Shown: positions 1 to 25,689, counted from the first letter of the stretch. The stretch: 25,689 nt of DNA from Nitrospinota bacterium (GCA_046581755.1 JAYGFR010000305.1:1-25689); one strand, 5' to 3'. A program made the numbers and translations. Notes: generated by a model from the sequence alone, not told the origin.

Positions 1-554
1 CTTCCGCTGCTCTTCTCGTTTCGCCAGCAGTGGTAGCGAAGCGCCTTGGGGTAGGGGGAAAGGTCCATCCCGGCGAAATAGCTCTCGGGCACCTCGCCCG
101 GCTTGTGCGGGTCCATCCGGTCCTTTTCGTAAACCATCGTCCGCTCCAGGACGCGCCAGGCCCCCTCTCGCCGCTCGAAGAGATCCACCACGCTGCTCCA
201 GGTCTGGAAATCGAACTCATAGCCGTCCAGCCAGCGCCGCTGGTGGAGCGTGAGGTAGTATTCGCAGACCGCGCGGCCGCCGTTCAGCGCGACGCGCGGG
301 TTCCCCGCGAAATGTTTCTGGCTGTCCCCCGGATGATGGCCACCCATCATGTTGCGGGAGCCCTCGATGAATTCGTGTGCGTTTCCCGAGAACCAGGAGA
401 CCGTGATCCGCGCGTCCGCGTGAAAACACGCCTTCAGCCCGTCCCAGTCTCCGGTATCGCGGCAGACGTGCGAGCGCATCGCCACCTCGACGATCTCCAC
501 CTTGTCCGCCGCGGCGCTCAGCCGGGCCTCATCGTTCATCGTGGAATCGCTCAT
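1..554 (-). CDS. SnoaL-like / NTF2-family protein, 3' end runs off the window (absent from the ORF track)
   Basis: Manual translation from ATG 554 (alternative ATG 539): MSDSTMNDEARLSAAADKVEIVEVAMRSHVCRDTGDWDGLKACFHADARITVSWFSG...SQKHFAGNPRVALNGGRAVCE...DLFERREGAWRVLERTMVYEKDRMDP..., open to position 1. Clear paralogue of 587..1201. Confidence 0.85.
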   Translation of the reverse strand, partial: MSDSTMNDEARLSAAADKVEIVEVAMRSHVCRDTGDWDGLKACFHADARITVSWFSGNAHEFIEGSRNMMGGHHPGDSQKHFAGNPRVALNGGRAVCEYYLTLHQRRWLDGYEFDFQTWSSVVDLFERREGAWRVLERTMVYEKDRMDPHKPGEVPESYFAGMDLSPYPKALRYHCWRNEKSSG

Positions 555-586
555 CCCCGCTGGCTCCGCGCCCGCCCGCGGACGGT

Positions 587-1201
587 TCAGGTCAGCCACG
601 CCTTGCTCTCTTCTCGGAGCCCGGCCTCGGCCCCGCTGCCCGCCGAAACGATGCCCGGCGCCGGCCGCCGGCCGTGTTTCGAGTGGCGGTAGCACATAAA
701 TTTGCACGAAGCCGGATACTCCGAGAGCGCCATCGCCGCGAAATAACCCTCCGGCACCTCGGCCGGATTCAGCGGGTCCATCCGGTCCTTCTCGTAGATC
801 GCCGTGCGCTTGGCGATTCGCCAGGCGCCCTCGCGCCGCTCGAAGAGGTCGAAAAACCGGATCCAGGCGGTGAAGTCGAACTCGATTTCGTCGATGATGA
901 GCCGCGAGTAGAGCGTTACATGGCACTCGCTCACCGCGCGGTTTCCGGCCAGGCGGATATCCGGCGGTCCGACCTGATGCTTTTGGTGCTCGCCTTCCCG
1001 CATGGGCGGGCGGCCCCGCAGCCGCTCGACAAATTCCCCGGCCGTGCCCTTCGTCCATGAAATATCCATCTCCCCGTCCGGGTGGTAGCAGGCCCGGAGC
1101 CGCTCCCAGTCCTCCCGATCGCGGGCGAACCCCCAGCCGATCACCACGCGGGAGATGGCCCGATCATCGAGGGCGGTCTGGATGTCCGTATCGCCGGGCA
1201 T
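587..1201 (-). CDS. SnoaL-like / NTF2-family protein
   Basis: D-x3-I helix, RD-x2-DW, YHPDG, H-x2-G-x2-DI-x3-GNRA, and D-x-FERREGAWRIAKR, typical of SnoaL_4-type proteins. AGGAG RBS upstream. Confidence 0.85.
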   Translation of the reverse strand: MPGDTDIQTALDDRAISRVVIGWGFARDREDWERLRACYHPDGEMDISWTKGTAGEFVERLRGRPPMREGEHQKHQVGPPDIRLAGNRAVSECHVTLYSRLIIDEIEFDFTAWIRFFDLFERREGAWRIAKRTAIYEKDRMDPLNPAEVPEGYFAAMALSEYPASCKFMCYRHSKHGRRPAPGIVSAGSGAEAGLREESKAWLT

Positions 1202-1270
1202 GGAATATTTCTCCTGAGACGATAAAGCGCAAACGGTCGCAACCGGGGGCCGGCCATTCCGCCCCGTCGG

Positions 1271-1606
1271 TCATTTCTTCTTTGTCATGCTCTCCAGTTG
1301 GTTGAGCAGGCGGTCGCGATCGTCCTCGTCCATGATCATGAGGAGGCCGACGTGGTACATGCCGGGACGCTCGTGGACTTCCTCGCTCCAGGCCCGGAGC
1401 GCCTGTACCCGCTCGAAGGACATGTCCGAAATCTTGAAGGATGCGTGAATCTCGCCGCTCTCCTCGGGGTTGGTGGGGACGACGATATGAAATCCGCTGG
1501 CCGATACGTTCTCGGGGGTGACGGGAGTGTCCAAGAGGGAGGGAATCTCGAGCTCGACGGGTATATCGTAGCGGGGAAACCTGCGGGGGCCTTCTTTTTC
1601 GTCCAT
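1271..1606 (-). CDS. Stand-alone PilZ-domain protein (c-di-GMP receptor)
   Basis: RRFPR (RxxxR) and NVSASG (D/NxSxxG) motifs. GGAG upstream of ATG 1606; 111 aa. Confidence 0.8.
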   Translation of the reverse strand: MDEKEGPRRFPRYDIPVELEIPSLLDTPVTPENVSASGFHIVVPTNPEESGEIHASFKISDMSFERVQALRAWSEEVHERPGMYHVGLLMIMDEDDRDRLLNQLESMTKKK

Positions 1607-1747
1607 GTATCGCGCTCCATTGCCGGTTTGTAGGGTATGCCTTGTGCCAAGCGCAACATCAATCAAATCAATATCATATGCGATGCCAAATGTATAGGAG
1701 GGAGCGGCCCCGGAGGGCCGGCTCTTCAGGAGGGAGCGAAAGCCGTG

Positions 1748-2388
1748 TCAATCCGGCCACTCGCCCGCCCGCCAAAGGGAGCCCCATAACGTCACGGCGC
1801 AGATGACCCACAGGAAATCGAAGGAATCCTGAAATCCTCGGCGGGATCGACGAAAAAATTCGCCCAAAGGTAGAGCAGCAAGACATAGGCGCCCAGGTGG
1901 GCCCGGAGGGCCCGGCTCTCTAAGAGAGGGCGGCCCCGCTCCCTGAGCGCCAAAAAGCGCCGGGCCATCGCCGCGAGATGCCAAAGGGAGGCCGCCGAAA
2001 AAACGATGAGCGTGGAATCCGTGGGCCGGGGAGAGGTGACGGCGGCGATCATGACGTAGAGCAAAAAGGCCATGGCCAGATCCAGGAGGCATCCGGCCCC
2101 AGCCGGATATTTTCCAACCGGAGATTTTCCCCGCGGCCCATCCTCCGGATCCGCCAGGCGGAAAGAGGCGCCCGCGGCATGGGGCAGGAACACATAGAAG
2201 CTCGCGGCGAAAAACAGTTGGGCGATGAAGCCGCCCCAATTCTTTTGGCCCGCCAGAGGGAGGAGATTCCGGTGCAGGTTGTAGAAGCCGAAGAGGGCGG
2301 TTCCGCCGAACAGGACGCCCAGGAGCGCGGCCCATCCTCTTGAAAATGCGTTTTGGCTTGAAAAAGCGTTTTGGCCTTCGGCTGACAT
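1748..2388 (-). CDS. Polytopic membrane protein of unknown function, probable 1-nt frameshift near 1830-1858
   Basis: About five hydrophobic segments in 1792..2388. A further TM-like tail (DSFDFLWVICAVTLWGSLWRAGEWPD) lies in the adjacent frame ending at 1748. Confidence 0.55.
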
Positions 2389-2618
2389 GGACCCGGCTCC
2401 GGCGGTTGACCGCCCCTCTAAATTCCCAAGCCATATACTAGCCCGAAATTCACCGGGGCGGGGAGGGCGCTTTCCCGAAGATTCGCCGGCTGAATTTCCC
2501 CCGCCTTCCGGCCGCCTCCGGCGATGGTTCTTCCGCTAGATGGCTCTGGTTTTAAAATTTAGAGAGGATTCCGGAAGACCCAAGTGGCTCGGGAATTATA
2601 CGAGAGGGGAGGGGGGGT

Positions 2619-2705
2619 ATGCGCAGGTTCGCGGCACTCATCGGTGTAGGCATTGCCTTGATGTTCTTGGCGTCCGTGGCGGCCCCATCGCGGGCCCGAA
2701 AAAAA
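2619..2705 (+). pseudogene. Orphan signal-peptide-coding segment (possible deleted-gene remnant)
   Basis: G-rich RBS, then MRRFAALIGVGIALMFLASVAAPSRA, which runs directly into a terminator hairpin. Confidence 0.35.
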
Positions 2706-2748
2706 GCCCCTCCCCGGCGGGCGATTCCGCCGGGGGAGGGCTTTTTTT
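2699..2748. terminator. Bidirectional intrinsic terminator
   Basis: A7-gcccctccccggcgg-(gcgatt)-ccgccgggggagggc-T7, downstream of the metallophosphoesterase gene. Confidence 0.85.
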
Positions 2749-2775
2749 CGGTGTGCGTCTTTTTCCTAATGGACC

Positions 2776-3519
2776 CTAATGGGGCATGTGGGCCGGGTTC
2801 CAGTATTCTCCGGTGCGGATGGTAACGGCCTGCTTGTCGCCGTTGGGGACCCAGCTTTCCTCGTTCAATTTCGCCTGGGGCTCGAAGTCATACTCGACCC
2901 GGTGAATCTCGGCGTCCCACTTTCCGTCTCCCCCGTATTCGAGGATGACGTAGGCCGGCCGGTTGTCGCCGTCCCAGTTCACCGCCGCCGAAGCGCCGCA
3001 CAAGAGGGTCTGGTTCCCCACCTTGCGGACATAGGGGCCGTGCACCTGGCCGAAGACCAGGAGCTCGGAACTGGCGCCCTTCAGCCGTTCGAGAATCTCA
3101 TCGTCCGTCAGGCGCAGCGGAAGCGCGCCCTCGTCGTCGCCCGGGAGGGCGTGGAAGACGTGCATATCGTGGCCCGGTTCGGCCGTGAAGATGAATTCGT
3201 GGGGAAGGCTCCGCAGCCAGTTGAGCTGGTCGTCGGTCATGTGCTCGCGGGTGAGCCTGCTGCCGTCGTTCCGGTTTGGGAAGGGGTTGTCCTGCTCGTC
3301 CACCTTGTCGATCACCCAGCGGTCGAAGTTTCCCAGGATGGCCAGGCAGTTTTTCCGGGACCGGAGCCGATCGACCACCTCGCCGGGCTCGGGCCCACCC
3401 ATGACATGATCGCCCATGACAATTTCCCAATCGACATTGTGCTTGTCCACCTCGGCCAGGATGACATCCATCGGCGCGAGCTGGGCATGGATATCCGCAT
3501 ACAGGGCGAATTTCATCAT
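2776..3519 (-). CDS. Calcineurin-like metallophosphoesterase (YfcE/MJ0912-like)
   Basis: Motifs ADIHA, MGDHV, GNFD, VFHA, FGQVH and the C-terminal DGDNRPAY...HRVEYD. GGAGG RBS. Confidence 0.85.
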   Translation of the reverse strand: MMKFALYADIHAQLAPMDVILAEVDKHNVDWEIVMGDHVMGGPEPGEVVDRLRSRKNCLAILGNFDRWVIDKVDEQDNPFPNRNDGSRLTREHMTDDQLNWLRSLPHEFIFTAEPGHDMHVFHALPGDDEGALPLRLTDDEILERLKGASSELLVFGQVHGPYVRKVGNQTLLCGASAAVNWDGDNRPAYVILEYGGDGKWDAEIHRVEYDFEPQAKLNEESWVPNGDKQAVTIRTGEYWNPAHMPH

Positions 3520-3683
3520 TTTTCCCTCCAGTGAAAAAAAAGAAATTTGGGAAGATTCCGCTCTCCCGTCAAACCGGTTTTCGAATGTGGGGGAAGATTA
3601 CCCAGGCGGGTGGGGGCTGGCAAACCGCCGGGCGCGAAACCGGGAGGCGGTGCAGTGGCTTGCGGTGGGGGGGGGCTTGCGGT

Positions 3684-4202
3684 TCAGTTTCTCCAGCCGG
3701 GGCCCTTGAGGTGGCCTCTCAGGTAGGCGATCTGGCCTGCGTGCTGGTTGAAGTCGGTAGCGAGAATGACGAGAAGGCTCGCGACAGTGACGCGGCCCTC
3801 CCGGTAGTGGGGAACCTCGCGGTTGAGATCGGAGGGCGTGAGCCCGGCGAGGCAGGCGCCGATTCGCTCCCGGACGGCATGAAGGTAGCCCAGCAGGTCG
3901 TCCTTCCCGGCGCGGAGGGAGGCGACCTGCTCCACAGTGTGCCCAAAGCCCGTGTCGCGGTCGCCGAACTGAGGGGCGATGCGCTCGCGCCAGCCGCCCG
4001 CGAGCCAGGCCTGGGTTTCGCCGGAGATGGCCTCGGCGATGAGGTCGGCCGTGCGGGTGGCATGCCAGGCGAGCCACCCGGCGGGGTTGGAGTGCGCCTC
4101 CGGCCGGATGAGCAGGTCTTCATCGTTCAGGCCATCGAGGGCCTCTTCGAGGCGCACGGCGTTTCGCTCGAAAATTTTTGTGGTGAGCTCTGGAGCTTCC
4201 AT
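3684..4202 (-). CDS. DinB-family protein (DinB_2-like four-helix bundle)
   Basis: LDGLNDEDL...NPAGWLAWH...DFNQHAGQIAYLR pattern. Confidence 0.85.
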   Translation of the reverse strand: MEAPELTTKIFERNAVRLEEALDGLNDEDLLIRPEAHSNPAGWLAWHATRTADLIAEAISGETQAWLAGGWRERIAPQFGDRDTGFGHTVEQVASLRAGKDDLLGYLHAVRERIGACLAGLTPSDLNREVPHYREGRVTVASLLVILATDFNQHAGQIAYLRGHLKGPGWRN

Positions 4203-4254
4203 CCAAAATCCTCGTCTGGAGAAAAGAGGCGCCCTTCGGGATTTTCCGCGCAGG

Positions 4255-5232
4255 CTAGGCGACCCGGTTCCTGGGCTTTTTTCTGCTCAGAACGCGGAGG
4301 ACTTCTTCCGCCGATTTACGGCGGAGCTCCTCCTGGGCGGCGGTCGAATACCAGGCGCTGTGCGGGGTGATCAGGCAGCCGGGCACGCCGATGAGAGGGT
4401 GTTTTCCGGAGGGGGGCTCCTCGCAGAGGACATCGAGCCCCGCGCCCCGGATCTGGCCCGCGCGAAGCGCCCGGTGCAGGGCGGGCTCGTCGATCAGCTC
4501 ACCGCGGGCGACGTTGATGAGGACGGCCTCGGGCTTCATTTTCGAGAGCGCCTCGGCGCCGATCATGCCGCGCGTCTTGGGGATGAGCGGGGCGTGGAGG
4601 GTGATGTAATCCGAGGCGCGGAGCAGCCTGGCCATGCCCGTCTTCTCGGCCCGGATCCGCTTGAAGGCGGCCTCGGGGGCGAAGGGGTCGTGGGCCAGGA
4701 TGCGCATGCCGAAGGCGCGGGCCTTTTTCCCGATGGCGCTGCCGATGCGCCCGATGCCGACGATGCCGAGGGTGGCCTCGGCCAGGGGCCGGATGGGGCG
4801 GAGGGGGACGATGCCCCAGCCGCCGCCGGCCACGACCCCGGTCCCCTCGGGGAGCTTGCGCGCGAAGGAGAGGATCAGCGCCATGGCGTGGTCCGACACC
4901 TCGCCGATGCAATAGTCGGGGACGTTGGTGACGGGGATGTTTTTCTCCTTGGCGGCGACGAGGTCGATGTTGTCCACGCCGATGCCGGCGCGCGAGAGGA
5001 TGCGGCAGGCCACGAGTTCTCCGATGACACCGGCGGTGAAATTCGGGATCGAGCCGATGAGGACGGCCTCGGCCTCGCGGCAAAGCGCGATGGTGCTTTC
5101 TGGGGTGTCCGCCGGCCCGCGCTCGATGCGGCAGCGGAGCGGGCCGAGGATTTTCTCTTCGAGATGGAGGTCGGGGTAGCGCACGCCCGCGATGGCGACG
5201 AGGGGGCCGCCGCTTTTTCTTGCCTTTGCCAT
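4255..5232 (-). CDS. D-isomer-specific 2-hydroxyacid dehydrogenase (CtBP-like)
   Basis: GIGVDNID, NVPDYC, GIGRIG Rossmann motif, INVARG, LDV-x2-EEP, TPHSAWYS. Confidence 0.92.
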   Translation of the reverse strand: MAKARKSGGPLVAIAGVRYPDLHLEEKILGPLRCRIERGPADTPESTIALCREAEAVLIGSIPNFTAGVIGELVACRILSRAGIGVDNIDLVAAKEKNIPVTNVPDYCIGEVSDHAMALILSFARKLPEGTGVVAGGGWGIVPLRPIRPLAEATLGIVGIGRIGSAIGKKARAFGMRILAHDPFAPEAAFKRIRAEKTGMARLLRASDYITLHAPLIPKTRGMIGAEALSKMKPEAVLINVARGELIDEPALHRALRAGQIRGAGLDVLCEEPPSGKHPLIGVPGCLITPHSAWYSTAAQEELRRKSAEEVLRVLSRKKPRNRVA

Positions 5233-5275
5233 GAAATTCCTTTCAGCCGGTTTCGGCCGGATTTGAGCGGCGGGG

Positions 5276-5677
5276 TTAGCGGCCCGGCCGCATGATGATT
5301 TCGATGTGGACCTCGTCGGGTCCGTTCAGGTGGATGACGCCCCAGCCCGGACGCGGGCTGCGGGGTCCGTCGTAGATGGTGGCGCCGCGCTCCCGGAGAT
5401 GCTCGGCGGCGGCCTCGATGTCGTCCACCTCGATGTCGTCCACGCGGAAACAAAAATGGTCCGCGCCGTGAGCGGGCGAGGGCGGAGCGGGCGCCCACTC
5501 GGCATCGGGCTGCTTTTCCTGGACGATGATGTTCACCCCGCCGATGTCGAGGCGGACGGCCTCGCCGCCGCGGATGTCGTGGCGCTCGATCTCGGACGCG
5601 CCGAAGACGTGCGTGTACCATTCGATCGCGCCCGCCGGGTCGGCGGCGAGGTGGTGGATGTGGTCGTGGCGGAACAT
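5276..5677 (-). CDS. VOC/glyoxalase-family protein
   Basis: DHIH...WY-x2-VFGA, ADHFCFRVDDIE, GPDEVHIEI. Confidence 0.85.
   Translation of the reverse strand: MFRHDHIHHLAADPAGAIEWYTHVFGASEIERHDIRGGEAVRLDIGGVNIIVQEKQPDAEWAPAPPSPAHGADHFCFRVDDIEVDDIEAAAEHLRERGATIYDGPRSPRPGWGVIHLNGPDEVHIEIIMRPGR
5414..5443. repeat. Exact 15-bp tandem duplication (VDDIE-VDDIE)
   Basis: ctcgatgtcgtccac occurs twice (5414-5428, 5429-5443), in frame. Confidence 0.95.
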
Positions 5678-5704
5678 GGCGGCCTTTCTCTTGCCGGCGA
5701 CCCG

Positions 5705-6205
5705 CTAGCGGGCCGCGCCCTTGGCGGGCCATGCGGGCCGGCTGCCCGGAAACAGGTCGGAGCCGTGGAAAATTTCGATGCGGTTTCCGTCCGGGTCGAG
5801 GAAGTAGACGCCCTCGTGGCCGCCCCACAGGCCGTTGGACTCGTCCAGCTTGAGCGGCCCCCAGACGATGCGGACATCCTCGCGCGAGCGAAGGAAGCCG
5901 ACGGCCTCGTCGAATTCTTTCTGGCCCGCCACATCGAAGGCGAGGTGGTGGAGGCCCACGTCCCCGCGCGTGCAGGTGTCCTCGCTCTCGGCCTCCACCC
6001 AATCCTCGGGCACGGAGAAAACCGCGAGCTGGTGGTGGTAGTCGTCCAGATATAAGAAGGCCGAGCCGAACGGGGCGGCGGGGTGGGTCCCCGCCTCGTG
6101 GCGCGAGCGGAACTCGAAACCCAGGACCTCGCGATTGAAGCGGATCGATCGATCCAGGTCGCGGACCTTGATTCCCATGTACTGGAGCCGGAGCGTCCGG
6201 ATCAT
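5705..6205 (-). CDS. VOC-family protein resembling the C-terminal domain of extradiol dioxygenases
   Basis: VRDLDRSIRF-x2-EVLGF, YHHQLA, GLHHLAF, YFLDPDGNRIEI. Confidence 0.85.
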   Translation of the reverse strand: MIRTLRLQYMGIKVRDLDRSIRFNREVLGFEFRSRHEAGTHPAAPFGSAFLYLDDYHHQLAVFSVPEDWVEAESEDTCTRGDVGLHHLAFDVAGQKEFDEAVGFLRSREDVRIVWGPLKLDESNGLWGGHEGVYFLDPDGNRIEIFHGSDLFPGSRPAWPAKGAAR

Positions 6206-6256
6206 TTTTTCATTCCGCGCGGGCGCGGACTTTCCTCTACAGGGTCGGCCTTGGGC

Positions 6257-7078
6257 CTAGAGTTCACGCATCATCCCCCACCGCTGGACGGTCGCCACCT
6301 CCAGCGATCTCAGCACGAGGCGCTCCAACGCGAAGCCCAGGAAGCCGATGATGATGATGCCGCCGTAGATGACCTCGCTGTTCAGCGTTTCCTGCGCATC
6401 GAAGATGCGCACCCCGAGGCCCATCTCGGGCGAGGCGAGGAGCTCGCCCGCCAGCAGGACCCGCCAGGCTCTGGCGAATCCAATCCGCCAGCCCGATATG
6501 ACCACGGGCAGCGAGCCGGGCAGCAGGACCCGCACGAGCAGGGATACCCCCTTCGTTTCCATCGAGCGGGCGGCATGCACCAGCGTCTCGTTCACCGTCT
6601 TCACGCCCACCCAGGTGTTCAGGATGATGGGGATGCTGGTGGCGAAGGAGATCGTGATGACGACGGCCTTTTCCGTCAGGCCCCAGAAGAGGATCGTCGC
6701 CGGAAAAAGGGCGATGCCCGGAATCACGCTGAAAAAATTGACGACGGGAACGAACATCCACTCGAACGTCCGCGAGGCGCCCATGAGGATGCCGACGATG
6801 GTTCCGGCGATGAGGGCGAAAAAGGCGGATATGAACAAGCGGAGGATCGAGGTGCCGATATGGTTCAGGAGCAAGCCGTTGGGGCCAAAGCTCTCTTCGA
6901 ATATGGTGTTGAAAATCGTCCAGATCCGGGGGAACAACGCCGGGGGGACCCATTCGTTCCAGCTGACAAACTCCCAGATGGCCAAGAGAATCACGATCGG
7001 CAACATGTTTTCGATCAAGGCACGGCTGTAGAATTGAATCTTGGACGCCCGGCTGGTGGAGGTGGTTTCACCGCTCAA
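6257..7078 (-). CDS. ABC transporter permease, NitT/TauT (SsuC/TauC-like) family
   Basis: Multiple TM helices, EAA-like loop (LVHAARSMETKG...VLLPGSLP), LAGELLAS-x2-GLG. TTG start with GGAG RBS. Confidence 0.92.
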   Translation of the reverse strand: MSGETTSTSRASKIQFYSRALIENMLPIVILLAIWEFVSWNEWVPPALFPRIWTIFNTIFEESFGPNGLLLNHIGTSILRLFISAFFALIAGTIVGILMGASRTFEWMFVPVVNFFSVIPGIALFPATILFWGLTEKAVVITISFATSIPIILNTWVGVKTVNETLVHAARSMETKGVSLLVRVLLPGSLPVVISGWRIGFARAWRVLLAGELLASPEMGLGVRIFDAQETLNSEVIYGGIIIIGFLGFALERLVLRSLEVATVQRWGMMREL

Positions 7079-7094
7079 TGGGTCATCTCCGATT

Positions 7095-7133
7095 CATCCC
7101 TCCCCGGCCCCCTCCGGGGGCCGGGGAGGGATG
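7095..7133. promoter_or_regulatory. Perfect 18-bp-stem intercistronic hairpin, likely an mRNA-stabilising or attenuating element
   Basis: catccctccccggccccc-tcc-gggggccggggagggatg between the SBP and permease genes, with no U tract. Confidence 0.7.
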
Positions 7134-7152
7134 GCGAATTTCCTTCAGGCGA

Positions 7153-8205
7153 CTAGTTGCTGCCCGCCTTTTTGACGAAGCGGTTGTCGATGTTGCTACG
7201 GAAGTCGGGAATCTTTTTGAGCTTGCCCAGCTTGTGCATCATTTTTGCGCTGGCGTCGAGATCGGCGACGTTCTCGCCGTCCCAGACGTGGCTCTTGAAC
7301 TTGATGATTTTGATGAAGAAGCGCGCGTCGGCCATCTTGAGTTTCTTTCCGCGCCGGGTGCTGAACTTGTGGAAGATCTTCGCGGCTTCCTCGCGGTTGT
7401 TCTCAATCCAGTTCTTGGACTTCACCCAGGCGTTCACGACCTTCTGCACGGTGCCAGGGTGCTTGTCGATGAAGCCCGCGCGCGTGTAGAGGAGGAACGG
7501 GTAGGGGGACTTCGCCACCCTGCCGATCTCGGCCGTGTCGATGATCGCACGCGCGAGGCCGCGGTTCAGGATGGATTTCGCGAAGGGATACCAGGGAACC
7601 GCCGCGTCGATGGTGCCCGTTCCCATGGCGGCGCCGATGCGCGAGGTGCGCATGTAGCGCATCTTGAACATGCTTTCTTTCAGTCCGATGGCGTCCAGGT
7701 AGCGGAGCCAGACGACATGGGTGCCCGAGCCCTTCTGGATGGCGATCTTCTTGCCCTTGAGGTCGGCCATCGTCTTTGAGGTTTTGTCGCCTTTTTTGAC
7801 CAGAACGGTCGCGAGGAAGCCCGTGTTGTTCACCGCCACAGCCTTCATGTTCCAGCCCTTTGCGGACCACTGGATGAGCCGCGCGCCTGCCGCTGTGCCG
7901 AAATCGAGCGAGCCGCCGTATACAGACGACAGGGCGAGCCGGCCGCTCTTGACGGGTTTGGGCTGGATGTCCAGGCCCTCGGCCTTGAGGAACCCCTTCT
8001 CAATGGCGACCAAAGGAACGACCGCCGTCGAGCTTTCTGAGAATGCGATGCGGACTTTGCCGACTACCGCGCGCTCGGTCCGGAGGGGCGCCACCTTTTT
8101 CCGCTTTCTTTTCCGGGCTCCCTCCGAGACGGACGGCAAGATCAGGCCCGCCGATACCAGGGCGATGAGGACGAAAAACAACCACTTCCGGTTCCGTTTA
8201 AACAT
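7153..8205 (-). CDS. ABC substrate-binding protein, NitT/TauT (SsuA/NMT1-like) family
   Basis: Signal peptide, VAIEKGFLKAEGL, DLKGKKIA-x2-KGS, GTIDAAV-x-WYPF. GAGGAG RBS. Confidence 0.92.
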   Translation of the reverse strand: MFKRNRKWLFFVLIALVSAGLILPSVSEGARKRKRKKVAPLRTERAVVGKVRIAFSESSTAVVPLVAIEKGFLKAEGLDIQPKPVKSGRLALSSVYGGSLDFGTAAGARLIQWSAKGWNMKAVAVNNTGFLATVLVKKGDKTSKTMADLKGKKIAIQKGSGTHVVWLRYLDAIGLKESMFKMRYMRTSRIGAAMGTGTIDAAVPWYPFAKSILNRGLARAIIDTAEIGRVAKSPYPFLLYTRAGFIDKHPGTVQKVVNAWVKSKNWIENNREEAAKIFHKFSTRRGKKLKMADARFFIKIIKFKSHVWDGENVADLDASAKMMHKLGKLKKIPDFRSNIDNRFVKKAGSN

Positions 8206-8241
8206 CGCGTTGCTCCTCTTTTTGTTTGAGCGCTAGGCGGC

Positions 8242-9044
8242 TCAGATTGTGGGTGTTTCGGTCTGGCTCTCGATGAGGCCAGTCAGCTTGCGTTCGATTT
8301 CGACAAATTCGGGCGCGAGGATATCGCGCGGCCGGGGGAGACCGACCCGGATCTCCCGGGTGATGCGGCCCGGCCGGGCGCTCATCACGATCACGCGGTC
8401 GGCGAGGAACGTCGCCTCGCGAACGTCGTGCGTGATGAACATCACCGTTTTTCTCGTATGCTCCCACACATCGACCAGGACGCGCTGGAGGTTGGCGCGC
8501 GTCTGGGCGTCGAGGGCGCCGAAGGGCTCGTCCATCAGCAAGAGCTCGGGGTCGAGGGCGAGCGCGCGGGCGATCGCCACCCGCTGGCGCATCCCGCCCG
8601 AGAGGCGGTTGGGAAATATATCCTCGAAGCCATTGAGGGACATCATATCGATGTAGTGGGTGACGATCTCCTTGTGTTTTTCGGCGGGAATCTTCTTTTG
8701 CTTCACCCCGTAGAGGATGTTCTCCCGGACCGAGAGCCAGGGAAAGAGGGCGAAATCCTGAAAGACCATCCCCCGGTTCAGGCCGGGCTCGGAGAGCGGC
8801 TCGTTGTCGAGGAAAATTTCGCCCCCGCTCTTGGGGTAGAGGCCGGCCACGATCATGAGCATGGTGGATTTGCCGCATCCGCTGGGCCCGATGACGCAGA
8901 CGAACTCGCCGTCGCCGACCTCGAGACTGATGTTTTCGATGGCGTGGACGGTTCGCGAATGGCCAAAGCCCTCGTTGACCACGAAGGTTTTCTGAAGTCC
9001 GTTGATGACCAGTTTCGATGACGAGCCGTTGGGGCCGATGACAA
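8242..9044 (-). CDS. ABC ATP-binding protein (SsuB/TauB-like), start region probably frameshifted
   Basis: Walker A GPSGCGKST, signature LSGGMRQR, Walker B LLLMDEPF, H-loop ITHD. GGAGG precedes TTG 9044, which is one base out of frame with the body. Confidence 0.92.
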
Positions 9045-9108
9045 TATACCTCCGAGCGCGCCGCAACCGCGCGGGCCGGGCCCTGTCGAATTTGACGGAA
9101 ACGATGCG

Positions 9109-9138
9109 ATTATAGGCCTTTGGGGGGGGATTCCGCAA
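9109..9138 (-). promoter_or_regulatory. Putative sigma70 promoter of the ABC/VOC operon
   Basis: Minus strand TTGCGG-N18-TATAAT. Confidence 0.55.
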
Positions 9139-9195
9139 ATTTTGTCCGGTGAAGGAGGCCCCCGGTTTCAGGCCGGCTCCGGAGCGCCCGGGGCC

Positions 9196-9224
9196 AAAAA
9201 AACGCGGCCCCCGAGGGGGCCGCG
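9196..9224 (-). terminator. Intrinsic terminator after the ferredoxin gene
   Basis: 9-bp stem cgcggcccc/ggggccgcg followed by U7 on the minus strand. Confidence 0.85.
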
Positions 9225-9248
9225 CGGTGGATCAAAGGGTTGGGAGAG

Positions 9249-9560
9249 CTAGCGAAGCTTGTTCTCCGGGCGGTTAGGCGGATCGTTGGCGGGCCGGGGC
9301 TCGACCGGATCGTTGTTCTTGAAGTCCGGGGCGAGCTCTTCGTTGATTTTGGCCCATTCGGGATCGTCGTCCTCGCTCTCGAGGATGGCGTCGATCGGGC
9401 ACTCCGGCAGGCATACGCCGCAGTCGATGCACTCCTCGGGGTCGATGACCAAAAAGACCTGGTCCTGGTATACGCCTGGATGCATGCAGTCCACCGGACA
9501 AACGGTTACACAGGTGGCGTAACGCTCTCCAAGGCACTTTTCAGCGATGATAAACGTCAT
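9249..9560 (-). CDS. fdxA: 7Fe-type ([3Fe-4S]+[4Fe-4S]) ferredoxin, Azotobacter FdI-like
   Basis: C-x7-C-x3-CPVDC and CIDCGVCLPECP. AAGGAGG RBS before ATG 9560; 103 aa; acidic tail. Confidence 0.9.
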   Translation of the reverse strand: MTFIIAEKCLGERYATCVTVCPVDCMHPGVYQDQVFLVIDPEECIDCGVCLPECPIDAILESEDDDPEWAKINEELAPDFKNNDPVEPRPANDPPNRPENKLR

Positions 9561-9690
9561 ATGACACAACCTCCTTCGATAGAATCGCTTATTCCCCGTA
9601 CCGAAGCCCGATGGCAAAATTTCGGCCAAGGAGGAATTACAAATGGACGCTAAATGTGACCAGAAAAGTCCGAACCTCAAAAACAGGGAG

Positions 9691-9720
9691 ATGCTAACAG
9701 ACCGTATCCGGCCAAATCAA
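9691..9720 (-). promoter_or_regulatory. Putative sigma70 promoter for the ferredoxin gene
   Basis: Minus strand TTGATT-N18-TAGCAT with an extended -10 TG. Confidence 0.4.
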
Positions 9721-9816
9721 GTAGATAAGCCGGAATAGGGGCGGCTTTTTTTGGCGGTTGCGCCAAGCATAACCTACTGAAAATATGAATCTTCGTCCGA
9801 ATCGGCACTGGCCACC

Positions 9817-10707
9817 TCAGCCTTCCAGCCCGGCCAGTTTCGCCGGATTGCGCCTGACCATCCACTCGATGTCTTCTTTGTCCACGCCGAGCTGGAGCAT
9901 GGTGGCGATGAACATGCGGAGCATCTCGGGGGGCGGCGGGTTGAAGTCCATTTGCCCGTCGGTCGTCATGATGCACCGCTCGGCGCCGAGGAGGCGGATG
10001 GCCGAGGCGATCCGCCCGGGCGCCAGGCTCTGCCATAGGGGAAACATTCCGAGCGCGCAATGCTCGATAGTGTAGCCAAGCTCCGCCACCTCGCGCATCT
10101 GCGCGTCGCTTGCCTGTACGGCCTTGTTCAGCGGATGGGTAAACACGAATTTTGTGAGGCCCATCTCCTTGGCCCGGCGCGCGAGGGCGACGCCCTCCCC
10201 GGCGGAAAAATGTCCCGTCGAGAAGATGACGTCTCCGTCGCGGGCGATCTCCATGATGGCCTCAATCGCGGGGAGGATTTTTCCGTCATCTCCGTGGACG
10301 CCCAGCCCCTCGCCCGGCGGCGGGTGTTCGATGGCAGCGGCGATGCGTGGGGCGTAGGCGCCCACCCGGATATCGTTCGCCGCCGAGAAGGTGGGCATCC
10401 AGATGCAGCGCGCACCCAGCTTGACGGCGCTCTCGGCCGTAAAGGGGCACAAGCCGCCCACGTTGTTGTTCAGCGTAATCGTTCCGATGGCCGCGATGCC
10501 CGGGAACATTTCGGAGAGAATTCGCGCCTGGCCCATCGTTGGCCAGAGGTGGCTCTTCATCGCGAACCCGCGCATCCCCGCGTCGCGGGCGGCCTTGGCC
10601 CACTCGTGATCGAGTACGCGGCCGGGTTCGTTCAAAAGGAGCTGGGGGTGAATGTGGGCGTGAAGGTCGATCGCGCCCTCGAGCAGTTCGTCGGCCCGCG
10701 TTCGCAC
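9817..10707 (-). CDS. Amidohydrolase-fold metalloprotein (DUF6282-like), paralogue 2
   Basis: IDLHAH, MKSH, WMPT, TGH, THP and TTD metal-site motifs; 296 aa; GTG start. Confidence 0.8.
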   Translation of the reverse strand: MRTRADELLEGAIDLHAHIHPQLLLNEPGRVLDHEWAKAARDAGMRGFAMKSHLWPTMGQARILSEMFPGIAAIGTITLNNNVGGLCPFTAESAVKLGARCIWMPTFSAANDIRVGAYAPRIAAAIEHPPPGEGLGVHGDDGKILPAIEAIMEIARDGDVIFSTGHFSAGEGVALARRAKEMGLTKFVFTHPLNKAVQASDAQMREVAELGYTIEHCALGMFPLWQSLAPGRIASAIRLLGAERCIMTTDGQMDFNPPPPEMLRMFIATMLQLGVDKEDIEWMVRRNPAKLAGLEG

Positions 10708-10710
10708 CCC

Positions 10711-11601
10711 CTAGTCTTCCAGCCCGGCCAGTTTCGCCGGATTGCGCTTGACCATCCACTCAATGTCTTCTTTGTCCACGCCGAGCTGGAGCATGGTGGC
10801 GATGAACATGCGGAGCATCTCGGGGGCGGTCGGGTTAAAATCGTTCTGGGCGTCGGTGGTCATGATGCAGCGGTTTGCGCCGACCGACCGGGCGGCGGCG
10901 GCGATTGCCTTGGGATCGAGGCCCTGCCACATGGGGAAGGCCGAGATCCAGGTGAACTCGATGATGTAGCCGAGATCGGCCACCTCCTTAAGCTGGGCCT
11001 CGCTCGCCTCGACGATATTGATGATGGGGTGGGTGAAGATGAACTTTTCGAGACCCACCTCCTTCGCCTTCCGGGCGAGGGCGACACTCTCCTCGGCCGA
11101 GATGTGTCCGGTGGCGACGGTGACGCCGGCGTCGCGCGCGAGCTCGAGGATGGAGACCACCTCGGGCAGGATTTCGCGGTTTGCGTCCCACACCTCTAGG
11201 CCGTTGCCGGGCGGGGTGTGGTCGAAATTCTGCTTCACGCGGCTGCTGTAGGACTGGACCTGAATGTCGTTTGTCGCCGAGAAGGTGGGCATCCAGATGA
11301 TCTTCACGCCCAGCTTGATGGCGCTCTCGGCCGTAAAGGGGCAAAAGCCTCCGACGTGGCCGTTCAGGACGATGGTGCCCAGCGCCACGAGGCCGGGGAA
11401 GGTCTCGCTCAGGATCCGCGCCTGGCCGATCGTGGGCCAGTAGTGGCTCTTCATCGCGAAGCCGCGCATCCCCGCGTCGCGGGCGGCGCACGCCCACTCG
11501 TGATCGAGCAGCCGGCCCGACTCGCCAAGCGAAGTCTGGGGATAGATATGGGCGTGAAGATCAATCGAGCCTTCGAGAAGATCGTCGGCAAGCGTGCGCA
11601 T
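10711..11601 (-). CDS. Amidohydrolase-fold metalloprotein (DUF6282-like), paralogue 1
   Basis: Same motifs. GGAGG before ATG 11601; also 296 aa and colinear with the neighbour. Confidence 0.8.
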   Translation of the reverse strand: MRTLADDLLEGSIDLHAHIYPQTSLGESGRLLDHEWACAARDAGMRGFAMKSHYWPTIGQARILSETFPGLVALGTIVLNGHVGGFCPFTAESAIKLGVKIIWMPTFSATNDIQVQSYSSRVKQNFDHTPPGNGLEVWDANREILPEVVSILELARDAGVTVATGHISAEESVALARKAKEVGLEKFIFTHPIINIVEASEAQLKEVADLGYIIEFTWISAFPMWQGLDPKAIAAAARSVGANRCIMTTDAQNDFNPTAPEMLRMFIATMLQLGVDKEDIEWMVKRNPAKLAGLED

Positions 11602-11748
11602 GGAAAAAGGCCTCCGGTGGGATGAACGGATCATTTCACGGTCAGATGCCGCAATCATGCGCGATGGCTGTAAAGGGGGCAAGGCGGGTGCGAGGAAAAA
11701 CCGGATGGGGGCTCAACATGCCCGCCGGTATCCTGCCGGGAGGGGCGG

Positions 11749-11931
11749 CTAGGAGGCGATGCGGAGGAGGGGGCGGCCCGATCTGCTGCGTTCGGGCGGC
11801 GCGTCTTTTTGGATGAACCGGACGACCCTGCACGAGAGGCAGCGCAATATCCGGAACTCGCCCGAGTAACCCCAAAATTCCAGGGGCCCGGTGCAGGGGC
11901 GGCAGGGCTCTGTTTTACCTTCGCCGTCCAT
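11749..11931 (-). CDS. Small zinc-ribbon-like protein (60 aa)
   Basis: AGGAG 9 nt before ATG 11931; CRPC-x17-CLSC. Confidence 0.6.
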   Translation of the reverse strand: MDGEGKTEPCRPCTGPLEFWGYSGEFRILRCLSCRVVRFIQKDAPPERSRSGRPLLRIAS

Positions 11932-12202
11932 GGATTTTTTCTCCTGGAGGGGCCATCCCCGGGGCATCCCCGGGTTGGGCCGGCTCGATAGGGGCGCTCG
12001 GATCCTTCTATATGCCTTACCCTATGTGCCTTATCGGCGGGCGGCCGGGCGGCTTAACCGCCCCGGGCGGAAAAGATCTCTAGAATATTTCTTGAATTTG
12101 GGGGAGGAGGCCCGCTCCAAAACCCGCCCCGGCGGTGCTATCCTTGGGCCACGTTGCGGGGGCCGGCCCTTTCCGGATTCCATTTCACAGCGGGAGAAAT
12201 GC

Positions 12203-13330
12203 ATGCCCCAAAACCGGTTGATCGGAACCCCCGTGCGCGGGCTCGACACGCCCGCCCTGCTCATCGACCTCGACGCGATGGAGCGTAATCTCCAGAAAAT
12301 GGCCGATCGGCTCGCCGGGGGCGGGCTCAGGCTCCGGGCCCACTCGAAGACCCACAAGAGCCCCATCCTCGCCCGCAAGCAGATGGAGCTCGGCGCGGTG
12401 GGCGTTTGCTGCCAGAAGGTGAGCGAGGCCGAAGTCATGGTGGCGGGCGGGGTTCAGGACATCCTCGTATCGAGCGAGGTGGTCTCGCCGCCCAAGCTGC
12501 GCCGCCTGATGGCCCTGGCGCGCCACGCGCGGCTCATGGTGGTCGTGGACGATCCGCGCGGGGCCGAGCTTCTCTCCGAGGCCGCCTGCGAGGCCGGCTC
12601 CGGGATCGGGGTCCTCGTCGATGTGGACGTGGGCCAGGGCCGTTGCGGGGTGCCCCCCGGCGCGCCGGCCGCCGAGGTGGGCAAATTCGTGGACTCCCTT
12701 CCCGGGCTCGACCTTCGCGGCTTCCAGGCCTACGAAGGCAAGGCCCAGCATATCGACGGCTTCGAAGCCCGGCGCAAAATGTACGAAGAAGCCACCGCCC
12801 GGATTCGGGAGACGGCCGAGGGGTTTGCCAGCGCGGGCCTCTCCACCCGGGTCCGCAGCGGCGGGGGGACGGGCACCTGGCGCTGGGATCTCGAGGCGGG
12901 CGTCCTGTCCGAGCTCCAGTCGGGAAGCTATCTGTTCATGGACGCCCACTACTGCTCGGTCGGCGGCCCGGAGGGGCCGGTGTATGACGATTTCGAGCCG
13001 AGCCTGTTCGTCCTGACCACGGTGGTGAGCACCCCCTCGAGCGATCGCGTCGTCGTGGACGGGGGCCACAAATCGCTTTCCTCGGACAGCGGATGGCCCG
13101 TATGCAAGGATATCGAGGTCGTCTACTCCGCCGGAGGGGACGAGCATGGCATCCTCACCATACCGGCCGGATACCCGAGGCCGGATCTGGGCGATACGCT
13201 GCTCTTCCAGCCGAGCCACTGCGACACCACGATCAACCTCCACGACCGCTACTGGGGCATCCGAGGGGGCATGAGCGGGGGGGTTCTCGAAACCGTCTGC
13301 CCCGTCGCCGCGCGGGGGATGGTGCAGTAG
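12203..13330 (+). CDS. Fold-type III PLP enzyme, DSD1 / D-threonine aldolase family
   Basis: LDTPALLID, RAHSKTHK (PLP lysine), GQGRCGV, QAYEG, SGGGTG, ELQSGSYLFMD, DEHG, PSHCDTT (metal H/C). GGGAG RBS before ATG 12203. Confidence 0.92.
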   Translation: MPQNRLIGTPVRGLDTPALLIDLDAMERNLQKMADRLAGGGLRLRAHSKTHKSPILARKQMELGAVGVCCQKVSEAEVMVAGGVQDILVSSEVVSPPKLRRLMALARHARLMVVVDDPRGAELLSEAACEAGSGIGVLVDVDVGQGRCGVPPGAPAAEVGKFVDSLPGLDLRGFQAYEGKAQHIDGFEARRKMYEEATARIRETAEGFASAGLSTRVRSGGGTGTWRWDLEAGVLSELQSGSYLFMDAHYCSVGGPEGPVYDDFEPSLFVLTTVVSTPSSDRVVVDGGHKSLSSDSGWPVCKDIEVVYSAGGDEHGILTIPAGYPRPDLGDTLLFQPSHCDTTINLHDRYWGIRGGMSGGVLETVCPVAARGMVQ

Positions 13331-13418
13331 GGGCCGGGGAGAGGGCGATGGAGCAGGGGTCCGATATATTTTCGCTGGTTTGAGCCCGCCAAACGCCCGA
13401 TGGTTCCCGGGGCCGGAT

Positions 13419-13446
13419 TTGATATCATTGTCCGGCTATATAGAAT
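13419..13446 (+). promoter_or_regulatory. Putative sigma70 promoter
   Basis: TTGATA-N16-TAGAAT, about 60 nt upstream of the protease gene. Confidence 0.5.
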
Positions 13447-13506
13447 ATCGACGAATCTGATCTGGGGCATGCCGCCGCGGAAATGAGAAAAAATAAAGGA
13501 GTCGCC

Positions 13507-15192
13507 GTGGGCTATCGCCGGCCGGTTCGGATCGTCCTTTCCTCCATCCTTTGTGTCCTGGCATGGGACGCTCCTTCGCATGCCGCCTCGATTCTGGATT
13601 TGATCCGGCCCACCGCCGAATTCTTCCGGCCCACCGGCAAGAAGATGGACCCCGTGGTGGTCCCCGAACGGCCCGGAAGCGCGGAGGAGGCGGAGGCCCC
13701 CAAGCTCAACCTCTTGTTCACCGGCGTCATGGGAGAGGGATGCGGCAGGATCGATGAAGTGCTCAACCAGGTAATCCGCGAGGACAAGAAGCACCTGACG
13801 GCCTTCCGTCTTCTCTCCGAGGCCAAGCTGAGCGAGGCCACCGACGATCGGGATTACTCCCTCGCGGACTACGCCGCCGCCCACTACCGCCTCGCCCGCG
13901 AGGCCGGCCGGAAGGCGGGCGCCGATTTCGTATACATCGTCCACCGGGGTAGGTCGTCCGGCGCCATTTGCACCTACACCCACTATCTCGTGAGCGTGAA
14001 CGATCCCCAGGACGTGTTCGAGGTGGAGGTGGATTCGGTTAGCGCCAAGGATTACATGGAGGACACGGACGAGGCCCGCGAGGCGCTGTTTGGAAATAAG
14101 GCCTTGGCATCCATCCGCCGGGCGCTGGACCGCAAGGCGAAAAAGGTCCCGGACAAGGAGCTGGCGGAAAAAGGGGCCGGGCCCGGCCGGGTGACCGCCC
14201 AGAGCCGCCAGGATCCAATCGAGCGCCCGGCCGCCGAGAAAGGGGGGAAGGCGGGAGAGTCCCCCCACCGGGCCACCTTCCGTGAGATACAGAACGAGCG
14301 CGAGCGCCTGGCCGCCGAGCGCCTCCGCTTCGCCGAGGAGGATTTCCTTCGCGAGGAGGCCGAGCGAAAGCGCAAAAAAGAGCGCACCCGGCTGGCCGAT
14401 CGGATCCGGAAGATGGAGGAGCAGCGCCAAGAGGAGAAGGCACGCCGCAAGGCCGAGGGAAAGCGCAAGCAGGAGGCCTCGGCCCAGCTCTCGCTCCGGA
14501 AGGAATTGGCCGCTCTCAAAAAGAAGCTCGAAGCGATCGAGCGCCGGGGGGTGGCCCCGCTGCCCTGGAGGTCCTCGGGCTCGGGGTTTTATTTGCGGGG
14601 CTCGCGCCACATCATGACGAGCCTTCACGTCGTGAGCGGGGCGAAGGCGATCCAGGCCACCTTTCCCAACGGGGAGCGCTACCGGGGACGGGTGGTCGCA
14701 AGGGATAAGAACAACGACCTGGCCGTGGTCCGGCTCGAGGGGATGAAACCCAAGAAGAAGGGCTTCCAGGTCCGGTTCGGGGTGCGGGTGCGCGTCGGCG
14801 AGCGGGTGCATGCCCTGGGCTATCCCCTGGGCTCGGAGGTGAGCCGGAATCCCAGCATGGTCTCGGGCGAGGTGAGCGCCACGACGGGGATGGGGGACAG
14901 CATCTCCCAGTTCCGCATGACGGCGCCGATCAACTCGGGGAACAGCGGCGGTCCCATCCTCAACGCCAAGGGCGAGCTCATCGGCGTCTCGGCCTCGGGC
15001 CTCATCAAGCGCGGGGTGGAGGGGGTGCGCTTCGGCGTCAAGGCATCCGCCGCCGCCCTGGTAATCGATCAGGTTTCCGTGGTCGGGAATTTCGATGTCG
15101 TGGTGAAGGCCAAAAAAAGGGATCGCCCGCCCACCCCGCCGGAGATTTTCGAGGAATTCTCCCCCTACGTCGTCATGGTCGAGGTGCGCTAG
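13507..15192 (+). CDS. Secreted trypsin-like (S1C/Trypsin_2) serine protease with an N-terminal alpha/beta domain and coiled coil, no PDZ
   Basis: AAGGAG before GTG 13507 (track start 13483). Signal peptide ending SHA; GSGF, TSLHVV (His), NNDLA (Asp), GNSGGP (Ser); E/K/R-rich helix. Confidence 0.9.
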   Translation: MGYRRPVRIVLSSILCVLAWDAPSHAASILDLIRPTAEFFRPTGKKMDPVVVPERPGSAEEAEAPKLNLLFTGVMGEGCGRIDEVLNQVIREDKKHLTAFRLLSEAKLSEATDDRDYSLADYAAAHYRLAREAGRKAGADFVYIVHRGRSSGAICTYTHYLVSVNDPQDVFEVEVDSVSAKDYMEDTDEAREALFGNKALASIRRALDRKAKKVPDKELAEKGAGPGRVTAQSRQDPIERPAAEKGGKAGESPHRATFREIQNERERLAAERLRFAEEDFLREEAERKRKKERTRLADRIRKMEEQRQEEKARRKAEGKRKQEASAQLSLRKELAALKKKLEAIERRGVAPLPWRSSGSGFYLRGSRHIMTSLHVVSGAKAIQATFPNGERYRGRVVARDKNNDLAVVRLEGMKPKKKGFQVRFGVRVRVGERVHALGYPLGSEVSRNPSMVSGEVSATTGMGDSISQFRMTAPINSGNSGGPILNAKGELIGVSASGLIKRGVEGVRFGVKASAAALVIDQVSVVGNFDVVVKAKKRDRPPTPPEIFEEFSPYVVMVEVR

Positions 15193-15317
15193 CTGTGGAT
15201 TCTTCGCCGGTCGCCGATTTTATGCGAACCCGTCACCGGGCGATTTTGTAAATCATCGTATGCCGCCGGGGGAGAGGGGAGGATGACGCCCATCGCTGAG
15301 GCCGAGAGGCCCGCGAG

Positions 15318-15719
15318 ATGCGTAGCGTGAGCGCGCCGGCCGGCTTGGACGCCATGAAGGGCCGCCTGCGGCTGTTTCTCACCACCTATGGGGAGGGGGG
15401 GCGCTCGGGGACGGTGCCCGTCTTCTTCCTCGTTCATGAAGGCAAGGTCTACTTCACCACCCGCAAGACCACCCGCAAGGCCCGGCGCATAAAGAAAAAC
15501 CCCCGCGTCACCGTCCGCTTCGGCGGCCCTTCCGCGCAGCCCTTCGAGGGCCGGGCCTTCTGGCTGGAGGACCCAGCCCTCTATGATTTTATCCTCTCCC
15601 GCTACCGGCGGAAATACTGGTTCCTCTCCCCGTTTTTCGTCCGGGCCCTGTGCTGCCGCAAGGAGAGCGGCGAGAGCACAGCGATGAAAATTGTGTTCGG
15701 GGAGGACGCTAAATCTTAA
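15318..15719 (+). CDS. Pyridoxamine 5'-phosphate oxidase-like split-barrel protein
   Basis: LFLTT...TVPVFF...VYFTT...RKARRIKKNPRVTV...FEGRA...YRRKY. Start uncertain (15318, 15327 or 15354). Confidence 0.75.
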   Translation: MRSVSAPAGLDAMKGRLRLFLTTYGEGGRSGTVPVFFLVHEGKVYFTTRKTTRKARRIKKNPRVTVRFGGPSAQPFEGRAFWLEDPALYDFILSRYRRKYWFLSPFFVRALCCRKESGESTAMKIVFGEDAKS

Positions 15720-15729
15720 CCGACATTCT

Positions 15730-15960
15730 CCTTATGGTCCCTTGAATGAAAAATTCTCGCACAAAAAGACCACGAGACGGTGATAGATGGCTTTCCCACG
15801 CGGCCATCTGAGAGCTTCTGCCCTGCCATCCGGCTCAGCCCAAGCGTCTCATCCAGCTCCCGGAAGGCAAACATTCCTGCATCCGAAGGAATGGTTGGAC
15901 CCCGGAACCCCAGGGTCAGTCGGCCATTTTGCCGCTCAAGTGGCTCAAACAATTTGCGAC
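15730..15960 (-). mobile_element. Decayed IS1380-family transposase N-terminal fragment
   Basis: RLTLGFRGPTIPSDAGMFAFRELDETLGLSRMAGQKLSDGRVGK resembles the IS1380 N-terminus (L-x-F-x-G-x3-SDAG-x3-RELD-x2-LGL). It continues after a frameshift as HRLVVFLCE. Lower GC; no termini recognised. Confidence 0.7.
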
Positions 15961-15962
15961 AG

Positions 15963-16400
15963 TCATGGTGACTCCTCCTCCGGAAATCCGGGTCCTTCTG
16001 TGGCGAACTCGATGAGGAGATCTTCGGGTCCCCGAAAATAGAGAGATTTGAAATAGATTCTGTCGATGATTTCCGAGTGGCCGATTCCCATTCCATCGAG
16101 GTGCTTTATTTGGGCCCGAAGCGCATCTTCATCCTGGACCCAAAACGCCACATGGTGCATTCCACCTGGGCCGAGAATGTTTTCAGGAAGGTCTAATATC
16201 TCAAAGAAGGTGACCAAAGTACCGGGCTGGCCTTCGCCGTCCCCGAAGAAATAGTGTTTTTGTTCGGGCCTGTCGAAGTTGTGGTCGATTTTAACTAGCA
16301 AAATTCCGAGGACTTCGTTGAAAAAGCGCACCATCTCGTCCATGTCCCGGGTGACAAGGGTGAGATGGTGAAGGCCTTTAACGCGGGCGGGGCGGGTCAT
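15963..16400 (-). CDS. VOC-family ring-cleaving dioxygenase-like protein (single-domain MhqO-like)
   Basis: GLHHLT, NFD-x-P-x3-HYFFGD-x2-GQPGTLVTFFE, HHVAF, DRIYFKSLYFR-x-P, EFATEGPGF. Confidence 0.85.
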   Translation of the reverse strand: MTRPARVKGLHHLTLVTRDMDEMVRFFNEVLGILLVKIDHNFDRPEQKHYFFGDGEGQPGTLVTFFEILDLPENILGPGGMHHVAFWVQDEDALRAQIKHLDGMGIGHSEIIDRIYFKSLYFRGPEDLLIEFATEGPGFPEEESP

Positions 16401-16457
16401 GGTACCCGTTTCCTTTCCAATTTCCCTCCACCGGCGTAGGCCGAATTCGAGGGGGGT

Positions 16458-16937
16458 TCAGGGCAGGCCCGAGTCCAACTTGCCCCGGGCAAGGTCGTAG
16501 GATACCGACAGAATGTGGAGGATGATCTCTAGCTCCTCCTCGTCCCGGGGGCCGAAAACCATGACTGATGTTTGGGGGAGCGCCCCGGTGCGCACGAGAG
16601 GGTGCATCTCCCCCCATCCTTTTTTAAGGAGGTCACGGACCGCCTCGAGGGGAAGCATGGCGTGCATGCTGCCGTCGTAGGGCGGGTGCACGTGGGCGAA
16701 CTCATTTCCCCGCATGAAGGCCTCCTTGCAGCCGCACACCTGATCGTCGTGCAGCCAGAGCGCCTCCGCGCCGGGCACCGAGATGATGCTGGGGCGGCGG
16801 TCCACGTGCGGAAAATCGAAGGCCCGCTCCTTCAGGCGGGCGTACACAGCCTCCGGCGGATTCTGGTCCAGTTGCTGGTGAGGCGCGCCCGGTGAGGTCT
16901 TGGGCTTTGCGCCCGATCGAAGCGGCAACTCCTCCAT
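16458..16937 (-). CDS. Luciferase-domain protein (bacterial homologue of the fungal luciferase/DUF5519-like family)
   Basis: LP-x-RSG-x2-P, PHQQLDQ, EFAHVHP-x2-DGSMH, GWGEMHPL, VFGPRDEEELE. GGAG RBS before ATG 16937. Confidence 0.75.
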   Translation of the reverse strand: MEELPLRSGAKPKTSPGAPHQQLDQNPPEAVYARLKERAFDFPHVDRRPSIISVPGAEALWLHDDQVCGCKEAFMRGNEFAHVHPPYDGSMHAMLPLEAVRDLLKKGWGEMHPLVRTGALPQTSVMVFGPRDEEELEIILHILSVSYDLARGKLDSGLP

Positions 16938-17273
16938 CGCGGTCTCCCCCCTCGGCGGCCTATCCTTCTCCGGCGGGACCGGCGGCGCCCATGCTAGCCA
17001 GAGAAGAATCCTGAATGATGCGGCAACCGAGGCCCCTCCCCTGATTCCGCATCGAGCGCTCACAATTCCGGCTGTGTTTTCCGTATTGATCTCCCCAAGT
17101 CTAGCAGGATACGCGATGTGAGGCACCGCCCTCTCCCGGAACTTCACGCAGCCGGGGTAATGTGAGGGGAAACACCCCGTTCCGCGAATTTTTCCTGTCC
17201 CCTGCCATCGGATTTCCCATTTTTCCGGCCCATCGGGTATAATGATCCGTTCCATTTGAGAGGGGTAAATCAG

Positions 17274-19318
17274 GTGGAACAGTGCGTAAACATTGGCCGT
17301 GCACCCGAATCCCTTGGAGCCCGTATACGCCATCGCCTGCCATTTCTGGGAGTTTTTTTCTCTCTCGCAATATCCCTGCTTGGGGGCCGCTCTCCGCCCC
17401 CGCCGCTGGTGGAAATGTCCGTGTGCTGATCTTCCAAGAGATCATCAGGGGCTCCCAGTCGGAGTTGTACCCCGGTTTGTCGGAGCCGATATCGAATTTC
17501 CTGGCCCGGAAGCTGAACGCCATTCCCGGCGTCGAGGCCGTGATCGAAGCCAGGCCCTCCCAGCCCATCCTCAACGAGGTGGAGGAAACCGGGTTCCGCC
17601 GCTACCTGGAGATCGCCAAGCGGAAGAAGAGCGATTTTCTGCTGTTCACCGAGATATTTTTCAAATACGAAACTTTCGACCACGAAGACATCATCACGGC
17701 CCTATTGCTGGATGGTTCGACGAAGAAATTTCTGAAATCCGAAATGGCCGATGTCGAGTTGGTGAGTGCGGATCAGTTCCTGGATTTCCCCTACCGCGAC
17801 ATACTGAAAACTTTCTACGCCGGGTTTTCGAGGAAAATAACGCCCGGCTTGCGGTCGGCGGTGGCGCGGCGCGGCGGGCCACCGGCCCCCCCCGGCGAAA
17901 GCGGTGGCCAAGGCCCCGGCCCCTCCGGCTCAGCCGGAGCCAGCCCCCCAAAAGGCCGGCGATAGGCCTCCGGCCGCCAAGGCCGATTCCGAGGCGGAGA
18001 AGGAGCGCATCGCCGCCGCTCCCGAGAAATCCCTCGAACAAGACGCATCCGCCGCACCGTCTCCAGTCCGGGCGATTGGCGCACCAAGATCCTGTATACG
18101 GGCATGTTGGGCTCGGGATGCGGAAAAAGGCCGAATGAAAGGTTCACCGAATCGGCCCGGAAAAAACTCGGGCGAAACCCCAAATTCGACTTGCTCAGTG
18201 AGGACCGGCTCCATCAGGCCACCGGCGGAAACGAGTATTCGATAGAAGACTACTCGAAAGATGATTTCCGCCTCGCCCGAAGGATCGGCAAAAAGGCCGG
18301 CGCCGAATTCGTCTATCTCCACCAGCGGGAGTCGGCAGACAATTTTCGGGGGTGCATCACCACCTACTACATCGTGGTGGTGGCCGATCCGGGCGCCTTC
18401 TTCAAAGCGGAGGCCGTTTGGACCCCGGAAATGTCCAAGGTTGAGCGGCTCCAGGTATATAGGAAGGCCCGCAAGGTCCTCTTCCGGAAGGCCTGGCCCG
18501 CGCTCCGGCGGGCAAGGGCCCGCAAGGCGCGGCGGGCGTTGGTCCGCGAGGCGAAGAAGGAAGCCCCCCTCCCGAGGGCCCCGGCGGGGCCGGACCCCGA
18601 CATGCTGGCCCGCCTCCAAAGGCTCGAAAAAGAGATCAACAGGCTCAGGAGCCAGAAGGGAAGCGCCCCCGCCCCCGGAAGCGCCCGGAGCGCGTGCGTT
18701 GAGACGCTCTGGCGATCGGCGGGCACGGGATTCTACCTCAAGGGCACCCGCCACATCATGACGAACCTCCACGTCGTGGGTTCGGCCACCCAGATCCGCA
18801 TCAGCTTTCCCCAGGGCGGGACCTACACCGGGATGGTGATCGCGCGCGACGCGAACAATGATGTCGCCATCGTCCGCCTTCAGGGCATGAGCCTCAGGAG
18901 CAAGGGGTTTTACGTGGACCTGGCCGCCTCGGTCGAGCCGGGCATCCGGGTATTCGCCATCGGGTATCCCCTGGGCTCGGGGATCAGCATCGTCTCGGGC
19001 GATGTCAGCTCGGCTACGGGCCTGAACCAGAACGCCGCCAAGTTCACGATGACGGCGCCCATCAACGAGGGGAACAGCGGGGGGCCCGTGATCGACGATA
19101 CCGGCGCCCTCGTCGGGATCGCCCAGGGCGGCCTCGTCCAGCGGGGGGTGGAGGCGGTGCGCTTTGGCGCGAAGATATCGACCGCCGCCATCGCGCTCAG
19201 CCAGGCCCGGATCATGCAAAAGTTTTCCATCCATGTGGTCCCGAAAAAAAAGACCCTCAGCTCGCGGGACATCTTTCGGAAATTCTACAAACACGTCATT
19301 CGGATCGAGGTGCGGTAG
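17274..19318 (+). pseudogene. Second secreted trypsin-like protease, interrupted by three apparent 1-nt frameshifts (intact catalytic ORF 18104..19318)
   Basis: GTG 17274 with RBS and an upstream TATAAT gives the signal-like RIRHRLPFLGVFFSLAISLLG. Frame shifts at G5 (17382-17386), C8 (17886-17893) and near 18060. Triad TNLHVV / NNDVA / GNSGGP; colinear with 13507..15192. Confidence 0.75.
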
Positions 19319-19370
19319 GGAGGCGGCCCTCGCGGGCCGTTTCGGGTTTCGTGCCCGCCGGGGCTGGCGC

Positions 19371-20068
19371 TCAGGCCAGGTCGAAGAGAAGAATCCGCGC
19401 GGATTCGATGGGGGCGATTTCGAGGGCCTCCTCCTCGCTCACGGCGGCACCGTCCCCCTCGGTTAGAATCTGTCCGTTGAGCGCCACCGTTTCCCGCGCC
19501 ACCTGAAGCCAGGCGTGGCGATCCGGGGCCAGGGCATATTCCACGGGCGTTTCCGGTTCGAGGACCGCCGTAAACAGACGAATATCCTGATGAACGGGTA
19601 GCGCACCGCCGGCCCCCTCTCTTGCGGCGAGGAGTGTAAGCTTTCCAAGCTGGCCCTCCTCGGGAAAGGAGCGCTCGGCGTAGCTGGGTTCGAGCCCTCC
19701 CCGGTCCGGGTCGATCCATATCTGAAAAAACCAGACGGGTTCATCCTCCGAGCCGTTGTATTCGCTGTGGGTGATGCCCGACCCCGCGCTCATCACCTGC
19801 ACATCGCCCGGCTTCAGGATGGAGACCGAGCCCAGGTTGTCCTTGTGGGCGAGCGACCCCTCGAGGACGAGGGTGACGATTTCCATGTCGCCGTGGCTGT
19901 GGGTGCCGAAGCCCCCGCCCGGGGCCACCCGGTCGTCGTTGATCACGCGGAGATTGCGGAATCCCGGATTCTCCGGGTCGCGGTATTCGCCGAACGAAAA
20001 TGAGTGGCGGCTGTCCAGCCAGCCGAGCTGGGTGCGGCCGCGCCGATCGGCGAGGTGTATTCGGTCAT
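19371..20068 (-). CDS. Pirin-family protein (YhhW-like), 1-nt frameshift just after the start codon
   Basis: RGRTQLGWLDSRHSFSFGEY, LRVINDD, GFGTHSHGDMEIVT, MSAGSGITHSEYN, FQIWI. ATG 20068 is one base out of frame with the body. Confidence 0.9.
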
Positions 20069-20183
20069 CTTTTTTCCCTCATGCTGAAATTATGGACCCG
20101 CCCCTCGCCCCGAGGACCCCGGGGACTCCGAGGCCGGGCATGGGCGGCCCCTCCCGTGAGCGGCCGGAGGCGACCGGGTACGG

Positions 20184-20972
20184 CTACCGGATGACGGCGA
20201 ATTTAGGCGCGCGCTCCTTTTTGGCGGTCCTCGCGCAGCGGAAGCCGACGATCTTCCAGCGGATGATTCCGTCCAGGCGGAAGCGGGTGGCGGCGCGGAG
20301 CATCTCGGGCGAGTTGCGGTAGGAGCCGCCCTTGATGGTGTGAAGAAATCCCGAGGGAGGCCCCTGGGGATTCCGCGCCGGGGCCTCGCGGTAGTAAAAC
20401 TCTCCCCAGAAATCGCGGGTCCACTCCCAGACACCCCCCGCCATTCCCCGCGCGCCGTAGAGGCTCTCGCCGCCGGGGCGCCCGCCCACGGGGACGGGCT
20501 TCGTCACGCCGTGGGCCACGCGGGCGGGATCGAATTCGTTTCCCCAGGGGTAGCGCCGGCCGTCGGGGCCGCGCGCGGCTTTTTCCCATTCGGCCTCGGT
20601 GGGCAGGCGTTTTCCGGTCCAGCCGCAATAGGCCGCGGCGTCGCGCCAGCTGATGCCGACGATGGGAAGCTCCGGGCGGTGGAGAGCGGGGTCGGAGGCG
20701 TATTTCGAGGGGCGGTGGCCGGTGGCGGCTCGGAAACGCTCCCACCCGGCGACGGAAACCTCGTCGCGATCGATCCAGAAGGCATCGAGGTGAACCCTGC
20801 GGACGGGAAGCTCCTGGAGCGGGCCGTCGCGGCTTCCCTGGATGAAAGCGCCCGCTTGAATGAGGATCATCTTCTCGAAGGCGCGCAAAAGGCGCTCCAC
20901 CGCGCCCGTGTTGCGCATCCCGGACAGGGCGGCCAGGATCGCGATGACCAAGACTCCGGCGCCGGCTGCCAT
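20184..20972 (-). CDS. FGE/SUMF1-fold protein (NirV/PvdO-like), N-terminally anchored or exported
   Basis: AFWIDRDEVS, PIVGISWRDAAAYC-x-W-x-GKRLPTEAEWEKAARG, YPWG, MAGGVWEW, GGSY, GFRCA. The catalytic Cys pair of true FGE is not present. Confidence 0.9.
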   Translation of the reverse strand: MAAGAGVLVIAILAALSGMRNTGAVERLLRAFEKMILIQAGAFIQGSRDGPLQELPVRRVHLDAFWIDRDEVSVAGWERFRAATGHRPSKYASDPALHRPELPIVGISWRDAAAYCGWTGKRLPTEAEWEKAARGPDGRRYPWGNEFDPARVAHGVTKPVPVGGRPGGESLYGARGMAGGVWEWTRDFWGEFYYREAPARNPQGPPSGFLHTIKGGSYRNSPEMLRAATRFRLDGIIRWKIVGFRCARTAKKERAPKFAVIR

Positions 20973-20978
20973 AACGGC

Positions 20979-21770
20979 CTACTTCTTCTTGCGTGGCTTT
21001 CCGTTGATGAATGTTTCCCGCACATAGCGTACCACGCCCCAGATTTCCTTGTCGTTCAGGATGTGGCCGTAGGCTTTCATGAAGTCGAACTTCTTCACCG
21101 TCGTCGCCTCGAGGCGGCCCATCTTGATGAGGGCGAAGAGGAATTCATCGTCGAACCGCTCCATCTGCTCTTTGAGGGTGTAGTTCATCGGCGGTGGCTG
21201 GATCTCGCTCACGAAGGGCTTGCCGAGGGGCTGATCCCCTCGGGGGCGCTCGCCGTCGCCCCTGCCCTTGAAGCCGTGGCACTGGGAGCAGGCGTCCTTG
21301 AAAATTTCGGCCGACTCGGGGTCGTTGATTTTTTTACCGGACGTGATGCCCCGCTCCCATTGGATCAGCTTGCGGATCTGGGGCTCCTCGAGCACCTCGC
21401 CGAAAGAGGGCATTGCCGTTGGGGTGGCCCCCTTGAGCTTCATGCCCTTGGTCTTCCCGAGGAGGACGTTGATCTTGCCGAACTTGACGATCATGAACAT
21501 GTAATCGTCCGTCATGCGCTTCATGTAGGAGCTGGTGAAAACCTGGGGCCGGGGGCGCGAGCTCCGGAAGCTCGGACCCTTTCCGTCGCCCTTGAGCCCG
21601 TGGCACGAGAAACAGATCTCCTCGAAGATCTCCTTGCCGAGCCAGTAGTCGCCCTTTTTCAGTTCGGCCTGGGGAGGGGGCTTAGCGGCGAGTGCGGGGG
21701 CGGCGAGTGCGGCGAGGAGGCCCAGGGCCAGCCCCGCGATCCCCGTTTTGAAAAGCGTTTGACGGCTCAT
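20979..21770 (-). CDS. Periplasmic dihaem cytochrome c
   Basis: Signal peptide ending ALA; CFSCHG-x2-GDGKG and CSQCHG-x2-GRGDG; candidate distal Met in AMPSF and FMKAY. GAGG RBS before ATG 21770. Confidence 0.9.
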   Translation of the reverse strand: MSRQTLFKTGIAGLALGLLAALAAPALAAKPPPQAELKKGDYWLGKEIFEEICFSCHGLKGDGKGPSFRSSRPRPQVFTSSYMKRMTDDYMFMIVKFGKINVLLGKTKGMKLKGATPTAMPSFGEVLEEPQIRKLIQWERGITSGKKINDPESAEIFKDACSQCHGFKGRGDGERPRGDQPLGKPFVSEIQPPPMNYTLKEQMERFDDEFLFALIKMGRLEATTVKKFDFMKAYGHILNDKEIWGVVRYVRETFINGKPRKKK

Positions 21771-21943
21771 GAAATCGATTTCCTCTCTCGGTTTCGGGTC
21801 CAGGCGAAACTCGGGCGCGGAAGAAGCCAATTCCTCTTCCGCGCCCGGTTTTTACTGTGGCCCGGACGCTTTTGCAATGTTTCCGTTACGCGCGGGCGGC
21901 CGTACCTATCCGAAATTGCCCGCGGCGGGGCGCCGGCTCCCGG

Positions 21944-22521
21944 CTACTTTCGGGCGCACGGGTTGCACGGATTTTTCGCCGCGCACGGGTTGCAGGGGTT
22001 CGAGCCTCCGCCGGTGCGCTTCACGGTCTTCATGAAGGCCTTGCGCTCTTTCTCCCAGGAGAGCATCCGCTTGTATTGGCCCGGGGAGAGGGAGGTGACG
22101 TAGCTCTCGAGGTCGCGGTAGTCCTGCGAGTAGGGGTCCATCGGCGCATTGCCGATGAATACGGTGGCGCACAAGTCGTTGAACTGGCCCACCGAAATGA
22201 TCTGGTTCGCCGGGCTCAGGCGCGGAAAGTGCTCGGTCGCGCCGACCAGGGTGGGGATGGGCACGGGGTTCCGGTTGCCCATCACGTCCACGGCCGTGCC
22301 TCCCACCGTGCGCCCGCGCGGATGGCCTCCCACGCAGCCTACGTCGCGGAAAATTTTCTTTCCCCGCTTCACGGAGTCGACGACGGTGCTGTCTCTCCTC
22401 TGGTGAAGAAAAACGCCGGCGGAGTGACCGTTTTTTTCTTGGCGATCTGTTTTGTGGCGGCTTGAGGCGCCGCCAGCGCCAATGCCAGGGCGACGGCAAG
22501 AATTGTACAGGTTTTCCTCAT
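21944..22521 (-). CDS. SoxA/TsdA-like His/Cys-ligated haem c domain with CxxGH and a C-terminal NPC-repeat tail, frameshifted near 22400-22440
   Basis: GGAGG before ATG 22521 gives the signal peptide MRKTCTILAVALALALAAPQA. The body lies in the adjacent frame: RGKKIF-x4-CVGGH...PTLVGA-x2-HFPR...FNDLC-x7-APMDP-x-S-x4-DLESYVTSLS, with tail [18 protein letters not shown]. Confidence 0.7.
21947..22000 (-). repeat. NPC repeat block (4 Cys)
   Basis: Encodes [18 protein letters not shown]. Confidence 0.95.
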
Positions 22522-22584
22522 TTTTCACCCTCCACGATTGAACGAATTTCGGTTCAAAATTCCCGCCGAATCGGGCTTCCGTTT

Positions 22585-23232
22585 TTACTTGCCCGCGCAA
22601 GGGTTGCAGGGGTTCCGCCCCGCGCAAGGGTTCTTGGCCGCGCACGGGTTACTGGCGGCGCATGGATTCGCCGCGCACGGGTTGCAAGGATTTCCGCCCC
22701 CGCCGCTGCGGGCGTAGATGAAATTGGCTTTGAAATAATTGCCCCGGGCCTGGGTGGAGATGTTGACGGACATTCCCGGTTTCAGGGATTTGGCGCCGAC
22801 GACCTTGTTGCCGACGCGGGTGATCGTCAACTTCTGGAGGTGAACGCTCACCATTTTGCCGTCCGAGGAGCGGACATTCAAATAATTCCCTTTATAGCCG
22901 ACCACCTGGCCGACAATCATGACGCCTTCCATGCGGGCCGAGGCGCCGCCGCCGCACGGGTTGCAAGGATTGCCCGCCGCACAGGGGTTCTTCGCCGCGC
23001 AGGGATTGCAAGGGTTACTTGCGGCGCAAGGGTTTTTCGCCGCGCAGAGGTTCTTGGCTGCGCACGGATTGGCTGGGCAAGGGTTTTTCGCCGCGCAAGG
23101 ATTGCAAGGGTTCTTCGCCGCGCACGGATTGGCTGCCGCATCGGCGGGCGTCACCATGGGCGCCGCCGCCGAGAGGGCCAGGGCGAAAAGCGCTCCGAGC
23201 GAGAGGGTCAAGGTCCGTCGAAACATGATCAT
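22585..23232 (-). CDS. Secreted NPC-repeat Cys-rich protein with a central beta-rich (OB-fold/DUF5666-like) domain
   Basis: GGAGGTG RBS (start 23232 or 23226). Signal peptide ending ADA; 12 N-terminal and 7 C-terminal N(P/L)C units around IVGQVV...LKPGMSVNI...FKANFI. Confidence 0.85.
22588..22692 (-). repeat. NPC repeat block (7 Cys)
   Basis: [35 protein letters not shown]. Confidence 0.95.
22954..23130 (-). repeat. NPC repeat block (12 Cys)
   Basis: [59 protein letters not shown]. Synonymous codons vary between units. Confidence 0.95.
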
Positions 23233-23465
23233 TTCACCTCCGTAAATGAGCGATTGGAATCAAATCCGGAAAAACTCGCCCAGAAATGGCGAATCACCGT
23301 AATAGAACAATCCTTTTGCCGAATTGTATCCTATTTGAATGATGAGATAGATAACGCTCTTAAGTTGGAAACACCTAATTTAGGGACTTATTCCTTGGAT
23401 AGAGGGGGAAATAAGAGAGAGCAGGGGGAAGGCGCTTGTTTTGCTTTATATTCGTCGCCCCTCTT

Positions 23466-23891
23466 TCACGGCAGGAGCTGGAACCCCAGAATCGCCACCA
23501 TAAGCGAGACGAACACGGCGATAAACGCGCAAAAGGCATGAATCTGGCGGATATCCTCCCTGCCAGGGGCGAGGCGCAGCTTGCGGCCCAGGTAGGCGGT
23601 CCCCAGGTAAAGGGAGAGGGAGAGGGTGCCGAAATAGCTGTGCGCGGTGGCGAAAACGGGCTCGCCCAGGAGGAAGCGCATCCCCAGCGGCCCCAGGAGG
23701 TAGCCCGCCGTGAGGCACGCGGTGAAGCATCTGGCCAGCCGCATATGATGGGCCGCCAGCCGGGCGGTATGGGGTCCGGCCCCCTGGCGGCGGCTCTTTC
23801 GTATCCGCAGGCCCAGGACCAGCAGGTACAACCCGAGAATGAGCGCCGACGTCTGGAGGGCGGGATGAAAAAACGCTAGGGCTCGGCTCAA
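23466..23891 (-). CDS. DUF4079-like four-helix membrane protein (possible cytochrome b)
   Basis: Four TM helices, each carrying His (FFHP, AAHH, TAHS, QIHA), and C-terminal GFQLLP. GGAGG 10 nt before TTG 23891. Confidence 0.7.
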   Translation of the reverse strand: MSRALAFFHPALQTSALILGLYLLVLGLRIRKSRRQGAGPHTARLAAHHMRLARCFTACLTAGYLLGPLGMRFLLGEPVFATAHSYFGTLSLSLYLGTAYLGRKLRLAPGREDIRQIHAFCAFIAVFVSLMVAILGFQLLP

Positions 23892-24040
23892 ATCAAATAT
23901 TCCTCCGTCGCTGGTCGTAGGATTGGAAATTCCGGCATTGCCGCATGGCCCCGTGAAGTCTAAGATGCGGCTACCCGATATTCCAGAGCTATTTTGCCCA
24001 GAGTTTTTTTTGCTATTCCCCGAATCCATTGAGAGTGCCG

Positions 24041-24835
24041 ATGAACTATGAAGATTTATGCTCATTCGTCCGAGGGAGCCAGGTGTTCGACCTGGGGGTG
24101 GACCTGTTTCCCGGAATGCCCCACGTTCCCACTCATGCACCGTACGGTTTTACGCTGAACCGCGAGCACGGCGACCTGATGCTCCCCAGCGGGGCGTGCT
24201 CGGCCGTCGAAGCCATCTTTTGCACGGGCCACACCGGAACCCACATCGACGCCCTCAGCCACTATTCCATGGACATGAAGCTTCACGGGGGGATCGCCGT
24301 GAAGGATGTCCAGAGCAAGACCGAGGGCATGAAGGCGCACGGTATCGAGACGGTGGCGCCCTTTGTCCAGCGGGGGGTGATGCTCGATGTGACGGCGCAT
24401 CTGGACAAGGAAATCCTCGAAGGGGGATTCGGGATCGGCCCCAAGGAACTCGAGGCCGTCGCGGAGGCCCAGGGGGTGCGCATCGAGGCGGGCGATGTCG
24501 TCCTGGTCCGGACGGGCCAGATGCAGCAATGGCCGGGCCGGAACTATTACTTTCAAGAGAGCGGCCAGCCCGGCGTCAACATCGACGGGGCCCGGTGGCT
24601 TTCCGGCCGCGGGATTCGCATGGTGGGCACGGACACCTACTGCGTCGAGGTCCGGCCCGAACCCGCGAGCCCGGTCCACGTCCACATGCTGGTGGAGTCG
24701 GGAATCTATCTGCTCGAAATCGTGAATCTCGAGGAACTGAGCCGGACGAAGACCTACGAATTTCTTTTCGTGGCCATGCCGCTGAAAATCAGGGGGGGTA
24801 CGGGCTCGCCCGTCCGTCCCGTGGCGATTGTGTAG
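24041..24835 (+). CDS. Cyclase-family metal-dependent hydrolase (kynurenine formamidase-like)
   Basis: HTGTHIDA, GDVVLVRTG, PG, VGTDT, VH-x2-ML-x3-GI-x2-LE, PLKIRGGTGSPVRP. Confidence 0.92.
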   Translation: MNYEDLCSFVRGSQVFDLGVDLFPGMPHVPTHAPYGFTLNREHGDLMLPSGACSAVEAIFCTGHTGTHIDALSHYSMDMKLHGGIAVKDVQSKTEGMKAHGIETVAPFVQRGVMLDVTAHLDKEILEGGFGIGPKELEAVAEAQGVRIEAGDVVLVRTGQMQQWPGRNYYFQESGQPGVNIDGARWLSGRGIRMVGTDTYCVEVRPEPASPVHVHMLVESGIYLLEIVNLEELSRTKTYEFLFVAMPLKIRGGTGSPVRPVAIV

Positions 24836-24880
24836 CGAAATCGGGCGGGGCGGGGCTTCCCCGGGATTATACGCCGGCGC

Positions 24881-25689
24881 TCACTCGAAGACGGCCGAAA
24901 TGACCCGGTTCCGGCCTTCCTCCTTGGCCCGGTAGAGAAGGGTGTCGGCCGCTGGGTAGACGGTCTCCAGCGTGGGCCGGTTTTGAGAGTCGATCGAAAG
25001 GGCGCCCAGGCAGATCGTCACCGCTCCCGCCTTGGGCATGGCCATGAAGTGTTCTTCCTCGACGATGTGGCGGATTCTCTCGCATACGTGAACCATCATA
25101 TCCATCGGCGTGTGCGGAAGAAGGATGCCGAATTCCTCTCCCCCGAACCGGAATACATGGTCCAGCGTACGCGTTTGCTCGCGGAGAATCTGGGCGATCT
25201 GGCGGAGCATGTCGTCTCCGGCCGGGTGTCCGTAGGTATCGTTGATGTTCTTGAATTTATCGATGTCGATGATGACCAGCCCGACGATTTGACCTGTCCG
25301 GATGGTACGCGAGAGCTCCCGGGCGCCTGCGTCCTCGAACCCCCGGCGGTTGAGCAGGCCCGTTAGCGGGTCGGTGTACTGGACCGCGTGGAGCTGCTCG
25401 CGGCTGACGCGGTGGGCGAGGTAGATGGTCTCCAGATCCATCCGGGCGTGGGCCAGGTCCAGCAGGTTTTTCACATGTCTCTTGAAGGCCTGATCCACCA
25501 GTTTCAGGGGGAGTACGGTCTGGGCCCACGGCGGGCTGTTTAGGAGGTAGGGGGAGGTATCATCCTTGACGAGGGCGACGACGGAGGAAAACCCATGGTT
25601 GGCACCTCCATGAGCTTGCCGATGATTTTCTCCGCCTCGTTTTCCACGCTTTCCATGTGGACGAGGAGCATATGGGGCGGATTCGAGCT
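24881..25689 (-). CDS. GGDEF diguanylate cyclase with an N-terminal degenerate receiver-like domain, 5' end off the window, probable frameshift near 25583
   Basis: TDPLTGLLNRRGF, DIDKFKNINDTYGHPAGD, RTLD I-site, RFGGEEF, AKEEGRNRV. The upstream frame reads PPHMLLVH...KIIGKLMEVPTMGFP then (P)VVALV. Confidence 0.9.
   Translation of the reverse strand, partial: LESAPYAPRPHGKRGKRGGENHRQAHGGANHGFSSVVALVKDDTSPYLLNSPPWAQTVLPLKLVDQAFKRHVKNLLDLAHARMDLETIYLAHRVSREQLHAVQYTDPLTGLLNRRGFEDAGARELSRTIRTGQIVGLVIIDIDKFKNINDTYGHPAGDDMLRQIAQILREQTRTLDHVFRFGGEEFGILLPHTPMDMMVHVCERIRHIVEEEHFMAMPKAGAVTICLGALSIDSQNRPTLETVYPAADTLLYRAKEEGRNRVISAVFE

Follow-up and report, generated by a model that had tools for sequence, protein, structure and literature searches.

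TsdB is the dihaem electron acceptor of the cytochrome TsdA. The TsdA haem is ligated by His53 and Cys96, and a fused dihaem acceptor has been mentioned for this enzyme (PMC6879331). Promoters of the SigH and SigR regulons follow the consensus GGAAY-N17/18-GTT, and SigH regulons respond to hypochlorite (PMC5430705). Within the literature that we searched, natural ligation of haem iron by selenocysteine (Sec) is confined to one P450 family, and no characterised operon matches the gene arrangement described below, which a first-pass annotation had likewise not recognised as a known pathway.

That arrangement lies in a stretch of 25,689 nucleotides from a Nitrospinota bacterium (GCA_046581755.1 JAYGFR010000305.1:1-25689), the whole of which is here called the window. 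All counts across relatives given below are inflated by relatedness.

Gene layout and the two cytochromes

Five co-oriented genes occupy positions 20184-23891 on the minus strand and are trailed by a pirin gene, as the first-pass annotation had described. The DUF4079, dihaem cytochrome c (two CxxCH), FGE-sulfatase and pirin domains each score above their own Pfam cut-offs, and gene order, on whose conservation that annotation had staked its proposal, is kept in relatives. The fixed core of the unit is a monohaem cytochrome c with the TsdA/SoxA fold and a His/Met dihaem cytochrome c. The monohaem gene (21944..22521, minus strand) encodes a tail of NPC repeats and is broken in the window but intact in relatives. 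The dihaem gene (20979..21770, minus strand) is intact and conserved and encodes two class I domains with conserved Met, for which His/Met ligation is predicted twice.

The dihaem gene directly follows the monohaem gene in 63 of 64 loci, a constancy that agrees with the earlier proposal of a partnership, and its product is likely to be the electron partner of the monohaem protein. A predicted complex of the two points weakly in the same direction, scoring 0.53 against 0.00 for the best control. In calibration, 116 of 157 solved pairs and 2 of 215 mismatched ones reached the mark applied; 18 of those solved pairs and both mismatches did so with scores of 0.60 or below. Prediction runs agreed on 98% of contacts, with a partner pLDDT of 84. 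The dihaem gene remains without the monohaem gene in three genomes (G002, G019 and G022); in the last two, DUF4079 directly adjoins it, and a functional link between these two proteins is possible.

A sequence search of solved structures with the monohaem protein returned only the CxxCH region of peroxidases, so fold searches were needed. The best match among 48,161 chains was the TsdA haem-1 domain (4v2k; Z 9.4, rmsd 2.9, 93 aligned), with SoxA at Z 9.2, and a second fold search gave the same top match. Of 20 aligned homologues, 16 contain PF21342 at E<=0.1. The SoxA model TIGR04484 did not match proteins P0002, P0042 or P0043, and distant homologues reached 26-55 bits against a cut-off of 110. 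The earlier remark that sox genes are missing holds for soxA throughout the window genome. Each protein of the family has one CxxCH in about 200 residues, that is, a single haem domain and not a chain of two.

The column of the predicted distal haem ligand is invariant in relatives, being either Cys or TGA, and aligns with the Cys of the SoxA motif QMINAC via homologue P0039. Together with the fold, this column supports the earlier idea of a His/Cys-type haem. Four residues ahead of the ligand stands Met, Leu or Phe in 70 of 70 sequences, resembling the first haem domain of SoxA, and the arginine of an H[YF]PR motif ahead of the ligand is invariant in the same number. We strongly infer that Sec or Cys binds the haem iron opposite the CxxCH histidine. 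Judged by residue offset from the ligand only, Asn and Tyr stand where TsdA has Arg109 and Arg119, and these residues combined with the SoxA-like motif make thiosulfate chemistry doubtful and a non-catalytic role possible.

Contrary to the first-pass annotation, the window's own haem gene is not intact. Its start at 22521 has a GGAGG ribosome site and a signal peptide, yet a one-base frameshift near 22400 ends the frame after 50 codons, and the haem attachment motif (22322..22336, minus strand) reads CxxGH (CVGGH) where relatives have CxxCH. An intact form of the proposed electron chain is not supported in this genome. The frameshifted frame recurs in two other near-identical records and CxxGH in one other, with a clean dihaem gene in such records, so that assembly error, as judged from assembled records, is unlikely to be the sole cause. 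Near-identical records carry 16 distinct substitutions in 128 monohaem core columns versus 3 in 216 dihaem columns. The monohaem gene is broken and probably decaying in the window genome, whose lineage carries the Cys form.

The ligand codon in relatives

The ligand codon is TGC in the window (22169..22171, minus strand), and the window's monohaem gene thus has no in-frame UGA there. Most relatives have TGA, a predicted Sec codon, which stands in frame at this position in 65 of the 80 metagenome loci and in 6 of the 19 genomes that match. Across 100 loci the codon was TGA in 70, TGC in 17, TGT in 4 and unreadable in 9; no other codon, and neither TAA nor TAG, was found among them. The in-frame UGA aligns with the conserved Cys of homologues, and the reading frame is conserved for 50 residues past it.

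A hairpin of the SECIS type follows the TGA and contains a compensatory pair in all 58 distinct sequences. Its stem is formed by positions 17-21 and 27-31, and 56 of the 58 have the loop CGTGA. At the synonymous pair 18-30, 40 sequences have T-A, 18 have C-G and none is mismatched; this is the best of 990 pairs of variable sites (next best 0.84), and the pattern requires only about three switches on the tree, counted by eye. The rare Arg codon CGT is used in 54 of 56 sequences versus 8 of 248 upstream. Bacterial SECIS criteria call for a loop of 3-9 nt with G in one of the first two places, a position 16-37 nt after the UGA and an MFE of −7.5 or below; the hairpin of relatives matches this model (PMC13188914), with a 5-nt CGUGA loop, a spacing of 18 nt and energies of −9.3 to −12.2 kcal/mol in four folded examples. 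By themselves these energies do not stand out (z −0.7 to −2.1). In Cys-type genes much of the stem persists without the conserved loop, and the hairpin at the corresponding place in the window (22138..22158, minus strand), where the stem is retained, is a possible SECIS relic.

Among the genomes examined, selA is present in 34 of 35 and in 5 of 6 of the TGA type. A tRNA-Sec scored above 70 bits in 5 of 7 and in 4 of 6 TGA-type genomes; G008 and G022 (88% and 67% complete) had no match over the cut-off, and G022 also lacked selA. A reassigned genetic code can be set aside, as the same genes also terminate in TGA. Taken from sequence, these observations strongly indicate that TGA is read as Sec in relatives, and the distal ligand in most of them is likely to be Sec, giving a His/Sec-ligated c-type haem. 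No such protein appears in a 2026 catalogue of 119 selenoprotein families. Gene callers stop TGA-type proteins at the TGA (119 of 120 among the matches listed), and the family is consequently hidden in databases as fragments of 119 residues.

The Cys forms make up one clade (100/100), which was drawn within the Sec forms in one tree. In a test on 37 rows, however, Sec forms as a clade were not rejected (p-AU 0.65) and the constrained tree scored higher, so the gene tree leaves the direction of the Sec/Cys change unshown. By host rank, Cys is restricted to the window genome's family and Sec is found in some of that family and in two further families, which suggests, on host ranks alone, that the Sec form is the older.

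NPC repeats, promoter and neighbouring genes

Upstream of the monohaem gene lies a gene (22585..23232, minus strand) for a secreted NPC/OB protein composed of a signal peptide, an N-terminal NPC array, an OB-fold core and a C-terminal NPC array, with 19 Cys and 18 NPC units in total; the monohaem gene encodes four further units, C-terminal behind a Gly linker. The repeats are genuine. All 22 matches to the NPC codon pattern in the window fall in these two genes, against about 3 expected (shuffles: mean 3.0, largest 8). The first-pass annotation had described these two neighbours as sharing one Gly-linked tag; the second gene is broken here. The 84-residue OB core between the arrays (predicted structure, pLDDT 90) matched generic OB folds at Z up to 9.0 with no standout and has no conserved His, Met or Cys; one OB core matches CusF (E 7e-4).

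Repeat number differs among near-identical records, the cysteine tail is missing from 14 of 53 complete Sec-type monohaem proteins, and in G002 the NPC tail survives as a bare peptide. NPC tails also occur on P460 cytochromes, YceI, DM13-like and membrane proteins, and the tag is therefore not specific to the monohaem cytochrome. Cultured NPC-bearing bacteria include Aestuariispira and Pelagibius. One more tail, at G000:C351 in the window genome, is on a protein that we take to be MerT-like. Pfam and NCBIfam gave no family above cut-off for P0002, the NPC/OB protein or the NPC peptides. Literature searches with NPCAAK-like terms yielded unrelated papers only and found none on DUF6969.

A predicted ECF sigma promoter of the SigH/SigR type (GGAAT-N17-GTT; 23370..23394, minus strand) lies 162 nt before the NPC/OB gene. 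The same motif precedes 8 of 8 scored orthologous NPC-OB genes (about 5 distinct sequences) versus 7 of 440 other genes, and a sigma-70 scan found no promoter. The ECF sigma factor adjacent to the unit in relatives' loci is closest to SigH among solved structures and has a zinc-finger anti-sigma alongside; the window genome has two candidate cognate sigmas. Judging by motif and neighbours, the unit is likely to be switched on by thiol stress. The first-pass annotation had noted neither this promoter nor the predicted Sec codon in relatives.

Three of the genes first assigned to the unit have a looser connection with it. DUF4079 (23466..23891, minus strand; PF13301, E 2.4e-10) is a cytochrome b561-like membrane protein with four conserved His, and one of its relatives matches Cytochrom_B561 (E 1.2e-7). 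Proposed as an obligatory member, it instead sits upstream of the promoter; 23 of the 24 family genomes have it, including 7 with neither cytochrome, and it was not found in two class-level relatives that have the operon. It is probably transcribed separately, as an optional neighbour of the unit. The FGE-sulfatase-fold protein with an N-terminal anchor (20184..20972, minus strand; PF03781, E 1.3e-50) falls under the NCBIfam cut-offs of EgtB, SenA, PvdO and GldK, and only the generic PF03781 passes. Several near-identical records have its gene split at residue 143; it is frequent without being obligatory (17 of 78 loci of the monohaem family and 15 of 77 other NPC loci). Pirin (19371..20067, minus strand) appears in none of 20 related loci and must be regarded as a bystander, not an operon member.

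Several other genes recur near the family or its repeats. An ExtKL-like pentahaem cytochrome, which is not in the window, accompanies 20 of 78 monohaem-family loci. It has five CxxCH in 16 of 16 sequences, scores 57-67 bits against the NF040886 cut-off of 250, and has no Cys outside CxxCH in its mature part and no Sec or Cys at the matching loop. A weak match to ExtS of the Geobacter sulfur-reduction operon was also seen (E 2e-4). TlpA-type thioredoxins and cupredoxins are each found in 14 of 78 loci, YeeE transporters in 8 of 77 NPC loci (one, in L188, with its own in-frame TGA) and ArsS-like radical SAM proteins in 4 of 77. Among the recurring neighbour clusters scanned, there were no MsrP/Q-like genes and no DUF692 (MNIO) genes beside Cys-rich genes; no Sox genes recur at monohaem-family loci.

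Possible function and comparison with known systems

We see an even chance that this is a periplasmic unit, induced by thiol stress, in which the predicted distal ligand of the monohaem protein forms or breaks S-S bonds on the cysteines of NPC tails and electrons pass to the dihaem protein. Such a scheme would build on the observed gene order, folds, conserved ligand position, TGA with its hairpin and promoter motif, and on the iron being bound, on the side away from the CxxCH histidine, by Sec (very probably decoded from TGA) or Cys. If TsdA and SoxAX are a guide, the ligand might leave the iron and accept a sulfur species (sulfide, polysulfide or persulfide, with thiosulfate less likely), then pass the sulfur to an NPC cysteine, either in cis on its own tail or in trans on the NPC/OB protein, in the way that SoxA loads the SoxY arm. 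The His/Met dihaem protein would act like TsdB and receive the electrons. Lineages other than this one may use the pentahaem wire, TlpA-type thioredoxin and YeeE transporter to recycle tails and move sulfur, and a SigH/SigR-like ECF sigma would induce the unit under thiol-oxidising stress. Tentatively, and at somewhat less than an even chance, we further propose that a periplasmic sulfur pathway, so far undescribed, has as its catalytic centre a natural His/Sec c-type cytochrome that is widespread among uncultured bacteria of groundwater, soil and marine habitats. In that pathway NPC repeats, fused to many proteins, would be a portable arm that carries several thiols and stands in for SoxY; the window lineage would have the Cys form and be losing it.

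The tails might instead be sacrificial thiols for hypochlorite, peroxide or electrophiles, re-reduced or isomerised by the Sec/Cys haem and dihaem proteins with no inorganic sulfur substrate. The SigH-type promoter, the zinc-finger anti-sigma, the TlpA-type thioredoxins, the freely varying tail number and the bare peptide of G002 would all suit such scavenging or repair. We nevertheless consider it rather unlikely, given that a His/Met dihaem is more apt as an electron acceptor than as a donor (established for TsdA haem 2), that YeeE and ExtKL-like neighbours indicate sulfur species, and that MsrP/Q-like genes do not recur. It is improbable that the monohaem protein is a non-catalytic low-potential electron carrier or redox sensor, its His/Sec or His/Cys haem tuning potential or binding gas like the first haem of SoxA while the tails have another purpose. 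The SoxA-like motif fits such a protein, as does the fact that the catalytic arginines of TsdA are not evident, but a costly Sec codon and a constrained hairpin are retained across several lineages, where retained Sec codons are typical of catalytic redox residues (PMC13188914), and the H[YF]PR arginine is invariant.

Much the same doubt, or slightly more, attaches to metal or metalloid handling, with the tails binding Cu, Hg, As or Se in the manner of metallothionein and the cytochromes setting their redox state. This would explain 19 Cys in flexible arrays, a tail on a presumably MerT-like protein, the cupredoxin and ArsS-like neighbours and the CusF match; it is opposed by an OB core devoid of conserved His, Met or Cys and by a promoter of the thiol-stress type. 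Copper binding in particular, suggested earlier, finds little support among neighbour genes, as no copper efflux or DUF692 cluster recurs in at least 3 of the 77 NPC loci tabulated. A genuine stop at TGA, which would make the TGA-type genes truncated or pseudogenes, is very improbable. Gene callers do terminate there and hairpin energies are modest, but TAA and TAG never replace TGA, 50 downstream residues are conserved in frame, synonymous sites covary as a stem and selA is present.

If true, His/Sec ligation of a c-type haem would add a new coordination to the SoxA/TsdA family, and a small exported protein that occurs naturally in both Sec and Cys versions would allow direct comparison of selenium's contribution to haem-thiolate sulfur chemistry. 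NPC repeats form a widespread tag that has no name as yet, and the genes beside them suggest testable substrates and a regulator; the window illustrates the loss of such an operon.

The monohaem protein shares its fold and the positions of CxxCH and distal Cys with the TsdA haem-1 domain (4v2k, 4wq7), and like TsdA it has a dihaem partner. TsdA differs in having two haem domains instead of one, and equivalents of its Arg109 and Arg119 are not evident here, where most members have a Sec codon and the unit has an NPC tail and a stress promoter. The SoxA-type domain recalls SoxAX, and the flexible Cys arm behind its Gly linker, a possible acceptor of sulfur groups, recalls SoxY; however, the monohaem protein is far under the SoxA cut-off, soxA is absent from the genome, Sox neighbours do not recur, and the arm has many Cys and is fused to a cytochrome. 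The MccSep/ExtKL polysulfide reductase of Geobacter sulfurreducens is also a periplasmic c-type cytochrome with Sec and a SECIS, engaged in sulfur redox, but in MccSep Cys binds the iron with Sec beside it (PMC13510729), whereas here Sec is the predicted ligand in a monohaem protein; the pentahaem neighbour has neither the extra Cys nor Sec. The Sec-ligated P450 family M of Entotheonella similarly has UGA at a haem ligand position, a downstream SECIS and truncated database entries, yet it is a cytoplasmic monooxygenase of P450 fold with a proximal ligand and non-covalent haem (PMC11703216), compared with the distal ligand and covalent c-type haem predicted here for the periplasm. Finally, the locus resembles the SigH/SigR-RshA/RsrA regulons (PMC5430705) in its GGAAY-N17/18-GTT promoters, related sigma factor and zinc-finger anti-sigma, and differs from them in that its targets are exported cytochromes and cysteine-repeat proteins and its anti-sigma appears to span the membrane.

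Gene order and probable decay in the window

The operon examined here is real, conserved and, in the literature searched, not previously described. On the minus strand lie, in the order that the first-pass annotation gave, DUF4079 (23466-23891), a secreted NPC-repeat protein with an OB-fold core (NPC/OB; 22585-23232), a haem-domain gene with an NPC tail (monohaem; 21944-22521), a dihaem cytochrome c (20979-21770), an FGE-sulfatase-fold gene (20184-20972) and a pirin, and a cyclase-family gene (24029-24835) diverges from DUF4079. The NPC repeats proposed for two adjacent proteins were recovered as 22 matches, all within those two genes, against a mean of 3.0 in shuffles, an excess much larger than chance would give. 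The source genome (G000; 4.2 Mb, 96.5% complete) contains three more NPC-bearing frames, and close homologues carry the Nitrospinota label in their source records. At 13483-15192 and 18104-19318 are two genes for trypsin-like proteases whose N-terminal parts are unrelated.

The haem domain was matched in 19 of 40 relatives, and several genera keep DUF4079, NPC/OB, monohaem, dihaem and FGE in this order, with the divergent cyclase upstream. Pirin, found in 0 of 20 loci, is not supported as part of this unit. Recurring neighbours in 78 loci (genomes and metagenome loci 2.2 kb or longer, including duplicates and cut contigs) were dihaem (64), BNR beta-propeller (45), NPC/OB (32 plus 8), ExtKL-like pentahaem (20), FGE (17), DUF4079 (15), and TlpA-type thioredoxin, ECF sigma, anti-sigma and cupredoxin (14 each). 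The dihaem follows monohaem in 63 of the 64 loci with 700 nt of downstream sequence. DUF4079, originally counted as a member, occurs in 23 of 24 family genomes, seven of them without either cytochrome, and its pair with the cyclase is the family's conserved chromosomal context; the operon-bearing genomes G029 and G030 gave no match to it. A dihaem paralogue directly follows DUF4079 in G019 and G022 (L246, L247), with no monohaem, and these two genes are possibly a separate b-type/c-type electron pair; this adjacency counts against a clean separation of DUF4079 from the cytochromes.

The operon is of the cysteine-ligated SoxA/TsdA kind in altered form, and the window holds a cysteine-type copy with its key gene broken. 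From its start at 22521, monohaem encodes a signal peptide and then a stop after 50 codons, and the haem domain resumes in a different frame from about 22400. The gene first described as a haem protein with an NPC tail is frameshifted, and its haem motif reads CVGGH. We compared 16 near-identical records from databases: two repeat the frameshifted frame, one other has CxxGH, and some of the rest have changes at conserved sites. With records of an apparent sister species omitted (3, 2 and 1 rows), we counted 16 distinct substitutions in 128 columns of the monohaem core (13 records), 11 in 215 of FGE (13 records) and 3 in 216 of dihaem (10 records); FGE is also split at residue 143 in several near-identical records. 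From this sequence comparison we read monohaem and FGE as under relaxed selection in the window's species. In G002, of the same genus (L245), the stretch from the first NPC array to the monohaem tail is gone, so that OB core and monohaem are missing between two arrays and a bare NPC peptide precedes an intact dihaem; repeat-mediated deletion or assembly collapse could either one produce such a layout. The single YeeE match of G000 (L244, contig C158) has an internal TAG stop, perhaps through the same decay.

The predicted haem ligand and its codon in relatives

Structure comparison of the monohaem core model (pLDDT 82) gave as best matches TsdA, over its haem-1 domain (Z 9.4, rmsd 2.9, 93 aligned), and SoxA (Z 9.2). 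TsdA also leads the Foldseek ranking, at an E of only 2e-3. Only CxxCH and a single Cys further on are invariant in the core; that Cys aligns with a SoxA Cys via a homologue. The ligands in TsdA are His53/Cys96, of which Cys has a catalytic role (PMC6879331).

The codon of this predicted ligand is TGA in six genomes (G008, G012, G022, G025, G029, G030) and Cys in 12, as also in the distant 19th match, G039. In 80 metagenome loci retained of 82 confirmed it is TGA in 65, Cys in 9 and unreadable in 6; one of the two search patterns demanded Cys, so any bias works against TGA. TAA and TAG never occurred there in the genomes and metagenome loci examined. A hairpin follows the TGA in 58 distinct TGA-type sequences (stem 17-21/27-31, numbered from the UGA's U; CGUGA loop in 56) and agrees with the bSECIS model (PMC13188914). 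Stem positions 18-30, both of them synonymous, pair as T-A in 40 sequences and as C-G in 18 and never mismatch, counts that are inflated by kinship (about three switches on the tree, counted by eye); of 990 variable-site pairs in the 56 sequences whose context is complete, this one scores highest (next 0.84). The hairpin's Gly, Arg and Glu codons are nearly fixed, its folding z-scores are modest, and Cys-type genes retain part of the stem. We found selA in 34 of 35 genomes and tRNA-Sec above 70 bits in 5 of 7; in G012 the tRNA-Sec gene (L028:5467-5559) lies on the other strand, immediately after the operon. A truncated-product search gave 188 clusters, and 119 of the 120 matches listed stop at the residue before TGA; named organisms among the matches listed are Candidatus Binatia or Deltaproteobacteria. 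It is highly improbable that TGA is a true stop, and we are nearly certain that it is read as Sec in TGA-type genes, where Sec is predicted with good confidence to be the haem iron ligand.

TGA-type monohaem is a probable new selenoprotein family. The SoxA/TsdA-domain monohaem is absent from the catalogue of 119 selenoprotein families (PMC13188914), and no NCBIfam 20.0 model matches it above cut-off; the groundwater survey of Deng et al. (2026), cited in that review, could list it among its candidates. Cys forms make up one clade of the gene tree, which does not fix the direction of Sec/Cys change.

An adjoining YeeE/YedE sulfur transporter (L188:11145-11423) has an in-frame TGA within its G-x-x motif, probably Sec, YeeE/YedE being an already catalogued selenoprotein family. 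Adjoining DUF3179 and deiodinase-like genes (L031:3416-5026, L167, L225, L028), in two frames apiece, are possibly further selenoproteins. For a second TGA immediately ahead of an NPC tail, at a Gly position (L026:9802-9804), a nonsense change is likelier than Sec.

Predicted regulation and NPC proteins elsewhere

A GGAAT-N17-GTT motif lies between DUF4079 and the NPC gene (23394-23370) and again ahead of an NPC peptide on G000 contig C82. We found it ahead of all 8 of the orthologous NPC/OB genes that were scored (about five distinct sequences) and of 5 of 37 propeller genes, compared with 7 of 440 other frames. In relaxed form it stands before 17 of another 29 NPC genes and before 13 of the 14 adjacent ECF sigma genes, compared with 54 of 439. 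The nearest solved structure to the adjacent ECF sigma is SigH, whose consensus, GGAAY-N17/18/19-GTT, and response to thiol oxidation are described in PMC5430705. On C82 (L001:7173-8881), the stand-alone secreted peptide with its motif is followed by an ExtKL-like pentahaem, and both probably belong to the operon's regulon.

Scanning one genome for each species yielded at least 127 NPC stretches; carriers among the matches listed are P460-type and SoxA/TsdA-type cytochromes, YceI, membrane proteins and stand-alone peptides. At 77 loci of at least 2.5 kb among the matches listed, the commonest neighbour was DUF6969 (35; L038-L116), on which no paper was found in the literature searched, followed by FGE-fold (15), YeeE (8), DUF302 (5), and DUF3179 and ArsS-like (4 each). 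By these counts the suggested FGE association persists across phyla (15 of 77), a sulfur-transport link is modest (YeeE, 8 of 77), and no copper genes recur beside NPC proteins at these loci. G000 also has a second NPC peptide frame whose start is not clear (L002:7059-7334, contig C212) and a membrane protein with an NPC tail (L003:6453-6812, contig C351), presumably MerT-like; a TGA upstream of this membrane protein may also encode Sec.

Predicted function and known systems

We give about an even chance to the prediction that the operon is a stress-induced periplasmic sulfur-transfer unit, and likewise hold it a balanced question whether its substrate is a sulfur species. The Sec- or Cys-ligated haem would form or break S-S bonds on the cysteines of NPC repeats, and its putative electron partner is the dihaem, which has two conserved Met following its CxxCH motifs; a predicted monohaem-dihaem complex (score 0.53, control 0.00) lends this weak support. 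Oxidant scavenging and repair is a rather unlikely alternative role. A non-catalytic carrier or sensor is more doubtful still, and so, by a similar measure, is metal binding; the OB-fold core of the NPC protein has no conserved metal ligands.

As first supposed, the arrangement is not a described pathway in the literature searched, which lay mostly outside subscription journals and supplements. A natural Sec-ligated P450 is reported (PMC11703216), and MccSep has Sec beside a His/Cys haem (PMC13510729); the pentahaem homologue next to the operon has neither MccSep's Sec nor its haem-ligating Cys, and the pentahaem of L001 likewise has none of MccSep's catalytic residues. Although the sulfur-transfer unit belongs to neither SoxAX-SoxY nor TsdA-TsdB, because it has one haem, no Sox genes and no evident counterparts of the TsdA arginines, it is proposed, by analogy, to work as they do.
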